A stretch of 64,000 bases of DNA from NCBI GenBank assembly GCA_002254565.1, contig NJEG01000003.1, positions 102 to 64,101 of the forward strand, in the 5' to 3' direction. A model generated the notes under the pieces. It was not told the DNA's origin. It worked only from the letters and a program-made list of their open reading frames with translations, and made no database searches. This stretch comes from Candidatus Altiarchaeales archaeon ex4484_2 (GTDB taxonomy: Archaea > Altiarchaeota > Altiarchaeia > IMC4 > QMZM01). The position numbers and the translations under genes were made by a program. Shown here in pieces: positions 1-64,000 of the stretch (positions within the stretch are counted from its first letter, which is position 1; each line of letters opens with the position of its first letter).

Positions 1-1
1 G

Positions 2-2899
2 CCGGCTGACGGGTCAGTTGATGCAGACACTAACGTGGTGTTCAGGTACACGGCCAGCGATACAGTGGCTTCGCAATTAAACTGCACCCTGTACCATAAT
101 GTCTCAGGCATCTTCACCGAAAACGGAAGCCAGCTGATCAGTTCAGGAGCAACGGGTTCGTTCACACGAAACAATCTCCCCGACGGAGGCATTGTATGGA
201 ATATACTGTGTGACGATAGCTATCACACAGCCTATGCGACGGGGAACTGGAGTTTAACAATCAATTCCTCAGCCGTAGACCTGTACCTGGGTTCCGGGGA
301 CATAGTTTTCAGCAACGACAACCCGACGGAAGGGAATAATGTAGATGTGACTGTGACTGTGCATAACGGCGGGGTGGGCAGCTACAGCAGCTTTCAGGTC
401 CGGTTTCTGGTGGATAACGTAACCCAGGATACTAACACGATGTCTGTTGGCGGCGGCGCAACAAACTCTACAGCATTCACGTGGACTGCTGTGAAAGGGG
501 ATCATACGGTAACAATAGCGGTAGACCCGCTGAATGCAGTCTCTGAATTAAATGAGTCAAACAACAACGCCTCCCGGGGTATTATTGTGTCAGGTGCAGG
601 GTCACCTGATGAGGACATGTTTATTTCTGTGGAAGGGGACTGTGTGAATGAATCAGTAACAATATCTCTGGAGGATGATACAGGTGATCCATTGGAGGAT
701 GTGCACGTGGAGGTCTATTATGATGGAGGGGAGGTGTTTGATGACTACACGGACGGCAGCGGAGAGGTTTCTTTTGTTCCTGAATCAGCTGGCAGCTACG
801 ATGTGGATGCAGAGAAAACAGGATACAGTGATGTGAGCGATTCATTCACCATAGACCTCTGTGTGTCCTGCACGGACGGCGTTCAAAACCAGGATGAGAC
901 AGACATAGACTGCGGTGGAAGTATTTGTCCTGCGTGCGAAGACGGCGGAGGATGTATGGTGGACGAGGACTGTGTCTCGGGTTGGTGCTTTAACGGCAGT
1001 TGTCGGACGAGCACCTGCGTGGATGGCATACAGGGGCCAGCTGAGGTAGGTGTGGACTGCGGGGGGCCATGCCCGCCCTGCGGATCATGCAACGACAGCA
1101 TCCTGAACCAGGATGAAACTGACGTAGACTGTGGTGGAAGCATCTGTCCGCCTTGTGGGGATGGAGATGGTTGTTTGGTGGATGAAGACTGTGAATCCGG
1201 TTACTGCTATAATGGAACCTGTATGACCCCCACATGCTTTGACGGAATAATAAACCAGGATGAGACTGACGTGGACTGCGGCGGCTTAATCTGTCCGCCG
1301 TGCGGGGACGGAAGCGATTGCAGTGTTGATGCTGACTGCGTGAGCGGGTACTGCTACAATGGCACCTGTGTAACTCCCTCCTGCTTCGATGGAATAATGA
1401 ACCAGGATGAGTCAGGCGTGGACTGCGGAGGAAGCTGCGTCCCCTGTCACTGTTTTAATGGTTTATTGGATGAGGATGAATCAGGTGTGGACTGCGGAGG
1501 AAGCTGCCCCCCATGCGGCTGCTTCAATGGTTTATTGGATGGTAATGAGTCAGATGTGGACTGCGGCGGAAGCTGTCCACCGTGTGGAGACGGAAACAGT
1601 TGTGTGGTGGACTCTGATTGCATAAGCGGCTGGTGTTACTATGGAGTTTGTGAAACCCCCTCCTGCAGCGACGGATTCACTAATCAAGGTGAGGAGGGTG
1701 TTGACTGCGGGGGACCCTGTTTACCATGTCATTGCTTTAACAGGGTGCGGGACGCGAACGAGTCAGGTGTGGACTGCGGCGGAGAATGCCCCCCATGCAG
1801 GAAGGTTGCTTTGGTTGTTAATGTAACTGAAGGAAATCTGAGTTTTAATAAGACCATAACCCTGAATGTAACGCCCCTGTGCCTTAATATGCGGCTTGAT
1901 AGAGGCGAATCAGATATCGATTGCGGCGGACCCTGCCTGCCTTGCATGGACGGGAGGAATTGTTCCCTGAACTCAGATTGTGTGAACGGCTGGTGTTACT
2001 ATGGAGTGTGCAGGTCCTCTTTCTGTGATGACCTGTTGCTGGGTCCGTTGGAGGAAAAAATTGACTGCGGCGGACCCTGTGATGCTTGCCCCTATCTGAA
2101 GCTCGAGGAAGAATATGTTGCAGGCGAAAACGTTTCCTTGGTGGTTATTAATCCAAGGAAGGGTTTGCTTGTGAAAATAATTCATCTCGGTGATGGCTAT
2201 GAGATTGTTAATGTCTCCGGCTTCGGTTTATCGAGTTACTGGGTTATGTCGTATGTGTTTAATCGGAGCGGTGTTTATTCAGTTGATTTGATTGGTTATG
2301 GATTTGTTGGGTATGATTCAAGGGAGGTTCGTGTGCGTAGCCGGAGTGTATTTGTTCTACCCACGCTGCCTGCTGTGAGCGAGGAGGCAGTACGCAGTCT
2401 GCTGGTTCCCCTACTGGTGTTGGCTGCGATACTGCTTTATTTTATGGGCAGGAGGAAGGATGTTGTTGCTGATGGATCTGGGTTACAGGGTTTGGTTGAT
2501 TCAGGCAGGATTAAGAGCTATGGCAGAGTATACACCACCTATGAGGTTGCGGGCCGGTTCCCTGATGTTGATAACCTGGAGGTTATGGAATTATCTGAGG
2601 CTGAGGTTGATCGAGCAGAGGATCTGGTTGAGAGATTTGATGTGTCTCTTGATGAGGCGAGGTTGTTGGTTCTCTGTAATAAGTTGAGGGCGAAAACGTT
2701 TTTTGTCAGAGGTGATTTCCCGGAGGAGGTTGATGGCATGGTCAAGAGCGTTAGGGTTGTGAGAGCAGGTAGCGGTCCGGGGGATTACATGAAAATAGGT
2801 GATGAGGTCTCTGGCAAAAGAGACAGGGAATTAAGACAGGGGAGAGGGAGGAGAGGGGGGGAAGCTGAGGGTAAGATGAAGGGGAAGCAGAAGCAATAG
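2..2899 (+). CDS. Giant cell-surface protein, truncated at its 5' end by the window edge. It has a CARDB-like domain, an Ig-like/carboxypeptidase-regulatory-like domain, 11 Cys-rich DCGG modules, one TM helix and a basic cytoplasmic tail.
   Basis: The frame is open from base 2, with no stop upstream of the tracked M at 35. CARDB-like pattern: VDVTVTVHNGG...HTVTIAVDPLNAVSELNESNN. There are 11 repeats of C-x12-13-DCGG-x1-2-C-x2-C. TM helix LLVPLLVLAAILLYFMG is followed by RRK. Confidence 0.8.
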   Translation, partial: PADGSVDADTNVVFRYTASDTVASQLNCTLYHNVSGIFTENGSQLISSGATGSFTRNNLPDGGIVWNILCDDSYHTAYATGNWSLTINSSAVDLYLGSGDIVFSNDNPTEGNNVDVTVTVHNGGVGSYSSFQVRFLVDNVTQDTNTMSVGGGATNSTAFTWTAVKGDHTVTIAVDPLNAVSELNESNNNASRGIIVSGAGSPDEDMFISVEGDCVNESVTISLEDDTGDPLEDVHVEVYYDGGEVFDDYTDGSGEVSFVPESAGSYDVDAEKTGYSDVSDSFTIDLCVSCTDGVQNQDETDIDCGGSICPACEDGGGCMVDEDCVSGWCFNGSCRTSTCVDGIQGPAEVGVDCGGPCPPCGSCNDSILNQDETDVDCGGSICPPCGDGDGCLVDEDCESGYCYNGTCMTPTCFDGIINQDETDVDCGGLICPPCGDGSDCSVDADCVSGYCYNGTCVTPSCFDGIMNQDESGVDCGGSCVPCHCFNGLLDEDESGVDCGGSCPPCGCFNGLLDGNESDVDCGGSCPPCGDGNSCVVDSDCISGWCYYGVCETPSCSDGFTNQGEEGVDCGGPCLPCHCFNRVRDANESGVDCGGECPPCRKVALVVNVTEGNLSFNKTITLNVTPLCLNMRLDRGESDIDCGGPCLPCMDGRNCSLNSDCVNGWCYYGVCRSSFCDDLLLGPLEEKIDCGGPCDACPYLKLEEEYVAGENVSLVVINPRKGLLVKIIHLGDGYEIVNVSGFGLSSYWVMSYVFNRSGVYSVDLIGYGFVGYDSREVRVRSRSVFVLPTLPAVSEEAVRSLLVPLLVLAAILLYFMGRRKDVVADGSGLQGLVDSGRIKSYGRVYTTYEVAGRFPDVDNLEVMELSEAEVDRAEDLVERFDVSLDEARLLVLCNKLRAKTFFVRGDFPEEVDGMVKSVRVVRAGSGPGDYMKIGDEVSGKRDRELRQGRGRRGGEAEGKMKGKQKQ
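869..2089 (+). repeat. In-gene array of 11 Cys-rich modules. Five are extended by a second Cys module. Units are 72-150 bp.
   Basis: The string aaccaggatga(g/a)ac.gac.t.gactg.gg recurs at 887, 1106, 1253 and 1400. The protein motif [VI]DCGG-x-C-x2-C occurs 11 times. Confidence 0.85.
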
Positions 2900-3006
2900 C
2901 GGAGCATGTAGGTGGATAGAACAAATCCCGGGTAGATAATTCAGTCTTTTTAAGTCCTGTATCCAATAGTTATACTTATTTATAAGTTGGTTGATTAAAT
3001 AAAAAA

Positions 3007-5019
3007 ATGAAAAAGCTGTCTGTGTTGTGTTTTTTAGTGCTCTTGTTGTCCTCTCACGCGTATGCCAGGTACATCACGGACATTGAAACAGACCCTGATG
3101 AGATAGAGCCTGGTGATAGCTTCTCTGTTATTGTGGAATTGAAAAGCACTAACTGGGCTAAAACCGTCAACTTCTATCTGGATGATATCTTATTCGACTC
3201 CAGGAATCTGGGAAGCGATGAAAAAAAAGTGGAGAGCATTGAATGGGACACCGGTGATAAGGGAACAGAATGTGGACCACATCAGCTAACAATCCAGATA
3301 ACGAGAAGAACAGGGGAGATAGTAGAAAACGAGACCATGAAGATAGATGTAGGTAACGTGCCATCGCTCGAGTTCTACCCGGATAAACCCAACCCCGATA
3401 AAACGATTACACTCAAATTCACGGATAAAAAAACGGGTGAGGGCATAACTAACGCTAACATCAAAATCACCAAGCTCAGGGATATTGATGATATAGAATA
3501 CACTGGAAAAACAAACGCCCAAGGTGAGATGTCTTTCACCACAAGTAAGCTGGGTGAATACAGGATGGAGATGGAATCCAGAGAGCACTGCATATCCAGA
3601 AACTTCTGGATTAAGAAGAATATGCTAACCGACGGACCCCACCCAGAGAAGCCGGTTGTTGGTAGCTTAATAAGCTTTGCCGTGCCCCCAGGCGTGGGTG
3701 TGAAGGTAGCAGACCACACGGGCAGGATAATCAAAACAGCTTCTACTAGCATAACAGGGGGGGTTAATTTCACACTAAATCAGGCAGGTAACTATACTGT
3801 GATTATTGGAGAGATAAGCACGGAATACTGGGGGAAGAATGTAAGCTTCAGCGTGTACGATAAACTCACTCCCTCAATAGAGGTTTCCCCGGACAAAGCA
3901 GTAGTTAGCTCACCTATCAAGTTATATGTTTCAGTACCGGGGCAGCCCCTTGATCCTATTGGAGGATTGGAGGTGGAGGTGAAAAAACCAACGGGGGAGA
4001 AAAGCATTTACCTAGCAGACGAGGAGGGTTTTGTGGAATTCACCCCGCTTATAGTTGGAGAGTATATTGTGAAGATTGAGCGAGAGGATTTGAGGACTGT
4101 AACCAAGAGTATCAACGTCTTAAACTCCTTTAACGTGGACTTGGTGGGTGGGGAGTTCATGGTAAATGAAAAGATTGATGTTGTGGTAAAAGACCAGGGT
4201 AATGTTTTGGTGAATGATGTAAGTATTACGGTTGATGGGACCGGAGTAAGTGGTTTAACAAGTAGCAACGGCGGGTTTTGTTTCAATATTACGGGTATGG
4301 GAGAATACCTGTTGAGCGTGACCAAGGAAGGTTTCTGGCCTGCACAGGAGAGATTTAATGTCACAGGTTATCTCTTCATTAATCTGAGCAGGGATGAGAT
4401 TGAGATCGGAAACAGTGTTGAGATACACACCTACGACGGGGATGGTGTTGAGGTTGGCGCTGAATTAACATCCCTGACTCCAGACAAAAGAACAGTAGAG
4501 ATATCAGAGAACATATACACTCCAGGGGAGGTTGGTGATTACACCATAAAAGCATCCAAGAGGATGTACAAGGATGCTCAATCGAAGTTGGTTGTTTACC
4601 CGCATGATATTGAGGTATATAGCAACGTAAGCGATAACATCCTGACTATCAGGATTGAAAGTCAGAATAATCCAGTGGAAGGGATGTCTGTTTTACTTGA
4701 AACATCTGATGGGACCATAGATCTGGTAACTAATTCAGAGGGCATGGCAGAGTATAGATTCAAGGATGCTGGCGTGGTTACCGTAAACGCAAACCTTGTA
4801 GATGGCATAAGGAACTACAGGACAAAGAGTGTGAGCTTTAGAATCTACAGGGAATATGATTACATGGTTCTTGTGCTGGTTATAGGCATGATTGTGGCCG
4901 TGACAATAGCCTGCTTAATACTTGTGAACAAAAGCAGCCAGAGTATTCCTGAGGAAAAAACAAAGAAGGAGGATACCTTGGAAAGAGAGAAAAGCAAAAG
5001 CCGGCTTTCAAAGGTTTAG
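3007..5019 (+). CDS. Secreted, C-terminally membrane-anchored surface protein with multiple Ig-like (carboxypeptidase-regulatory/PEGA-like) repeats; paralog 1 of 3.
   Basis: Signal peptide MKKLSVLCFLVLLLSSHAYA. Recurrent T-x-x-x-G-x-x-x-F...G-x-Y-x-[IV] repeats. C-terminal TM helix MVLVLVIGMIVAVTIACLILV followed by a K/E-rich tail ending RLSKV. Confidence 0.75.
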   Translation: MKKLSVLCFLVLLLSSHAYARYITDIETDPDEIEPGDSFSVIVELKSTNWAKTVNFYLDDILFDSRNLGSDEKKVESIEWDTGDKGTECGPHQLTIQITRRTGEIVENETMKIDVGNVPSLEFYPDKPNPDKTITLKFTDKKTGEGITNANIKITKLRDIDDIEYTGKTNAQGEMSFTTSKLGEYRMEMESREHCISRNFWIKKNMLTDGPHPEKPVVGSLISFAVPPGVGVKVADHTGRIIKTASTSITGGVNFTLNQAGNYTVIIGEISTEYWGKNVSFSVYDKLTPSIEVSPDKAVVSSPIKLYVSVPGQPLDPIGGLEVEVKKPTGEKSIYLADEEGFVEFTPLIVGEYIVKIEREDLRTVTKSINVLNSFNVDLVGGEFMVNEKIDVVVKDQGNVLVNDVSITVDGTGVSGLTSSNGGFCFNITGMGEYLLSVTKEGFWPAQERFNVTGYLFINLSRDEIEIGNSVEIHTYDGDGVEVGAELTSLTPDKRTVEISENIYTPGEVGDYTIKASKRMYKDAQSKLVVYPHDIEVYSNVSDNILTIRIESQNNPVEGMSVLLETSDGTIDLVTNSEGMAEYRFKDAGVVTVNANLVDGIRNYRTKSVSFRIYREYDYMVLVLVIGMIVAVTIACLILVNKSSQSIPEEKTKKEDTLEREKSKSRLSKV

Positions 5020-5051
5020 GGAATTTTTATACCAGTCATCAATAAGTTAAC

Positions 5052-7343
5052 ATGAATCCTAAATTAGTTCTTGTTGTTTTTTGTTTGGCTATTTTGTTGA
5101 GCACAGTCCACGCAGAGCATGTGGATATTGATGGAATCGTTGTGGAACTCTCAAAAGATGCTAACAACAGCGCATCATCCCTTACCATAAAGCCAGGGGA
5201 GGATTTCAACGTGCACACCATCCTGAAGAACGCGGACAGGGATGGTGATAGTGTTGAAGTTTATCTTAGGATATACATTAATGACGTTCTGGTATATGAT
5301 AGGGGTAAATACATAAACACGAATGAACTGGAAGACTACGAGCTTGTTGTCTCCTCAGACAGGTTTCTCAGCGTATGGGAGAAAACCTTCATGGGATATG
5401 AATGCAAAACCAGTGAAGTGAAGGTTGAGGCCTACGGGGATGTGCCCAATAACGTTGACACAGCAGAACTAAAAATTGAGGGTGTTAAATGGTTTGATGA
5501 AGCAAGGGTTATTCCGCCGGACCCTGATAAAAACGACCTTATATTCGTTTACGTCGAGGACTGGTTAAATGAAAGCGATATTGATGACTTTAAAGAAGGT
5601 GCTGAGCCGCTGGAGGATGCCTATGTCAAGGTTATTAACCTGGGAGAGAACCAGCAGTGGGATGAAAGCGATGACTTCGACGGCTTCAGGACAGACGATG
5701 ACGGTTTTGTTAGGTTAACACTATCCAAGCAGAGGGAGTTCCAGGCAGACCCCTACGGCGAATATCTCGTATTGATTCTGGAGAAGAAATCGGGCAAAGA
5801 CTATGGGGAATACTGTAGATTCGAGCACAGCTTCACCATAGGACACTACATAAACATAAGCATTGAACCAGAGAATCCGAAAGAGGGTGAACCTATTAAG
5901 GTGAAAGTACTGGATGATGAGAATGTTAGCGTGCCTTTCGTCCTTTTAACTGTCAGCGGACCGCAGGGGATGGTATTGCAGACAACAACAGACGAAAACG
6001 GCGAGGCAACATTAACCATAAACGGCAGCGGCATACACAGCATAAATGCCCTAAGAGAGGGTTGTGAGGAATGCGCTAACTCTGTATCCAGGTGGTTTGA
6101 GGTCATAGGCAAAGGGAAACTACAACTGGATATCAGCCCAAAAAATGTGGAAGTAGGAAATAACGTGATTATGGAGGTATCCAACGATAAAGGAGAGAAG
6201 ATATGTGAAGCTAATGTGACCATAGTACTCCCCAACGGCACATCAGTCATGGGAGACAGCACCAACAGATACGGGTTTTCAAATTATATACCAAAGGAAC
6301 CGGGGGAATACATTGCCCTAGTTGAAAAAACCACCTACCGTAAGGTAACAGAAAGCTTTAGAGCCTTCAACTTGTTCAGGATGGATATACCTGGGGAAAT
6401 CCGGATAGGTGAGGAACATAATGTCACTGTTAGAAACCAGATGGGTGAGCCGGTATCTGAAACGGATGTTTTCATAGAGAAGCTTAACACATCCAAGCTG
6501 GATTTAACCGTTGAAGAGCTGTATGAAAGCTTTCTGAACTACACCACCTCACCGAATGAAACCAGCCCCTATTATAATATCTCCCAGATCGAAACAGACA
6601 TGAACGGATCATTTAATCTCTTGCTGGATGAGAATGGATTTTATAGGATTGGCTTCAGCAAGAATGACTACATGAACAAAACAGTGAGGGTAACGGCCGT
6701 TAATCAGCTAAGCCTGCAGCTTAGTTCCCAGAAGAGTGGTATGGGGGAAAGCATCACATTATCCGTATTTGACCTGGGTGATAATCCACTGAATGCGTCG
6801 ATAAAAATCAATGACCCACGAAACAAGGTCGAGATAGTAGAGGGTAGCCTTTATGAATACACCCCACCTTTCCCAGGAGACTATGTTATAGAAGCCAGTA
6901 GGGAGGGTTATTCAACAGATGAAAAAAACCTCAGTGTTTCCCCTTATCCAGTGGATGTAGATGCTGAGGTGGAAGGCAACTACCTGGTTATAAAAGCAAA
7001 AAGCGGGGGTGAGCCATTAACTAACATCAAGATTGAAATAATCACCCCAGATAACAAGAGAGTTGACACCTACACCGACGAGGAAGGCATAGTTAACCTT
7101 GATTTGGCTGCTTTGGATCGGAGGGGGAATTTCACCCTCAGGGTGAGGAGTAGAAACTATGAGAGTAAAGAGATTGTGAAGGAGATAACCGGGTGGGGTG
7201 GATTTGATTTCATAGGATTGATTCCCTGGTTCATGGGGGGGGTGTTTCTGGCATTGATAAGCTTTCTGGGTTATAGGTTCTATGAAAAAAAGGAAGCCAG
7301 GAAGAGGATGAAGAGGCTTAGGAAGATTAGACGTCGGCGGTAG
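5052..7343 (+). CDS. Secreted, membrane-anchored Ig-like repeat surface protein; paralog 2 of 3.
   Basis: Signal peptide MNPKLVLVVFCLAILLSTVHA. It shares W-x-x-x-F-[ML]-GY-[ED]-C and KEITGWGG motifs with paralog 3. C-terminal TM helix and an R/K tail. Confidence 0.75.
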   Translation: MNPKLVLVVFCLAILLSTVHAEHVDIDGIVVELSKDANNSASSLTIKPGEDFNVHTILKNADRDGDSVEVYLRIYINDVLVYDRGKYINTNELEDYELVVSSDRFLSVWEKTFMGYECKTSEVKVEAYGDVPNNVDTAELKIEGVKWFDEARVIPPDPDKNDLIFVYVEDWLNESDIDDFKEGAEPLEDAYVKVINLGENQQWDESDDFDGFRTDDDGFVRLTLSKQREFQADPYGEYLVLILEKKSGKDYGEYCRFEHSFTIGHYINISIEPENPKEGEPIKVKVLDDENVSVPFVLLTVSGPQGMVLQTTTDENGEATLTINGSGIHSINALREGCEECANSVSRWFEVIGKGKLQLDISPKNVEVGNNVIMEVSNDKGEKICEANVTIVLPNGTSVMGDSTNRYGFSNYIPKEPGEYIALVEKTTYRKVTESFRAFNLFRMDIPGEIRIGEEHNVTVRNQMGEPVSETDVFIEKLNTSKLDLTVEELYESFLNYTTSPNETSPYYNISQIETDMNGSFNLLLDENGFYRIGFSKNDYMNKTVRVTAVNQLSLQLSSQKSGMGESITLSVFDLGDNPLNASIKINDPRNKVEIVEGSLYEYTPPFPGDYVIEASREGYSTDEKNLSVSPYPVDVDAEVEGNYLVIKAKSGGEPLTNIKIEIITPDNKRVDTYTDEEGIVNLDLAALDRRGNFTLRVRSRNYESKEIVKEITGWGGFDFIGLIPWFMGGVFLALISFLGYRFYEKKEARKRMKRLRKIRRRR

Positions 7344-7425
7344 ACACCAGAGAGTGTCTCTATCATTAAATATTTATATGGTGAGATACCTAATTCTTTA
7401 TTGTATTATTTATCTAGTTGAGAAA

Positions 7426-9591
7426 ATGAAACCTAAACACCTGTTAATCACTGCACTGGCTTTAACGGTTTTTATTGCAACAACCTGCTACGCAACCTCT
7501 GTTAAGTTGGATGATATGGGGGTTGAATTCCACTCGAACGGTGATGATAGTTTGGATATAGACGTGGGGGATGGATTCCAGCTTGATATTATATTAACGC
7601 CAGATGAAAACGAAAGCGATGTGGATATCAAGGTTGATGTATACTTCGACGATATCCTGGTCTTGGATGGATACAAAGAAGATAACGTTGATCTAGAGGA
7701 GGGTGTGGATTACACCATCTCACTTGATGAAGGAGACTTCGACAGTATCTGGGATAACCTCTTTTTGGGCTATGATTGCGGAGACCATGAGATTGAGGTG
7801 AAAGTCTACGATGACGTAGATGATGAGCAGGATACAGTCGACTTAGAGATTGAAGGTGATGAATTTAATACAGTAACCATCACACCTGAAAGCCCTGGCG
7901 TGGATGAGGAAATAACCGTCTATGTGGAGGATGAGGACGGAGATGAGATGGACCGGGCCTACATAAAGATATTCCACCTTGGAGATGACGAAACATGGGA
8001 TGAAGACGACGAAGACACCTACGAGAGAACAGAATATGACGGGGAGGCGACATTCACCCTGGAAGATGAATTCGACCCGGCAATCGGAAGATACCTTTTT
8101 ATTGTAGTGGAGAGCAGCGGTGGAGGCAGCTACTGTAGAGAGACAACCGAATTAAGTCTTAAAAAAGAGCTTGTAATAGGAGAGTTACCGCAGGAAATAA
8201 GAGCAGGGGAGGTGATGGAGTTAAAGATTCTGGACCCCAACGATAATCCCGTACCATACGCTGACGTTACCGTAAGCGGTCAAGGATTTAGCGAAACAAA
8301 ATCCACTGACGGTAACGGATATGTATACTTCACAATCGAGGAAACCGGCGGTTATAGCATACTAGCCACAAAAACAGACTTTGATGACAGTCTCATTAAA
8401 CACTTCACTGTGAAGCCACGAAGTGATATGAACATTGAGGTAGGTCCGGATGATGCCCTGGTCGGTGAACAGCTGACTGTGACAGTCTCATCCAGCGGTG
8501 AGGCGGTGGAGAGTGCTGAAGTCAGGATTAAGAAACCAGACGGTATCTTTGAGTCAACCAGGAGAACCTCATCTAGCGGCGTAATCACTTATATCCCACA
8601 GGCTGTTGGAGTCTATGAAATAGAGGTAAGTAAGGAAAGCTATGAAACCGCGGTAAAGAAACATGTTGTATCCGATGAATTTCAGGTGCAGTTGGAGGGC
8701 TCGGTTTTAATAAACGAAAACATCCCCATAACAGTAAAAGACCATAAAGGTAACGCTGTGAAGGATGCCATAGTATCCATCAGGGGAGTTAAGATTGCGC
8801 AGACAGATAGCTTGGGGAAAGCCTCTTTCGTAATCGAAAGCTCAGGAACATATACCGTTGGCGTAAGCAAAGAGGGTTTCAAGGAGTTCAGCAGGGAAAT
8901 AACAGCTGAGGGAAGCCTTAAAGTGGAGTTAAGTAAATCAGAGATAGGCCTTGATGAAACAGTTACCATAACAGTGAAGGATATGAGAGACCAGGCTATT
9001 GAGGCTGAGATAACCATAGATGAACCTGATAGGGGAAGCACTATGGAAACAGCAAGCGAATTCACCTTCGCACCGGAAACAGCAGGTAAACACGAGGTTA
9101 GAGTAAACAGAAGAGGTTATAGTCCGTGTACCACGGAATTCACGGTCGAACCCTACCAGGTTAAGCTCTCATCTGAGGTATCAGGCAACTATCTCATCGT
9201 TATAGCAAAAAGAAACAATGAACCGGTAAGTAATCTTACTGTGTCAGTGACTCCCCCCAGCTCAGATGAGTTGTTCATGTACACGGACAGAAACGGAATA
9301 GCTAGAATGGATCTGGAGCAGCTGGGGGAGAAGGGGAATTTCACAATAACACTTGATGAAACAAACTACGAGTCAGATATCATAGTAAAGGAGATAACCG
9401 GGTGGGGGGGTGTTGATTTAGTGGGACTTATCATGTGGGTTCTGATAGCGTTTATTGTCATCTTGGCTGCTGCTATAGCCTTCGTGTACCTTAAGGGAAA
9501 AGATAAACTCCCTGCAAAAAAGGTGGGAAAAGTCCCGGATAGAAGAATGCCCGGTAAACGTGAGGGTAAAACCAGATTAGGTAAGGTTTAG
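7426..9591 (+). CDS. Secreted, membrane-anchored Ig-like repeat surface protein; paralog 3 of 3, with a very acidic N-terminal third.
   Basis: I prefer the start at the internal ATG 7426 (MKPKHLLITALALTVFIATTCYA, a canonical signal peptide) over the tracked 7354. KEITGWGGVD anchor motif, TM helix, and a tail ending RLGKV. Confidence 0.75.
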   Translation: MKPKHLLITALALTVFIATTCYATSVKLDDMGVEFHSNGDDSLDIDVGDGFQLDIILTPDENESDVDIKVDVYFDDILVLDGYKEDNVDLEEGVDYTISLDEGDFDSIWDNLFLGYDCGDHEIEVKVYDDVDDEQDTVDLEIEGDEFNTVTITPESPGVDEEITVYVEDEDGDEMDRAYIKIFHLGDDETWDEDDEDTYERTEYDGEATFTLEDEFDPAIGRYLFIVVESSGGGSYCRETTELSLKKELVIGELPQEIRAGEVMELKILDPNDNPVPYADVTVSGQGFSETKSTDGNGYVYFTIEETGGYSILATKTDFDDSLIKHFTVKPRSDMNIEVGPDDALVGEQLTVTVSSSGEAVESAEVRIKKPDGIFESTRRTSSSGVITYIPQAVGVYEIEVSKESYETAVKKHVVSDEFQVQLEGSVLINENIPITVKDHKGNAVKDAIVSIRGVKIAQTDSLGKASFVIESSGTYTVGVSKEGFKEFSREITAEGSLKVELSKSEIGLDETVTITVKDMRDQAIEAEITIDEPDRGSTMETASEFTFAPETAGKHEVRVNRRGYSPCTTEFTVEPYQVKLSSEVSGNYLIVIAKRNNEPVSNLTVSVTPPSSDELFMYTDRNGIARMDLEQLGEKGNFTITLDETNYESDIIVKEITGWGGVDLVGLIMWVLIAFIVILAAAIAFVYLKGKDKLPAKKVGKVPDRRMPGKREGKTRLGKV

Positions 9592-9637
9592 CTTTAATTC
9601 ATTTATTACCTCACTTTCTTATTTCTTATTTAATAGG

Positions 9638-10708
9638 ATGACTAGATTATACACTAACATTATGGGTGTTTTCGCCCTCAAAAAGGGCCGGGTTATAGAA
9701 AAAAACCTGTTCCCTGAAAACCCTATGGAAATCGCAGACCGCATTACTGTTTTAGAGAAGTCTTTCTGCAGGGAGGAGGAGGAATTAATTCACAGGTTGT
9801 ATGAAACAGGCAACATTGTTTTGGGTGTGAGAAACCCAAAAAGGTTCAGGGAACTTGACACTGGAGATATGGAGAATCTCAGGTTTGTTAAAGAACAAGA
9901 TCCTGTGGATGATATGGTCATTGTCGCACAGATTGGCTTCAAGAGGAAGAAGTTTATGAGTCTTCTGTCACAGGTTAATCTGGAGATAACAAGAAGAAGG
10001 GTTCGGGAGGTGGAGAAAGACCAGCTTATCATACAGGCTGTGAACTCAATTGATGAACTGGAGGAGTCAGCGAACAAGTTAAGCAAGAGGCTTAGGGAGT
10101 TCTACTCTTATTGTTTCCCTGAGATGGATTACCTGGTTAAGAGTGATGAAACCTACGTTTCGCTGGTTGAGGGAGGTCTTGGGAATTTAGATGAGGTTCA
10201 CCCTGATATGGCGAAGGGTATTAGAGAGTCCAGGAAAGAAACCCTTGGAGTGGATTTCTCTAAAGGGGATTATCTGGCTGTGAAAGCTCTGGCGAGATCC
10301 ATATTGAAGTTGAACGAGACGAAATCTGATATCGAGTCATACATAGGGGATTCCATGAAGGAGATGTCGCCAAACCTTAATGAGCTGGCAGGCCCTCTTC
10401 TGGGAGCCAGGTTGATTTCTTTAGCAGGGAGCCTTAAGAGGCTTGCTAAGATGCCTGCATCCACCGTGCAGGTTCTTGGTGCGGAGGATGCGTTCTTCCG
10501 TTTTTTGAAGACCGGGAAGAAGCCTCCCAAGCATGGTATAATATTCACGTTACCTGAGATAAGGGGCGCTTCCATGAAAACGAGAGGTAAGATCTCCAGG
10601 AAATTCGCAGCTAAGCTGGCTATTGCTGCGAAAGCAGACTACTTTGGTAGTGATTTCATTGGAGATCAGCTCAGGGATGATTTTTTGAAAAAGATTAAGG
10701 ATTTATGA
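9638..10708 (+). CDS. nop5: Nop56/58 (Nop5) C/D box sRNP core protein.
   Basis: Nop domain pattern: LAGPLLGARLISLAGSLKRLAKMPASTVQVLGAEDAFFR...PKHGIIF. Length and coiled-coil middle region are typical of archaeal Nop5. Confidence 0.9.
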   Translation: MTRLYTNIMGVFALKKGRVIEKNLFPENPMEIADRITVLEKSFCREEEELIHRLYETGNIVLGVRNPKRFRELDTGDMENLRFVKEQDPVDDMVIVAQIGFKRKKFMSLLSQVNLEITRRRVREVEKDQLIIQAVNSIDELEESANKLSKRLREFYSYCFPEMDYLVKSDETYVSLVEGGLGNLDEVHPDMAKGIRESRKETLGVDFSKGDYLAVKALARSILKLNETKSDIESYIGDSMKEMSPNLNELAGPLLGARLISLAGSLKRLAKMPASTVQVLGAEDAFFRFLKTGKKPPKHGIIFTLPEIRGASMKTRGKISRKFAAKLAIAAKADYFGSDFIGDQLRDDFLKKIKDL

Positions 10709-11637
10709 TGGACATGGAGGTTACCTCTGTAGGCGACATCAATGTGGATCTTGTTTGCTCTAATTTGGTGGATATGCCAGGGAGGGATTCACAGGTTCTG
10801 GTTGATGATTTGTTTATATCTTCAGGCGGTTGTGCTGCGAATTTTGCTAAGGCCGCATCCAGGCTTGGTTTAAAAACAAGGTTATTTGGGAAGACTGGAG
10901 ACGACATCTATGGAGAATTTCTTAGGGGGGAGCTTTCTGGTGTGGACCTGCATCTTGCCAAAGGCTCTAAAACAGGTGTTACTTATGCCTTAACCTTCAG
11001 GGACGGTAGCCGGTCTTTTTTAACATATCCCGGCTCTAATCGGGAGTTTGGAGCAGGGGATGTTGATTTAGAGCTGGTTGAGGGGGGATTTCTGCATGTT
11101 GCGAGCTTTTTCCTGCAGGGCTTGGGAGAGCATACTAGGGAGTTGCTTGTTCACGCCCACGATAAGGGGATGACGTGTTCCTTTGACACCGGCTGGGATC
11201 CATCAGGGTGGGGTGAGAAGGACAGGGAGCTTGTGATAGATATCCTTGAGGCTGTGGATATCTTTTTCCCTAACCTGAGGGAGGCTGAGGCCATAACAGG
11301 ATTAAGCGAGATGGAAGATGTATGTGATTCCCTGCTTGGTATGGGCCCAAAGATTATTGCCTTAAAGCTTGGTTCTCAGGGATCCTTTATTGCGACCAAG
11401 GGTGAGAGGTTTGGTGTTGAACCCTTGGAGGTTGATGTTGTGGATTCCACTGGTGCAGGGGATGTTTTTGCTGCGGGATTCATTTACGGGAGGTGTAGGG
11501 GTTACAGCTTGGAGGAATCTGGCAGGTTTGCTAACGCCGCAGCAGCCCTTTCAACGAAATTCATGGGAAGCAGCTGCTACCCCACGGAGAAGGAAGTTGC
11601 AGGGTTTATCAGGAACCGCAGTAAAAACCTCCCGTGA
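10705..11637 (+). CDS. PfkB-family carbohydrate/nucleoside kinase (ribokinase-like).
   Basis: N-terminal GDINVDL motif and C-terminal DSTGAGDVFAAGF motif. Its start overlaps the nop5 stop (ATGA). Confidence 0.85.
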   Translation: MMDMEVTSVGDINVDLVCSNLVDMPGRDSQVLVDDLFISSGGCAANFAKAASRLGLKTRLFGKTGDDIYGEFLRGELSGVDLHLAKGSKTGVTYALTFRDGSRSFLTYPGSNREFGAGDVDLELVEGGFLHVASFFLQGLGEHTRELLVHAHDKGMTCSFDTGWDPSGWGEKDRELVIDILEAVDIFFPNLREAEAITGLSEMEDVCDSLLGMGPKIIALKLGSQGSFIATKGERFGVEPLEVDVVDSTGAGDVFAAGFIYGRCRGYSLEESGRFANAAAALSTKFMGSSCYPTEKEVAGFIRNRSKNLP

Positions 11638-13366
11638 ACCAGATATCCCTCGCCTCCTCAACCTCCTGTTTGGTGACTCCATCACCTGTCTTCCATCTCG
11701 CGATAAATGCTATCAGCTCGGGCATGTTTATTACGCTATCCTGGTTGGTGTCTGCTTGGTGGTAGGGGGGTGCGTAATCGCAGATCTCTGGGGGGCAGGG
11801 GTTGCCCAAGTACTCCCAGATATAGCTTGTCAGTGTGATGTTTCCCCCATAGAGGCCTGTACCATTAGCGCAAAACCCCCTATCACCCCTCAAAGGATCC
11901 AATCCATCACTCACATTATCATAGTAATAATGGCTCATCAGCTCCTTAATCAAATCCTCATTAGGGAAAGGCCACAAGGGCTCACTGGTCACTTCATTAT
12001 ATCCCTCCTCCCCCCAGAGGGTTCCATTTACCCCGATCCTGTGAAGGATTGTAGCCCCCCTGTCCCCTCCATCAGATGCTGTACCATCCAAGTCTGAGCC
12101 GTTCTCGATTCTTGGAAGATACTTCAGGGCCGTAACCCCATTACCTGGAATACCATCTAGAGGATCTATTGCGTTGGAGTTAGCATCACAATATGAATGA
12201 GTTCCCGCTGCACTACCAGTATACTCTATATCGAGATTATATAGGGCGTTACAGTCATTTCCCACAGCATTCCATATGCCTCTATATGAATTGTATAAAA
12301 CTGAGTTCGTGATCGGGTCATTTCCTTCAAGATAAGCAAGTGGGCTTAGTGTCCCATCACCTGATACATTACCTAATGTGCAGTGATCAAAAACCGCGCC
12401 TGAACCACGTAATCGATTGCCCCACACACTATCCCAGTGAATAAAATCTATGAATGTGGTCGGGTTGTAATTGGAACCAAGGGCACCCATCATGCCTGTA
12501 TTCCCAACACTTATGCACCCTCTCACTGATGTATTCTCCAAGCTGAAGCCTTCAGCCGTATCTCTTATACCATAGCTCCTTGCGGCTGCTGTCCCTCCAG
12601 TGTAGTAGTCCTCTTGGTCGCCGTCTATGCTTATGCAGTTTTGCACTTCAGTTTCCTTACAATCATATAGCTTGAATGCTTCCTGATCAAAATAGTCAAA
12701 GTGCCTGTCATGTCTTACAACACACCTGCGGAAAATAACCTTCTCAGCTGATTTCGCTGCATAGAAATGTTTGCGTGCATCACCCCAGCTCCAGCAATCC
12801 TCAAGCAGGACATAGCTGCTGGAACCCACTGCGAAGCCATCTCCTCCATGACCTATATATGTTGTGTCATAACAGAAGCAACGAAACATTTTGATATGGT
12901 TTGCATTAATGATACTTATCAGAGTGCTGCTGCTGTTACAAACCCCTAAGCCCTCAAACTGTAGGTATGACACATCCCCTGCACCTCCTCCGCCGTGGAT
13001 TTGAAAAGGTGATCTAACTCCTTCACCATCAAAAATAACCTTTCCATCATGCTCTGCTTTAACCAGAGTGTATGAGTTGTTATTCCCACTGGGCAGCCTA
13101 TGGTCGTAATCCATAACATTTTCACTCCCAGCATAAACTCCATCCAGGATAATCAAGGTATCCCCACCAGACATCTGTGCTATAGAGTGTTGTAGCGTAT
13201 GCCAGGGGTTGTTCAAGCTCCCATCACCTGTTGCATCGCTTCCGTTGGTTGCCATATAAAAATCAGCAGCCTCCACACTCCCCCCAAAACCACCAGGAGT
13301 TATGGAAGCAATCAACAAAACCAGCACGGTATTTTTCATCTCTTTACCCATATACCCCTCCTCCAA
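11609..13366 (-). CDS. Secreted right-handed beta-helix protein (DUF1565/pectate-lyase-like fold) with a single dockerin/EF-hand-like C-terminal segment.
   Basis: Signal peptide, then FYMATNGSDATGDGSLNNPWHTLQHSIAQMSGGDTLIILDGVY. C-terminal ADTNQDSVINMPELIAFIARWKTGD. Confidence 0.7.
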   Translation of the reverse strand: MEEGYMGKEMKNTVLVLLIASITPGGFGGSVEAADFYMATNGSDATGDGSLNNPWHTLQHSIAQMSGGDTLIILDGVYAGSENVMDYDHRLPSGNNNSYTLVKAEHDGKVIFDGEGVRSPFQIHGGGGAGDVSYLQFEGLGVCNSSSTLISIINANHIKMFRCFCYDTTYIGHGGDGFAVGSSSYVLLEDCWSWGDARKHFYAAKSAEKVIFRRCVVRHDRHFDYFDQEAFKLYDCKETEVQNCISIDGDQEDYYTGGTAAARSYGIRDTAEGFSLENTSVRGCISVGNTGMMGALGSNYNPTTFIDFIHWDSVWGNRLRGSGAVFDHCTLGNVSGDGTLSPLAYLEGNDPITNSVLYNSYRGIWNAVGNDCNALYNLDIEYTGSAAGTHSYCDANSNAIDPLDGIPGNGVTALKYLPRIENGSDLDGTASDGGDRGATILHRIGVNGTLWGEEGYNEVTSEPLWPFPNEDLIKELMSHYYYDNVSDGLDPLRGDRGFCANGTGLYGGNITLTSYIWEYLGNPCPPEICDYAPPYHQADTNQDSVINMPELIAFIARWKTGDGVTKQEVEEARDIWFTGGFYCGS

Positions 13367-13427
13367 AGAGAGCCCTACCAGTAGAATATTTAGATGGGGA
13401 TATATTTATCTTTACCAGAGGTTGCCC

Positions 13428-14726
13428 TTAATACTGTTCGAATCCGTACATGACGTTAAGCACTTTCTGGTCTTGAAGGGGCTTGCCCATCACCTGCAAA
13501 CCGGTTGGTATATGATCGGTTTCTCCTGCGGGAACAACGCCTGCTGGAATCCCTGCAAGGTTCGCTAAAACAGTGAATATGTCATAGGCGTACATAACCA
13601 TAGGATCCTCTATTCTGGTGCCAATCTTGTGAGGTAATTTAGGGACAGCAGGTCCTACAAGAACATCCACTTCCTTTAGGGCATCCATCAGCTCCCTTCT
13701 TAAAACAGATCGGGCCTGTAGGGCCTTCCTGTAGTACCTGCCCGAGTACTCCTTCTGGGTGATGTAGCTACCTATAAGTATTCGCCTCAACACCTCCTCC
13801 CCGCAGACTTCCTCGATCCTGTGCCCGTATCTCCTCCCATCATATTTCCTGGTTGCAGAAAAAAACTCAACATACACGTTCAGGTAGTAGGTTGGTAATG
13901 CGATCTTAAGGTTTGGTAGTGATAACTCAATTATCTCAGCTCCGACAGATGAGAGCCTATCTATTGCTTTATGTATAACCCTCCTGATGCCCTTGTCTTG
14001 TATTAGTGAATCAAACTCCCGGGCATATCCCAGTTTCTTATCCTTAAGTTTGGGATCCAGGTTGCCACTGAAGTTATAAAATCCCTTATCTAGGTCAATG
14101 GATGTCTCATCCCGGGGGTCATGCCCTGCTATAACATCCAACAGCAGAGCACATGATTTAACGTTTCTTGCCAGGGGACCGATCTGGTCAAGCGACATCG
14201 CCAGATCCAACAATCCATAGCGTGAGACTACTCCATAGGTTGGTTTATAGCCCACCACACCACAGTGGGATGCTGGATTTCTTATGGATCCGCCGGTATC
14301 TGAGCCTATACTCACGTCCACCAGCCCAGAAGCAACCGAGGCAGCTGAGCCCGAGGAGGAGCCTCCTGGAATCCTGCCGGGAGCTGAGGGATTACCTGTC
14401 CCACCATAGAATGATGTTTCCCCGGAGGAGCCGCATGCGAACTCATCCATGTTTGTCATGCCCGCAATGGAACCACCTTCACCCTTTATACGTTTAACCA
14501 CAAAAGCATCATATGAGCCTATGTGGTTTTCAAGCGTCTTGGATGCTGCGCTAACCATCAGACCATCCACCGAGATGTTGGATTTAACTCCCACCTTGAG
14601 ACCAGCTAGCTTGCCTTTTTTCGCCCTGTCTTTCAGGGCAACACCCTGCCTGTCCAGGACAATGAAAGAGTTAAGTTCCTGGTCTCCCTGCTCCAGCTCA
14701 GCGATAAAACCCATGTTACCAGCCAT
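13428..14726 (-). CDS. gatA: Aspartyl/glutamyl-tRNA amidotransferase subunit A.
   Basis: Amidase signature: GGSSSGSAASVASGLVDVSIGSDTGGSIRNPASHCGVVGYKPTYG. Confidence 0.9.
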   Translation of the reverse strand: MAGNMGFIAELEQGDQELNSFIVLDRQGVALKDRAKKGKLAGLKVGVKSNISVDGLMVSAASKTLENHIGSYDAFVVKRIKGEGGSIAGMTNMDEFACGSSGETSFYGGTGNPSAPGRIPGGSSSGSAASVASGLVDVSIGSDTGGSIRNPASHCGVVGYKPTYGVVSRYGLLDLAMSLDQIGPLARNVKSCALLLDVIAGHDPRDETSIDLDKGFYNFSGNLDPKLKDKKLGYAREFDSLIQDKGIRRVIHKAIDRLSSVGAEIIELSLPNLKIALPTYYLNVYVEFFSATRKYDGRRYGHRIEEVCGEEVLRRILIGSYITQKEYSGRYYRKALQARSVLRRELMDALKEVDVLVGPAVPKLPHKIGTRIEDPMVMYAYDIFTVLANLAGIPAGVVPAGETDHIPTGLQVMGKPLQDQKVLNVMYGFEQY

Positions 14727-14740
14727 ATATTCTTATCGAT

Positions 14741-15829
14741 TTGATTCTAAATAAATATTTGATGAACAAAAAAATCATTTATCTTATTATTTTATTCATC
14801 CCCCTGTGTGGAGCGGATGATTTAAGAATGCCGGAGAATATACTCTCGATGGAGGGTAGCATAATTGCCCTGTCATGCACAAACGGTTACATAGTGGCTG
14901 GCTCCGACACCGGGTTCATCTATCTCTTCGATGAGGAGGGCAGTCTTCTATGGCAGCGCAAACTCTCGGACAGGGTCACATCGGCGAGGATAAACGTTGA
15001 TTCTATAGCTGCTAACACCATGGACGAAAAACTCTATCTCTTCAACATAAGCGGGCAGATGAGAGAGTACATGGATGTCAGAGGATACACTGAACACAGC
15101 AAGGCTCTTCATGTTAGAGACGAGAATATTGTTCTGGGAACAAGGTTAGGTCGCGTTTATTTCTTCCAGAATGGGGTTGAGAAATGGAGTTATGAAACAG
15201 ACGCTTATGTTATTGAGACGAACATAGTTAACGACCTGGTTAAGGTAGTGTCAGATAAAAGAATTTATGTATTTGATTTCAATGGAAGAGCACTGTTAAA
15301 CAAGAGCTTCCCCAGTTATATAAGGTCCACGTCAGTTTCCAGAGAATATTTTGCTGTTGGTTTAGGTAACAACGAGCTTGTTTTGGTGGACAATAACGGG
15401 ACAGTAGTCTGGAGTAATGAGCTTGGAGACCATATAGGGGTTATAGACATATCGGAGAATGTGGTTTGTGGCTTAAGGAACGGGGAGGTACATGTATTCG
15501 ACCTGGGGGGGCGGGAAGTCCATAAATTCAGGATGGATGCTCCAGTGGTTAGCATCTCAACTCTCGCCAACAAGGTGGTTGCAGGCACCTCGGGAAATAA
15601 ACTCTATCTGCTGAACGTGTATGGAGGTGTTGAGTGGAGCTATGATACAGAAGGCTATGTGACATCATCTCACCTGTCCAACAACTACCTGATAGCCGGC
15701 TCCTCTCTTGGAGAGCTTTATTATCTGAGGATGTTCAGGGACCCTGAGCAGCTGAAAATAGTTACGGGTTTTGTGATACTGAGCTTATTGATTGCTACAG
15801 TAGTATTAATTATATCGCTTCGTTATTGA
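14741..15829 (+). CDS. Secreted PQQ-like beta-propeller repeat protein with a C-terminal TM anchor.
   Basis: The likely start is the internal M at 14762 (MNKKIIYLIILFIPLCGA). Repeated G-x-[IV]Y-x-[FL]-D/N...G-x-x-x-W blades. C-terminal helix VTGFVILSLLIATVVLIISL. Confidence 0.7.
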   Translation: MILNKYLMNKKIIYLIILFIPLCGADDLRMPENILSMEGSIIALSCTNGYIVAGSDTGFIYLFDEEGSLLWQRKLSDRVTSARINVDSIAANTMDEKLYLFNISGQMREYMDVRGYTEHSKALHVRDENIVLGTRLGRVYFFQNGVEKWSYETDAYVIETNIVNDLVKVVSDKRIYVFDFNGRALLNKSFPSYIRSTSVSREYFAVGLGNNELVLVDNNGTVVWSNELGDHIGVIDISENVVCGLRNGEVHVFDLGGREVHKFRMDAPVVSISTLANKVVAGTSGNKLYLLNVYGGVEWSYDTEGYVTSSHLSNNYLIAGSSLGELYYLRMFRDPEQLKIVTGFVILSLLIATVVLIISLRY

Positions 15830-17001
15830 AAATGGAGGTTGGGATTGTAGGTAAACCGAATGTTGGGAAGTCAACTTTATTCAGGGCCCTGAGTTTGAAG
15901 GATGCTGAGATAGCTGACTTCCCGTTCACAACCATTAAACCTAATGTGGGGGTGGGTTATGTTAGAACAGAATGCAGTGACATTAGCTTTGGGGTGGAAT
16001 GCACTCCAAAGAATTCATTCTGTATTAAGGGAAACAGGTTTGTTCCGGTTAAACTGATTGATGTCGCCGGGCTGGTTCCCGGAGCGCATGAGGGTAAGGG
16101 TTTGGGTAACCAGTTCCTCGACGATCTCAGAAGGGCTGATGTCCTGATTCATGTGGTTGACATCTCAGGTGGGACGAATGCGAAGGGAGAGAACACCAGG
16201 GGGTATGATCCTGTAGAGGATATAAGGTTTCTGGAAGATGAGATAGATTACTGGTTTTGTGGGATACTTGAGAGGAACTGGTCCAAGATTACCTCAAAGG
16301 TTAGGCACAGTAGTAGGGATTTAATCGATGAGTTAACGTTGCATCTGGCTGGTCTTGGAATAACAGAATCCCACGTGGCTGGGGCACTGAAGAAAGCAGA
16401 CCTTGATTCAGGCTGTAGCTGGGCGGGAAATGATTTGCTGGATTTCGCTGTGGAGTTAAGGAAAACATCTAAACCTTTGCTGGTTGCGGGGAACAAGATA
16501 GACCTTGATGAGGGAAACTATGAGAGATTAAGGGAAAAATATGATATTATTCCAGTCTGCTCCGAGGCGGAGTTGGCTTTAAGGCAGGCTCAGGCATCAG
16601 GGGTGATATCATATATCCCAGGTGATTCCGGTTTCAGTTTACTTAAGAAGATTTCTGATAAACAGGTGAAGGCCTTGGATTATATAAGAGAGAAAATTCT
16701 TGGGGTTTATGGCTCAACAGGGGTACAGCAGTGTCTTAACAGGGCTGTATTTGATTTGTTGGGTATGATTGTGGTATATCCAGTGGAAAACGAGAACAGG
16801 CTCGCTGACAAGGAGGGGAACATCCTCCCTGATGCCCTGCTTTTACCTAAAGAAAGCAGTGCTATTGATTTAGCATACAAGATACACTCTGACATAGGGG
16901 ATAGGTTTATTGGAGCAATAGACTGTAAAACAAAAATGAAGGTTGGTAGAGACCATAAACTGAAAAACGGTGATGTCATAAAAATCATCACCGGAAGGTG
17001 A
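15826..17001 (+). CDS. Obg-family GTPase/ATPase (YchF/DRG-like) with a C-terminal TGS domain.
   Basis: G1 GKPNVGKST, G3 DVAGLV, G4 NKID. C-terminal TGS-like ...HKLKNGDVIKIITGR. Confidence 0.85.
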   Translation: MKMEVGIVGKPNVGKSTLFRALSLKDAEIADFPFTTIKPNVGVGYVRTECSDISFGVECTPKNSFCIKGNRFVPVKLIDVAGLVPGAHEGKGLGNQFLDDLRRADVLIHVVDISGGTNAKGENTRGYDPVEDIRFLEDEIDYWFCGILERNWSKITSKVRHSSRDLIDELTLHLAGLGITESHVAGALKKADLDSGCSWAGNDLLDFAVELRKTSKPLLVAGNKIDLDEGNYERLREKYDIIPVCSEAELALRQAQASGVISYIPGDSGFSLLKKISDKQVKALDYIREKILGVYGSTGVQQCLNRAVFDLLGMIVVYPVENENRLADKEGNILPDALLLPKESSAIDLAYKIHSDIGDRFIGAIDCKTKMKVGRDHKLKNGDVIKIITGR

Positions 17002-17007
17002 GATAAT

Positions 17008-17973
17008 ATGGAAAACCTGGAGAATATCATAGGTGAAGGGGTTAAGAACTGGAAGGATAATTACGTACTGAGTGTGCCCTTTATCCTTAACGTGATACTC
17101 TCATACGTGCTGCAGTTGTTGTTTGTTATTGTTATCGTCTTTTTTGTTATCCTGCTGGTTATGATTCCATCTTCTATACTCGGTGGGGTGGATTTTTTTC
17201 ATTTGGATATTGCACTCCAGAATATTTTATTAACTGCCGTGGTTTTATCTACTGTTTCCATTGCCTTCCTTGTTGTTTACCTGCTGGTTGGGAGCTTTCT
17301 TGTCTGCGGAGCCACCGGGATGTCGTTGGATATTCTGCAAAAGGGTGAAACAAGTGTATCCCGGATGCTGGTATACGGGAGGAGATACTTCAGAATCCTC
17401 TTCCCAGCCAACATCCTTGTCTTATTGATTCTGGTTTTTGGCGAAATCATTATATCAGGGGTCTTTTTTGGTGTGCCATATGAAACAGACCTCCTAAGCA
17501 GGGATAACAGCATGTTCCCCATGGGTTTGATTTCTGTTATGGTGGGTTTGTTGTTTACTATACTATACGCTCTTGCAGTGGATTTAGTCTTCAAGCCGCT
17601 TCAGTTTGCTGTGGTATTCTCTGATGAGGGGGTGTTAAGCAGCCTGAAAACAAGCTACTCCTTCTTCATGGAAAACAAACTCGACCTCTTTCTTATCTGG
17701 TTGATTGTCTTGATTATTGGGGTCTTCGCTTACTCAATAAATGTTGTGACATCGATTTTCTTTAACCTGATTCCATTGGTAGGCCCTCTAGTCTCCCAGT
17801 TACTGGTTTTTGTCATCTACCTGATGCTGGCCTTTGCTGTGGAACCCGTATCAACCCTCTGGTACGCTCACCTGTATGTGGACAGGAAAGCAGGGATTAA
17901 TCCAGAAGCCCTAGGAAAAGCTCCTGAACCCTTGTATCATGAACAAGCTCGGGATGGAAGGATAAAACAATAA
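17008..17973 (+). CDS. Polytopic integral membrane protein of unknown function.
   Basis: At least 6 long hydrophobic segments; I recognise no catalytic motif. Confidence 0.6.
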   Translation: MENLENIIGEGVKNWKDNYVLSVPFILNVILSYVLQLLFVIVIVFFVILLVMIPSSILGGVDFFHLDIALQNILLTAVVLSTVSIAFLVVYLLVGSFLVCGATGMSLDILQKGETSVSRMLVYGRRYFRILFPANILVLLILVFGEIIISGVFFGVPYETDLLSRDNSMFPMGLISVMVGLLFTILYALAVDLVFKPLQFAVVFSDEGVLSSLKTSYSFFMENKLDLFLIWLIVLIIGVFAYSINVVTSIFFNLIPLVGPLVSQLLVFVIYLMLAFAVEPVSTLWYAHLYVDRKAGINPEALGKAPEPLYHEQARDGRIKQ

Positions 17974-18478
17974 GGTTTCCCTGCTTTGCCATAACCCCCC
18001 TGCCGCCTACCTCAGCCATTAGCTCACACACACCCCATGTTCTCTTGATTGCCGGAGCCCTGATAAAAACAGCATGGTATTTGCCCCTGAAGCCTTTAAT
18101 GCTTATGTCTTTCTCAAAGCTCTCCCGCTGCCTGCCGAAGGCGTTCCTCTCCACCTCCACGTCCATTAAATCCAGGGCATATTTGTTGTCTTCCACCCTG
18201 CTGGCCAGTAAAATCATTCCAGCACAGGTTCCCATTACTGGCTTATCCCTCTTCACTAAATCCATTATTACCTCAGCCAACCCATACATGTGGATTAATT
18301 TACCCAGGGTGGTGCTCTCACCTCCAGGAATAACCAATGCGTCCACATCCCTGAGCCTCTCTTCTGAAGAAACCGCTTCTACGAAGGCATCCAGCTCCAT
18401 TTTCTCGACAGCTTTTTCCATGGAAGAAACATGTTCTGAGACATCACCCTGAAGTGAGAGAACCCCTATCTTTTTCAT
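17897..18478 (-). CDS. pdxT: Pyridoxal 5'-phosphate synthase glutaminase subunit.
   Basis: MKKIGVLSLQGDVSEHV..., GTCAG nucleophile elbow, and FHPE near the C-terminus. Confidence 0.9.
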   Translation of the reverse strand: MKKIGVLSLQGDVSEHVSSMEKAVEKMELDAFVEAVSSEERLRDVDALVIPGGESTTLGKLIHMYGLAEVIMDLVKRDKPVMGTCAGMILLASRVEDNKYALDLMDVEVERNAFGRQRESFEKDISIKGFRGKYHAVFIRAPAIKRTWGVCELMAEVGGRGVMAKQGNLIVLSFHPELVHDTRVQELFLGLLD

Positions 18479-20013
18479 TTAAATCGATTTTTTACAAAGA
18501 GGGGGTCCAGTGATAAAATAAAGAGTGCTGCCTTAGGCCCCCTGTCTTTCCCCACCAAAACATGGTATACTGCCCTGAAAACTCCAGAGGGTTTGACTCC
18601 GCTCTCCCTGGATATCTCGTATATCCTCTTATGCAGTCCCTCTGCACCAAGGTCTTTATCAAGTTCATCCGCTATCTTCCTCAAAACAGCCCTCTCATCT
18701 GCAGTTAACTGTTCCTTTGCTTCCTCAGCCTTTTCTTCATCAATAAGCCTGAAGTTAAGGTAGCTTGGACCATATCGTCTGCTCCATTCCCCGGCCAGCT
18801 TTATCCTATTCCTCAGGCGTTCTCTGCTGTAATCCCTGTAGCCCTGGCGTTCAAGCCTCTTTGTTATCTCATCCAGATTCAGATCAGAAACAACCTGGGA
18901 TAATACAGCACATAGGGTGTAGGGAACCTGCAGCTTCTCTGGCTTTTTTACCTGCGAGAGCTCGTATATCCTCCCCTCTCCATCACCCCCCTCCTCCAGC
19001 CCAAAAAACACTCTCTCCGCCCGATCATATTCATCCACCAGGGCTGGTATGGATGAGAGCTTTATATCCCTTTGTTTCTTCAGCCGCTTGTACATGGAAT
19101 ACTTGAGGACCTCAGGTTCACATATGTCAAGCCAGTTCCCCAAGGTTATGACGTTGCCTTTGGATGATGAGATTTTCTCTCCGTTGAGGGTGAAGAATTC
19201 ATAGATTACCGGTATGGGAGGCTCCCACCCCAGGATTTCCTTTGAGATAATTCTGGATGTCCAGAAAGATCCGCCGGCACTCGCATGTTCTTTACCTAAG
19301 GGCTCGCATGTCACCCTAAAATGCTTCCAGCGAACAGCCCATTCAATCCTCCAGGGAAGCTTTCCCCGCCCCTCCCTGATATCAGACTCTCCCTCAAAGC
19401 CGCACCCCTTAACCCTGCCTCCGGAAATTTCAGTATCCTGGCATACGTAGGAAACCATAAACCCGTCCACACCAGTGGGCTTGGTTGAGGCTATTCTGCC
19501 GCAGTTCTCGCATATCGGGCTCCAGAATACGGTGTCCTCCGGCAGAGGCTCTTCCCTGAATTTGTTGAGTATCTCTGTTATCTCCCCAGACCTCTTAAGC
19601 ACGGTCTCTATCCCCTCCTGAAATGCATTACTCCGATATAGCTCTGTTGCGGAATAGGATTTTGGCTCCACACCAAATTCCTTAAGATTCGAGAGAAACC
19701 CATCAACATAGTGGTCTACAAAACTTTCATGGCATCCATCAGGGTCAGGTATGTCTTTCACAGGGAAGCCAAGGTATTCCCCAAGACCAGCCATCCCCTT
19801 AGGTATCTTGCGAAAGGGGTCTGAGTCATCCGCCACCCATATGAAATCAACATCCGCATTCCTTTCAAGCAACACCTTCCTTATTGCATCTCCCCGGATA
19901 ACATCTGATGCATTTCCTATATGGGGTATTCCCGAGATTGAGGTTCCTGTCTCTATGACCTGCAGGCCTTTTCGTTCAATTAGTTCCCTAGCTACTGTCT
20001 CAGACCAATGCAT
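18475..20013 (-). CDS. lysK: Class I lysyl-tRNA synthetase.
   Basis: HIGN motif (SGIPHIGNASDVIRGD). Size and layout fit archaeal LysK. A 4-nt overlap couples it to pdxT. Confidence 0.9.
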   Translation of the reverse strand: MHWSETVARELIERKGLQVIETGTSISGIPHIGNASDVIRGDAIRKVLLERNADVDFIWVADDSDPFRKIPKGMAGLGEYLGFPVKDIPDPDGCHESFVDHYVDGFLSNLKEFGVEPKSYSATELYRSNAFQEGIETVLKRSGEITEILNKFREEPLPEDTVFWSPICENCGRIASTKPTGVDGFMVSYVCQDTEISGGRVKGCGFEGESDIREGRGKLPWRIEWAVRWKHFRVTCEPLGKEHASAGGSFWTSRIISKEILGWEPPIPVIYEFFTLNGEKISSSKGNVITLGNWLDICEPEVLKYSMYKRLKKQRDIKLSSIPALVDEYDRAERVFFGLEEGGDGEGRIYELSQVKKPEKLQVPYTLCAVLSQVVSDLNLDEITKRLERQGYRDYSRERLRNRIKLAGEWSRRYGPSYLNFRLIDEEKAEEAKEQLTADERAVLRKIADELDKDLGAEGLHKRIYEISRESGVKPSGVFRAVYHVLVGKDRGPKAALFILSLDPLFVKNRFK

Positions 20014-20031
20014 TTTAAAATAGAAACAGGT

Positions 20032-21078
20032 TTATAGTACTATGCTCACGTCTCTTTCCAGGAGTGCCATCTCCTTTGAGGATAAGGCATCAGGATTTAG
20101 GGGGATGATAAACCTGGATGAGTTCACCCCAATCTTGTCCACAAGACCCTGTATGAGATGTAATACCTGATCAAAGTTGGAGTGGGTTATAAGATACTCT
20201 ATCCCGTCAAGAAGGATTACCGTCTCCCCCTTCGGATTTTTTTCCAGGAAATCCGTGATTAAGGCGAAAACCCTCTCCGGTTCGGGCGAGACTGAATTCG
20301 AGTCTGTGATGGAATCAGTCAGCCAATAGTAGGATATGTTGATTAAATCCTGCTGCCCTACCACATCCTTCGGGTTCATGCGGGATATGTACAGGCCATG
20401 GAGGTCGGTAGATGAGACCTCGTTAAAAAACAACTTCGTGCTTTTATCAGGCCTGTATTCTCTGATAATGTATGTCTTACCTGGCTTTAAATCCATAGTA
20501 GCAGGCTCAACAACCCCCTCCTCAAAAGCCTCCTTAATGCCACCTTTCCTTATCCCCTCAAGCGTCTTTATCAAGTCTCCGACCTCAGGGCTGAATCCAG
20601 TCCTGATCCTTATGGAAGGCGCGCCCTTGACCGAGATACGCAGTTTTCCAGTTAAAGAAAAAACAAACTGTGTGAGCTGGTACAGTCCAAGAACCGCTAA
20701 AATCGTGGCTAAAAAAAGCAAGGTCTGCTGTGGGGTTGATATGGACAGCAGAGGAGTTAATTCTGGAATGTTTTGGTTGAGGAAATCAAAGGTTGAGTTC
20801 ATGAGAGAGGGATTGTAGAATGCATACACTGCAGCAGCCAGTAGAACAACCCCCTTGATTATTTTATTCCACGCGATATAGGTGTGGTGCTCTATGTTGC
20901 GTATATCATCATAGAAGACGGGTATGAAAGACTTGGGGAATCTCTTTAAACAAAGCAGTCTCTCGTTTGTAAGGACAACCCCTGTGTTACCAACATTAAA
21001 TGACTTCAAAGGTTTTTCATTCCCCATAAGATATCTTCCGAATTCCTCTCTCAGATTCTGTCTTTCGTCGTTTTCCAT
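20032..21078 (-). CDS. DUF835-family membrane protein.
   Basis: Two TM helices, then the C-terminal pattern GLYISRMNP...YYWLT...VILLDGIEYLITHSNFDQVLHLIQGLVD...IIPLNPDAL, which is typical of DUF835. Confidence 0.75.
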   Translation of the reverse strand: MENDERQNLREEFGRYLMGNEKPLKSFNVGNTGVVLTNERLLCLKRFPKSFIPVFYDDIRNIEHHTYIAWNKIIKGVVLLAAAVYAFYNPSLMNSTFDFLNQNIPELTPLLSISTPQQTLLFLATILAVLGLYQLTQFVFSLTGKLRISVKGAPSIRIRTGFSPEVGDLIKTLEGIRKGGIKEAFEEGVVEPATMDLKPGKTYIIREYRPDKSTKLFFNEVSSTDLHGLYISRMNPKDVVGQQDLINISYYWLTDSITDSNSVSPEPERVFALITDFLEKNPKGETVILLDGIEYLITHSNFDQVLHLIQGLVDKIGVNSSRFIIPLNPDALSSKEMALLERDVSIVL

Positions 21079-21090
21079 TTAAACCTGTAA

Positions 21091-21126
21091 TTAAATATTT
21101 ATAAGCTATAGATAAATAATTATATG
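21091..21126. promoter_or_regulatory. Divergent AT-rich promoter region with two TATA-like boxes, lying between the DUF835 gene and the V4R gene.
   Basis: ttaaatatttataag and gataaataattatatg lie in the 67-bp gap between divergent start codons. Confidence 0.35.
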
Positions 21127-21145
21127 TGTTTCTGAGATAATTTGA

Positions 21146-21571
21146 ATGGAATCCATACAACTTGAAAGGGAGGAGATACTGGAAATCAAGAAGCTTATTA
21201 ACTCAATACTCGGTAAATCCGCAAGGGGGTTGTTCTACTCTATTGGACAGATTATAGGTAGAAACATAGCAAAAAAAGCGATGAACAAGAACAGGGAGAA
21301 ATACTTTAATAAAGCAGGCGATATAATCCTAAAAAGAAACATAGCTGAATTCATATCATTTGAGGGGGATGTAATAACAACCAAAAACTGTGTTGAAGTA
21401 CTGGATGAGAAAAAAATCGCTTCCGACGCAAACAAATGTCATATAATGAGGGGATTGATAGTCGCACTATATGAAGTCTATCAAAACAAGAAAAGATACT
21501 GTGAAGAGCTAGAATGCCAGTCCCTGGGGGCTGAGAGATGCGTTTTTAAAATAGAGAAGGAGGCGTTTTAG
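21146..21571 (+). CDS. V4R (4-vinyl reductase) domain protein.
   Basis: The C-terminal pattern C-H-x-x-x-G...E-L-E-C-x-x-x-G-x-x-x-C-V-F-K-I is typical of V4R small-molecule binding domains. Confidence 0.65.
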   Translation: MESIQLEREEILEIKKLINSILGKSARGLFYSIGQIIGRNIAKKAMNKNREKYFNKAGDIILKRNIAEFISFEGDVITTKNCVEVLDEKKIASDANKCHIMRGLIVALYEVYQNKKRYCEELECQSLGAERCVFKIEKEAF

Positions 21572-22246
21572 ATGGAAAGAATCGAATCAGGCATCCTTGG
21601 ACTGGATAAGATGATTGATGGAGGGTTCCCTTTGCCCTCAGTAATACTCGTAGGCGGGGAGCCTGGAACAGGTAAAAGCACCTTCGGGATGGAAAGCCTC
21701 TTCTATGGAGCAGAAAAAGGTGAGATAGGGCTCTACTTATCCGCTGTCTCGGAGCCTCCATGGGTTATGCAATCCTTCCTCTCTGAATTTGGGTTCTATA
21801 ACCAAAAGCTGGTTGATATAAAAAAGCTTGTCTTCGTGGACTTAGGTGAGAAACTCAACAGCGGAGGGGGGGTCGTCTTGAAGGAGATACAAAAGAATGT
21901 GGAACTGTATTCCCCAAAGAGGATATTCATCGACCCGATAACAGCAATACAGACCATGCTGGAGAGCGAAATGAAATACAGGAAATTCCTCCATGAACTG
22001 ATACTGTACCTGAAAGGGCAGGGATGTGTCACCTTCATTACAACAGAATACTCCTACAGGCAGGTTTCAACCTCCATGGACGCCTTCATGTCTGATTCCG
22101 TGATAATGCTCTCTTATCTGGAGCTGGAGAACTCAAGGAAAAAATACTTGGAGGTCCTGAAGATGAGGGGCACAAACCATCTCACAGGTAAGCGCTCTCT
22201 GGTAATAGATAATAGCGGCATGAGAGTCCAGCCAGAGTTCAGATAG
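21572..22246 (+). CDS. Single-domain KaiC/RadA-like RecA-superfamily ATPase.
   Basis: GILGLDKMIDGGFP...VGGEPGTGKSTF (Walker A) and RIFIDPIT (Walker B). Its start abuts the V4R stop codon. Confidence 0.8.
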   Translation: MERIESGILGLDKMIDGGFPLPSVILVGGEPGTGKSTFGMESLFYGAEKGEIGLYLSAVSEPPWVMQSFLSEFGFYNQKLVDIKKLVFVDLGEKLNSGGGVVLKEIQKNVELYSPKRIFIDPITAIQTMLESEMKYRKFLHELILYLKGQGCVTFITTEYSYRQVSTSMDAFMSDSVIMLSYLELENSRKKYLEVLKMRGTNHLTGKRSLVIDNSGMRVQPEFR

Positions 22247-22247
22247 T

Positions 22248-23024
22248 CTATAATAAGACAACCTTTATGTTCTCTCTTTTATGTCTACTGGACTCAACCC
22301 TTTCCTGAATCCCCCTTATGACTTTTTTCTCCCCGTCAATTTTCGCTGAAACCTGCTCTAAAGTTAGGCCCTCATCCACTAAAAGTTTTAGCATCCCGTC
22401 TATGAGCTCATAGCCTGCGCCTAATTCTGCTTCATCGGTTTGGCCCCTCCATAACCCAGCAGAGGGTTTCTTTACTATAAAATGTTTAGGGAGTTCCAGG
22501 TATTCAGCCAGCCTGTAGACCTGGGTCTTGTATAAGGCCCCAATTGGTTCCAGATCCGCTGCCCCGTCGCCGAATTTAGTCACATAACCAAGGAGAAGCT
22601 CTGACCTGTTACTGGTTCCCAAAACAATCCTCTCATCCAGGTTCGCCACCAGATAGGAGTAAATCATCCTCAGCCTCGGCTTGATGTTCGCCTCAGAAAT
22701 CCTAAGGTTTCTTTTATCGAATGCATCCCATGGGAAGGATTCTCTTACGGAATCAAAGGCCTTGTTTAACTCAATCAGGGAATATTTCACACCAAGCTCC
22801 TCAACCAGCTTAACAGCATCCTCTGTATCCTCCTTTAGGGTAATCCCCTTCTCGGGTATGATAAGGGCGTATGTGTCAGTTCCAGACAAAACAGAAAGCT
22901 TCAACACCACAGCCGAGTCCACTCCGCCGGATACTGCAACCACAACACCTTGCAAGCCGCTGTCTGCCACAACAGACAGGATGGCTTCCTTAATCCTCTC
23001 CGCGATTTCTTCCATGTTATTCAC
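22248..23024 (-). CDS. nadE: NH3-dependent NAD+ synthetase.
   Basis: PP-loop VAVSGGVDSAV. Size and C-terminal pattern fit NadE. Confidence 0.9.
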   Translation of the reverse strand: MNNMEEIAERIKEAILSVVADSGLQGVVVAVSGGVDSAVVLKLSVLSGTDTYALIIPEKGITLKEDTEDAVKLVEELGVKYSLIELNKAFDSVRESFPWDAFDKRNLRISEANIKPRLRMIYSYLVANLDERIVLGTSNRSELLLGYVTKFGDGAADLEPIGALYKTQVYRLAEYLELPKHFIVKKPSAGLWRGQTDEAELGAGYELIDGMLKLLVDEGLTLEQVSAKIDGEKKVIRGIQERVESSRHKRENIKVVLL

Positions 23025-23436
23025 CCATAATCTGCAGTATAATCTCCCTCTCCCTCTCCCTGGTATCGAAGTTCACTGCCGTAATCTGCTGCCAGGTCCC
23101 CAGCATAAGTTTACCGTCAACGAAGGGCACAACCAGGGAGGGGCCCATCAGGGTGGCCCTGACATGACTCCTGCCGTTATCGTCGCCCCACGTCTTATGG
23201 TGCTCGTAGTCTATGCCAGCGGGGGCTATCCGCTCCATGGCCCGGGGGAAATCCTTCAACAAGCCAGGCTCGTATTCTATAGTGCTCACGGAGCCTGTAG
23301 CGCCTGGGATGAATACTGTTACGGTACCCTTACCCAACCCCGACCCCTTCACCTTCTCCTCCACCTGTCCGGTTATGTCAGCCATGCCCCCGTCAGCTGA
23401 AATCCTCACCATAAATTTCTCGGTTTTAACAGCCAT
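23017..23436 (-). CDS. YjbQ/UPF0047 family protein (secondary thiamine-phosphate synthase-like).
   Basis: About 139 aa, with the pattern ...DITGQV...GTVTVFIPGATGSV...EYEPG...H...GPSLVVPF..GKL.LGTWQ. Confidence 0.8.
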   Translation of the reverse strand: MAVKTEKFMVRISADGGMADITGQVEEKVKGSGLGKGTVTVFIPGATGSVSTIEYEPGLLKDFPRAMERIAPAGIDYEHHKTWGDDNGRSHVRATLMGPSLVVPFVDGKLMLGTWQQITAVNFDTREREREIILQIMGE

Positions 23437-23441
23437 CTTAT

Positions 23442-24974
23442 TTATTTAATATCAACCAGTCTTTTAATGAACCTCATCCTTTTCTCTATACCAGCTTTCT
23501 CCTTCTTCGCCCCCCTATGGAATCTTCCTGTGATGTAGAGCAGTAGCGCTAACACGGGGAAAATCTCCAGCCTGCCAGCAATCATCTGCAGTATCAAGAC
23601 AATCTTCACCGTCAACGGCTGAATAGCCAGGTTTGTTCCCGCCAGTCCGCTCATGGCCAAGGACTGCGCAGACAAGAGAAGAGCCTGCATGGGATCTATA
23701 TGGTGTAGTATCAAAACAAAAAACCCGCCAGTGATAAAGAGAGTATATAAAAAGAAAAACAAGGTGATCATGTCCAAATCCCTATCGCTCCATATCTTGC
23801 CCCCCGCCTTCAATGGGATTATAGCAGACTCGGGGAGAGATGACTTTTTTATGGACCAATGTATTGCCTTCAACATAACCGCGAACCGGATGATCTTTAT
23901 TCCACCGCCTGTTGAGCCAGAGCATGCTCCGATAACGAGTATCAGGAAAATAAGGAGCATCCCCGCATTCCCTACTGCCTCCAAACCCTCACCGTGCAGT
24001 ATGTTACCGCTGTCGTATCCTGTGGTCGTTAGAATTGAAACCACACCCAGCGTAGTCTGAAATATCCTATCTACCGTTAAATCCATACCCTCAAGCCACA
24101 ACAGAGAGCTGAAGAGGAACACGGACATGAACAGGATTATGAAAAGGGTTCTTATCTCAATGTTGTTGAAGAATCTCTTGAGTTTCCCACTTAGAAGGAA
24201 GTGATGGAGGGTGAAGGGTGTTGCAGCAATCAACATAACCAGCATCATAATAAACTGGCCGCTATCATTCACCACAATAGAGTTTGCCTTAAACACGGAG
24301 CCAATAAACCCTCCGGTGGCTATGGCGCTTAATACTGCACAAGATGAATGGAATAAATTCAGATCAGAGAAAACCCAGAGCAGTATAATCCCCACCAGGG
24401 TGTAGAAGAGGTAAATCCTTAAAATGATTTGTGCTGTGTGCTCTACTGAGGGAGTGACCCTCTCTATTCCCTCAGCTGTCTGGTAGAGGTAGACGGATGA
24501 CATACTCCCTTTCGCTAGAATCGAGAGGAATAGGACTATTATTCCCAGGCCGCCAAGCCACTCTGACATAGTCCTCTTGAAGACCAGTGAGTGATAGTTT
24601 ATTGAACCTGAAGTGTACGCCTCCTGCGGCAAAACAGTCAACCCGGTTGTTGTGTAGGAGGAAACGCTCTCGAAAAATCCGTCAACGAACACCTCAACAA
24701 TGTTGCCCTGAAACATGCTGAAGAAAGGGAAGGCCCCGAAGAAAGAGATGCAGATTAATACCATAGACGAGAGGAGCATAGCATCACCAAAATCCAAACC
24801 CATTGGAGGATATCTTGTAAGGATTAAACCCGCGATTAGGGGTAGTATTACACCCAACAAAAAAATAGAGCAGGGTTCATGATAGAACAAGGCCACCAGA
24901 ATGGGCAGTATAGACAGTAAACCCTCTACTATGAGAAACACCCCCAGGTACCAGAGAATGTTTTTGACGTTCAT
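23442..24974 (-). CDS. trkH: Trk/Ktr-type potassium uptake membrane subunit.
   Basis: 510 aa, polytopic, with repeated pore-loop-like TTTG[LY] and TGGF motifs. Confidence 0.85.
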   Translation of the reverse strand: MNVKNILWYLGVFLIVEGLLSILPILVALFYHEPCSIFLLGVILPLIAGLILTRYPPMGLDFGDAMLLSSMVLICISFFGAFPFFSMFQGNIVEVFVDGFFESVSSYTTTGLTVLPQEAYTSGSINYHSLVFKRTMSEWLGGLGIIVLFLSILAKGSMSSVYLYQTAEGIERVTPSVEHTAQIILRIYLFYTLVGIILLWVFSDLNLFHSSCAVLSAIATGGFIGSVFKANSIVVNDSGQFIMMLVMLIAATPFTLHHFLLSGKLKRFFNNIEIRTLFIILFMSVFLFSSLLWLEGMDLTVDRIFQTTLGVVSILTTTGYDSGNILHGEGLEAVGNAGMLLIFLILVIGACSGSTGGGIKIIRFAVMLKAIHWSIKKSSLPESAIIPLKAGGKIWSDRDLDMITLFFFLYTLFITGGFFVLILHHIDPMQALLLSAQSLAMSGLAGTNLAIQPLTVKIVLILQMIAGRLEIFPVLALLLYITGRFHRGAKKEKAGIEKRMRFIKRLVDIK

Positions 24975-25015
24975 CAGTTAATGAATAAGACCTTTATGGC
25001 ATTAATACTTTCCCA

Positions 25016-26392
25016 TCATCTGATTTTCTCTCTTAGGAGTTTTATCACCACATCAGCATCAGCTCTGTGCTTCATCTCCTTCATAACCTGGCCCATAAGG
25101 TAGTTTAGGATCTCCTTTTTACCGTTTCTGTAGGCATCCACAGGATTGGGGTTGTCGCCTATGACCTTGTCCACCACCTCATCTAACACGTCAACCCCCG
25201 AAACCCGCCCCAAGGATTCCTCCTTTACAACCCTCTGCGGATTTTCCCCTGAATCAATAACCCGCTCCAATAGCTTCTTCCCTGTTTCCTCGGTTATGGT
25301 TTGTTTTTTAACCAGATTTATTAATTCAACCAGCATCCTGGGTTCAAGTTTTGAGTCACTTAGATTGATGCTCCTATAGTTCAGTTGCCTCAACACCTCC
25401 CCACAAATCCAGACGGCAGCTGTTTTCGGGTCAACCTCCAGAACAGAAACCTCCTGATAGAAGTCTGATAACTCCTTATCCCGGGTAAGGGTTTTCGCAT
25501 ACTTTTCCGGTATCCCGTATTCCTCCATGAACCTCTTCCTTATGGTCTGTGGAGTCTCAGGTAATTTGATGGAGTAGATGAATTCTTCCTTGAACAGCAG
25601 GGGGGGTATATCAGGATCAGGTATGTATCGATAGTCGTCAGCTGTTTCCTTAATCCTCAGTGGCATGGTTATCATGGATTTCTCGTTGAATTCCCTGGTT
25701 TCCTGCCTTACCTCAGAGCCTCTCTTCCGCATGTTATTTTGTCTTATTATCTCGTATTTGATGGCCTTGTATGCTCCCCTGACGGAGTTGACGTTTTTTA
25801 TCTCCACCCTGGAGCCCCCTGCTAGGGAGATGTTCACGTCCGCTCTCAGAACACCTCCTACGTCAATAATCCTGCCAGTATACTTTAACAGGTTCATTAA
25901 TTCCCTGAGGAAGCTTCTGGCTTCCTGCGGCGAGTTCATATCGGGTGCTGTTACGATTTCAACCAACGCGACTCCAGAACGGTTGTAGTCCACCCTCCCA
26001 GTGGATAGATCATACCTGCCGGGGTCTTCCTCCATGTGCAGCTCCCATATACCCACCTCCCCAAGCCTCCCGTTCTCGCCTAACGGCTCAGATGTCCTCT
26101 GGTAGCCTGAAGGCAGATCCGGGTAATCATAGTGTTTCCTTTTCACATAAATGTTCTCTTTTACCATCTCGCACTCCAAAAGCCGGGCTATTACCACAGC
26201 CGAATCAAGGGCTTTCTGGTTTATGGGATAGGGCTTGGAGCCCGGCATTCCCGTGCACACCGGGCAGACGTTGACGTTAGGCTCCCGAGTCTCATAGTAG
26301 TTTGTGGGGCAGTCACAGAACAGCTTCTGTTCTGTCTTAATGGGAACGTGTATCTCTAAACCAATCCTGACCCCTAAATCAGATTCCATCAT
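25016..26392 (-). CDS. gatB: Aspartyl/glutamyl-tRNA amidotransferase subunit B.
   Basis: N-terminal GLEIHVPIKTEQKLFCDCP...VCPVCTGMPG. C-terminal YqeY-like tail LMGQVMKEMKHRADADVV. Confidence 0.9.
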   Translation of the reverse strand: MMESDLGVRIGLEIHVPIKTEQKLFCDCPTNYYETREPNVNVCPVCTGMPGSKPYPINQKALDSAVVIARLLECEMVKENIYVKRKHYDYPDLPSGYQRTSEPLGENGRLGEVGIWELHMEEDPGRYDLSTGRVDYNRSGVALVEIVTAPDMNSPQEARSFLRELMNLLKYTGRIIDVGGVLRADVNISLAGGSRVEIKNVNSVRGAYKAIKYEIIRQNNMRKRGSEVRQETREFNEKSMITMPLRIKETADDYRYIPDPDIPPLLFKEEFIYSIKLPETPQTIRKRFMEEYGIPEKYAKTLTRDKELSDFYQEVSVLEVDPKTAAVWICGEVLRQLNYRSINLSDSKLEPRMLVELINLVKKQTITEETGKKLLERVIDSGENPQRVVKEESLGRVSGVDVLDEVVDKVIGDNPNPVDAYRNGKKEILNYLMGQVMKEMKHRADADVVIKLLREKIR

Positions 26393-26510
26393 TTCCTCCT
26401 TTAAAGTAACTGTTTCTTTAGGTCAAACCTTTCTTTACAAAGAAAGGGTTGAATCCCGACCCCTAAATCAGATTCCATCATTTCCTCCTTTAAAGTAACT
26501 GTTTCTTTAG
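26363..26510 (-). repeat. Direct duplication (2 x 59 bp, period 89 bp, 1 mismatch) of the gatB ribosome-binding site plus its first 8 codons, with a short palindrome between the copies.
   Basis: Copies at 26363-26421 and 26452-26510. Palindrome cctttcttt/aaagaaagg at 26428-26447. Confidence 0.9.
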
Positions 26511-26573
26511 CTTTCAGGTTTTTTTCACTCATCTTATTAGATTAGGAGGGTAAATTCTTATTTACTATGGAAA

Positions 26574-27536
26574 ATGCTTTTATTATTTAGTTTATCTGGG
26601 GAACATCCTCGTCTGCCTGAGGCTGAGGTTAAGGCTGTTTTGGAGGGGGAAGGCTTGGAGTATAGCGTTTTCTTTAGGGATGAGGAGGAAAGGATTCTTG
26701 TCTTGGATGTTAAATCAGGGGATCATGTTTTTGTTAACCGGCTGTCTTTGACCAGGAAAGCGGGCATTGTTGCTTCATTAAGCAGTGATCTGGAGCAGGT
26801 ATCGGATGAAGTTTTTGAGGTGATCAGGGGTTCTGGTTCTTTCGCGGTGAGATGCAGCGAGAAAGATATCAGGGAAGATTTAGGTCAGTTGCTTGCAGGG
26901 AGGGGGCTTGTTGTTGACTTAGATAATCCTGAGAGGGAGGTTTATTGTATAAACGTGGGGGGTAGATTGTTTTCCTGCATTAATCTGGCACTTGACCGGG
27001 ATTTCAGAGACCGGATCCCAAAAAGAAGGCCATTCTTCCATCCAACTTCACTCCACCCGAAGACAGCAAGACTGCTGGTGAACCTGGCGAGGGTTAAGGG
27101 GGGGGATGCGGTATTAGATCCATTCTGTGGTACTGGAGGCATTCTCATAGAAGCGGGTTTGATGGGTTTACAGGTCAGGGGGTTTGACGTGGATGGGATG
27201 ATGGTTGCAGGTTGCCAGAGGAATCTTGGATTCTATGGCCTTGAGGGGGAGGTGGATGAGAGAAATGCTCTCGAGCTCGATAACATGGAGGTTGATGCTA
27301 TAGTCTCTGATTTACCATACGGCCGCTCTTCCTATTTGACAGACAGGAACCTGGATTCATTCTACCGGAGGTTCATGAATAAGTCCTCCGAGCTTGTGAG
27401 GAAGGAGGGGTACATTGTCTGCGTCCTCCCCATGGACCTGGATGTTGATATAAAAAATCTTGCGCTCTTGGATAGATTCGAGATATACATCCACAAGAGC
27501 CTTACTAGAAGGGTTTACGTGTTCAGGAGGGTGTAG
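26574..27536 (+). CDS. tRNA (guanine10-N2)-methyltransferase, Trm-G10/Trm11 type (THUMP plus Rossmann methyltransferase).
   Basis: DPFCGTGGILIEAG SAM motif and SDLPYG catalytic motif. The N-terminal half is THUMP-like. Confidence 0.8.
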   Translation: MLLLFSLSGEHPRLPEAEVKAVLEGEGLEYSVFFRDEEERILVLDVKSGDHVFVNRLSLTRKAGIVASLSSDLEQVSDEVFEVIRGSGSFAVRCSEKDIREDLGQLLAGRGLVVDLDNPEREVYCINVGGRLFSCINLALDRDFRDRIPKRRPFFHPTSLHPKTARLLVNLARVKGGDAVLDPFCGTGGILIEAGLMGLQVRGFDVDGMMVAGCQRNLGFYGLEGEVDERNALELDNMEVDAIVSDLPYGRSSYLTDRNLDSFYRRFMNKSSELVRKEGYIVCVLPMDLDVDIKNLALLDRFEIYIHKSLTRRVYVFRRV

Positions 27537-27582
27537 GGTTTTTAATCGCTTATTTATAAATAGATATAAGCAGGTGATTGAA

Positions 27583-29262
27583 GTGAAAGGAGCTGAAGCT
27601 ATCATAAGGAGCCTGGAGGAGGAGGGAGTTGAACATATGTTCGGAATCCTTGGGGGATCTATCATGGAGGTCTATGACGTTCTCTATGATCGGGGACCAC
27701 AGCATATATTGATGAGACACGAGCAGTGTGCTGCTCACGCGGCGGAGGGATACGCCAGGGTTTCAGGCAAGGTTGGGGTGTGCATGGCCACATCCGGCCC
27801 GGGAGCAACAAACCTTGTAACAGGTATAGCAGATGCTCACCTTGACTCCGCACCCATTGTAGCCCTAACAGGCCAGGTCCCAAACCCTCTGATAGGAAAC
27901 GACGCCTTCCAGGAGACTGATATTATCGGCATAACCATGCCCATAACCAAACACAACTTCCAGATAACAGACGCCGACGACATACCTGAAACCATAAAGG
28001 CCGCCTTCAAGATAGCAGGCACTAGGAGGCCTGGACCTGTATTGGTTGATTTACCCAAGGATATACAGCAGAACAGGCTGAAAAAGAAATTCAGATACCC
28101 CAAGGATTTAAGGTTACCCGGTTATAAAGAAATGAAGAGCGGAGGGCATGCTAGACAGATTAAGCAGGCATCTGAGGCATTGATGAACGCTGAGAGACCT
28201 GTTATGTTGATTGGAGGAGGTGTTGCTATAGCAGACGCCAGTTCCGAGGTCATGAAGTTAAGCGCATCCCTGAATATCCCCGTAGCATCTACCCTGATGA
28301 GTAAGGGGTGTTTCCCGGAAGACCACCCCCTGTCTTTGGGGATGACCGGCATGCACGGGAGGGAGGCAGCTAATCTGGCTATCTCTAAATGTGATGTGTT
28401 GTTCAGCATAGGATGCAGATTCAGTGACAGGATTACCGGGGGAATAGAATACTTCGCTCCAGAAGCCACAGTAATCCATATAGACATCGACCCCTCGGAG
28501 ATAGGGAAAAACGTTGACGTTGATATACCTATTGTAGGGGATGCGAAGCTGGTTTTGGAGAACATAATCAAGACAGTGGGTAAGCTGAAGACGAAAAAAA
28601 GGACTGGTTGGGGAAAGAGGATAAAGGAATACAAGAAGGAGCATGCTCCAGTGTACGACTATGATAGCAAGCCTATTAAACCGCAGAGTGTCATGAAGGA
28701 AATCAACAGGTTAATCAATGACAAGACCATCATAACCACGGAGGTGGGCCAGTGCCAGATGTGGGCCGCCCACTACCTGAACATGAAGCATCCAAGGACC
28801 TTTATTTCCTCCGGTGGCTTGGGCACCATGGGCTCTGGATTCCCGTTTGCTATAGGTGCTAAGGTAGCTAAACCAGACTGCGAGGTTATTGACGTAGCCT
28901 CCGACGGCAGCTTCCTTATGACAGGCAATGACCTGGCAACCTGTGTGGAGGAGAACATACCTGTTATTGTGGCATTGCTGAATAACAGATACCTGGGAAT
29001 GGTGAAACAGTGGCAGGATTTGTTCTATGAGAAAAGAAGAAGCCATACCTCCCTGGGTGAGGTTCCGGACTTCGTGAAGTACGCTAAATCCTTTAACGCG
29101 GGAGGTATTAGAATAGAAAAAACCTCCGAGATAGCTGATGCATTCAAGGAGGCGCTGGGAGCTGATATTCCCTACGTACTGGACTTCCACATAGACCCTG
29201 ACGAGCACGTGCTCCCCATGATGCTCCCAGGAGGAAAACCACACGAGATGATAGATAGGTAG
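27583..29262 (+). CDS. ilvB: Acetolactate synthase large subunit (ThDP-dependent).
   Basis: KGAEAIIRSLEEEGVEHMFGILGG..., GPGATNLVTGIADA, and ThDP motif GLGTMGSGFPFAIGAK...DGSFLM...NN. I chose the GTG start at 27583, preceded by aggtga. The tracked 27460 start overlaps the upstream gene. Confidence 0.9.
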   Translation: MKGAEAIIRSLEEEGVEHMFGILGGSIMEVYDVLYDRGPQHILMRHEQCAAHAAEGYARVSGKVGVCMATSGPGATNLVTGIADAHLDSAPIVALTGQVPNPLIGNDAFQETDIIGITMPITKHNFQITDADDIPETIKAAFKIAGTRRPGPVLVDLPKDIQQNRLKKKFRYPKDLRLPGYKEMKSGGHARQIKQASEALMNAERPVMLIGGGVAIADASSEVMKLSASLNIPVASTLMSKGCFPEDHPLSLGMTGMHGREAANLAISKCDVLFSIGCRFSDRITGGIEYFAPEATVIHIDIDPSEIGKNVDVDIPIVGDAKLVLENIIKTVGKLKTKKRTGWGKRIKEYKKEHAPVYDYDSKPIKPQSVMKEINRLINDKTIITTEVGQCQMWAAHYLNMKHPRTFISSGGLGTMGSGFPFAIGAKVAKPDCEVIDVASDGSFLMTGNDLATCVEENIPVIVALLNNRYLGMVKQWQDLFYEKRRSHTSLGEVPDFVKYAKSFNAGGIRIEKTSEIADAFKEALGADIPYVLDFHIDPDEHVLPMMLPGGKPHEMIDR

Positions 29263-29270
29263 GTGATATA

Positions 29271-30515
29271 GTGGATATAGCAATACCTCTCTTGTTGACG
29301 AGTATTGCCGGCTTCTATATGGCCTGGAATATCGGCGCAAACGATGTTGCTAATTCCATGGGCACCTCCGTAGGCAGCAAAGTATTAACCGTCAAACAAG
29401 CTGTTTTTCTCGCATCTATACTAACAATTATAGGAGCTGTCCTGGTTGGAAATCATGTAACCGAAACCATAAGGAAGGGTATTATAGACCCCACTGCTTT
29501 CGCTGGAAACCCGGAGGTTTTCGTTTACGGTATGTTTTCTGTTATAATCTCCGCCGGAGTCTGGGTTACTATATCAACCAAGATGAGGCTTCCAGTATCC
29601 ACAACACACTCTATTGTAGGTGCTATAATAGGCTTCGGGTTGATTTCTTCAGGGTTATCAGTGGTTAACTATCCTAAGTTGTTGGGCATAATCCTGAGCT
29701 GGGTGATTTCGCCGATAACAGGGGGGGTGATTGCTTTCATCCTTTTTAATATGATAAAGAACTCTGTTCTCGACTCAGAGCACCCCTTTGATTCAGCGAA
29801 GAAGGTTTTCCCGTTAATGGTCTCAATGGTGTTTATGGTGCTTTCTTTTGCGGTACTATATAGTGGATGTCACATGAACCTTGGAGGGATAGATATATTG
29901 ACTATTGTCGTGTTGGTGAGTTTGTTTGCAGGTTTAACTAGCATGGTTTTGTTGGGATACTATCATAAATCTGGGAAAGACCCGTATTACCAAGTAGAGG
30001 ATTTATTTGGTTACCTTCAGGTTTTATCTGCCTGTTGTGTAGCATTCGCCCACGGCTCCAACGATGTCGCTAACGCCATAGGGCCCGTCGCAGCTATATA
30101 CCACGTGACAGAGGGTATTGCTAACGGCTTGACTTCAGGTATTCTGCAGCAATCTGTTCCAGTCCCCCTCTGGATGCTCGCCTTTGGGGGGGTAGGTATT
30201 GCGGTGGGTATCTCTACTTGGGGCCACAGGGTTATGGAGACTATTGGGGAGCGGATTACAGAGATAACACCAACAAGGGGTTTTGCTGCAGAATTCAGCA
30301 CAGCAGCCACCGTGTTAGGTTGCTCTCTACTGGGACTGCCTATTTCAACATCGCATGTGGTGGTTGGATCGGTTATAGGAGTCGGTTTCGCTGGGGGGAT
30401 AAACGCCTTAAACCTTAATGTGGTGAAAAACATTATCATTTCATGGCTTGCTACCATACCCTCAGCTGCATTACTCACAATGGTGATATACGAGATCTTA
30501 ACCCATGTTTTATAG
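29271..30515 (+). CDS. pitA: PiT-family inorganic phosphate transporter.
   Basis: Duplicated GANDVANSMGT and GSNDVANAIGP signature motifs; polytopic. Confidence 0.9.
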   Translation: MDIAIPLLLTSIAGFYMAWNIGANDVANSMGTSVGSKVLTVKQAVFLASILTIIGAVLVGNHVTETIRKGIIDPTAFAGNPEVFVYGMFSVIISAGVWVTISTKMRLPVSTTHSIVGAIIGFGLISSGLSVVNYPKLLGIILSWVISPITGGVIAFILFNMIKNSVLDSEHPFDSAKKVFPLMVSMVFMVLSFAVLYSGCHMNLGGIDILTIVVLVSLFAGLTSMVLLGYYHKSGKDPYYQVEDLFGYLQVLSACCVAFAHGSNDVANAIGPVAAIYHVTEGIANGLTSGILQQSVPVPLWMLAFGGVGIAVGISTWGHRVMETIGERITEITPTRGFAAEFSTAATVLGCSLLGLPISTSHVVVGSVIGVGFAGGINALNLNVVKNIIISWLATIPSAALLTMVIYEILTHVL

Positions 30516-30549
30516 CACAGATATATAATTGTAACTGGTATAGATTAAA

Positions 30550-31230
30550 ATGCCCTACATACCTCCGATATTAAAGGTTTTCGGTAAATCGCCCTTTAAG
30601 CCGTTGCACATGCACATAAAGAAGGTGAGGGAAACCGTGGACCTGTTGACGCCTGCTGTGGAAGCCTTCTGTAGTGAAGACTTTGATAGAGTGGATGAGC
30701 TCGCCAAGGACATATCAAATCTAGAGCACGAATGTGATATAATAAAAAACGATATACGAGAGCACCTGCCTAGAAGTATATTGATGCCTGTGAATAGGGG
30801 AGACCTGCTCCGGTTCCTCAAGGAACAGGATGCTATGGCCGACACAGCAGAGGATGTTGCTGTGATAATGACCTTCCGGCGAGTGGAGAATATGCCCCAA
30901 GAGATAAAGGAAAACTTTATCAAACTAACAGAGAAGGTTGTTGAATCAGTTGACGCATTGGAGATAGCCGCATTAGAGATTGATGAGCTGCTGGAGTCAT
31001 CGTTCAGCAGGGTGGAAACGGAGAAGATACTAAGAATTGTGCACAAGGTTGATGAAAAAGAATGGGAGGCCGACAGGATTGGTATTACTCTGGTGAAAAG
31101 CATATACGCGAACGAGGAAAATCTCAAGTTTAAGACATGCTACCTGAAGGATCTCGCCGGTAAACTGGGCGAAATAGCAGATCATGCGGAGAATGCCGGC
31201 GACCGCATGAGAGTTATGATGGCCAGGTAA
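30550..31230 (+). CDS. DUF47/PhoU-like phosphate transport regulator; the usual Pit partner.
   Basis: About 226 aa and helical. The N-terminal F-G-K-S-P-F...H pattern and its position directly downstream of pitA fit this family. Confidence 0.75.
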   Translation: MPYIPPILKVFGKSPFKPLHMHIKKVRETVDLLTPAVEAFCSEDFDRVDELAKDISNLEHECDIIKNDIREHLPRSILMPVNRGDLLRFLKEQDAMADTAEDVAVIMTFRRVENMPQEIKENFIKLTEKVVESVDALEIAALEIDELLESSFSRVETEKILRIVHKVDEKEWEADRIGITLVKSIYANEENLKFKTCYLKDLAGKLGEIADHAENAGDRMRVMMAR

Positions 31231-31236
31231 ATCCCT

Positions 31237-31698
31237 CTAAGAAGCTCTTGTTATGTTCACGTCTTCTAAATCCAGGCGAGGGTCTATGGACTCGAATACC
31301 AGCTTGTAGTTTCCTTCATGACAGGGTCCGGAGCAGATTCTACCTCTCATAGTGCCTTTGGTTACGGCATAGATGTCTGTGTAGGAGCTTCCAATGCCTG
31401 ACGCTAGCTCAACCCGGAACCTGACCACCCGCCCTGAGACGTTAACCTCCACCACACTCTTGGGGATGAATATGCTCTTCGGTATCTTGGAGGGATGACC
31501 CGTCACGTAAATGAAATCAGATGCCTCCCTCACACCCTCCATAGCAGTATAAGCAGAGCTTATGCTAACCTTGGTGCTTGACGCATTAATCATGTTGTTC
31601 ACAACCAGCAGTACGGATACAACAACAGCCAGGGATATCCCCAACACCACCATATATTCCAGTGAAACCTGTGCTTTCCTGTTCAACTTAACTCTCAT
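31237..31698 (-). CDS. Archaeal class III signal peptide (type IV pilin-like) protein.
   Basis: N-terminus MRVKLNRKAQVSLEYMVVLGISLAVVVSVLLVV matches the K/R-x-Q-x-S-x-E-Y plus hydrophobic helix prepilin pattern. Confidence 0.7.
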   Translation of the reverse strand: MRVKLNRKAQVSLEYMVVLGISLAVVVSVLLVVNNMINASSTKVSISSAYTAMEGVREASDFIYVTGHPSKIPKSIFIPKSVVEVNVSGRVVRFRVELASGIGSSYTDIYAVTKGTMRGRICSGPCHEGNYKLVFESIDPRLDLEDVNITRAS

Positions 31699-31716
31699 GT
31701 AATATCTTACTCTAGC

Positions 31717-31758
31717 CTTTTATTTATATATTATACTACTACATATTTATTTATATTC
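31717..31758. promoter_or_regulatory. Divergent promoter region with TATA-like boxes, between the pilin-like gene and the PC4-like gene.
   Basis: cttttatttatatatta and acatatttatttatattc lie in the 79-bp gap. Confidence 0.35.
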
Positions 31759-31777
31759 GATTGTGGGAGTGAGAAAG

Positions 31778-32005
31778 ATGGAATATGAGACAATAAAAAG
31801 CGAGAACATTGATTACAGGAGAAATAAGTTTCTTGAGGTCTCAAAAAAGAAGGCTCTTCCAGACGAGAACGTATTCATGAACATATCTAAGGGGTACTAT
31901 ACTTTAGAGGGTGAGAAAAGGTACCAGAAGGGTGTCGGCTTCCCGGCCGACAAGGAGTTCATACAGGACTTGGTTAGGATAATTGAGGTTGTGGCCGAGG
32001 ACTGA
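31778..32005 (+). CDS. Small protein, possibly a PC4/YdbC-like ssDNA-binding fold.
   Basis: I prefer the ATG at 31778, preceded by gggagtgag. The pattern F-x-x-I-S-K-G-Y-Y-x-x-E-G-E-K-R-Y-x-K-G-V-G-F resembles PC4-like proteins, but this is a weak motif-level call. Confidence 0.4.
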   Translation: MEYETIKSENIDYRRNKFLEVSKKKALPDENVFMNISKGYYTLEGEKRYQKGVGFPADKEFIQDLVRIIEVVAED

Positions 32006-32026
32006 ATCCAGTCCAGGTATGGGGTT

Positions 32027-32416
32027 CTACTCCATATATTCTATGGTTACAGCCCGTATTATATCACTGTTAGACACCACACCTATTATTTTATCATCCT
32101 CCACCACGGGAAACCTTCTCAGGTTGGTTTTAGCCATTAACCTGGACAGGTTTTCTATTGAAAAATCAGGTGAAACAGAAAGCAGTGGCTCGGACATTAT
32201 GTCCTCGACCTTCATCTTCTCTGGATCCTTGTTTTCCGCTATCACCGCGTTTATTATATCCTTCCTTGTTACGATGCCAACATTGTCGTTCTTTTTCTTT
32301 TTCTTTATGATTAGGGACGTAACTCTTCTCTCAAACATTTTTTTCATAGCGTCCTCAACACTAGCATCTCTATCTATTGAGATAACCCCTGTTGTCATAA
32401 TATCCTTTGCCTTCAT
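32027..32416 (-). CDS. CBS domain pair protein.
   Basis: Two CBS motifs: AKDIMTTGVISIDRDASVEDAMKKM and VEDIMSEPLLSVSPDFSIENLSRLM. Confidence 0.85.
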   Translation of the reverse strand: MKAKDIMTTGVISIDRDASVEDAMKKMFERRVTSLIIKKKKKNDNVGIVTRKDIINAVIAENKDPEKMKVEDIMSEPLLSVSPDFSIENLSRLMAKTNLRRFPVVEDDKIIGVVSNSDIIRAVTIEYME

Positions 32417-32438
32417 TTTTACACACCATCTGAATAGA

Positions 32439-32747
32439 TTAAACTAATTTAATCCAGGAGTCTATTCCAGGCCTCCTGCTCTTCAACCCGGCTGTTGGTG
32501 AAACACCACCTGATGTCTCCTTGAATTTTCTTGTGTTTAGCAGGATCTTAAGGTCTTTCTTCACCTCAGATAATTCTTCTTTGTTTTTTTGCTCGCTTGC
32601 CTTGATAAATCGCTTATATAGAGCATCTAGTTCATCGTCTCCTGAGTATCTGTGGGTGAATTTTTCAAAAAGTTCTTTTGTACCCTCCAGATCACCTTTT
32701 TTGAAGATGAGGTATATGTGGTTTATCACATAGTGACTTGCAAACAT
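32439..32747 (-). CDS. Hypothetical helical protein.
   Basis: The ORF is the only evidence; I recognise no motif. Confidence 0.4.
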   Translation of the reverse strand: MFASHYVINHIYLIFKKGDLEGTKELFEKFTHRYSGDDELDALYKRFIKASEQKNKEELSEVKKDLKILLNTRKFKETSGGVSPTAGLKSRRPGIDSWIKLV

Positions 32748-32794
32748 TCTAGGTTATTATAAATGGGATATAAACATTAAAAATAATAAGAAGA

Positions 32795-33718
32795 TTATAT
32801 GTAATCCAACCATTCATCATATTTCTCTTCATTCCCCTTAACTGTGTTGAAAAAAACCTTTTGGAGTTTTTTTGTCACCGGCCAGGGTTTCTCTATCATC
32901 CAGCCGTCCACCTCCCTTATAGGAGTCAGCTCTGCAGCTGTTCCGGTGAAAAACGCTTCATCCGCCATGTAAAGCATATCCCGGGTTAAGTCAGTCTCCC
33001 TGACCTCAAAACCCAGGTCTGCTGCTAGGGTGATAACGCTGTCTCTTGTTATTCCGGGTAGGATGCTGGCATACTCAGGGGTTGTGTAAAGGATATCATC
33101 CATTACCATGAACAGGTTTTCTCCAGGACCCTCGGAGAGAAAGCCCCTGAAGTCGAGCATTACAGCCTCATCGAAACCTGAGTCAAGGGCCTCTATCTTC
33201 GCCAGGATGGAGTTGATGTACTGTCCAGTGGCTTTCGCTGATACCGGTATGGCATTAGGCTGAATCCTCCTGAAGGATGATATGGTTGCTGTTATGCCGT
33301 TCTCTAATCCCTCCTCCCCAAGGTATGTGCCCCAGGGCCACACCGCGATGGAAACATTAACAGGAGCCTTCAGTGGATTCAAACCCATCTCCCCATAGCC
33401 CCTGTAGGCTATAGGTCGTATATAGCATTCCTCAAGGTTGTTGGCTTCAATAACCTCCCCTGTTGCCTTCATAAGCTCATCCACGCTGTAGGGGAGTTTC
33501 ATCCTGTAGAGCTTAGCTGACCGGCAAAGCCGCTGCATATGCTCCCTCAACCTGAAGACAGCCGGACCCCTATCTGTTTTATAGCACCTTATTCCCTCAA
33601 ACACCCCAGAGCCGTAGTGTAGTGCATGAGTTAATATATGAATCCTCGCATTCTTCCAGTCAATCAACTCTCCGTCCATCCATATCTTGGAAACCTCAGG
33701 TATAGGCATCTTAATCAC
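32795..33718 (-). CDS. ilvE: Branched-chain amino acid aminotransferase.
   Basis: IWMDGELIDWKNARIHILTHALHYGSGVFEGIRCY and the fold type IV PLP pattern ...EGPGENLF...GITR... Confidence 0.9.
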   Translation of the reverse strand: MIKMPIPEVSKIWMDGELIDWKNARIHILTHALHYGSGVFEGIRCYKTDRGPAVFRLREHMQRLCRSAKLYRMKLPYSVDELMKATGEVIEANNLEECYIRPIAYRGYGEMGLNPLKAPVNVSIAVWPWGTYLGEEGLENGITATISSFRRIQPNAIPVSAKATGQYINSILAKIEALDSGFDEAVMLDFRGFLSEGPGENLFMVMDDILYTTPEYASILPGITRDSVITLAADLGFEVRETDLTRDMLYMADEAFFTGTAAELTPIREVDGWMIEKPWPVTKKLQKVFFNTVKGNEEKYDEWLDYI

Positions 33719-33753
33719 TGAATAAAATGATATTGGAATGGAAAAGATATTAA

Positions 33754-34767
33754 TTAAAGCACTATCTCCTCGTGTTTTAGCCTTAACTCCACCCGCCCAC
33801 CATCCACTACCTGGCCGATCTCTCTCAGCCCCATCTTGCCCCCGTATTCTGTCTTGATTCTCTCCCCATCCTCCCTGGATGTTATAACGCAGAAACCTAT
33901 TCCCATGTTGAACGTCTTGTACATCTCAGCATCAGAGGTCTTGCTTTGTTCCTGTATGTTCTTGAATATAATTGGCTTTTCTGGCATTTTATCCAGGATG
34001 AAGCCATGGTCTGTAACCCTCAGAAGATTCCTGAAACCACCCCCCGTTATGTTCACCATCCCATGGACTTCGAAGTTATTAATTAATTCAAGAACGGGTT
34101 TGACGTATATTCTTGTAGGGGTTAGGAGCTCCATCCACATACTCTTGGACAGAACCTTCCTGGCTAAAGTCAAACCATTAGAGTGTATTCCGGAACTCCT
34201 GAATCCCAGAACCATGTCTCCCGGAGTAATCTTTTCTCCTGTGATGATTTCATCCTTTTTTACAAGGCCTATGGCTGTGCCAGCTAAATCAAACCCCAGA
34301 CCATCGACGCCCTTTATTATGTCAGGTAGTGTTGCCAGCTCCCCACCAACTACAGCGATTTCGGCCTGTTTGGCTCCCTCATAGATGCCGTGCATTATCC
34401 CCTTTATTGTCTCAGGGTTTATTTTTTCCGTCGCCAGATAGTCTACCATGGCTATGGGCTCGGCCCCCAGGCAGATCAGGTCATTCACGTTCATGGCCAC
34501 CAAGTCAATCCCTACAGTATCGTATATCTCCAGCTCCTGAGCTACCAGAACCTTGGAGCCCACACCGTCGGCGCACATACCAAGAGCGTAGTCTCCCATA
34601 TCTATGAGGTTGGCGAAGGAGCCGATTCCCTGCATGACAGCACCGGTTCTCCCCTTCCTGAACATGAAGGTCTTCTCGAGAAGTCTTGTTATGCCTTTGA
34701 TAGCCTGCTCTTCCCGATCTATGTTAACTCCGGCCGTGGAGTAGGTTATCTTTTCCATATGTATCAA
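33754..34767 (-). CDS. purM: Phosphoribosylformylglycinamidine cyclo-ligase (AIR synthetase).
   Basis: TYSTAGVNID..., DGVGSK, and GGELA motifs. Confidence 0.9.
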   Translation of the reverse strand: MIHMEKITYSTAGVNIDREEQAIKGITRLLEKTFMFRKGRTGAVMQGIGSFANLIDMGDYALGMCADGVGSKVLVAQELEIYDTVGIDLVAMNVNDLICLGAEPIAMVDYLATEKINPETIKGIMHGIYEGAKQAEIAVVGGELATLPDIIKGVDGLGFDLAGTAIGLVKKDEIITGEKITPGDMVLGFRSSGIHSNGLTLARKVLSKSMWMELLTPTRIYVKPVLELINNFEVHGMVNITGGGFRNLLRVTDHGFILDKMPEKPIIFKNIQEQSKTSDAEMYKTFNMGIGFCVITSREDGERIKTEYGGKMGLREIGQVVDGGRVELRLKHEEIVL

Positions 34768-34786
34768 ATTATTTATAAGGCATATA

Positions 34787-35536
34787 TTAAAACCCGAGCC
34801 CGAAGAATTCCTTGGCGTTTTCTGTTGACACCATCTCCACCACCTCCAAGTCCAGGCCCTTTATTTCAGCTATCTTCTCAGCTACCTTTTTCACGTTCAA
34901 GGGCTCGTTCCTGGTCCTGGGTTTCGGGGCGAGGAAGGGTGAATCAGTCTCCAGCACAATCAGCTCCAAGGGTGTTTCTCTGGCAATTTTTTGTTTCTGC
35001 TTTGAGTAGATTATGGAAGCGGGTATGGAAACCAGATACCCTCTGGAGACCGCCTTCTTCACTTCGTTTATGGTGCCGCTGAAACAGTGGAGCATCACAT
35101 CCGTATCTTCTGGCTCCAGCATATCCAAAACATCGCTTTCAGCATCCCGGGAGTGTATCACCAGGGGCTTGTTTAATCTGTCGGCTAACTGGATGAATTT
35201 TTTGAAGTTTATTTTCTCTTTATCTCTGTTCTCCCTCTCTTTAACCCAGTAGTAGTCTAAGCCCACCTCTCCTATTGCAACAATCTCTTTCCTGTGTTCC
35301 TCTATCAGCTCTAGGGTCTCTTCCACTATGGAATCATTCAGCTCTGAGGGAGATAAGCCGAGTGTTGAGTACACTTTCCCGTATTCTTCACTTAACTTCA
35401 GGGTTGATCTTATTCCGCCAGGGCTTACTGCGGAGTTTATCATAACCACGCCAGCATCCAATGCCCTGCTTATGACTTCATCCCTGTCCTCGTTGAACTG
35501 CGGGAAGTGTAAATGACAGTGAGCATCTATAATCAT
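34787..35536 (-). CDS. tatD: TatD-family metal-dependent hydrolase.
   Basis: MIIDAHCHL..., IGEVGLDY, HSRDA, LETDSPFL. Confidence 0.9.
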   Translation of the reverse strand: MIIDAHCHLHFPQFNEDRDEVISRALDAGVVMINSAVSPGGIRSTLKLSEEYGKVYSTLGLSPSELNDSIVEETLELIEEHRKEIVAIGEVGLDYYWVKERENRDKEKINFKKFIQLADRLNKPLVIHSRDAESDVLDMLEPEDTDVMLHCFSGTINEVKKAVSRGYLVSIPASIIYSKQKQKIARETPLELIVLETDSPFLAPKPRTRNEPLNVKKVAEKIAEIKGLDLEVVEMVSTENAKEFFGLGF

Positions 35537-35742
35537 TTTAGTATAATTAGGGTAATTACATTGCCATCAGCACACTTTTATTCCACCATCATATCTATTT
35601 AGCTACAGATCATAAAAAATATATATTTTAGAATTAGACGACCTCAATTCACTTCAACAACAATAAAAGCCGTTCATTGCATATGTTTGTATAATCCAAT
35701 TTCCAGTATCGTATAAACCATATTAGTTCCTTATCCCTTTTC

Positions 35743-36046
35743 ATGGAGATGGATAGATACGTTACGACAGTTGGAATAGTTATTATTGTAGTATTGATTG
35801 TTGGAGGATATCTTCTGTTAGAAACAGAGAGGGAAGAAGGAAAAAGAGCGAGTCTGGAGGATGCGGAACCAGGAGGGGGGAATTATCGCCCTTGAAAAGA
35901 AGAGGGTTTTGATAGTTCACTCCTACCATGAGGAGTGGGGTTGGAATCAGGATACGGAGGAGGGGATAATTGAGAGTCTTAAAAGAAAGGGCTATATCCC
36001 AAACAGGGGATATGAATTTAAAAAGTTGGCTCTTCTCCAACTTTAG
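35743..36046 (+). pseudogene. Remnant: a TM helix plus the first ~60 aa of a periplasmic-sensor/ABC-substrate-binding-like domain. It is frameshifted at a G6 run and then truncated.
   Basis: Frame 1: MEMDRYVTTVGIVIIVVLIVGGYLL...EPGGGNYRP*. Frame 2 continues IIALEKKRVLIVHSYHEEWGWNQDTEEGI..., which is the start of a domain that normally runs 300 aa or more, then stops at 36046. Confidence 0.45.
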
Positions 36047-36058
36047 GATAATCTAGTA

Positions 36059-36961
36059 TCACATTTTTCTGAGCGCTTCTATCCTGTCATCGATGGGGGG
36101 GTGGGTGTTGAAGATGTTGCTGAACCTCTTTTTTACGGGGTCGGCGAGAAACATTGGCGCTACAGCTGCATTAACCTTAGTCTTAGGTCCCTGCTCATAG
36201 TTCGCCTTGATCTTCTCAAGGGCTGAAATCATTCCAGTATTCGTTCTAGCAAGCTGAACCGCGCCCGCATCAGCCATATATTCCCTCTTTCTTGAGATTG
36301 CGAGCTGCACAACCCGGACTATCAAAGGAGCCAGTACTGCGAGGAGTATCCCCAGTATGAGAAAGACTGCGTTCCCTCCACCCTTGTTCCTGTTTCTCCC
36401 GCCAAACCACATGCTCCTCAGAAATATCTCGCTTATTATGGAGACTATCCCCACCATCACAGCAATCAATGTAACAAAACGTATGTCGTAGTTTCTGATG
36501 TGGGTCATCTCATGGCCCAATACCGCTTCAAGCTCCCGATCACTTAGCTTATCCAGTGCCCCTTCAGTCACACATATCACGGAGTGCTCCGGGTCTTTGC
36601 CTGTGGCAAAAGCATTGATATCGGGAGAGGGCATGATATAAACCCTTGGTGCTGGCATACCCGATCCCAGAGCAAGACCCTCCACCTGATTCCTGAGGTG
36701 CCTATACCTGTCCCCTGAGGCTTCATGGGCTTTTACAGACCTCAACGCTATCTGGTCAGAGTATTGGTATGTTCCAACCGTGTATACGAGAGAAAATATT
36801 ATCCCAAAAATCAGGAAGATGAAGGTGAACCCTGGATCATATACCTGGGCGATAACCCACGAGAACACTATAATAACCAGGAATATGAACGCTACCAGAA
36901 TCCATGAGTTCCTCTTGTTCCTGTTTATCTGGTCGAAGAAGCTTATCTTTTCCATGCTCAT
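36059..36961 (-). CDS. htpX: M48 zinc metalloprotease HtpX.
   Basis: HEMTHI zinc motif, 4 TM segments, and C-terminal STHPPIDDRI. Confidence 0.9.
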   Translation of the reverse strand: MSMEKISFFDQINRNKRNSWILVAFIFLVIIVFSWVIAQVYDPGFTFIFLIFGIIFSLVYTVGTYQYSDQIALRSVKAHEASGDRYRHLRNQVEGLALGSGMPAPRVYIMPSPDINAFATGKDPEHSVICVTEGALDKLSDRELEAVLGHEMTHIRNYDIRFVTLIAVMVGIVSIISEIFLRSMWFGGRNRNKGGGNAVFLILGILLAVLAPLIVRVVQLAISRKREYMADAGAVQLARTNTGMISALEKIKANYEQGPKTKVNAAVAPMFLADPVKKRFSNIFNTHPPIDDRIEALRKM

Positions 36962-37521
36962 ACGTCGAATTCAACCTTGGGTACCTCCCTCTTCTCCGCT
37001 GGCGTCTCAAGATAAGGTTTCTCTTTTTTAGTCATGAAGGATGCGAACCACATACCGGGTATGGTTGTTACCGTGTTGTTGTAGAACAAGACAGAATCAT
37101 TGTAGAACTGCCTCGTGTATGCTACCTTGTCTTCTATGTCAGATAACTCCTCCTGGAACTTCATAAAATTCTGGTTAGCCTTCAGGTCGGGGTAGTTCTC
37201 TGCCACAGCAAATAAGCTCTTTAGGGTATCCTGAAGCATGTTGCCTGCTCGTGCTCTTTCCTCAACGCCCTTTGCTTTGACCAGTGACGCCCGGGCCTCC
37301 GTTACCCGTATAAGGACTTTTTGCTCGTGCTTCATGTAGGCCTCCACTGTCTTCATAAGGTTGGGAATAAGGTCAGCTCTCTTCCTGAGCTGTACGTCTA
37401 TCTGAGACCAAGCGTTGTCTATTCGGTTCCCTAACACAACAATCCGGTTGTAGTAGTAGACAAAGACTACGGCAAAAACCAGAACCAACAAGATAATGAA
37501 ACCCAAAATCAGTTCAATCAT
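36958..37521 (-). CDS. lemA: LemA family membrane protein.
   Basis: N-terminal TM helix, then NRIDNAWSQIDVQLRKRADLIPNL...; overlaps htpX by 4 nt. Confidence 0.9.
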   Translation of the reverse strand: MIELILGFIILLVLVFAVVFVYYYNRIVVLGNRIDNAWSQIDVQLRKRADLIPNLMKTVEAYMKHEQKVLIRVTEARASLVKAKGVEERARAGNMLQDTLKSLFAVAENYPDLKANQNFMKFQEELSDIEDKVAYTRQFYNDSVLFYNNTVTTIPGMWFASFMTKKEKPYLETPAEKREVPKVEFDV

Positions 37522-37565
37522 TTTTTTACCTCCATCTTTTAGATATTTGGTTGAATCAATAAATA

Positions 37566-38048
37566 CTAGATTTCTTTGACCTCCCCCATGTCTGTTATGT
37601 TGAAGTATTCGCTGAATCGGGGGGTGGTGGATAAAATCAGGGTACGGCCGTGTTTTTTCGTTTCTATGAAATCCTGCTCCCTGAGTTCCTTGATGTACCT
37701 GTAGGCTCTATTCCCCCGAATCCTGACCACATCCGACTGTTTAACGGGCTGTTGGTGGGCTATCAGCGCCAGAGTCTTTAATGCCGCGGAAGAGATTTCT
37801 TTCTCAGGTGCGAGGTGGAGTATCTGTCTCTCTACGCCAGCTTCTAGTGTCATCCGGTAACCGTCTGAAACCTCCTCCACCACGATGCCGGTACCACGGC
37901 TTAAGTACTCCTCCCGCAGCTCCTCAAGATATTGTCTGATGGAACCCGGGTTGCCTGAACTACATGCTGATGCAATATCTTCTACGCTGAGAGGTCTTCC
38001 CGCTATAAACAACGCCGCCTCAACCAGCTTTTTTGTTTCATCGCTCAC
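37566..38048 (-). CDS. scpB: Segregation and condensation protein B.
   Basis: LVEAALFIAGRPLSVEDIA... followed by a second winged-helix region. No scpA is adjacent. Confidence 0.8.
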   Translation of the reverse strand: MSDETKKLVEAALFIAGRPLSVEDIASACSSGNPGSIRQYLEELREEYLSRGTGIVVEEVSDGYRMTLEAGVERQILHLAPEKEISSAALKTLALIAHQQPVKQSDVVRIRGNRAYRYIKELREQDFIETKKHGRTLILSTTPRFSEYFNITDMGEVKEI

Positions 38049-38342
38049 TCTTTCTTATCCCCCTTTTCTTCCATCTCATCTAATGCCTCCTCTACCTCAT
38101 CCAACACCTTATCCACATCAGCAGATTTCTTTCCTCTCTTCCCTGAACTATCTTCTTTCACACCAGACTCCTTTTTTTTATTCCCTGACTTCTTCTCTTT
38201 ATTCTCCGGTGGTTTAGCTGCTGGTGGCTCGGCTGCTGGTGGCTCGGTAGGTGGTTTCTCTTCTTTCTTCCCTGAACTATCTTCTTTCACACCAGACTCC
38301 TTTTTTTTATTCCCTGACTTCTTCTCTTTATTCTCCGGTGGT
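38045..38342 (-). pseudogene. Detached lysine/glutamate-rich tail of the upstream FG-GAP protein, out of frame because of a 4-bp insertion.
   Basis: Removing ccag at the repeat junction fuses ...KKEEKPPAEPP to AAKPPENKEKKSGNKKKESGVKEDSSGK... and the frame then runs to 38045. The tracked M at 38290 is only a GTG inside the repeat. Confidence 0.6.
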
Positions 38343-38394
38343 TTAGCTGCTGGCTGGTGGCTCGGCAGGTGGTTTCTCTTCTTTCTTCCCTGAC
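38138..38394 (-). repeat. Tandem repeat: 129-bp (43-codon) and 118-bp units plus a partial third unit.
   Basis: cctgaactatcttctttcacaccagactccttttttttattccctgacttcttctctttattctccggtggtttagctgctgg occurs at 38142 and 38271. ggtggtttctcttctttcttccctga occurs at 38250 and 38368. Confidence 0.9.
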
Positions 38395-39902
38395 CTGAGC
38401 TTTAGGAACACAACCACAGCCACGACCGCTAAAACCAGCAGAATCAACAAAACCCCTCCAATAATCAATAATAGCATCATATCCATTCCACCACCCTCCT
38501 CTGCTTGGGTGGTGGTTGTGGCGGGTATTGTCGATGGCACTGGTTTTAGTAAGGTTGTTGTTGTTATCTTAATGGTCGAGGTTGTTGATTTTAGGGTGGT
38601 TGTTGTGATGCTTGTTGTTGTAGTAGAACCTGCCCTGATATCCACATCAAAAACCCGCAGTTCTCCTTGGTCGTAGTTGTGGTCTAGTTGGGCCTCCTGC
38701 CAGCCGAAACCGGATGCTATCTCCAAGCTACCGTCTGAGTCGAAGTCTCCTACAGCAATCATCCGGGCGTTTATTTCTTTCTGTTTTTCCAAAATAGTGT
38801 ACATCCAACCAGTCAGGTTCTCCCCATCCGATCCGAACACCTGTATGGATTTAACGCTGCCTGTGATGATTTCTTTGATATTGTCTTTGTTCAAATCCGC
38901 TGTTTCAATACTCAGTATCGTGCTGTCTATCTCTGAATCCCATTTTTTCACGCCATCTGAGTCTACAACGTATAGTTTCGGGTAGGAGCTGAAGATTATC
39001 TCTTTCCTGCCGTCGTTGTCTAAATCCTTCGCCCTGACTGATGAGACCAGCCGCTCTGTTTTATAGTTCCACATCTCGTTTCCTTGGTTGTTGAGTACGA
39101 TGAGTTTATTGTCGTATGCTGCTACCAGAATCTCTTTCCCTCCGTTGTTGTCTATGTCGCTGATGCTTATGCTGTAGTCGTTTGCCTGATAGACTCCCTT
39201 ATCTATTTCATAACTCCATTCTGTTTTGCCTTTTGAATTCAGGACATATAGTGTTGCCTTCTTCCTCTGATCGTTTGTTAATGCTATTATCTCCATCTCA
39301 GGATCCGAGTCAATGTCTACTGCTTTCACGTAGTATGCTGGGTTGTCTAATTCTGCTGTCCACTTGATGCCAAGTTTCAGGTTCCATGAGGATTCAATCT
39401 GTTCCAACAAATATATTTTTCCATGTTTACCAGCAAGTAATATCTCGTTTACGCCGTCTCCGTCGAAGTCTCCCACATCCATAGAGGATATCGAGTCCAG
39501 AGCTTCCTTGGGTTTATATTTCACGGTGGTATCAAGCCCCAGAACATAAAGATATCTGTCCCTATCCAGGGATGTTACTAGCACATCTTTCTCCCCGTCT
39601 CGGTCGAAGTCCATGACCTGAAGGTCTGTTATCTCGTCTTCTATCCCAATGAACTGCCAGGTAGCTGTCCATTGATCCTCACAGTCTTTTAGTTTTAGAT
39701 TGTATACTACGCCGTTGCTTGAGCCGGCGAAGATTTCAGGTATGCCATCATTATTTAAATCAGCTGCCTTCACCAGTTTAATGTGGGGGCCGTTTGTTTC
39801 ATATACGCATGCTGTTTTTATTCCCTCATCTACCGCGGATACGCTGTAGACTAGGAAGGCTATAATCACCCAGTACATTATTTTTGTTTTCATCTTTTTC
39901 AA
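38343..39902 (-). CDS. Secreted FG-GAP/VCBS-repeat (integrin-alpha-like beta-propeller) protein with a Thr-rich stalk and a TM anchor. Its C-terminal tail is truncated.
   Basis: Signal peptide. Eight Dx[DN]xDGxxE[IV] repeats (DLNNDGIPEIF, DFDRDGEKDVLV, DFDGDGVNEILL, and others). TTTTSITTTTLKSTTSTIKITTTT stalk and a TM helix. Confidence 0.8.
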   Translation of the reverse strand: MKKMKTKIMYWVIIAFLVYSVSAVDEGIKTACVYETNGPHIKLVKAADLNNDGIPEIFAGSSNGVVYNLKLKDCEDQWTATWQFIGIEDEITDLQVMDFDRDGEKDVLVTSLDRDRYLYVLGLDTTVKYKPKEALDSISSMDVGDFDGDGVNEILLAGKHGKIYLLEQIESSWNLKLGIKWTAELDNPAYYVKAVDIDSDPEMEIIALTNDQRKKATLYVLNSKGKTEWSYEIDKGVYQANDYSISISDIDNNGGKEILVAAYDNKLIVLNNQGNEMWNYKTERLVSSVRAKDLDNDGRKEIIFSSYPKLYVVDSDGVKKWDSEIDSTILSIETADLNKDNIKEIITGSVKSIQVFGSDGENLTGWMYTILEKQKEINARMIAVGDFDSDGSLEIASGFGWQEAQLDHNYDQGELRVFDVDIRAGSTTTTSITTTTLKSTTSTIKITTTTLLKPVPSTIPATTTTQAEEGGGMDMMLLLIIGGVLLILLVLAVVAVVVFLKLRSGKKEEKPPAEPPASS

Positions 39903-39923
39903 TCACATGATTCTGTTAAATAA

Positions 39924-40562
39924 TTATTTGTTCCTGTGCATAAAACATGATAGTAGAAGCAGTTTCTCGAAAGCTATTTTTTTCTCTGCTGTTATTTCAA
40001 CACCCAACCCCAGCTTCCTCAATTCCTCCACCACCTCACCTGGATTGTTTAGTGATGAAACCACCAGCTGCATTCCACCCCTCGGCTCCAGGTAGGCCTT
40101 GAATTCGCGGATGAATTCATCTATCACCTCTCGTCCTCCCACCCCTCCACACCACGCCTTTTCTAGCATGTTTTTTCCCGTAACCGGCAGGTAGGGTGGG
40201 TTGAATAGTATGAGATTGAATTTCTCTTTTTTCTTTATGTTCCTGAATAGATTGCTTTCCCTGAATTCTATGTTCCCTGCCTTGTTTAATCCGGCGTTCT
40301 CTTCCGCCAGCTTCAATGCCAGGGGGTTCACGTCCACTGCCAGCACACAGGATGCCGTATCTGAGGCAATTATTGCCTGCAGGCCTGTTCCGGTGCCCAT
40401 GTCCAGGACAGTGTCTCCTTCCTCCACAAGCTGGTTGTCTGCCAAAAGAAGTGAGTCCTCTGCGGGCTTGTACACCTGCTCGCTTGTCTTTATTTTGTGG
40501 TCATGGTAGTAGTGCATATTTATCCATGGAAGACAACATATATTTATTGTAGGATGAAACAT
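39924..40562 (-). CDS. HemK/Mtq2-like SAM-dependent methyltransferase.
   Basis: VLDMGTGTGLQAI SAM motif and NPPY motif (LILFNPPYLP). The true start may be the internal M at 40517. Confidence 0.8.
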   Translation of the reverse strand: MFHPTINICCLPWINMHYYHDHKIKTSEQVYKPAEDSLLLADNQLVEEGDTVLDMGTGTGLQAIIASDTASCVLAVDVNPLALKLAEENAGLNKAGNIEFRESNLFRNIKKKEKFNLILFNPPYLPVTGKNMLEKAWCGGVGGREVIDEFIREFKAYLEPRGGMQLVVSSLNNPGEVVEELRKLGLGVEITAEKKIAFEKLLLLSCFMHRNK

Positions 40563-41069
40563 ACTGTTGCATTATCTGGCAGCTTCCAAGGAAGTAGTGA
40601 GGCCTTGTTCCGGAATCTCCCGAAGGAGGGGGTTATTCATTCCTCCCTTATTGGGCGGGAGGTTGTTTTCAGGGTGAGAAGTGATAGACTGGATGAAATC
40701 AAAAGCCACCTCTCCAGTATTGGTGTGGAGAACATCAGCATCCTTGAGTGGCGTGAGTCGGGTATGACCTTATCCGGCTCCGGGCTGGGTTCTGATGATG
40801 CTGGTGTGGTGGAGGTTTCCCTGATTCCAACAGCCTCAGGAGAGGGTTTCAGGCAGCTGGCTGTTTTAAGCGAACTAAGCTTTGAGAGATCTTTTCTCCT
40901 GAAGGTTAAGGGCAGGGTTGAGGATGTGTTGGAGGATGCTGGTTTAACTGACGTGCTCTATACGGTAAGAATCAAGAGCGACTCCCAGTTGGAGGAGATA
41001 CTGGATGCTGCCTCAATCGCCACCCTGAATGCGGTCTTTGACGCAAGCGGTGTAATCGCCATAGACTAA
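40554..41069 (+). CDS. Hypothetical protein.
   Basis: I chose the internal ATG at 40554 (MKHTVAL...) to avoid overlap with the divergent methyltransferase gene. No motif recognised. Confidence 0.45.
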   Translation: MKHTVALSGSFQGSSEALFRNLPKEGVIHSSLIGREVVFRVRSDRLDEIKSHLSSIGVENISILEWRESGMTLSGSGLGSDDAGVVEVSLIPTASGEGFRQLAVLSELSFERSFLLKVKGRVEDVLEDAGLTDVLYTVRIKSDSQLEEILDAASIATLNAVFDASGVIAID

Positions 41070-41073
41070 GGCA

Positions 41074-41102
41074 GGAACAAACAGTAGTACGTCTTTATTC
41101 CA
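41074..41102. repeat. Left copy of an imperfect ~30-bp direct repeat flanking the 41.1-42.4 kb cassette.
   Basis: GGAACAAACAGTAGTACGTCTTTATTCCA versus GGAATAAACAAGTAGTTATGTCTTTATTCCA at 42394: 27 matches, 2 mismatches, 2 single-base gaps. Confidence 0.75.
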
Positions 41103-41208
41103 TTTCTCTGATGAATTATTACAAGCCCGTAGCTATAGGGTTATCTAGGGGGTATAGGAGCCTACACAAAATAAACCATTATCTTACTAGAGGTTGGGGT
41201 GTATGAGG

Positions 41209-42318
41209 TTATCTTAGATTAATGAATACCAGTATCTCCCCGAAGCCTTCTTTATTGTATGGCTGGAGAGCTAATCCCACGGTCGGTGATTCTCCTGTTG
41301 CCTTCATACCCACCCCTGGTGTGGAGGATAGCATAATTCGGTCGCCGACTGCGATGGGTCCGTTCTCTGGGGAGACCTTCACCAGCACTCTGCCGGCTAG
41401 GGATACGAGAACCCTTGTTTCGTTGCTGAATTCTTCATCTGCGAACCCCCCTAAAAGGATTCCTGGATTGGCTGAGACCACCCCGATGAGCGGTAAATTT
41501 TTTTGGGCTTTCTGGACGAACACGGGATTCTTCAAATCTAAAGCAACCAGGTCACCTGGTTCTAGGGTGGTGTCTTTTGTCGGATAGTTTTCTGCCAGAT
41601 CCATTTCAGTAACTGCGGTATGTTCAGCGTATATGCTGCCTTGGGTGCGGACTGCATTATCGCAGTTGTCGCCTCCGTCGTCTACGCACAAAACCCCGTC
41701 ATCTATTATCAGGGAGGTTGGGGGTACCTTCCCTGGAGGGACCTCATCTGTGGGGTTGCCCATGTAGATGTTCCCATCACCCCTGATAATCATCCTCGTT
41801 GTTAAGGGGTTGCCTACGCCTGCACCTGTGTTCTCTCTGGTGCGGAATTCAAGTCTTATGGGGCAGTCATCGATTACTGAACACATGCTCCCGTCTGCTA
41901 CAGCCCTGATCTGCGCACCAATCTGGAAATTACCGGGTGAGGGCTGACAGTAGGAATAGAACCCGATCGCTCCAATCGGGTCGTTTGCGGCTGGATTGAA
42001 CGGGTGGCCGCTAGGGGAGTCAGGGCTGTTGCGGGTGCCGGTTGCTCAATAAATGTTAAGGTCTGCTGTCTCGCTTCCGTAGGAGTAGAGGTTGATGTCG
42101 CCGGATCCGTCTTCGCTGTCAATCCGCAATCCACCTGCTAGGAGATGAATTAGTGCTAATGGGTTTGTCTCTCAGATGCCTACCCTATCGCCTGAGGGGA
42201 AAACATAGTCTCCCTGCTGGAAGGTTCCGGGAGATATCTCTTCCGCTGGATGACCCTGTATCGGAGGGCTCTGCGAGAAGACATAGACTGCAAGAGAACA
42301 CAAAACCAGAACCACCAT
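41209..42318 (-). pseudogene. Secreted tail-fiber-like protein gene. It keeps a single reading frame that is interrupted only by two in-frame TGA codons (42172-42174 and 42046-42048).
   Basis: My hand translation of the minus frame from ATG 42318 (MVVLVLCSLAVYVFSQS...) to 41209 gives one continuous frame: ...DRVGI-TGA-ETNPLALIHLLAGGLRID...LNIY-TGA-ATGTRNSP...MCSVIDD.... The tracked 42172-42393 and 41209-41886 ORFs share this frame. Confidence 0.65.
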
Positions 42319-42393
42319 AATACCGTAAGCATGCCTCCTCCCGATATTAAAGTTTACATTGAATTCTATTATCCCCACCTCATTAGATAACAA

Positions 42394-42424
42394 GGAATAA
42401 ACAAGTAGTTATGTCTTTATTCCA
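42394..42424. repeat. Right copy of the imperfect ~30-bp direct repeat; it overlaps the fae-hps stop codon.
   Basis: See the left copy. The TAA stop of fae-hps (42417-42419 on the minus strand) lies inside this repeat. Confidence 0.75.
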
Positions 42425-43518
42425 CGTGCACACGCTTTAGGTCTATGTCTCCGCCTATGAAATCCAGGAACTGCCTTACTGAGCCTTCAACGTCCCTGGA
42501 CTGTGTGATACTCCGCCCTACTATGATTATATCAGCGCCCTCCTTTACCGCCTCCGGCGCCGTCTGGGGGTCTATCCCTCCTGCGACAGCGACCATCAAT
42601 TTCGGGTTCTTCTTCTTCAGCTCCTTTATGAGATGCCATCTCTGCTCCTGCCTTCCTTCCGCGTCAACGCACCGGTGGAGTATCATTATATCAGGCAGGT
42701 CCTTCAGCTCCCCTAGTAGGGCAACAGGGTCTTCCACGTTCATGGTGTCTACTATTGCGTAGATTCCAAGCCTGTGGGCTTCGTAGATGAACTTGTCCAG
42801 CACCTCAGGGGCGGCCAGACCTGAGGCCGAAATCGCTTTTGGTGACCTCTCTGATTTCTTTTATCACCTGAACCCCGTATCTCTTGATTAGTGGAGTGCC
42901 TGCCTCCAGTATTATTTTATCGCTTTTGGGGACCTGAGCTATGACTTTCTTCACCCTCTCTATGTCCGGGACATCTAATGCTATCTGGAGGTATGGTGTA
43001 TTCCATTCCGGTAGTCTTGGTACCTTAAAGCCCATTATTGGATGCACCGCCCGATCTTTATCGTATCTTATTTTTTCTGCGTTGGGGTAGTCTGTTAAGG
43101 CTCTTTTGAGTGCCAGCTTTGTTGCCCCGTAGTTATATTGGTATATCTTCCTATAATCTATTGCCTCAGGGTGTATGAATACGGAGACTATAACAACCCA
43201 TTCATCTATTTTAGCCAGGGGTATGACTTCTTCTTCTACTGAGTCCGCTATTGCTTTGGCAACGGCTGCCTGTGCGGGCCCGAATATTTTCTCCACATCC
43301 TCCATGCCCTGGACTGTTACTTTAGGCACCACGAGGGTGTATGGTTTCGCCGGCAGGTTTGGTCTAATAACTGAGAGCAAGGGTGTATGTCCCTTGGATA
43401 GTTGCGTGAGGCCGTTAGCGAATGCTTCGCCGACGACACCCTCTTTTTCACCGATCATCAAATCAACGTGCGCTACTTCATTACCTGAGCCGACAAGTGC
43501 TTCACCAATCTTGAACAT
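42417..43518 (-). pseudogene. fae-hps: Bifunctional formaldehyde-activating enzyme / 3-hexulose-6-phosphate synthase (Fae-Hps), split by a frameshift near 42805-42845.
   Basis: Fae part: [23 protein letters not shown].... The Hps part starts at YLQIALDV...ILEAGTPLI. The frame changes after EIREVT, and Hps resumes in another frame: [30 protein letters not shown]...VAVAGGI...IIIVGRSI. Confidence 0.75.
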
Positions 43519-43689
43519 TTTTTTTTTGAAATGAATTTATTAATTATGCGTCATTACTTAAATGCTGACTTCACATGATGCTGAGACATATATCCCAGAA
43601 TGATGATGCTAGTGATTAATGTGATTGGATTGAAGCTATTGCTATGATTGTCACACCCGTTGGTCTATCAGTCATTTTCGTCTATATTT

Positions 43690-44922
43690 TCAAGGTAACC
43701 TGTATTTCCGTCTGCTTTCTGTGAGTGCTTCTACTGCAGGGAGCCTGTATCCGGCCAGCAGGTTCACGCACGCGCTTCCCCCGGAGCTTATGTGCGTTAT
43801 GTCCCCGTGGAGGTCTAGTTTTTTTGCTGCCGCCACCGTGTGCCCTCCCCCGATAACAGAGAAGGCATTGGATTCCGCGATAGCCTTCAGTATCTCCTCG
43901 GTGCCGTACTTGAATTTCGGGTCCTCGAACACACCCAGCGCGCCGTTAGCGAAGATGGTGCCCGAGTTCATTAGTATCTCCCTGTATTTCTCAACTGTGT
44001 TGTGGCCTATGTCGCTGATTTTGTAGTTCTTGGGCAGGTCGCTTACCGGTATCTCCATCCTCTCCCCGTAGTGGTCTAGCGCCAGGTCAGAGGGTAGTAT
44101 TATCCTGTCAGAGTACTCCTCCAGCAACTCCTTCCCCACATCAATCTGGTCCACCATCTTCTTCCCCCTGATGAATTCTATGCTGGGATCCCCGATCCGG
44201 TATCCCTTAGCAGCTAATAGGATGTTGGCTACCACACCCCCTGCCAGGATGTATTCGGTGTCGTTGTTCAGGGCTTTCCTGGCTATCTTCAGGGAATCAT
44301 CTGCCTTCGTACCCCCTAATACGAAGGTTATGGGTTTCTTGGGTTTCTTGAGTATGCCTTCTATCGTGTCTATCTCCTTCTGCATCAGCCTGCCCGCAAG
44401 AGACTTCATTACTGTTGGGAATCCTACCACTGTGGGTTGGCTTCTGTGCGCGGTGGCGAAGGCGTCATTTACGTACACGTCGAAGGAGTCCTTTAGTTTC
44501 TGGACGATGAATGTTTTGGCTTGCACATCACTTGGCCTGTTGATTACTTCCTCGCTATGGAAGCGGCAGTTTTCCAGTAGAATCAGGTCCCCCTCCTTCA
44601 TCTCTTCCACCTCTTTGAGGACGTAGCTGCTGAATATGGAGTCCACGTATTTCACCTCCCGATCCACTACTTCACTTAGTCGTTTAGCGTGCCTTTCGAG
44701 GGTGGTGAAGTCCATATCCCCTGGTCTGCCCTGGTGTGCTAACACAACAGTCCTGGCTCCTGAATCAACAAGTTCCTTGAGGGTTTCCTGGTGGGAGTTG
44801 AATCTCCGGTAGTCCATCAGCTCCCCTGTTTTGGGGCTTATGGGTGTGTTTATGTCTATCCTTAATAACACCCTCTTTCCCTTGAAGTCGTAGTCGTCCA
44901 TAGAGTATACCTGTTGCATCAT
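43690..44922 (-). CDS. pgk: Phosphoglycerate kinase.
   Basis: KGKRVLLRIDINTP..., AHQGRPG, and GGGHT... motifs; archaeal length of 410 aa. Confidence 0.9.
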   Translation of the reverse strand: MMQQVYSMDDYDFKGKRVLLRIDINTPISPKTGELMDYRRFNSHQETLKELVDSGARTVVLAHQGRPGDMDFTTLERHAKRLSEVVDREVKYVDSIFSSYVLKEVEEMKEGDLILLENCRFHSEEVINRPSDVQAKTFIVQKLKDSFDVYVNDAFATAHRSQPTVVGFPTVMKSLAGRLMQKEIDTIEGILKKPKKPITFVLGGTKADDSLKIARKALNNDTEYILAGGVVANILLAAKGYRIGDPSIEFIRGKKMVDQIDVGKELLEEYSDRIILPSDLALDHYGERMEIPVSDLPKNYKISDIGHNTVEKYREILMNSGTIFANGALGVFEDPKFKYGTEEILKAIAESNAFSVIGGGHTVAAAKKLDLHGDITHISSGGSACVNLLAGYRLPAVEALTESRRKYRLP

Positions 44923-45008
44923 TTTTTTCTCACGATTGTTTTTTTAAGTTAGTCTTGTATTGTTTAATTATCCCTGTCTTTGAATAAAACAGGCTGCGGG
45001 ATTAAAAG

Positions 45009-45509
45009 ATGCTGGATTTGGAGGTTTTTTTCACCAGGAGGAAGGGACAGCTTAGGGTTGCCAAGTTTATCTTAAGAAATGGTTTAAGGGTTTCCCCCGA
45101 CGGGGGTCTCTACTTTAAGGATATCGAAGTTCCTCACACCTCCATAGCCCGGGTCTTGGATGTGGACAGGAGGCTTATTAGTGCTACGATAGATTCTATC
45201 CTCTCTGATGAGCGGTTGAGGGGCATCTACACTAAACTGGATTCCATGGTTTTGTTAAGGGATGTTGCTTCCGAACTCGGCTTCGGAGCTATTGAGGTTA
45301 TCCCGACTGATGCCGCCTCCAGGGGTATTGTTGCTGATATTGCGGGTATTATTGCAGATTCCGGGATTATTGTGAGGCAGTTAACGACTGATGATCCTAT
45401 GTTCAAGAATGCTAAGATGCTTGTAGTAACCGAGAAACCGTTGCCCAGGGAGTTGATTGACAGGATTCTGGAGCTCCCTGAGGTGGAGAAGGTTGTGGTA
45501 TTGAATTGA
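45009..45509 (+). CDS. Putative ACT-domain regulator of amino acid metabolism (COG2150-like).
   Basis: About 166 aa, with an N-terminal HTH-like segment and a C-terminal ACT-like beta-alpha-beta pattern. Recalled family resemblance only. Confidence 0.5.
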   Translation: MLDLEVFFTRRKGQLRVAKFILRNGLRVSPDGGLYFKDIEVPHTSIARVLDVDRRLISATIDSILSDERLRGIYTKLDSMVLLRDVASELGFGAIEVIPTDAASRGIVADIAGIIADSGIIVRQLTTDDPMFKNAKMLVVTEKPLPRELIDRILELPEVEKVVVLN

Positions 45510-45553
45510 TGTTTTACCTGATTCTTAGGTGGATTACCTAATTTTTAGGTAAA

Positions 45554-47962
45554 CTATGTTCCGTAGTTACCATACCACTCCAGCTCAGCAGGCTTCTCTT
45601 TTTCTAGCATCTCCCTCCACTTCTCATCTGTGAGGCGGTCTCTCATGGGTTGCTTGAACTCGTAGTAGCTGAACACCGGCCCTGCGCCAAGCAGTATTCG
45701 TCCGTCAGGGACTTTGTAGGCCACAACAACCAGTTTAACGTAGCCTACGCCTTCCTCCAAAACCTCTTTAGTGTTCTGGTCGGTGTGTACGTCCGCAACC
45801 ACTGTCGTCTTCTTTGCTTTATCATCAACATCCGCTATGACACCCCCAAGGTTTTCCCCGAAGTCTTTGATGAATTCATAGTCTTCCTTAGTTAATTCCT
45901 TGTTCTCGAGTTCATCTATGGAGATGTTAACCAGCCGCTCAAGGATGCCCTCAAGGTTATCCAGCCGGTTTTTTGCTGAATTATCCAGGACATCCATCTC
46001 ATCCAGGCCCCTGTTGGTCATCCTCGTCAGAGCCAGCAGCCTGTTATAGAACTCAGGGACCGGCTCCACGTAACCCACAACCGGCTTCTCCGGTATGGGC
46101 ATAGGAGCAGAAATCAGTTCCATTGTGTAGCTTTGTTTAGCGTATAGTATGGTATCGTGTCTGAGCTCGGTCCAGGAAGCTAACGCTGTGGTCAGCTCCT
46201 TATCCTGCCAGGCGGTGGTTTGCATGAATGTTGGATAGCCTTTAGAGAAATCCTTCAGTAAGGGTTTCATAGCATAAAGCCAGCTCCAGTAGAGGTTCTT
46301 CTGCCAGTCTTCCTGGCTGAAGTTGCTGAATTCCTCCTGAAGTTTCCTGAATCTTATCTCATAGCTTGTGTTTCTGCCCTCATATTCCGTATCACCTAAC
46401 TCAATTAAAAGCTCTTTCGCTCTTATGGAGCCGAGCAATGCCATCGCATCCAGACCACGTGGGAAGCATCTTGCCGGTCCCGCGTCCGTTATACACATCG
46501 TGAACGGTTCACCGCTCCCGGAGTACATCCCGACGTAGGGTGAGACCAGATTAGAGAACATGTAGCTGTCTGGGATGAAGCGTTGCCCCATCAGCCTGAA
46601 GCCTTGGGTTTTCTTGAGAACCTCATCTGCTTGTTCAGCGCTGAAGGGCGGCCAGAGGGTGGCATCTCCTGTGCCCCCGTATATCTTTGGTGTCCTGTAT
46701 TCCGCCAGCTTGGCTTTGAGCTCACCTACCTTCTCTGTTGTCAGGTCCGCTGGATTAAATTCGTTTCCGAAGACGTGGTTCATGGCCTCAATGTATTCAT
46801 AGGGACCCAGGTCATCGGATAATCCGACGTAGAAGGCTGTTACTGAATAAATCCGGTCCCACATACCTCTTAACTCATTATCTCCCGCAAGATCGGACGC
46901 GATTAAGGCTGCCTGCATGGTTTGTATCCTGGCGTCGTATAGGGAGATAAGGGCTTTACATGGAGGGAAATCATTACATCTTTCCCCCACACCCACTTGA
47001 TCAGTTCCCTTCAAGAGCATGCTTATCCGCCCATACCACATGAACGCCTTAAAGTAGTTCTTGAGTTTCTCTGACCGCGTGTAGTGTCCCCGTGGAACAT
47101 ACTGGCTGTAGTCTTCTTTGTAGATGAAGATCGGTGAATTGGAGAAGCCTTCATGTTTCTCAATCAATCCAAGCTCCAACCCAACCTCCTCCTGCACAAA
47201 ATCAGGGATCTCAAAACTGTATTCCGCAAGATCCTTCTCACTGAAGTAAGCGTCCATACACTCCCACTGATGCTCGTAGGGACAGAGTTGATCCTTCCCT
47301 GGTTTCAGCAATCCAAGTCCAACAGAGAGGTAGGCAGCATTTCTCCTGTATGCCTCCTTCAGGTCTCCTGAAGCAGCGTTGTATCCCTCAACAGAATTTT
47401 TAAGCAACTCATTGCTGATGTTCCAGATTGCGTCATAGAACTCTTTTTCCTCGATTTGCCTGAGGGTTTCATCGAACTGTATGTGGTAGAGGTGCAGTAG
47501 ACTGTCGGATGTGATGAAGACTGGTATCTCCCGCTCCTTCAATATCTCGTATGGGTTTGTTATGTATTCCTCGCCTCTGTTGAAGGGGTTCTCCATTACA
47601 GCGAAGCCGTTCTTCTCCAGCAGAGATATTGCTCCGTCACTTAACGTGATCTTCCCTCTGAAGTCGTTGAAGTTGCTTACGTCAGCTGTCGCCAGCGGCA
47701 GATTGTATTGAGCGGTCTTTAACTCAACATCCAGCGGATTCAGGAAATAGTATCCTGTGAAGCTGATTCCTTCTGCTTCAACACCTGAGAGATTTATTGG
47801 CTGGGTTATCAGGGTAGAGGGTGTGGTAGGTAGTGTTGTGGATACTATTGTGGAAGTTACGGTTGCTGTCGAGGATGTTGTGGTTTCAGATGGTCTTTCA
47901 ACACATCCAGTAAACAATAATCCGGTTAACAATACCAGGAGGAGAAGGGTTTTCGTTTTCAT
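45554..47962 (-). CDS. Secreted lipoprotein-like DUF3160 family protein.
   Basis: Leader MKTKTLLLLVLLTGLLFTGC (lipobox-like), a Thr/Ser linker, and the motif VFITSDSLLHLYHIQFDETLR that I associate with DUF3160. Confidence 0.65.
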   Translation of the reverse strand: MKTKTLLLLVLLTGLLFTGCVERPSETTTSSTATVTSTIVSTTLPTTPSTLITQPINLSGVEAEGISFTGYYFLNPLDVELKTAQYNLPLATADVSNFNDFRGKITLSDGAISLLEKNGFAVMENPFNRGEEYITNPYEILKEREIPVFITSDSLLHLYHIQFDETLRQIEEKEFYDAIWNISNELLKNSVEGYNAASGDLKEAYRRNAAYLSVGLGLLKPGKDQLCPYEHQWECMDAYFSEKDLAEYSFEIPDFVQEEVGLELGLIEKHEGFSNSPIFIYKEDYSQYVPRGHYTRSEKLKNYFKAFMWYGRISMLLKGTDQVGVGERCNDFPPCKALISLYDARIQTMQAALIASDLAGDNELRGMWDRIYSVTAFYVGLSDDLGPYEYIEAMNHVFGNEFNPADLTTEKVGELKAKLAEYRTPKIYGGTGDATLWPPFSAEQADEVLKKTQGFRLMGQRFIPDSYMFSNLVSPYVGMYSGSGEPFTMCITDAGPARCFPRGLDAMALLGSIRAKELLIELGDTEYEGRNTSYEIRFRKLQEEFSNFSQEDWQKNLYWSWLYAMKPLLKDFSKGYPTFMQTTAWQDKELTTALASWTELRHDTILYAKQSYTMELISAPMPIPEKPVVGYVEPVPEFYNRLLALTRMTNRGLDEMDVLDNSAKNRLDNLEGILERLVNISIDELENKELTKEDYEFIKDFGENLGGVIADVDDKAKKTTVVADVHTDQNTKEVLEEGVGYVKLVVVAYKVPDGRILLGAGPVFSYYEFKQPMRDRLTDEKWREMLEKEKPAELEWYGNYGT
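47861..47962 (-). repeat. 102-bp perfect direct repeat, copy 1. It encodes the leader of the DUF3160 protein.
   Basis: Identical to 48652-48753. Encodes MKTKTLLLLVLLTGLLFTGCVERPSETTTSSTAT. Confidence 0.9.
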
Positions 47963-48753
47963 ATTACATATTCTTTAGTGTATGTTTGATCTTTACCACA
48001 GTCATATTCCACCAGCACGCTATCGCTTGCACAGAAGTCATATAATGTACGGGCCATGGTGGTTGTCGGACAACCGGAGCCATCTTGATATGAAATCGAA
48101 CCTTTCTTGTGGATATCTCCATGATCTGTGCTAGAGCAACTGAGGGAACAGGTTATCTGGGAGAAGAGGGAACAGTCATATCTATTAAATTCATTCTGGA
48201 TTTTGTCACAGAATGATTTGTTTTTACTGTAACGTGCAGCGTGGTAATAGCAATTATCTATGAGTCCCTGATCTTGGATTTTGTCACATATGGAGAAGTC
48301 TTTTTTTAGGATGGCAACACGTTCGTAGCAATCATCTATGAGTTTTTGATCTTGGATTTTGTCACAGTCAGAGAGTTCTAGGACGGCAATAGATTCGTAG
48401 CAAACATATTTGAGTTTTTGATCTTGGATTTTGTCACAGTCAGAGAGTGATAGATCATCTTTGACCATAAAAACTAATCTGTAGCACCATGTATCCTGTC
48501 CCTCCTCGTCGCATATGGAGGGGTTTTTCTCCTTCACAGCGAAGTATCTGTAGCAATCATGTCTAGTAGAACTTTCATTGATTGTTTTGCAAATCAGGGA
48601 TCCACCATTACCTTCATCATCGGGCACGGATGATATTGTTTTGGAAGTTGTGGTTGCTGTCGAGGATGTTGTGGTTTCAGATGGTCTTTCAACACATCCA
48701 GTAAACAATAATCCGGTTAACAATACCAGGAGGAGAAGGGTTTTCGTTTTCAT
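47959..48753 (-). CDS. Lipoprotein-like protein built of paired-Cys repeats (C-D-K-I-Q-D-Q-x-L-x3-C-Y-x2-[IV]-A).
   Basis: I chose the start at the internal M (48753), which gives the same leader as the downstream gene. About 75-bp nucleotide repeats (ttgatcttggattttgtcaca, 4 copies). Its stop overlaps the DUF3160 start (ATGA). Confidence 0.65.
   Translation of the reverse strand: MKTKTLLLLVLLTGLLFTGCVERPSETTTSSTATTTSKTISSVPDDEGNGGSLICKTINESSTRHDCYRYFAVKEKNPSICDEEGQDTWCYRLVFMVKDDLSLSDCDKIQDQKLKYVCYESIAVLELSDCDKIQDQKLIDDCYERVAILKKDFSICDKIQDQGLIDNCYYHAARYSKNKSFCDKIQNEFNRYDCSLFSQITCSLSCSSTDHGDIHKKGSISYQDGSGCPTTTMARTLYDFCASDSVLVEYDCGKDQTYTKEYVI
48652..48753 (-). repeat. 102-bp perfect direct repeat, copy 2. 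It encodes the leader of the Cys-repeat lipoprotein.
   Basis: Identical to 47861-47962. Confidence 0.9.
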
Positions 48754-48827
48754 ATGGGCTTCCCTCTCAATACAGCAGTTTTTCCATTCCCCCGAATACA
48801 ACAACGTCCATATATAGACATTGTTGC

Positions 48828-48840
48828 ATATTTATATACT
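48828..48840 (+). promoter_or_regulatory. TATA-like box upstream of trpE.
   Basis: tttatata at 48831-48838, about 22 nt before the trpE ATG. The flanking sequence is AT-rich with repeated tatata. Confidence 0.35.
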
Positions 48841-48859
48841 CAATTGTATATAGTTACCC

Positions 48860-50269
48860 ATGGATGGATTTGTTGTTAACCCAGTATACATTGAAATACA
48901 GGAAACAGACCCTGTGAAGGCATACAATGCAGTAAGGCAGAGAGAAAGCTACCTCCTGGAGTCAAGCGACGGAGGGGAGAAAGTAGCCAGATACAGCTTC
49001 ATCGGATTCAACCCCGCACTTAAAATAGAGTACGGGAACAAAAAAATCAAGCTCGAAATAAAAGACCCTGAACTCTCAAACATTAATGTTAAGGAGGGAG
49101 ACCCCATAGCTGCCACAAGAAACCTCATGCAACAGTTCCAGAAGATAACAGAAAAAACACCCAGGTTCTTCGGGGGGTTGGTGGGTTACTTCAGCTACGA
49201 CATAAACCGCTACCACATCAAACTAAACGGGAACTCACAAGATGACTTAAGGCACCCGGACTGCGAATTCCTCCTAGCCAAAAACAACATAGTATTCGAC
49301 CATAAGCTGGGGAAAACCTACCTCATATCACACCAATTCCATCCCGGCATAGATGAGGAAGCAATCAGGAAGGATCTGGGAGAGATAAGGGATGCTATAG
49401 CAGACCAGGCGGAAACCAGGGAACTGGATGAGGATGTGGAAAAGCTATCATACTCATCCAACACAGAGAAGAAGAGATTCAGCCGTTCTGTTAGAGAAAT
49501 CAAGGAGCACATCAAGGCAGGGGATATATTCCAGGCTGTTCTATCGCAGAGGCTGGACACCGAATACTGTGGAGATAAATTCCAGGTATATCGGAGACTG
49601 AAGGAGATCAACCCCTCACCCTACATGTACTATCTGGAGCTGGGGGATAGGAGAATTGTTGGCTCCTCTCCCGAGATGCTTGCGAGGGTGGAAGGCAGGA
49701 GGGTGGAAACCTACCCCATAGCGGGCACCAGACCAAGAGGTGGAGCCCCGGGAGAGGATGAACGGCTTGGTAGAGAGCTTTTGGGAGATGAGAAGGAGAG
49801 AGCTGAGCACGTCATGCTGGTTGACTTGGGGAGAAACGACATAGGGCGGGTATCAGAGTACGGCAGCGTGGAGGTCAGTAGATTCATGCAGGTGGAAAAA
49901 TACAGCCACGTGCAGCATATTGTCTCGGAGGTGAGGGGGGAGCTAAGGCAGGATATGGATTGCTTTGATGCGCTGAAGGCTGTTTTCCCAGCCGGGACCG
50001 TCTCAGGAGCTCCGAAGGTGAGGGCCATGGAAATCATCGACGAAATAGAGCCCACCAGGAGAGGAATCTATGCAGGCTGCGTGGGGTATTTCTCATTCAA
50101 CCAGAACATGGACACTGCCATCACAATAAGGACGATAGATTTTGAGGGGGATAGGGCATATATACAGGTCGGCGCTGGTATTGTAGCAGACTCTAACCCG
50201 GAAAAAGAATACGAGGAAACAATAAATAAAGGAAAGGCTATGCTAAAAGCAATTGAGGTTAAGGAATGA
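48860..50269 (+). CDS. trpE: Anthranilate synthase component I.
   Basis: LLESSDGGEK..., SPYMYYLELGD..IVGSSPE, and GAGIVADSNPEKEYEET motifs. Confidence 0.92.
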   Translation: MDGFVVNPVYIEIQETDPVKAYNAVRQRESYLLESSDGGEKVARYSFIGFNPALKIEYGNKKIKLEIKDPELSNINVKEGDPIAATRNLMQQFQKITEKTPRFFGGLVGYFSYDINRYHIKLNGNSQDDLRHPDCEFLLAKNNIVFDHKLGKTYLISHQFHPGIDEEAIRKDLGEIRDAIADQAETRELDEDVEKLSYSSNTEKKRFSRSVREIKEHIKAGDIFQAVLSQRLDTEYCGDKFQVYRRLKEINPSPYMYYLELGDRRIVGSSPEMLARVEGRRVETYPIAGTRPRGGAPGEDERLGRELLGDEKERAEHVMLVDLGRNDIGRVSEYGSVEVSRFMQVEKYSHVQHIVSEVRGELRQDMDCFDALKAVFPAGTVSGAPKVRAMEIIDEIEPTRRGIYAGCVGYFSFNQNMDTAITIRTIDFEGDRAYIQVGAGIVADSNPEKEYEETINKGKAMLKAIEVKE

Positions 50270-50430
50270 AAAAAGATAACTCAGATATCAGCCAAAAGAT
50301 CAGTAATGGAATAATCGCCAGAGCTGAAAGGATCATAGATACTGCTAACATTTTTTGTATGCCTGGCTCTGTCTTTGGATACAATAATAAACTATTATCC
50401 AGGGATATAATCCGGGGGTATATAAAATGA
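50266..50430 (+). CDS. 54-aa ORF between trpE and trpG, overlapping both neighbours by ATGA.
   Basis: Hand translation: MKKDNSDISQKISNGIIARAERIIDTANIFCMPGSVFGYNNKLLSRDIIRGYIK*. Its ATG overlaps the trpE TGA and its TGA overlaps the trpG ATG. Confidence 0.45.
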   Translation: MKKDNSDISQKISNGIIARAERIIDTANIFCMPGSVFGYNNKLLSRDIIRGYIK

Positions 50431-51008
50431 GGACAGTGGTAATAGACAACATCGACTCCTTTGTCTATAACCTGGTCCAGTATGTCGGATTACTTGGAGG
50501 TAATCCCGCTGTGGTGGAGAATACAGCGGATATTGGGGAGGTAAGAGAGCTGGTGGAGGAGGAAGAAGTGACACATATAATCCTGTCCCCGGGTCCTGGG
50601 AGACCGGAGGATGCTGGAGTAACCAATGAGGTTATAAAGGAATACAAGGAGATTATACCCCTACTTGGAGTCTGTTTAGGCCACCAGTGCATAGCTCACG
50701 TCTATGGAGCAAAGGTTGTCAGGGCAGGGAAACTCATGCACGGGAAAACCTCCCAGATAAGATATGAAGGCAACAGCATAATGGAGGGCATGGATAACCC
50801 CATGAAGGCTACAAGATACCATTCCCTTGTGGTGGACAGAGAGAGCATACCCCCTGAACTGGAGGTTTTCGCATATAGCTTGGATGACGGGGAGGTGATG
50901 GGCTTAAGGCACAAGAAATACCCTGTATACGGGCTGCAGTTCCACCCCGAGTCCATATTAACAAAAAATGGGATAAGGATTATTAAAAACTTTCTTGAAA
51001 TAAAATGA
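50427..51008 (+). CDS. trpG: Anthranilate synthase component II (glutamine amidotransferase).
   Basis: GVCLGHQ catalytic Cys motif and FHPES near the C-terminus. Confidence 0.92.
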   Translation: MRTVVIDNIDSFVYNLVQYVGLLGGNPAVVENTADIGEVRELVEEEEVTHIILSPGPGRPEDAGVTNEVIKEYKEIIPLLGVCLGHQCIAHVYGAKVVRAGKLMHGKTSQIRYEGNSIMEGMDNPMKATRYHSLVVDRESIPPELEVFAYSLDDGEVMGLRHKKYPVYGLQFHPESILTKNGIRIIKNFLEIK

Positions 51009-51783
51009 AAGATTTTATCGAGAAGCTTGTGGATGGAGAAGATTTAACTGCGGATGAGGCTGCAAACGCTATGAAGACAGTTATGTCCGGCGAAGCCTCG
51101 GATGCGCAGATAGCGTCCTTCCTAACCGCACTCAGGATTAAGGGCGAGACCCCGCAAGAGATAGCATCCCTGGCAGAGGTCATGCACGACTTCGCCGAAA
51201 AAATATATCCAGATGTTGACGGAACACTCGTCGACGTCTGCGGCACTGGTGGAGACCAGCTTAACACATTCAACATATCCACCACATCCATGTTTATTGT
51301 CGCAGCAGCCGGGATACCGGTAGCCAAACACGGTAACAGATCAATCACGTCCAAATGCGGATCAGCTGATGTTCTGGAGGCATTGGGCGTTAACCTAGAC
51401 ATGGAATTCAATAAGATCAGGGAATGCATAGAAAAAATCGGTATCGGGTTCATGTACGCCCCACTGCATCACTCAGCCATGAAATATGTGATGCCGGCCC
51501 GCAGGGAACTGGGTGTGAGAACCGTCTTCAACATACTGGGGCCGCTGACGAACCCAGCCAACGCCAGAGCACAGCTGATGGGCGTCTTTGATCCTGATCT
51601 GACAGAGAAACTCGCCAACGTATTCAAGATACTGGGTCTAAAACACACCATAGTAGCCTACGGCGAGCCCGGTGGCGGGAGGTGGGGCAGACAACCTTGA
51701 GGAGGGGCTAGAGATAGCAAAAGAGGTTCTATACTCCGGGAAGGCATATAAAAAACTTAACGAGTTCATTGATTTTGCAAGAT
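51005..51783 (+). pseudogene. trpD: Anthranilate phosphoribosyltransferase with an internal deletion of about 85-90 codons plus a frameshift.
   Basis: The N-terminal 220 aa are canonical (GTGGD, KHGNRS, SGSADVLEALG-like). The frame ends at 51700. The conserved C-terminus VAGGGADNLEEGLEIAKEVLYSGKAYKKLNEFIDFAR is in another frame and ends in an ATGA overlap with trpC. Confidence 0.75.
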
Positions 51784-52516
51784 GACCTTTAATCTGGATA
51801 CGATAGGGAGTGAGAAACTACATGAAATAAAGGTGTTTAAGGAGAAACGGAGTTTAATCTCCGCAATCAAGGATGCGAAGAGAAACAACCTGAATGCCGT
51901 GATCACAGAGATAAAGAGGAGAAGCCCGAGCAGGGGATACATCAAAGACGTTGATCTACTTGAGACGGCGGAGTCTATGGAGGCGGGTGGTGCCTCTGCA
52001 ATCTCTGTATTGACGGATAAGAGATTCGGCGGAGACTTAAGTGATTTAAGGAGGGTTAAGAGTGGGGTGGAGGTTCCTGTTCTTAGGAAAGACTTTATTG
52101 TTGATGAATTCCAGATATATGAAGGCTATGCATACGGCGCAGACGCTGTTTTATTGATTGTCTCCCTGCTTAAGGGAAAAACAGGGGACTTCGTGGAGTT
52201 AGCCCATGGGCTGGGGATGGAGGCGTTGGTTGAGGTCCATTCAGTGGATGAACTCGGTTTTGCACTGGATTCAGGTGCGAGATTGGTTGGCGTTAATAAT
52301 AGGGATTTAGGTAGTTTGAGGATTGATTTAGACACTATTGAACGGCTTGCACCGAAAATCCCAAAAAACAAGCTGATCGTCAGCGAAAGCGGAATCAACA
52401 ACAAAGAAGACCTTAAAAGGGTTTTATATGCCGAAGCAGATGCTGCATTAATCGGGACAAGCATCATGTTAGCTGAAGATATCAAAGAGAAGGTAATGGA
52501 GTTCACAAAAAGATGA
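51782..52516 (+). CDS. trpC: Indole-3-glycerol phosphate synthase.
   Basis: VITEIKRRSPSRG, ISVLTDKRFGG, and LRKDFIVDEFQI motifs. Confidence 0.92.
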   Translation: MTFNLDTIGSEKLHEIKVFKEKRSLISAIKDAKRNNLNAVITEIKRRSPSRGYIKDVDLLETAESMEAGGASAISVLTDKRFGGDLSDLRRVKSGVEVPVLRKDFIVDEFQIYEGYAYGADAVLLIVSLLKGKTGDFVELAHGLGMEALVEVHSVDELGFALDSGARLVGVNNRDLGSLRIDLDTIERLAPKIPKNKLIVSESGINNKEDLKRVLYAEADAALIGTSIMLAEDIKEKVMEFTKR

Positions 52517-53142
52517 TTAGGGTAAAGATATGCGGGATAACAAATAGGGGGGATGCGTTGATGGCAGCGGAATATGGGACTGACGCAGTCGGTGTAGTTA
52601 ACGTTGAGGAATCCAAGAGATTCGTTGACCTAGAGAAGGCCAGGGAAATATTCACTTCCCTCCCGGTTTTCATCTCCAAAGTGGTTGTTGCAGCACCAGA
52701 CAGCATAAAGGAAGCACTTGAATTAACTAAAAGCGGCGCAGGATACATACAGCTCCACGGAAACGAGTCAAGAGATTTCGTAAAAACACTAAGGAAAAAA
52801 ACAGGTATAAAAATAATAAAGAAGATATCCGTCGACAAAAACTGCATAGAAAACTCAGGGAGATACGCAGAGATTGCGGACGCAATACTCCTGGATACAG
52901 AAACAAAGGGATTGAGCGGAGGCACCGGCGTTACTCACGACTGGGGTGTAAGTAAAAAGGTTGTGTGTTCAATAAATACCCAGGCGATACTTGCAGGCGG
53001 ACTGAACACAGGGAACGTTAAAGAAGCAATAGACGCCGTAAAACCCTACGCAGTGGATGCATCAAGTGGTGTTGAATCCAGGCCCGGAAAGAAGGATCTG
53101 GAAAAACTTAAGGAATTCATAAAAATTGCTAAATCAAAATGA
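52513..53142 (+). CDS. trpF: Phosphoribosylanthranilate isomerase.
   Basis: VKICGITN..., [12 protein letters not shown]....GGTG. Confidence 0.9.
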
Positions 53143-54326
53143 ATATGCCAGATAAACACGGGAAATTTATTGAATACGGAGGGAAATTTGCACCGGAGGT
53201 GTTGATGCCGGCCATAGAGGAACTTGAGAAGGGATTCAAGAGATATGTGAAGGACCCTGGATTCCGGAAGGAACTGGATTACTACCTGAAGGAATTCGCG
53301 GGGAGACCCACCCCCCTCTACTATGCACGGAACCTAACTGAGAAGGTGGGCGGCGCGAAAATATATCTTAAGAGAGAGGACCTAGTCCACGGAGGCTCCC
53401 ATAAACTAAACAACACTTTGGGGCAGGCACTGCTGGCTAAGAAGATGGGTAAGAAAAGGATTATAGCAGAGACCGGCGCAGGACAGCACGGGGTCGCAAC
53501 AGCCATGGCCGCATCCGCGGCAGGTATTGAATGTGAAGTCTATATGGGCACCGAGGATATAGAGCGGCAGAAACTGAATGTCTTCCGGATGGATTTGATG
53601 GACGCGAAAATAATTCCTGTAGAGTCCGGCTCATGCACCCTGAAGGATGCGATAAATGAGGCGATGAGGGACTGGCTTACGAATGTAGAGACCACCTACT
53701 ACCTGATAGGCAGCATCGTCGGACCGCACCCGTATCCATTGATGGTAAGGGAGTTCCAGAAGATTATTGGAGAGGAAACAAGGAAACAGATCATTGATAA
53801 AGAAGGTGTTTTACCGGATTATATCGTAGCCTGCGTCGGGGGCGGAAGCAACGCCATAGGGATATCCCATGAGTTCCTCGGTGATGAGGTGGAGCTTGTC
53901 GGCGTAGAAGCAGGCGGTAAGGGCATAGAGAGCGGAGAACACGGGGCAACCCTCTCCGCCGGAACCTCCGGGGTTTTGCATGGAACATACTCCAAGCTGC
54001 TGCAGGACAAATACGGGCAGATAAATATATCATACTCGATCGCTGCAGGCCTGGATTACCCGGGGGTCGGTCCGGAGCTAAGCTATCTGGCAGAGAAGGG
54101 GCGGCTTAAGGTAGCGTCTGTGACAGACGATGAAGCGCTTGAGGCCTTTAAGCTCTTGAGCAGGGTGGAGGGGATTGTCCCGGCGCTGGAGTCAGCGCAT
54201 GCAGTATACCATGCGGTGGAGATGGCGAAAGAGCTAGATGAAGATAAAACAATCATCGTAAACCTCTCCGGGAGAGGGGATAAGGATGTGTTCGTGGTTG
54301 CGGAGGCACTGGGGGTGAAGCTATGA
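53139..54326 (+). CDS. trpB: Tryptophan synthase beta chain.
   Basis: [19 protein letters not shown]-lysine motif and GGGSNAIG. Confidence 0.92.
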
Positions 54327-55123
54327 AAATAGAGGAGAAATTCAGGGAGCTGCAGGAGAAGGGTGAAGGAGCCTTAATAGGTTTCGTAACCGCAGGAGAC
54401 CCGACACCTCAGGATACAGTAGATATCGTTGATTCATTGATTGAAGGCGGCGTAGATATTTTGGAGCTCGGGCTACCATTTTCAGATCCCATAGCCGACG
54501 GCGTGGTAATCCAGAAAGCCAGCGAGAGATCACTTAAGGCCGGGATGAACCCGGACACCTACTTCAGGATTGCTGGAGAAATCACCTCCGAGATACCTAA
54601 GGTCTGCCTGACCTACTACAACCTTGTACTGCAAAGGGGTCTTGAACGATTTATTGTAGACTGCCAGAATTCAGGCATCTCAGGTCTGATAGTGCCAGAC
54701 CTGCCTATCGAGGAAGCAACCCCTTTACTTGAGGCCTGCAGGAAACATGATGTTGATTTCATCTTCCTTGTTGCACCAACCACCATGGAGGATCGGCTGC
54801 AGAAGATCCTGGGTGAGGCAAGTGGCTTTCTCTATGTTGTCTCTGTCTTGGGCGTGACAGGCGCAAGGGAGGGATTCTCTAAAGCAATCAACCCAACCCT
54901 TAGGAGAATCAAAAAGCTATCGCCTGAAATCCCGCTCGCCGTGGGGTTCGGGATATCAAAGCCCGAGCACGTGAAGGGCGTTCTAAAGGCAGGGGCTCAG
55001 GGGGTAATAGTCGGCAGCGCGTTCGTAAAGATAATCGAAGGAAACAGATCAGACATCAGAAACGCTAAAGAAAAAATCAAGGAACTCTGCAGGGAACTTA
55101 AGAACGCAACAAGAAACAAGTGA
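54323..55123 (+). CDS. trpA: Tryptophan synthase alpha chain.
   Basis: [19 protein letters not shown] and GFGIS motifs. Confidence 0.92.
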
Positions 55124-55182
55124 GGTAGATTAGTTTATTAATAAAACATCAGAATAATCTAATTGAGAAAGTAAAAAAAAAA

Positions 55183-56541
55183 ATGGATGAGAAAATATTG
55201 TTGAGTGAGGACGAGATGCCGAAGAAGTGGTACAACATACAGGCTGACATGAAAACTCCGCTGGATCCGCCCCTGCATCCAGGCACTATGGAGCCTGCAA
55301 CACCTGATTTCCTTAAAGCCATATTCCCTATGGAATTGATAATGCAGGAAGTGAGCCAAGAGAAACACATAAAGATACCTGAGGAGATACGTGATATATA
55401 CAGGCTATGGAGGCCGTCTCCGTTATACCGGGCTTTTAAGCTGGAGAAGGCGCTTAAGACCCCTGCAAAAATATTCTATAAGTGGGAGGGTGTCTCCCCG
55501 CCAGGAAGCCATAAACCAAACACGGCGGTTGCGCAAGCCTACTACAACATGAAGGAGGGTATAGAGAGGATAAGCACAGAAACCGGGGCCGGGCAGTGGG
55601 GTTCAGCCATCTCATTCGCAACATCCCTGTTTGACATGGAGTGCACAGTTTACATGGTAAAGATAAGCTACGAACAGAAACCCTACCGGAAGATTCTGAT
55701 GAAGGAGTGGGGAGCTGATTGTATAGCGTCACCGTCCAACGTAACCCAGGCAGGCAGAGACATACTCGCCAAAGACCCGGATTCGACCGGCAGTCTTGGG
55801 ATAGCGATTTCCGAGGCGGTTGAGGATGCGGCAACGCACGATAACACCAACTACTCACTGGGCAGTGTACTGAATCATGTGGTACTGCATCAGACTATTA
55901 TTGGTTTGGAGGCGAAAAAGCAGTTCGCCTCCGTTGACGAGTACCCTGATGTGCTCTACGGATGCGTGGGCGGCGGCAGCAATTTCTGCGGTGCAGTGTT
56001 CCCGTTTGTGGAGGATAAATTAACCGGAAAGAAACCGGATACCAAGGTTATCGCATGCGAGCCGATGGCATGCCCTACCCTGACGAAGGGTATGTATGCA
56101 TATGATTTCGGTGACACCGCGAAGATGGCGCCTATTGTGAAGATGTATACGTTAGGTCACGACTTTGTTCCCCCGCCAATCCATGCCGGAGGACTAAGGT
56201 ATCACGGGAATGCACCACTGCTTTGTAAGCTTGTGAATGAGGGTGTTATTGGAGCGCAGGCGTACCACCAAAATGAGGTGTTTGAGGCAGCATCCCTGTT
56301 CTCGAAGACTGAGGGCTTCCTTGTTGCCCCGGAAACAGCGCACTGTGTGAAGGCAACAATAGATGAGGCACTGCGATGTAAAGAAACAGGTGAGGAAAGG
56401 GTTATATTCTTCAACAACTCAGGGCACGGACACTTTGACCTGGCCTCCTATGACGCATACCACCAGGGCAAGCTCATAGACTACGAGTACCCGGCTGAGC
56501 TGGTGAAGCAGGCGCTTGCGAATCTGCCCAAGGTTGAATAA
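55183..56541 (+). CDS. trpB2: TrpB2-type tryptophan synthase beta-like PLP enzyme.
   Basis: 452 aa with a long N-terminal extension. [18 protein letters not shown]-lysine motif and GGGSNFCG. Confidence 0.88.
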
Positions 56542-56552
56542 ATCTTCAACCC

Positions 56553-56573
56553 TTTTTTTCTCTTTTTTTATTT
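56553..56573 (+). terminator. Oligo-T tract; a likely archaeal intrinsic terminator after trpB2.
   Basis: ccctttttttctctttttttattt lies directly after the TAA stop. Confidence 0.45.
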
Positions 56574-56586
56574 CATAAACCCGGAG

Positions 56587-57114
56587 ATGGAGATTAAGGT
56601 AATCAGGAGCAGTAGAAGGAGGAAAACCATAAGTGCGCGGGAGGTGGATGGGGTAATTCACCTGTATCTCCCGGCAGGTCTTCTGCGCGAGGAGGAACAA
56701 AGACACATCCAGTGGGCGAAGAGGCGTATTAAATCACATCACAGGAGAAAGGAGCTTGAAGAAAAAAACGTGGATGGGAAACTGGAGAAGCTGGCAGAGA
56801 AACTCAACAAAAAATATTTCGGGGGGCAGCTTTCATGGGAAAAAATATGTTACAGCACAGAGCAGAACTCCCACATGTACGGGAACTGCAACCTTAGAGA
56901 TAAAACAATCAGGGTATCTGATAGATTGCTTAAGATGCCCGGGTTCGTTCACGACTATGTTGTTGTGCACGAGCTTGCGCATCTGAAGATACCGAATCAC
57001 AACAAGGAATTCTGGAGGCTTGTGAACCAGTACCCGAAAACAGAACGGGCCAGAGGATACCTGATGGCTGTTAGAATGGGTGATTATGATGAAGAAGATA
57101 GGTTTCCTTGTTAA
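56587..57114 (+). CDS. DUF45/YgjP-like zinc metallopeptidase.
   Basis: HELAHLKIPNHNKEFW motif (HExxH followed by NHxxxFW). Confidence 0.75.
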   Translation: MEIKVIRSSRRRKTISAREVDGVIHLYLPAGLLREEEQRHIQWAKRRIKSHHRRKELEEKNVDGKLEKLAEKLNKKYFGGQLSWEKICYSTEQNSHMYGNCNLRDKTIRVSDRLLKMPGFVHDYVVVHELAHLKIPNHNKEFWRLVNQYPKTERARGYLMAVRMGDYDEEDRFPC

Positions 57115-58192
57115 CCCCATAGCAGGTATGGGTGGCTTCGTGGGTTTGAAGGGTACTGATGGTGTGGTGGATGAGGCTGTTGAGAGAGGTGCTAAGCCTG
57201 TAGCTCCCGTCAGAGCAGGTGAGGCTCTTGACAAAGTTGATAGGAGCGGGTTTATGTTCTTCTGTTGTGCAGGCCCTATGGGAGCTGAATTGTTGGAGGA
57301 TGGGGGTTTTGACTACGACATAGTCTATGAGCCAGCCAGCCGGAAAACAACAGGCGATGATACTGTTAACGCGTGCAGGGTTTTTCTGGAGAATGAAATG
57401 GATTTGATTTTTTTCTGTGGGGGGGATGGCACGGCACGGGATATTTACTCTGTTGTGGGAGATAAAATTCCCCTGCTGGGTATTCCTGCAGGGGTTAAGA
57501 TGTATTCCGGTGTTTTCGCGGTGAACCCCCGTGTTTCCGCTGAGTTGTTCAATAGGTTCATCAGAGGGGAACTTGATTTAACTGATGCGGAGGTTATGGA
57601 CATAGATGAAGAAAAATACAGGAGCAACGTCCTTGATTCCCGGCTTTACGGTATTGCCAGGGTTCCGTACGAGAAGGCCTTGATACAGCACCCTAAGTCA
57701 ATATTTACCTCCGAGAGCGATGATGAGTGTAAAAGAAGGATTGCCTTGTTTGCTTTCGAATTCATGCACGATGACTCGCTTTATATTGTTGGAGCCGGCA
57801 GCACTACCAAGGCTGTATTCGACGCCCTGGGACTCAAGAAGACGTTACTGGGTGTTGACGCGGTCAAGAAGAGGGTTGTTGTGGCCCGGGATTTATCCGA
57901 GAAGGAACTCCTTGCTTTGCTTGACGAAAACCCCAAGACCCGGATTATCGTCTCCCCAATCGGCGCGCAGGGCTTCGTATTCGGCAGAGGGAACCAGCAG
58001 ATTTCCTCCAGGGTTATAAGAAGGGTTGGCGTCAAAAATATCATAATATTAGCTACCCCCTCCAAGCTTGCTGGAACAGAGACTTTGTTGGTGGACACAG
58101 GGGATAGGGAGCTTGATGAGGAATTATCCGGCTACACGAATATCATCTGTAACTACCGGATGGGCCAGAGGAAAAATATTCTTTCTTTCTAG
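57080..58192 (+). CDS. ATP-NAD kinase family protein (long archaeal form).
   Basis: IGFLVNPIAGMGG and FCGGDGTARD motifs. Confidence 0.7.
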   Translation: MIMMKKIGFLVNPIAGMGGFVGLKGTDGVVDEAVERGAKPVAPVRAGEALDKVDRSGFMFFCCAGPMGAELLEDGGFDYDIVYEPASRKTTGDDTVNACRVFLENEMDLIFFCGGDGTARDIYSVVGDKIPLLGIPAGVKMYSGVFAVNPRVSAELFNRFIRGELDLTDAEVMDIDEEKYRSNVLDSRLYGIARVPYEKALIQHPKSIFTSESDDECKRRIALFAFEFMHDDSLYIVGAGSTTKAVFDALGLKKTLLGVDAVKKRVVVARDLSEKELLALLDENPKTRIIVSPIGAQGFVFGRGNQQISSRVIRRVGVKNIIILATPSKLAGTETLLVDTGDRELDEELSGYTNIICNYRMGQRKNILSF

Positions 58193-59610
58193 AAGTGACG
58201 GGATGAGTGTATTTTGAGCCAGGTTTCATTCTCTTTTTTGCCTTTTTGTTTTGCCTTAATTGTTTCCAGGACGTATTCCTTGTCGTCATAGTATCTCCTT
58301 ATGAACTGGATGAAATCGGATTGCTCGTTTATCTTGTTTTGTGTCATGAAGTCTAGAACAGACTCTCTTGTTTTTATCTCCTTCAGGATTTTTTTCTGCG
58401 ATACTCCTGACTTGTAGGCCATGGAGTTTATTATGGTGGCCGGGAAGTTCTCGAAAACCAGCTTTTTTTGTTCGCTGTTGTAGACGTAGACCTCACCCAG
58501 CTGGACCACGTCACCCACAATGTTGCCGACTTCTTTTATCTCAATAACCTGCCTGACTGATTTTGATTTCTCCATGAATCTTTTTAGTGTGACTATCAGG
58601 TGGATGACGCTGATCATGTTTATGGGAACGTTCATGGGAGGGGACCTCATTCGCAGGATGGTGTCCCTGGCTGTGTTGCCGTGTATGGTGCCCATGCAGT
58701 TGTGGCCCACGTTCATCGCGGCAGCTAAAACAAAGGTTTCCTCGCCTCTGACCTCTCCCACAATAATCCTGTCCCCCCTCTGCCGTAGGCTGTTCTTTAC
58801 CAGATCCTTCATGGGTATCTCGTCTGTTGATTTCATACGAACCCAGTCTATTATGTAGTCGAGGTTGAGTTCGAAGGTGTCTTCTATTGATATAATCCGT
58901 TCTGTTTCCCTGGAGAACATTAATAAAGCGTTCAGTAGCGTTGTTTTCCCGCTTCCAATGCCCCCGCAGATTATCAGGTTCTGTGGTGCTATGTTGAAGC
59001 CGTCGATGCATGTCCAGAGGAATGCTGCTGCCTCCGCGGTTATGGTGCCGTTGTTTATTAAATCCACAAGAGTTGGCTGGTTCTCGAGGAATTTTCTTAT
59101 GGTTATCACAGGCCTCCTGAAGGATACAGGAGGTAGTGTGATGTTCACCCTGACCCCCTCAGGCAGGGTGGTGTCTATTATAGGTTTCTCTGTTAGTTCA
59201 CCGGAGAAAACCTTTATTTTTTCTATGAGCTTGAATATCTGCTCCTTGTACTTGTATTGTATGTTGGTGGAGCACTTGCCTTTTTTCCTGTGGACTACAT
59301 AGACTGGTTTGTTGGTGTCTAGTATGAGTATTTCTTCTATTTCGTCGTCTTCAAAAAGTGGCTTAAGTATCCCGTAACTGGATAGGTAGTCAGCAGCCCT
59401 CAGCACCTCTTCCTCATCCATGTGTATGTCTTCAGATATTATAAACCGTATCACCATATCCCTTCTCTCTGATGGTGTTGTGGTTGGCAGAACATTGAAG
59501 TATTTTTCGATGAATTTATTCTCCAGGTCTGAGAACTTCTCTTCCTCCTCTTGCGTGAAATCAGATTCGTCTACAATGTGTTCGCGGAACATGTTATTTA
59601 TTAGGTTCAC
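58189..59610 (-). CDS. Type II/IV secretion-family ATPase (archaeal FlaI/ArlI or pilus-assembly PilB/VirB11-like).
   Basis: Walker A CGGIGSGKTTLLNAL, Asp/His box region IVGEVRGEE...GH..MGTIH. Confidence 0.8.
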   Translation of the reverse strand: MNLINNMFREHIVDESDFTQEEEEKFSDLENKFIEKYFNVLPTTTPSERRDMVIRFIISEDIHMDEEEVLRAADYLSSYGILKPLFEDDEIEEILILDTNKPVYVVHRKKGKCSTNIQYKYKEQIFKLIEKIKVFSGELTEKPIIDTTLPEGVRVNITLPPVSFRRPVITIRKFLENQPTLVDLINNGTITAEAAAFLWTCIDGFNIAPQNLIICGGIGSGKTTLLNALLMFSRETERIISIEDTFELNLDYIIDWVRMKSTDEIPMKDLVKNSLRQRGDRIIVGEVRGEETFVLAAAMNVGHNCMGTIHGNTARDTILRMRSPPMNVPINMISVIHLIVTLKRFMEKSKSVRQVIEIKEVGNIVGDVVQLGEVYVYNSEQKKLVFENFPATIINSMAYKSGVSQKKILKEIKTRESVLDFMTQNKINEQSDFIQFIRRYYDDKEYVLETIKAKQKGKKENETWLKIHSSRHF

Positions 59611-59663
59611 TGATTTAAATCACATGTTTTATTTCCTTATTATCCAATAAGTTAATTCATAGA

Positions 59664-60917
59664 ATGCCCTCTATTGCAGAAAAGATTCTGGCGGCTAAGG
59701 CTGATAAGGATGTGGTATCTCCGGGTGAGATTATTGAGGCGGACGTTGATTATGTCATGGTTAACGACGTTACGGGTATGCCTGCATTCGAGGTCTTTGA
59801 GGAGTTTGGCACGGAGCCTCTGCGCGAAAAGATTGTGTTGATCCCCGACCACTATGTGCCCAACAAGGATGTTCCCTCAGCCGAGCAGGCTAAGTCCATG
59901 AGAGAGTTCGCTGGGAGATATGATATAGGTAACTATTTTGAGGTCGGCAGGGGTGGGGTCTGCCATCAGTTGATGATTGAGGAGGGTTTCGTCGCACCCG
60001 GCAGGTTGATTGTTGGAGCGGACAGCCATACCTGCAGCTACGGTGCCCTCGGTGCTTTCGCTACCGGTGTGGGCAGCACGGAGGCTGCGGCTGTTATGGC
60101 AACTGGACGATTATGGTTTAAGGTGCCCGAAAGCCTGAAGTTTATTGTGGAGGGTGATCTCAGTAAGTGGGTTATGGGCAAGGATGTTATCCTGAATATT
60201 ATAGGGGATATCGGGGTTTCTGGAGCGTTATATACTTCTATGGAGTTTTATGGTTCAACGATTGATGGCCTCCCCCTGGCTGACAGGATTAGCATATCTA
60301 ACATGGCGATTGAGGCGGGGGGTAAGGCGGGTATTATCCCGCCAGATGATAAGGTCTTTGATTACCTTAAGGGTAGGGTGCGCGGCCCCTATAGCGGGAT
60401 TTACGCTGATGATGACGCAGTCTATAGCGAAGTCTTCGAGTATGATGCCTCTGATTTCGTCCCGACGGTGGCTAAGCCGTTCCTTCCCTCAAACACTGCT
60501 CCCGCCTCTGAGCTATCTGGTATAGAGATACAGCAGGCTTACCTGGGCTCCTGCACCAACGGCCGGATTGAGGATTTCCGGGTTGCTGCAGAAATACTCA
60601 AGGGTAAGAGAATCAGGGCGAGCGTGCGTTTGATTGTTGTCCCATCAACCAAGAGGGTGTACGAGCAGGCTCTTAGGGAGGGTTTGATTCAGGTATTCTT
60701 GGACGCTGATGCTTTTGTTTCCGGCCCAACATGCGGTGCCTGCCTCGGCGGCTACATGGGCGTTCTCGCCAAGGGTGAGGTATGTGTCTCTTCCACGAAC
60801 AGGAATTTCATAGGAAGAATGGGCCACCCTAAATCGGAGGTGTATCTAGCCTCCCCCGCTGTTGTCGCCGCCTCAGCCTTAACTGGACATATAACGGACC
60901 CGGGTGATTTAATGTGA
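59664..60917 (+). CDS. leuC: 3-isopropylmalate/homoaconitate dehydratase large subunit.
   Basis: Aconitase-family Fe-S ligand motifs ADSHTCSYGA and GSCTNGR...GPTCGACLG; archaeal short form of 417 aa. I cannot separate LeuC from HacA on sequence alone. Confidence 0.88.
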   Translation: MPSIAEKILAAKADKDVVSPGEIIEADVDYVMVNDVTGMPAFEVFEEFGTEPLREKIVLIPDHYVPNKDVPSAEQAKSMREFAGRYDIGNYFEVGRGGVCHQLMIEEGFVAPGRLIVGADSHTCSYGALGAFATGVGSTEAAAVMATGRLWFKVPESLKFIVEGDLSKWVMGKDVILNIIGDIGVSGALYTSMEFYGSTIDGLPLADRISISNMAIEAGGKAGIIPPDDKVFDYLKGRVRGPYSGIYADDDAVYSEVFEYDASDFVPTVAKPFLPSNTAPASELSGIEIQQAYLGSCTNGRIEDFRVAAEILKGKRIRASVRLIVVPSTKRVYEQALREGLIQVFLDADAFVSGPTCGACLGGYMGVLAKGEVCVSSTNRNFIGRMGHPKSEVYLASPAVVAASALTGHITDPGDLM

Positions 60918-61840
60918 AAAATATTATTTTATTGGCTTTATTGTTTATCCTGGTATCAGGGTGCGTGCAGGAGGAGGAGACTACATCAACCTCTTCAACA
61001 GTACCCTCTACTTCAACGACAACCTCTTCACTGACCACAACATCATCTTCAACGACTACGTCAACATCTTCCACGACCTTAAGGGTAGGGCCTTCCTTGG
61101 ATGCGTTCAATAAATCCTTTACGGCCTGCTCGGATATAGTAAGCCGGAGCCGGGAGATGTGGTGTTACCTGCCTGTTGCATCGGTTGCTCCATTGGAGGC
61201 GTGTTATTTCATAGATAACGTGGACTACAGGAGGTATTGTGTGGCCTTGAACTCAGGCCTCTCATCCTGTGATAATCTATCCACTACCTTACTTAGAGGT
61301 GAGTGTGTTTTAAGGTATTCCCTGGATTCAGGGAACCCTGGTTTTTGCGCTGATATCACATCAGATGATGTTAGGGATTGGTGTCTGCTCTGGAATGCCC
61401 TCAACTCCGGTGATGGGAACCTGTGTGATGGCATCGGGAACAGGGACAGGGTGCGCTTCTGTAAGGCGGTTCTTGATTTGAACACATCTAAATGCCTTGA
61501 GTGCAGGGATCTTGATGTGGAGGCTTTTTGCCTGGCTGCGGTGGGCTTGGAGAAAGCTGATTCTTCGGTATGTGATCTGGTGTCTGGTAGGGGTTCGAGG
61601 GACAGGTGTTTTATTCTGTTGTCTTATTGGCTTGGTGATGACTCGCTTTGCAGTGGATTAGATGACAGGGACTACATTAAGTTGTGTACTGCTTTATCCA
61701 GCTCTGATCTAGGCTCTTGCAGGTCTATTTCGAGGACTCCGTGGGTTGACTTGTGTTTTAGCGCGGTGGCTTATTCCATGGTGGATGGCGATAAAGGAGC
61801 TGAGCCCTGGATTTGGTTTATGCTGGAGTCTATGTATTAG
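60914..61840 (+). CDS. Lipoprotein-like paired-Cys repeat protein inserted between leuC and leuD.
   Basis: A GTG start overlaps the leuC stop. Leader MKNIILLALLFILVSGC, a 40-aa Ser/Thr linker, then about 9 repeats of C-x10-12-C-x11-14. Confidence 0.65.
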   Translation: MKNIILLALLFILVSGCVQEEETTSTSSTVPSTSTTTSSLTTTSSSTTTSTSSTTLRVGPSLDAFNKSFTACSDIVSRSREMWCYLPVASVAPLEACYFIDNVDYRRYCVALNSGLSSCDNLSTTLLRGECVLRYSLDSGNPGFCADITSDDVRDWCLLWNALNSGDGNLCDGIGNRDRVRFCKAVLDLNTSKCLECRDLDVEAFCLAAVGLEKADSSVCDLVSGRGSRDRCFILLSYWLGDDSLCSGLDDRDYIKLCTALSSSDLGSCRSISRTPWVDLCFSAVAYSMVDGDKGAEPWIWFMLESMY

Positions 61841-61852
61841 GTTGGGGTAATA

Positions 61853-62356
61853 ATGGTTGAAAGGATTGAGGGCAGGGTTTGGTTATTTGGGGATAATGTG
61901 GATACGGACCAGATTATTCCGGCGGAGTATCTGGTTACCGGCGATATGAATGAGCTTGCACAACATGCTTTTGAGAGGGTCCGCCCTGGTTTCTCCTCAG
62001 GGGTTGAGGAGGGTGATTTGATTGTTGCCGGTGAGAACTTCGGCTGCGGCTCCTCTAGAGAGCATGCTCCGAGGGCTTTGATTGGTGCGGGAGTATCTTG
62101 TGTTATCGCTAAATCCTTCGCCCGCATCTTCTACCGTAACTCGATAAACATCGGCTTGCCTGTTGTTGAATGTGATGTGCAGACTGGTGACGGGGACAGG
62201 GTGGAGGTGGATTTCAAAAAGGGGAGGATCAGGAACCTCACAACTGGTGTGGGTTATGATTTCCCTTCCATGCCTCCTTTCGTTTTGAGGCTGGTGGAGT
62301 CCGGCGGCCTAATCTCTTATGTGAAAAAGCAGCTGGCTGAGGGCGGGAGAGCATGA
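61853..62356 (+). CDS. leuD: 3-isopropylmalate/homoaconitate dehydratase small subunit.
   Basis: GDNVDTDQIIPA and GENFGCGSSREHA motifs. Confidence 0.9.
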   Translation: MVERIEGRVWLFGDNVDTDQIIPAEYLVTGDMNELAQHAFERVRPGFSSGVEEGDLIVAGENFGCGSSREHAPRALIGAGVSCVIAKSFARIFYRNSINIGLPVVECDVQTGDGDRVEVDFKKGRIRNLTTGVGYDFPSMPPFVLRLVESGGLISYVKKQLAEGGRA

Positions 62357-62667
62357 GGATTCTGGTTTTTGTTTCTTCCAGGTGCCCGCATTGTCCGAAG
62401 GCGGTGGCGGGGGTTAAGGCGGTTGCCCCGGATTATGCGAGTTATGGTGTTTCTTTCGAGAAGATCAGGGTGAAAAGTAAGAGGGGGAAGCTTCTTTCTT
62501 CACGCTATGGTATCCGGTCTCTTCCCACGGTTTTGTTTCTGGATGATGAGGGTGGGGAGCTGGACAGGTCTGTTGGCGCTCCAAGGGAGTCTTCTTTAAG
62601 GGATAAAATCGAGAAGTCGCTGGGAATCAAGAAATCATTCATGGACAAGATTCTTGGGAGAAAGTAA
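62353..62667 (+). CDS. Small thioredoxin/glutaredoxin-fold protein.
   Basis: CPHC active site near the N-terminus (SSRCPHCPKA) and the cis-Pro region SLPTV. ATGA overlap with leuD. Confidence 0.75.
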   Translation: MRILVFVSSRCPHCPKAVAGVKAVAPDYASYGVSFEKIRVKSKRGKLLSSRYGIRSLPTVLFLDDEGGELDRSVGAPRESSLRDKIEKSLGIKKSFMDKILGRK

Positions 62668-63337
62668 TTCCTTGACAGAGAGGTTGAGAGCAGAGAAAGA
62701 TATTGTGTGAGGTGCCTGTTTAACCCTGAAATCAGCAGATTAAAAGTGTTACGTTTAATGGCGGTTATATCCAATAATTTTGAGAAGCTGCAGTGGACTT
62801 TTTATGCTATGACTGCTATTAACGCAGTTATAGCACTTATAATAAAAGCAACAGCCGATAATACCGCTAACCACCATATCTAGATTTCCTAATACTTCTT
62901 TCAGCCTCGATGACCCTGCGTTGAATTTCATATTCATCAGCTTGTTTATGTTTACCGCTTATGCTTTGGGTTATTAGTGAGCCAGTAACATCAACCCCTA
63001 ATATTTCTGCTCGTTTTATCAATTTTCTCCCTTCAACATTTTTACCATAATTTATATAAAGAGTCTGGCTTTAAGAATTTTATTATCACCTCTCAAAATT
63101 ATTTATCTAATTCTCGCTTCGATATGGTGCTCGACCTTCACTAAAGCTCAGTGGATATAACACGGGGTTTATGGTTTAATTGAACTTCACACAAACTGTC
63201 GCAGGCAACAGCTTTGTATAATCTGGGATTCTATAAGAGATCACTTGATTTATGTGTAAATCAGGGATTCTGATGATTCCAGTGAGGGTAGGGATGTTGT
63301 ATCATTTATCTTTTTGAAATAAATAATTATTTATAAT

Positions 63338-63565
63338 ATGGAGAATAAATTTACTGCAGTGTTTGAGCAATTAGGCGGATGGTGGATTGGATACATTGAG
63401 GAATTACCCGGCGCGAATACTCAAGGCAGGACATTAGATGAGGCACGAGAGAACTTGAAAGAAGCTGCACACTTAATTATTGAAGCAAACAGAGAAGTGA
63501 CACGGCGCGAAATCGCAGACACAAATGCTCAAATCATTCGCGAAGAAATATCTGTAGTAGCATAA
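63338..63565 (+). CDS. hicB: HicB-family antitoxin (UPF0150).
   Basis: FTAVFEQLGGWWIGYIEELPGANTQGRTLDEARENLKEA matches the HicB N-terminal fold pattern. Confidence 0.8.
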   Translation: MENKFTAVFEQLGGWWIGYIEELPGANTQGRTLDEARENLKEAAHLIIEANREVTRREIADTNAQIIREEISVVA

Positions 63566-63750
63566 TGAAGCGTCGTATATTGTTAAAGCATATCAGGCGG
63601 CACGGTTGCAAATTATTACGTGAAGGCGCTAACCACTCAATTTACTGGAGACCCGTCAATAAAAGAATAACATCTGTGCCCCGCCACAGTGAAATTGTAG
63701 ATAAACTAGCGATCAAAATTTGCAGAGACCTTGATATTCCAAAACCATAG
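63565..63750 (+). CDS. hicA: HicA-family mRNA interferase toxin.
   Basis: 61 aa with the pattern LKHIRRHGCKLLREGANHSIY...VPRHSEIVDKLAIKICRDLDI (YcfA/HicA). One-nt overlap with hicB (TAATG). Confidence 0.8.
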   Translation: MKRRILLKHIRRHGCKLLREGANHSIYWRPVNKRITSVPRHSEIVDKLAIKICRDLDIPKP

Positions 63751-64000
63751 ACCACCTATTTTATCAAAAAATAAGAAGGCCTCGCGACTTTTCATAACCG
63801 CATACATCGGATTTCAGGCTATCACCCCCCACCTAAATATTACTAACGTAAATTTTCTTGTGAAATAACTGATTTCTTTCTTTTCAACTAAAAGTCCCTG
63901 ACTTCCTATTAAGCAAAAGCAGGGTGGGTGAAGGATTGGGCAAAACAATGCTATGCAATATATCCGACCAGTATTCGAATCCGCTAATGTTTCAGTAGTT

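What the first reader, a model, noticed from the sequence alone, without database searches (positions are those of the whole stretch)
41074..42424. A 1.3-kb single-gene cassette bounded by imperfect 30-bp direct repeats between two convergent genes
GGAACAAACAGTAGTACGTCTTTATTCCA (41074-41102) lies directly after the stop of the 40554-41069 gene. It is repeated as GGAATAAACAAGTAGTTATGTCTTTATTCCA (42394-42424): 27 matches, 2 mismatches, 2 one-base gaps. The second copy contains the stop codon of fae-hps.

Everything between the copies is one gene, the TGA-interrupted secreted protein. The simplest reading is that the two convergent genes once shared a single copy of this 3' sequence, and that the cassette inserted there and duplicated its target or att-like site. 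No integrase or transposase accompanies it.
Basis: seen in the sequence. Interest (0 to 1): 0.6.

Follow-up and report, generated by a model that had tools for sequence, protein, structure and literature searches.

The report
Gene insertion flanked by duplicated gene-end junction
In this uncultivated Altiarchaeota genome, a now-dead gene for a secreted, phage-tail-fibre-like protein sits between two convergent genes and is bracketed by two copies of the short hairpin junction that joins those genes in relatives lacking the insert; this is an ordinary insertion footprint, but the same junction has been duplicated or filled repeatedly in related genera.

Summary
The two repeats sit at the stated coordinates with 27 matches, 2 mismatches and 2 gaps. 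They occur nowhere else in the 1.4-Mb genome. Four other assemblies carry them base for base.

Each copy is a hairpin that starts in the fae-hps stop codon. The similarity extends to about 41 nt (41062-41102 and 42384-42424). That unit holds the last codons and stop of the 171-aa gene (p171), the hairpin, and the stop and last codon of fae-hps. So the repeat is a duplicated copy of the whole convergent-gene junction.

Empty sites exist in the same genus. One contig has a single hairpin between the two genes. Twelve contigs have only a 9-nt spacer. Sister genera are also empty.

The 'cassette' is not one evolutionary unit. Its 5' UTR and 58-codon leader are orthologous to a gene at the same site in two congeners. 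Those congeners lack the left repeat and have an unrelated gene body. The 1130 nt at 41066-42195, including the left repeat, were found only in this lineage.

The gene is a pseudogene: ATG changed to ATA, plus two TGA stops. No recombinase lies nearby.

Other genera show similar 40-61-nt duplications at this junction, some around other inserted genes.

The parts
40554..41069 (+). p171: conserved 171-aa Altiarchaeota gene of unknown function, the left convergent neighbour
   Evidence: ORF. No Pfam, NCBIfam or PHROG hit. Found in 35 of 41 related genomes.
41062..41102 (.). Left copy of the duplicated junction: the last codons and stop of p171, then 4 nt, then hairpin H1 (41074-41102), ending in TTATTCCA, which is a relic of the fae-hps stop and Glu codon
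   Evidence: Absent from G004, G001 and G003.
41103..41208 (-). 106-nt 3' untranslated spacer of the inserted gene, containing a T-rich run
41066..42195 (.). Segment with no counterpart in congeners: left repeat, 3' spacer, and codons about 59-386 of the inserted gene
   Evidence: blastn against G004, G003 and G001. BLASTP finds similarity only in residues 1-86. GC is 50.7% and the tetranucleotide distance is at the 70th percentile, so it is not foreign-looking.
41209..42369 (-). Inserted gene, a pseudogene for a secreted tail-fibre-like protein. It has an N-terminal TM/signal helix, a GHPAEEISPGTF and VGIG motif, and a C-terminal domain like the phi29 gp12 autochaperone. Lesions: start codon position reads ATA (42367-42369), and in-frame TGA at 42172-42174 and 42046-42048
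42196..42369 (-). Leader (58 codons) that is orthologous to the gene at the same site in G004 and G003, and shared with a genus-specific paralog family
   Evidence: 87.9% nucleotide identity to G004, against 87-93% for the flanks. Paralogs.
42384..42424 (.). Right copy of the duplicated junction: relic of the p171 end (TAGATAA), hairpin H2 (42394-42424), and the real fae-hps stop codon at 42417-42419
   Evidence: Orthologous hairpin present in G004, G003 and L059.
42417..43518 (-). fae-hps, the right convergent neighbour. In this assembly only, 80 nt are missing between 42827 and 42828, which breaks the Hps domain
   Evidence: The gene is intact (393 aa) in four other assemblies and in G004 and G003.

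Best explanation
The 30-nt 'repeat' is the stem-loop that follows fae-hps. Its 5' arm contains the fae-hps stop codon. In the ancestor of this Altiarchaeota genus, the stem-loop was essentially the whole spacer between the convergent genes p171 and fae-hps.

DNA was inserted at this junction, and about 41 nt of the junction were duplicated. The duplicated unit runs from the last codons and stop of p171, through the hairpin, to the stop and last codon of fae-hps. As a result each convergent gene kept an intact 3' end and hairpin. The inserted gene lies between the two copies in the fae-hps orientation, about 45 nt downstream of the fae-hps stop.

The insert encodes a member of a genus-specific family of secreted, tail-fibre-like proteins with a conserved leader and swappable C-terminal parts.

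The locus has since behaved as a replacement and indel hot spot:
- The leader is vertically inherited.
- The gene body, together with the left repeat copy, differs between lineages.
- Some lineages have lost the insert, leaving either one hairpin or only a short spacer.
- In this genome the gene has decayed (lost start codon, two nonsense codons).

Shown: the anatomy, the empty sites, the orthology breakpoints and the pseudogene lesions.

Inferred: that duplication and insertion were one event, and the enzymology. A staggered break or slippage duplication followed by illegitimate insertion is favoured over a dedicated recombinase.

Unresolved: whether the left copy dates from the first insertion or from the later replacement of the gene body.
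For: - The repeat is unique in the genome and significant. It is reproduced in four other assemblies.
- The hairpin is kept in the minus-sense RNA in all five versions. There are 8 pairs. The C/T difference gives a G-U pair only in the minus sense, and there is one compensatory change in G003.
- The repeat contains relics of both stop codons. The empty-site sequence AGTAGGTTTAGTTGTTATTCCACGTGCAC aligns to copy 2 AGTAG--TTATGTCTTTATTCCACGTGCAC. TAGACTAA of p171 aligns to TAGA-TAA before copy 2, and G004 has ATAGATAA there.
- Empty sites: L059 has a single hairpin 5 nt after the p171 stop. Twelve contigs have TAG-gtttagttg-TTA. Genera g2, g3, g4 and g8 are also empty.
- Trees of both flanks place G003 (occupied) outside a clade that mixes occupied genomes (G000, G004) with an empty one (L054). 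By pairwise flank identity, the empty L059 is about as distant from G000 as G004 and L054 are; it was not included in the trees.
- Breakpoints against G004 lie at 41065 and 42196, and leader identity equals flank identity.
- The same kind of junction duplication appears in other genera: G015 has a 50-nt tandem x2, G006 has a 58-nt x2 around 47 nt, and G011 has 61 nt x at least 4. L080 has the last 17 codons of p171 duplicated around an inserted 180-aa gene, and L082 has a 40-nt relic of the fae-hps end beside two inserted genes.
- The only tyrosine recombinase gene in the genome is on another contig.
Against: - G004, G001 and G003 carry the homologous-leader gene without a recognisable left copy. 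Only a weak TTATATTCC remains in G004.
- The left copy lies inside the segment found only in this lineage. It may therefore have arrived with a later replacement rather than with the original insertion.
- The 9-nt empty site lacks the hairpin's left arm. That arm could therefore be insert-derived: TTGTTTATT also occurs in the 5' UTR of paralogs.
- All comparison genomes are MAGs or metagenome contigs. The small tandem duplications in G015, G006 and G011 were not verified in independent assemblies or reads.
- No mechanism is demonstrated.
Confidence: 0.6

Rival explanations
1. The hairpin is a recombination (att-like) site. Single-gene cassettes are excised and integrated there by a recombinase acting in trans, for example the genome's lone tyrosine recombinase (XerA-like). 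This would resemble integron cassettes, IMEX elements or pdif modules. Under this view the two copies are attL and attR, and copy 1 with its GGAACAAAC arm could be the remnant of an older, deleted cassette.
For: - Presence and absence are interleaved on the tree.
- A clean empty site with one hairpin exists.
- The site is an imperfect palindrome of 28-31 nt.
- The left copy contains the arm that elsewhere borders the insert's 5' end.
- No recombinase is needed in cis. One tyrosine recombinase exists on C28.
- Repeated occupancy of this interval by different genes is seen across the family.
Against: - No array of two or more cassettes was found.
- The hairpin occurs nowhere else in five genomes of the genus.
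- The 12 contigs of the 9-nt empty-site lineage lack it, so it is not an essential dif-like site.
- The orthology breakpoint against G004 lies inside the gene at about codon 58 (nt 42196), not at the hairpin.
- Paralogs of the family have no flanking repeats.
- The integron attC core motifs and length are not met, by inspection and from memory of the consensus.
- The duplications in other genera have different sequences and lengths.
Confidence: 0.15
2. The left copy is not an insertion footprint. It would be a secondary local copy (gene conversion or short ectopic duplication) of the fae-hps terminator hairpin, retained because it terminates or stabilises the transcripts of the new gene body and of p171.
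For: - Both copies fold best in the minus sense, which is the sense of fae-hps and of the inserted gene.
- Copy 1 lies 106 nt downstream of the inserted gene's stop.
- Congeners with the other gene body do without it.
Against: - The similarity continues past the hairpin into the p171 stop-codon region on the left of both copies. A copied terminator would not need that.
- L059 shows the hairpin at the same distance from the p171 stop as copy 1, in an empty site.
- Analogous duplications of pure coding 3' ends in L080, G015 and G006 cannot be terminator reuse.
Confidence: 0.2
3. Chance similarity of two A/T-rich intergenic stretches, or an assembly artefact.
For: - The repeat is short and imperfect.
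- This assembly has other lesions, namely the 80-nt gap in fae-hps.
Against: - The alignment score is far above the null.
- The pattern is unique in the genome.
- The sequence is identical in four other assemblies made with different assemblers.
- Orthologous hairpins occur in G004, G003 and L059.
Confidence: 0.02

Closest known systems
Integrated elements or genomic islets flanked by att-type direct repeats that rebuild the 3' end of the target gene (for example archaeal SSV- or pNOB8-type integrations into tRNA genes; att cores of about 40-60 bp, from memory)
   Same: - Direct repeats of about 41 nt bracket the insert.
- The repeats contain the 3' ends of the target genes, so these stay intact.
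- An empty site with one copy exists in relatives.
- The same target is used repeatedly in related lineages.
   Different: - There is no integrase in or near the insert.
- The insert is a single 1.2-kb gene.
- The target is the joint 3' ends of two convergent protein genes, not a tRNA gene.
- The repeats are 87% identical with indels.
- Part of the 'element' (the leader) is orthologous to the gene of genomes that lack one repeat.
Replacement flexible genomic islands: the same locus holds different surface-protein versions in different strains (concept from pangenome studies of marine bacteria and archaea, from memory)
   Same: - The position is the same in all genomes.
- The 5' part is conserved while the exposed C-terminal parts are unrelated (G000 versus G004 and G003).
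- Occupied and empty states are interleaved among close relatives.
   Different: - This locus is a single gene rather than a multi-gene glycosylation or surface cluster.
- Here a target duplication marks the borders.
Integron gene cassettes and CALINs (Ghaly et al. 2022, PMC9668308)
   Same: - A promoterless-looking single gene is bounded by imperfect hairpin-forming repeats.
- There is no recombinase next to it.
- The two sites are less than 4 kb apart.
   Different: - The repeats are 29-31 nt, whereas attC sites are roughly 55-140 nt (from memory).
- The R''/R' cores (RYYYAAC / GTTRRRY) are absent.
- No IntI is present.
- The repeats derive from the local gene ends.
Phage phi29 gp12 (pre-neck appendage/tailspike) C-terminal autochaperone domain
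   Same: - The confident C-terminal 130 residues of the inserted protein match PDB 3gqh_A (Foldseek E 5.8e-5, TM 0.58).
- They also give weak PHROG hits to pre-neck appendage proteins.
   Different: - Sequence identity is 19%.
- The N-terminal part is a signal or TM helix plus a genus-specific leader rather than a virion-attachment domain.
- No viral contig carries the family.

Membership tests
Integron cassette / CALIN | At least two attC sites less than 4 kb apart | tested here: inconclusive
   There are two hairpin repeats 1.3 kb apart, but they are not shown to be attC. The definition is taken from PMC9668308.
Integron cassette / CALIN | attC architecture: R''-L''...L'-R' with RYYYAAC / GTTRRRY cores, length about 55-140 nt | tested here: not met
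   By inspection of 41074-41102 and 42394-42424, the repeats are 29-31 nt and have no GTTRRRY/RYYYAAC pair on either strand. The consensus was recalled from memory. IntegronFinder's attC model was not available.
Integron cassette / CALIN | IntI integrase in the genome or next to the array | tested here: inconclusive
   One PF00589 gene lies on C28, not on C47. It was not tested for the IntI-specific insertion. The genome is 83% complete.
Integrase-borne integrative element | Direct att repeats that duplicate the 3' end of the target gene | tested here: met
   41062-41102 and 42384-42424 contain the stop regions of both p171 and fae-hps.
Integrase-borne integrative element | Integrase gene inside the element | tested here: not met
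   The only long frame between the repeats is the tail-fibre-like pseudogene. It has no Pfam hit.
Transposon / IS with target-site duplication | Transposase and terminal inverted repeats, TSD of 2-15 bp | tested here: not met
   There is no transposase ORF. No terminal inverted repeats are listed other than the hairpin arms themselves. The duplication is about 41 nt.
Xer/dif-exploiting element (IMEX, pdif module) | Flanking site is the chromosomal dif (28-bp palindrome-like, conserved in relatives) or a close mimic | tested here: not met
   The hairpin is absent from the junction in the 12 contigs of the 9-nt empty-site lineage. It is found nowhere else in five genomes of the genus. The true dif of this group is unknown.
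Tail fibre / tailspike proteins with a C-terminal autochaperone (phi29 gp12 type) | C-terminal domain fold | tested here: met
   AF2 pLDDT exceeds 90 for residues about 255-386. Best PDB hit is 3gqh_A with E 5.8e-5 and TM 0.58. phrog_4775 gives E 0.0047.
Tail fibre / tailspike proteins with a C-terminal autochaperone (phi29 gp12 type) | Trimeric beta-helical or fibrous shaft and autocleavage site | tested here: inconclusive
   The middle 150 residues are modelled at pLDDT below 50. Cleavage residues were not examined.
Alternative genetic code (TGA recoded) | TGA not used as a stop genome-wide; in-frame TGA frequent in conserved genes | tested here: not met
   TGA ends 364 of 1008 open frames of at least 200 codons. 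There is no TGA excess among same-frame neighbouring frames. The homologous start codon is also lost.

The most novel reading that the evidence does not exclude
Altiarchaeota of this family might possess an integrase-independent, or trans-recombinase-dependent, way of inserting and exchanging single genes at the 3' ends of genes. It would duplicate 40-60 nt of the target so that both neighbours survive. The p171/fae-hps junction would be a preferred landing site, and the conserved hairpin would act as the recombination substrate. This would be a cassette system unrelated to integrons.
Probability: 0.12. Interest if true: 0.75.

Novelty: new variant of a known kind. Interest (0 to 1): 0.4.

Why it matters
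It gives a fully documented insertion polymorphism in an uncultivated archaeal phylum. Three states are seen among near relatives: occupied with both repeats, occupied with one repeat, and empty with one copy or none. The borders are known to the base.

It shows how a gene can be wedged between two tightly packed convergent genes without damaging either one: the whole junction, including both stop codons and the hairpin, is duplicated. The same junction has been duplicated or filled independently in several genera, which points to a recombination-prone site or a shared mechanism worth testing.

Practically, it also shows two things. The fae-hps 'lesion' next to the cassette is peculiar to this assembly. 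The TGA codons are pseudogene lesions, not recoding.

Tried and rejected
- Genome-wide terminator motif: rejected. The motif has only two copies in G000 and one in G004.
- Foreign composition: rejected. GC equals that of the neighbouring genes, and the tetranucleotide distance is at the 70th percentile.
- TGA recoding: rejected. The start codon is also lost.
- Family-wide mobility signature: the paralogs C18, C8 and C28 have no flanking direct repeats above the null.
- Viral origin of the leader family: no hit in IMG/VR.
- Integron attC, IS or transposon, and dif: see the membership tests.
- Genome-wide self-BLAST for similar short-range repeats gave 57 pairs. Most of the 11 pairs inspected were paralogous domains or tandem paralogs, for example C9 and C23. 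Only C24 (dapA 3' end) looked like the same phenomenon.
- Pfam and NCBIfam, and a PDB sequence search, gave nothing useful for the inserted protein. Pfam, NCBIfam and PHROGs gave nothing for p171.
- A literature search on Altiarchaeota MAGs gave nothing on this locus.
Full report
**Observation.** Copy 1 (41074-41102) starts 4 nt after the TAA of the 171-aa gene at 40554-41069, here called p171. Copy 2 (42394-42424) contains the fae-hps stop codon (42417-42419, minus strand).

They differ by 2 substitutions and 2 one-base gaps. A degenerate pattern covering both copies hits exactly these two places in the whole 1.395-Mb, 53-contig genome, and a blastn-short search finds nothing longer than 16 nt elsewhere. 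A gapped local alignment extends the similarity leftwards to 41062-41102 versus 42384-42424, with score 44. The null for window pairs at the same spacing is 15.1 +/- 3.5, and 2 of 3000 pairs reach 44. The 99th percentile for random upstream/downstream flank pairs is 33.

Each copy is itself a hairpin, with arms GGAAYAAA and TTTATTCC. It folds better in the minus sense (-7.4 and -8.8 kcal/mol, z -2.7 and -3.0) than in the plus sense.

Four other assemblies of the same population are 100% identical over 39177-42827, including both copies. These are ENA ERZ2433807, two DOMB18-1 scaffolds and a Logan assembly of SRR6301444.

**The gene between the copies.** One minus-strand frame of 395 codons runs from 42393 to 41209, with in-frame TGA at 42172-42174 and 42046-42048.

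Paralogs in the same genome (C18, C8) and the genes at the same site in two congeners begin MEFN.. or MQFK... The homologous codon here is ATA (42367-42369), so the start codon is lost as well. The first TGA falls on the Gly of the conserved VGIG motif.

TGA is an ordinary stop in this genome. It ends 364 of 1008 long frames, and there is no TGA-specific excess of in-frame interruptions. The same lesions are present in the four other assemblies. I read the gene as a recently decayed pseudogene.

The protein has these features:
- An N-terminal hydrophobic helix (residues 11-32 of the model).
- The leader GHPAEEISPGTF...VGIG.
- A poorly modelled middle part.
- A confident C-terminal domain (pLDDT above 90, residues about 255-386). 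Its best structural match is the C-terminal autochaperone fragment of phage phi29 gp12 (3gqh_A, E 5.8e-5, TM 0.58), followed by phage capsid decoration and head-fibre base proteins.

Sequence relatives of this domain (45-48% identity) are in candidate-phyla-radiation and other uncultivated bacteria. PHROG hits are weak: phrog_6427, and pre-neck appendage phrog_4775. No viral contig carries the leader family. Among species-representative genomes it is essentially confined to this genus.

The organism is a Candidatus Altiarchaeota MAG, according to the names attached to the congeners' proteins and contigs.

**The site in relatives.** p171 is conserved in 35 of 41 related genomes.

Sister genera of the same family have p171 directly convergent on an intact fae-hps. 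The spacers are about 1 nt in G005, 1 nt in G015, about 25 nt in G007 and L058, and about 85 nt in G018. That is the empty site at family level.

Within the genus there are three states:
- **Occupied, G004/G003 type.** G004 has an intact 266-aa gene at the site. G003 (and contig L056) has the same gene broken by frameshifts. G001's contig ends 12 nt after the p171 stop with G004-like sequence.
- **Empty, short spacer.** Twelve metagenome or MAG contigs (eleven distinct assembly records, including one NCBI MAG), all of one lineage, read ...ATA GAG TAG gtttagttg TTA TTC CAC... Only 9 nt separate the two stop codons.
- **Empty, one hairpin.** Contig L059 reads GAC TAA tttgc GATATAAACAC gtcctgcgagaaaaactc CTTTATTCCA catgcac. 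This is a single hairpin with arms homologous to those of the repeat, placed 5 nt after the p171 stop exactly like copy 1.

Trees of the left flank (mtase plus p171) and the right flank (fae-hps plus pgk) both put G003 outside a well-supported but internally unresolved clade of G000, G004, (G001) and L054. By pairwise identity of the same flanks, L059 is about as distant from G000 as G004 and L054 are; it was not included in the trees. Occupied and empty states are therefore interleaved. Either the insert was lost more than once, or it moved between lineages.

**What the repeat is made of.** The hairpin occurs once in G004 and, in diverged form, once in G003. In both it sits between the inserted gene and fae-hps and overlaps the fae-hps stop, like copy 2.

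Across copy 1, copy 2, G004, G003 and L059, an 8-pair stem is kept. The C/T difference in the left arm gives G-U pairs only in the minus-sense RNA, and G003 has one compensatory pair. So the hairpin belongs to the 3' end of the fae-hps transcript.

The 9-nt empty site aligns with the right two thirds of copy 2: AGTAGGTTTA-GTTGTTATTCCACGTGCAC against AGTAG--TTATGTCTTTATTCCACGTGCAC. This includes the last codon and stop of p171 (GAG TAG).

To the left of the hairpin, copy 2 is preceded by TTAGATAAcaa (ATAGATAAta in G004). That matches the true p171 end, ATAGACTAAggca, which precedes copy 1.

The duplicated unit is thus the complete ancestral junction: the last codons and stop of p171, a few nt, the hairpin, and the stop and last codon of fae-hps. 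This is what a target duplication looks like, and it explains why both neighbours have intact ends.

**Why the cassette is not a single unit.** blastn of G000 against G004 shows 89-93% identity up to 41065, 2 nt before the p171 stop codon (41067-41069). Identity resumes at 42196, codon 58 of the inserted gene counted from the ATA start position.

The leader coding part (42196-42369) is 87.9% identical. The flanking genes are 87-93% identical. The leader, the 5' UTR and copy 2 are therefore orthologous in G000 and G004.

In contrast, 41066-42195 has no counterpart in any congener. This segment holds copy 1, the 106-nt 3' spacer and about 330 codons. Its proteins are unrelated beyond residue 86.

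G004's gene ends 5 nt from the p171 stop. Only a weak TTATATTCC there resembles the repeat's end.

Because G003, the outgroup, shares the G004-type body, the G000-type body with copy 1 is most simply a later replacement. The alternative is that G000 keeps the original state and the others lost copy 1. This cannot be excluded, because recombination between lineages would scramble the tree signal.

The segment is not compositionally foreign. Its GC is 50.7%, against 49.5-51.5% for p171, fae-hps and pgk, and its tetranucleotide distance is at the 70th percentile.

**A recurrent phenomenon at this junction.** Other genera of the family show duplications of the same junction with different sequences:
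- G015 has a 50-nt tandem duplication spanning the last 6 codons of p171 and the last 9 of fae-hps (94% identity).
- G006 has two perfect 58-nt copies of the fae-hps end with 47 nt between them.
- G011 has at least four 61-nt spacer units.
- Contigs L080 and L081 hold a 180-aa gene and a GyrI-like gene between p171 and fae-hps. The last 17 codons of p171, stop included, are duplicated on either side of the 180-aa gene (50 nt, 90% identity).
- L082 holds two other genes, plus a 40-nt relic of the fae-hps end next to the real one.

Elsewhere in G000, the last 36 or so codons of a dapA-like gene recur as a relic beyond an inserted Arch_ATPase-like gene (C24). These MAG-level observations were not verified in reads.

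**Mechanism.** No integrase or transposase lies in or near the insert. The only PF00589 gene is on contig C28. No terminal inverted repeats were found. The repeats do not fit integron attC sites. The hairpin is missing from the junction of the 9-nt empty-site lineage and from the rest of five genomes of the genus, so it is not a dif-like essential site. Paralogs of the gene family are not flanked by repeats.

I therefore favour a duplication of the junction, by staggered breakage or replication slippage, as seen 'naked' in G015. DNA would then have been inserted between the copies. Survivorship bias would contribute: between genes only 1-30 nt apart, only insertions that duplicate both ends leave both genes functional. 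Later events would be replacement of the gene body by recombination anchored in the conserved leader, and loss by recombination between the copies. This part is inference.

A trans-acting site-specific recombinase using the hairpin remains possible; I put it at about 0.15.

**Side result.** The fae-hps frameshift and deletion next to the cassette is an 80-nt gap between 42827 and 42828. It is found only in this assembly. The four other assemblies and the congeners have an intact 393-aa gene.

**Verdict.** Insertion between formerly adjacent convergent genes with duplication of the target, and the predicted empty site, are all found. However, the insert is older than this genome, its 5' fifth and its 3' four fifths have different histories, and the gene is dead. 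It is a new variant of a known kind of feature, an insertion flanked by target-derived direct repeats at a replacement hot spot. Interest is moderate, raised somewhat by the recurrence of junction duplications across genera.

Noticed in passing
window 42827-42828: This assembly lacks 80 nt of fae-hps that four other assemblies of the same population contain. The 'broken' Hps domain is therefore specific to this assembly (a collapsed gap or a rare variant), not a property of the organism.
   Followed up: yes
window 38001-38400: The tail of the FG-GAP surface-protein gene differs by indels and rearranged repeat units among the four other assemblies (blastn pieces). This repeat region is either assembly-unstable or variable in the population.
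   Followed up: no
G000:C24:9461-11850: A dapA-like gene (9461-10336, +) is followed by a convergent Arch_ATPase-like gene (10392-11540, -). After that comes a relic of the last 36 or so codons of dapA, stop included (about 11742-11850). This is the same 'insert plus duplicated 3' end' signature as the finding.
   Followed up: partly
L080:2069-2786; L082:3250-3329: In other genera, the p171/fae-hps interval holds other genes: a 180-aa gene plus a GyrI-like gene in L080, and 205-aa plus 274-aa genes in L082. These come with a 50-nt duplicate of the p171 C-terminal codons or a 40-nt relic of the fae-hps end.
   Followed up: partly
L024:2001-2100; L023:1303-1465; L033:530-1001: Sister-genus genomes with an 'empty' junction carry small duplications of it: G015 has a 50-nt tandem x2, G006 has 58 nt x2 with 47 nt between, and G011 has 61 nt x at least 4 with an N gap.
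   Followed up: partly
G000:C18:42478-43077 and G000:C8:1328-1858: Two paralogs of the leader family share nearly identical 5' UTRs and the first 30 or so codons, but have different C-terminal parts (210-aa and 187-aa open frames). The family looks built for C-terminal swapping.
   Followed up: partly
L059:2188-2520: The contig with the single-hairpin empty site has an extra 110-aa hydrophobic-protein gene between fae-hps and pgk that G000 and G004 lack.
   Followed up: no
L061:4217-4844; L066:7582-8209: The empty-site lineage carries a PIN plus RHH toxin-antitoxin pair between the 166-aa gene and the DUF3160 gene. It is absent from G000 at the corresponding place (compare L029).
   Followed up: no

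What the first reader, a model, noticed from the sequence alone, without database searches (positions are those of the whole stretch)
41209..42318. Secreted tail-fiber-like gene keeps one reading frame across two in-frame TGA codons, one at a Gly-like position
The ORF track splits this region into three ORFs, but 42172-42393 and 41209-41886 are in the same frame. My translation of the stretch between them has only two stops, and both are TGA:
- ...FPSGDRVGI-TGA-ETNPLALIHLLAGGLRIDSEDGSGDINLYSYGSETADLNIY-TGA-ATGTRNSPDSPSGHPFNPAANDPIGAIGFYSY...GSMCSVIDD...

There is no frameshift over 1.1 kb. The first TGA sits in a V-G-I-x-x-x-P motif. The same protein repeats that motif as GNIYMGNP, with Gly at the equivalent position, and from memory bacterial tail-fiber-like proteins have VGIGT..P there.

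The C-terminal 150 aa match a widespread bacterial module: DLAE.Y...EPGDLV...IGVVS..PG...V.LAGRV.VKV...GPI..GD.....S..PG.GMKA.

Neighbouring genes (trpE, trpG, leuC and others) clearly end in TGA, so the host reads TGA as stop. Possible explanations:
- a recently acquired gene from a UGA-recoded donor (UGA=Gly as in code 25 bacteria, or UGA=Trp as in code 4 organisms or recoded phages);
- two independent GGA-to-TGA nonsense mutations;
- programmed readthrough or selenocysteine.

The flanking direct repeats favour recent acquisition.
Basis: partly seen in the sequence, partly recalled or inferred. Interest (0 to 1): 0.7.

Follow-up and report, generated by a model that had tools for sequence, protein, structure and literature searches.

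The report
Fibre-protein gene broken by two stops
A gene for a phage-tail-fibre-like surface protein in an uncultured Altiarchaeales archaeon carries two genuine premature TGA stop codons, and they look like ordinary knock-out mutations rather than evidence of an unusual genetic code.

Summary
On the minus strand, 42393..41209 is one reading frame with only two stops, both TGA (42174-42172 and 42048-42046). Two other assemblies of the same population carry both, so they are not assembly errors.

The window comes from Candidatus Altiarchaeales archaeon ex4484_2. The gene encodes a signal-peptide-bearing fibre-like protein. Its C-terminal domain folds like the phi29 gp12 (pre-neck appendage) C-terminal domain.

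Intact full-length homologs exist (435 and 441 aa, 46-48% identity), one of them on an archaeal contig. TGA2 sits at a mostly Arg/Lys position (FYRA[RK]GT). No single reassignment fits both sites, but one-base changes do (GGA to TGA; AGA or CGA to TGA).

The host clearly uses TGA as a stop (22 of 57 long ORFs, with ortholog-matched ends). The gene's codon usage and GC3 are host-like. No homolog has an in-frame stop, and no SECIS-like RNA or tRNA lies nearby.

Most likely this is a recent, ordinary pseudogene. Import from a recoded donor, selenocysteine and programmed readthrough are unsupported. Interest is low.

The parts
41209..42318 (-). Remnant of a fibre-like surface-protein gene. It has 369 codons if both TGAs are read through. 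The ATG at 42318 is the likeliest start; in-frame GTG at 42378 and TTG at 42393 are alternatives. The terminal TAA is at 41211-41209.
   Evidence: sequence and translation. (full-length homologs P0032 and P0043 align end to end). (start region compared with relative L001).
42172..42174 (-). First in-frame TGA, in the context GTA GGC ATC TGA GAG (V G I * E). It aligns with the invariant Gly of the VGIGT motif.
   Evidence: codons. (Gly in 10/10 aligned stretches; L001 has GGC here).
42046..42048 (-). Second in-frame TGA, in the context AAC ATT TAT TGA GCA (N I Y * A). It aligns with Arg/Lys of the FYRA[RK]GT motif.
   Evidence: (P0032, P0038, P0034, P0033, P0046, P0055 and P0044 have R; P0043 and P0052 have K; P0066 has G twice; P0051 has F).
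42268..42318 (-). Hydrophobic N-terminal segment MVVLVLCSLAVYVFSQS. It is inferred to be a signal peptide or membrane anchor.
   Evidence: The homologs P0014, P0032 and P0043 have matching hydrophobic N-termini. No signal-peptide predictor was available, so this is an inference.
42196..42393 (-). The 5' part of the gene that is about 90% identical in DNA to the syntenic gene of a related Altiarchaeota genome (L001, protein P0014).
41066..42195 (-). Gene body plus 3' flank with no DNA similarity to the syntenic gene of L001. This exchanged or divergent segment contains both TGAs.
   Evidence: blastn homology stops at 42196 and resumes at 41065.
41713..42045 (-). Central fibre module (…IGAIGFYSY…IGAQIRA…DGSMCS…LEFRT…RMIIRGDGNIYMG…). 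It is shared with multi-repeat proteins and with tail-fibre-like proteins that end in Peptidase_S74.
   Evidence: 38 hits with E<=1e-3. (P0038 and P0034 carry PF13884).
41212..41601 (-). C-terminal domain of about 130 aa (DLAENYP…GVGMKA…VFINLR) with a phi29 gp12 C-terminal fold.
   Evidence: pLDDT 75-98 per 10-residue block over this part. (3suc and 3gqh, E 4e-5 to 7e-5). (BFVD 'preneck appendage protein', E 1.7e-11, TMt 0.68). (phrog_4775, pre-neck appendage, E 0.004).
42394..42423 (-). Hairpin-like repeat, copy A: GGAATAAAgacataactacttgTTTATTCC. It overlaps the Fae-Hps stop codon.
41074..41101 (-). Hairpin-like repeat, copy B: GGAATAAAgacgtactactgTTTGTTCC. It lies about 110 nt downstream of the fibre gene's stop.
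   Evidence: It is absent at the equivalent place in L001.

Best explanation
This is a recently inactivated gene (pseudogene) for a secreted or anchored surface protein resembling a phage tail fibre, in Candidatus Altiarchaeales archaeon ex4484_2.

The intact protein would have four parts:
- an N-terminal signal peptide or anchor;
- a conserved 'HPAEEISPGTFQ..DYVFP..VGIG' leader;
- a fibre module;
- a C-terminal domain with the fold of the phi29 gp12 C-terminal domain.

I recall the gp12 domain acting as an auto-chaperone for trimer assembly. By analogy, the C-terminal domain here would help trimer assembly.

Two independent single-base substitutions at first codon positions created the TGA stops. 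One changed a conserved Gly codon (GGA to TGA, 42174). The other changed a conserved Arg codon (AGA or CGA to TGA, 42048). The host reads TGA as stop, so translation ends after about 48 residues from the ATG at 42318, and the full-length fibre is not made.

Shown: the stops, that they are real, the homologs' residues, host stop usage, host-like codon usage and the fold match.
Inferred: the ancestral codons, the loss of function, and the trimer-assembly role of the C-terminal domain.
For: 1. TGA is a normal terminator here. It ends 22 of 57 long ORFs, often in ATGA overlaps. PGK (410 aa), LemA (187 aa) and the M48 peptidase (300 aa) end in TGA and have exactly the lengths of their orthologs in L001. 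No other gene-free in-frame-TGA case exists in the 64 kb.

2. The intact full-length homologs P0032 (435 aa, 48% identity, on an archaeal contig) and P0043 (441 aa, 46%) align over the whole frame. They place Gly at TGA1 and Arg or Lys at TGA2. Across all aligned stretches TGA1 is G in 10/10. The raw TGA2 column reads R 9, G 5, F 3, K 2, others 7. Only part of that column is well aligned, and only two of the G stretches, both from one protein, are.

3. Gly (GGA) and Arg (AGA, CGA) codons are one substitution from TGA. GGA makes up 24% of host Gly codons and AGA 28% of host Arg codons.

4. Both stops are identical in two other assemblies.

5. Codon usage and GC3 fall within the host range: GC3 0.546 against a host median of 0.545, and log-likelihood -1.19 within the host range of -1.28 to -1.00.

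6. None of 9 tblastn matches in 7 homologous loci (archaeal, Patescibacteria, Peribacteria, Gammaproteobacteria) contains a stop. The TGAs are therefore not conserved recoding sites.

7. Rfam finds no recoding-type RNA in 40800-42600, and there is no tRNA in the window.

8. The base after each in-frame TGA is G. Five of the 21 listed host TGA terminators also have G there, so the context is not special.
Against: - There is no frameshift or other obvious lesion in 1.1 kb despite two nonsense mutations. Only about 3.3% of single substitutions in this gene create a stop. If the second stop arose by neutral decay, about 30 other substitutions and perhaps one to three indels would be expected. Their absence is mildly surprising (my rough estimate: 5-20%).
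- Both stops being TGA has a chance of about 0.06-0.09.
- Gly does occur at the TGA2 column in one distant homolog (P0066, NLFGNTGT). A UGA=Gly reading is therefore disfavoured by the alignment but not strictly excluded.
- The gene has no TGG codon, against about 3 expected.
- No close relative (>50% identity) of this gene body exists in any collection searched. The ancestral codons could not be observed directly.
- Expression was not tested.
Confidence: 0.8

Rival explanations
1. The gene body was recently imported from a donor that reads UGA as a sense codon (code 25, UGA=Gly, as in Gracilibacteria and Absconditabacteria; or code 4, UGA=Trp). The TGAs would then be sense codons left over from the donor.
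For: - TGA1 lies at an invariant Gly.
- One distant homolog has Gly at the TGA2 column (P0066).
- The C-terminal module is common in Patescibacteria. One genome hit is a Peribacteria MAG, a group I recall as related to Gracilibacteria.
- The gene body from 42195 to 41066 has been exchanged relative to the nearest relative L001.
- The gene has no TGG codon.
Against: - The closest full-length homologs have Arg or Lys at TGA2, and no homolog has Trp at either site.
- GC is 52% and GC3 0.546, which is host-like or higher. This differs from the low-GC genomes I recall as typical of code-4/25 organisms.
- Only 2 TGAs against 42 standard Gly codons.
- The best full-length homologs are read with the standard code, and the one whose context could be read (P0032) lies on an archaeal contig.
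- None of 9 homologous matches contains an in-frame stop, the Peribacteria locus included.
- The N-terminal leader upstream of the exchanged segment belongs to the same conserved architecture as in P0032 and P0043.
- Even if this history were true, the gene would still be untranslatable in this host.
Confidence: 0.05
2. The two UGAs are programmed recoding sites in the archaeon, either selenocysteine insertion or regulated stop-codon readthrough. A full-length fibre would then be made at a low or regulated level.
For: - The frame is perfectly preserved for 320 codons after the first stop, with no frameshift.
- Both stops are UGA, which I recall as the leakiest stop codon and the Sec codon.
Against: - Homologs have Gly and Arg/Lys at these positions, not Cys or Sec.
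- No relative, including the syntenic L001 gene, has a TGA at either site, so the sites are not conserved.
- Rfam finds no SECIS-like or other recoding RNA in 40800-42600.
- The base after each TGA (G) also follows 5 of the 21 listed host TGA terminators.
- From my own knowledge, Sec use among archaea is known for Methanococcales, Methanopyrus and some Asgard lineages, not Altiarchaeota.
Confidence: 0.04
3. The locus now works as separate small genes. In particular, the annotated 225-aa ORF (41209-41886, B6U72_00775) would be expressed alone as a functional C-terminal protein.
For: - The 225-aa ORF starts with ATG and is annotated as a protein in the public record.
- It contains the complete, confidently folded C-terminal domain.
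Against: - It has no signal peptide and begins in the middle of the fibre module, at '…ADGS-MCSVIDD…', which is conserved within homologs.
- No homolog is organised as a stand-alone protein starting at that point. All extend further N-terminally.
Confidence: 0.07
4. The TGAs are sequencing or assembly errors.
For: The same contig has a clear local defect next door. Eighty nt are missing from Fae-Hps relative to other assemblies.
Against: Two other assemblies made with different assemblers (ENA ERZ2433807, whose NODE-style contig name I take to be SPAdes-type, coverage about 12x; and Logan SRR6301444) are base-for-base identical over 41000-42500, including both TGAs. Both also restore the missing 80 nt. 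They may derive from the same or overlapping reads, so a rare systematic read error is not formally excluded.
Confidence: 0.03

Closest known systems
Bacteriophage phi29 gp12 (pre-neck appendage / tailspike), C-terminal domain (PDB 3suc, 3gqh)
   Same: The C-terminal ~130 aa of the protein (41212-41601) are predicted with high confidence. They match the gp12 C-terminal fragment (Foldseek E 4e-5 to 7e-5, 19-22% identity). They also match viral 'preneck appendage protein' models (E 1.7e-11, TMt 0.68, rmsd 2.9). A weak PHROG hit points the same way. As in gp12, the domain sits at the very C-terminus of a fibre or spike-like protein.
   Different: The gene is cellular and lies among archaeal chromosomal housekeeping genes (PGK, Fae-Hps), not in a virus. 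It has an N-terminal signal or anchor. There is no gp12-like beta-helix enzyme domain. Sequence identity is low. Autocleavage and the chaperone role were not tested. This copy is also disrupted by two stops.
Tail-fibre-like proteins ending in Peptidase_S74 (PF13884, 'chaperone of endosialidase')
   Same: The central module (FYRARGT…IGAQI…LEFRT…RM.I…GN[VI]G[IF]G) is shared with proteins P0038 and P0034, which end in PF13884. P0073 has the window's type of C-terminal module as well as PF13884. The VGIGT motif recurs in these proteins.
   Different: The window protein has no S74 domain. Its C-terminus is the gp12-type domain instead.
UGA=Gly recoding (genetic code 25; Absconditabacteria/SR1 and Gracilibacteria)
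   Same: One of the two in-frame TGAs sits at an invariant Gly. The C-terminal module occurs in Patescibacteria.
   Different: The host terminates at TGA. The second TGA is at an Arg/Lys position. Composition is host-like. No homolog carries an in-frame TGA. No tRNA(UCA) is in view.
Nonsense-disrupted pseudogenes of surface or adhesin genes in prokaryotes
   Same: There are premature stops relative to intact homologs. Each is reachable by one substitution. They lie in a fast-evolving surface-protein gene that is exchanged between relatives.
   Different: No additional decay (frameshifts, deletions) is visible yet, so the inactivation would be recent.

Membership tests
UGA-recoded gene (code 25, UGA=Gly) | In-frame TGAs fall where homologs conserve Gly | tested here: not met
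   Site 1: Gly in 10/10 stretches. Site 2: Arg/Lys in the closest and most other well-aligned homologs, with Gly only in P0066. Only one of the two sites fits.
UGA-recoded gene (code 4, UGA=Trp) | In-frame TGAs fall where homologs conserve Trp | tested here: not met
   No Trp at either column in any aligned homolog.
UGA-recoded gene (any code) | The genome that carries it does not use TGA as a terminator | tested here: not met
   22 of 57 long ORFs end in TGA, many in ATGA overlaps. PGK, LemA and M48 end in TGA at the same length as their orthologs in L001.
UGA-recoded gene (any code) | A suppressor or reassigned tRNA with anticodon UCA is present | not testable with these tools
   There is no tRNA gene at all in the 64-kb window.
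UGA-recoded gene acquired from a recoded donor | Donor-like (foreign) composition, and relatives with in-frame TGA | tested here: not met
   GC3 and codon-usage likelihood fall within the host range. There are 0 stops in 9 tblastn matches from 7 homologous loci. No viral relative was found.
Selenoprotein gene | UGA aligns with Cys or Sec in homologs | tested here: not met
   Homologs have Gly and Arg/Lys.
Selenoprotein gene | A SECIS element is associated with the gene | tested here: inconclusive
   No SECIS family reached E<=5 in 40800-42600. I did not check whether Rfam covers archaeal SECIS elements. The 3' hairpin repeat (41074-41101) is weak, and a copy also follows Fae-Hps.
Selenoprotein gene | Sec machinery (tRNA-Sec, SelB, PSTK, SepSecS) is present in the genome | not testable with these tools
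   Only the 64-kb window could be read.
Nonsense-disrupted pseudogene | Premature stops relative to intact full-length homologs, in a host that reads them as stops | tested here: met
Nonsense-disrupted pseudogene | The stops are real in the population, not artefacts | tested here: met
   The sequence is identical in the ENA and Logan assemblies. Read-level allele frequencies were not available.
Nonsense-disrupted pseudogene | No full-length product is made | not testable with these tools
   This needs transcriptome or proteome data.
Phage tail-fibre/tailspike-like protein with a phi29 gp12-type C-terminal domain | The C-terminal domain has the gp12 C-terminal fold | tested here: met
   The AF2 model has per-block pLDDT of 75-98 over the domain. 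Foldseek gives 3suc/3gqh at E 4e-5 to 7e-5 and BFVD preneck appendage proteins at E about 1e-11.
Phage tail-fibre/tailspike-like protein with a phi29 gp12-type C-terminal domain | Trimerisation and autocatalytic release of the C-terminal domain | not testable with these tools
   This is a biochemical property.
Peptidase_S74 (PF13884) tail-fibre proteins | A PF13884 domain at the C-terminus | tested here: not met
   The read-through protein has no Pfam hit. PF13884 is present only in the relatives P0038, P0034 and P0073.

The most novel reading that the evidence does not exclude
The two UGAs are not dead ends. Either this Altiarchaeales archaeon reads UGA through at a low or regulated level in this surface-fibre gene, as a translational on/off switch for a surface structure. 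Or the gene body is a very recent import from a UGA=Gly (code 25) organism, which would record gene flow from a recoded bacterium into an archaeon.
Probability: 0.05. Interest if true: 0.6.

Novelty: already known. Interest (0 to 1): 0.13.

Why it matters
As it stands this matters little. It is a recent pseudogene in a metagenome-assembled genome, and a warning that in-frame TGAs at Gly positions arise readily by GGA-to-TGA mutation.

Three modest side points are useful:
- Altiarchaeota and another archaeon carry chromosomal genes for fibre proteins built from phage tail-fibre modules, including a phi29 gp12-type C-terminal domain. Patescibacteria carry the same modules.
- The gene body downstream of the conserved VGIG leader is exchanged between closely related Altiarchaeota genomes, as happens with tail-fibre tips.
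- The public contig has an 80-nt defect in Fae-Hps that other assemblies do not share.

If readthrough or a recoded donor were proven, it would be the first hint of UGA recoding linked to Altiarchaeota. Nothing found here points that way.

Tried and rejected
- Pfam on the read-through protein gave no family. PHROGs gave only weak hits.
- A word-indexed search with the middle region, X at the second stop and the first written as Gly, found only self and P0014.
- The exhaustive representative search refuses sequences containing X or stops. I therefore queried the stop-free stretch 41713-42045 and read the upstream residues in the hits.
- A profile search against PDB sequences gave no hit.
- A metagenome scan for close relatives found none. 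The distant-relative scan added nothing new. A scan of viral contigs found none.
- Rfam on the locus returned only a chance-level RAGATH-35 match.
- A literature search for Altiarchaeota plus stop codon, judged from the titles and abstracts listed, found nothing on recoding.
- I first took the broken Fae-Hps next door as a sign of a decaying region. I rejected this because the other assemblies have it intact.
- I considered loss of the start codon (ATG in L001 is ATA here) as a third lesion. I left it open because in-frame ATG (42318), GTG (42378) and TTG (42393) remain.
- I considered the ~70-aa segment missing relative to P0032 and P0043 as a deletion lesion. I rejected this because P0038 and P0034 also lack it.
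- The hairpin repeats fold only weakly (z -1.2 to -2.1). I could not interpret them as att sites or a SECIS element.

Full report
**Provenance and observation**

The 225-aa ORF at 41209-41886 (minus strand) is identical to 'hypothetical protein B6U72_00775' of Candidatus Altiarchaeales archaeon ex4484_2. The 'ex4484' bins are Guaymas Basin MAGs assembled with IDBA-UD (PMC5569505).

Translating 42393..41209 on the minus strand gives one frame with two internal stops. Both are TGA: codon 74 at 42174-42172 and codon 116 at 42048-42046. The first-stage observation is therefore correct.

Two other assemblies of the same population contain 41000-42500 base for base, including both TGAs. These are ENA ERZ2433807 NODE_1414 (coverage about 12x) and Logan SRR6301444. 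The stops are not artefacts of this contig.

**The neighbourhood**

A related Altiarchaeota genome (L001, GCA_034659295.1) has the same gene order: PGK, Fae-Hps, a secreted protein (P0014, 266 aa), a convergent small gene, a methyltransferase, an FG-GAP protein, ScpB, LemA, M48 and TatD.

DNA identity in the aligned flanking segments is 86-93%. It runs into the fibre gene up to 42196, vanishes, and resumes at 41065. The 5' leader is therefore shared between the two genomes, while the gene body differs completely.

The apparent frameshift in the adjacent Fae-Hps gene is an 80-nt gap between 42828 and 42827, specific to this contig. L001 and both re-assemblies encode an intact 393-aa protein. 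It says nothing about decay of the region.

**What the gene encodes**

An exhaustive HMMER search with the stop-free stretch 41713-42045 found 38 relatives. Two are full-length homologs: P0032 (435 aa, 48% identity) and P0043 (441 aa, 46%). They share the whole architecture:
- a hydrophobic N-terminus;
- the HPA..Q[IV]SPG.FQ.GDY.F..VGIG leader;
- a fibre module;
- a CVDDGGDNCD linker;
- a C-terminal DLAENYP…GVVS..PG.LLGG…LAGRVPVKV…GPI.IGD…PGVGMK module.

P0032 lies on an archaeal contig with histone, prefoldin, L37ae, a diphthamide synthesis gene and family B DNA polymerase. There it sits directly after PGK. That PGK is only 32% identical to the window's.

Other relatives of the central module end in Peptidase_S74, the tail-fibre intramolecular chaperone.

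The C-terminal domain was modelled with AlphaFold2 (10-residue block means of pLDDT 75-98 over the last ~130 aa). It matches the phi29 gp12 C-terminal fragment (3suc and 3gqh, E 4e-5 to 7e-5). It also matches viral 'preneck appendage protein' models (E 1.7e-11, TMt 0.68).

'Tail-fibre-like' is therefore justified. From my own knowledge, the gp12 C-terminal domain is an auto-chaperone that is cleaved off after trimer assembly. That role is inferred here, not shown.

**The two TGAs**

TGA1 aligns with the Gly of VGIGT in 10 of 10 homologous stretches. The syntenic L001 gene has GGC there.

TGA2 aligns with the residue after [FY][YF] in the FYRA[RK]GT motif. That residue is:
- Arg in P0032, P0033, P0034, P0038, P0044, P0046 and P0055;
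- Lys in P0043 and P0052;
- Phe in P0051;
- Gly only in P0066.

No homolog has Trp or Cys at either site. No single reassignment (Gly, Trp or Sec) explains both sites. Single first-position substitutions do: GGA to TGA, and AGA or CGA to TGA. GGA and AGA are common host codons (24% of Gly and 28% of Arg codons).

**Does the host, or a donor, read TGA as sense?**

- TGA ends 22 of 57 long ORFs, many in ATGA start/stop overlaps.
- PGK, LemA and M48 end in TGA at exactly their orthologs' lengths.
- A scan for other in-frame single-stop junctions found only consecutive real genes, and no further unannotated TGA case.
- The gene's GC3 (0.546) equals the host median (0.545), and its synonymous-codon likelihood lies within the host range. 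Its GC of 52% is above the host's 47%. This is unlike the low-GC lineages I recall as using codes 4 or 25.
- Nine tblastn matches in seven homologous loci contain no stop. These include Patescibacteria, a Peribacteria MAG and Gammaproteobacteria.
- No viral relative was found.
- No SECIS-like or other recoding RNA and no tRNA lie nearby.
- The base after both in-frame TGAs is G, as for 5 of the 21 listed host TGA terminators.

**Residual oddities**

- Both stops being TGA has a probability of about 0.06-0.09 under random nonsense mutation of this gene.
- There are no frameshifts, although a second neutral nonsense hit would typically come with about 30 other substitutions. This estimate follows from the 3.3% nonsense fraction.
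- The gene has no TGG codon.
- No close relative of this gene body exists in the collections searched, so the ancestral codons are inferred rather than observed.

These points keep a small probability on readthrough or a recoded donor.

**The flanking repeats**

A roughly 30-nt imperfect hairpin, GGAATAAA…TTT[A/G]TTCC, occurs at 42394-42423, overlapping the Fae-Hps stop. It occurs again at 41074-41101.

The two copies bracket the whole gene, including the leader that is conserved with L001. The exchanged segment starts inside the gene, at the VGIG motif. The second copy is absent from L001. The repeats therefore do not mark the boundaries of an insertion carrying the TGAs. Their role is unknown.

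**Verdict**

This is a real but ordinary feature: a recently nonsense-inactivated gene for a phage-tail-fibre-like surface protein in an Altiarchaeales MAG. The recoding and acquisition interpretation is not supported.

Noticed in passing
window 42827/42828 (Fae-Hps gene, 42417-43518, minus strand): The contig lacks 80 nt that are present in two other assemblies (L002, L003) and in the relative L001. The gap removes '…VIADLKTLDVGQVEVDLSYDEGADAVV…' and shifts the frame, splitting the 393-aa Fae-Hps into 237-aa and 128-aa ORFs. There is no microhomology at the edges. It is probably an assembly artefact or a minor variant of the deposited MAG contig.
   Followed up: yes
window 42394-42423 and 41074-41101: An imperfect direct repeat of about 30 nt forms a weak hairpin (GGAATAAA-loop-TTT[A/G]TTCC). 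One copy overlaps the Fae-Hps stop and the other lies about 110 nt 3' of the fibre gene. L001 has only the first copy. Function is unknown (terminator-like element or recombination scar?).
   Followed up: partly
window 41066-42195 versus L001 3443-4075: Between two Altiarchaeota genomes whose flanks are 86-93% identical, the body of the fibre gene is replaced by unrelated sequence. The exchange starts at the conserved VG[IV]G motif. The pattern resembles the module swapping of phage tail-fibre tips.
   Followed up: partly
L004 5111-7640: The intact full-length homolog P0032 sits immediately downstream of PGK in a distant archaeon. That PGK is only 32% identical to the window's, while the fibre protein is 45-48% identical. 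This is either a conserved PGK neighbourhood or coincidence. The higher fibre identity hints at horizontal transfer among archaea.
   Followed up: no
window 38255-38360 (3' end of the FG-GAP / Thr-rich surface-protein gene, 38343-39902, minus strand): Assemblies disagree here only (3 mismatches and 4 gaps in L002). The gene is 519 aa in the window and 566 aa in L001. The gene's Thr-rich tract ('TTTTSITTTTLKSTTST…') lies at this end and is probably length-variable or hard to assemble.
   Followed up: no
window 1-64000: ARAGORN finds no tRNA or tmRNA gene in the whole 64 kb.
   Followed up: no
window 42376-42393 versus L001 3266: The ATG start of the L001 ortholog corresponds to ATA in the window. 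The window in turn has ATG (42318) where L001 has GTG, and an SD-like GAGGTG sits just upstream of the ATA. The true start of the window gene is ambiguous.
   Followed up: partly
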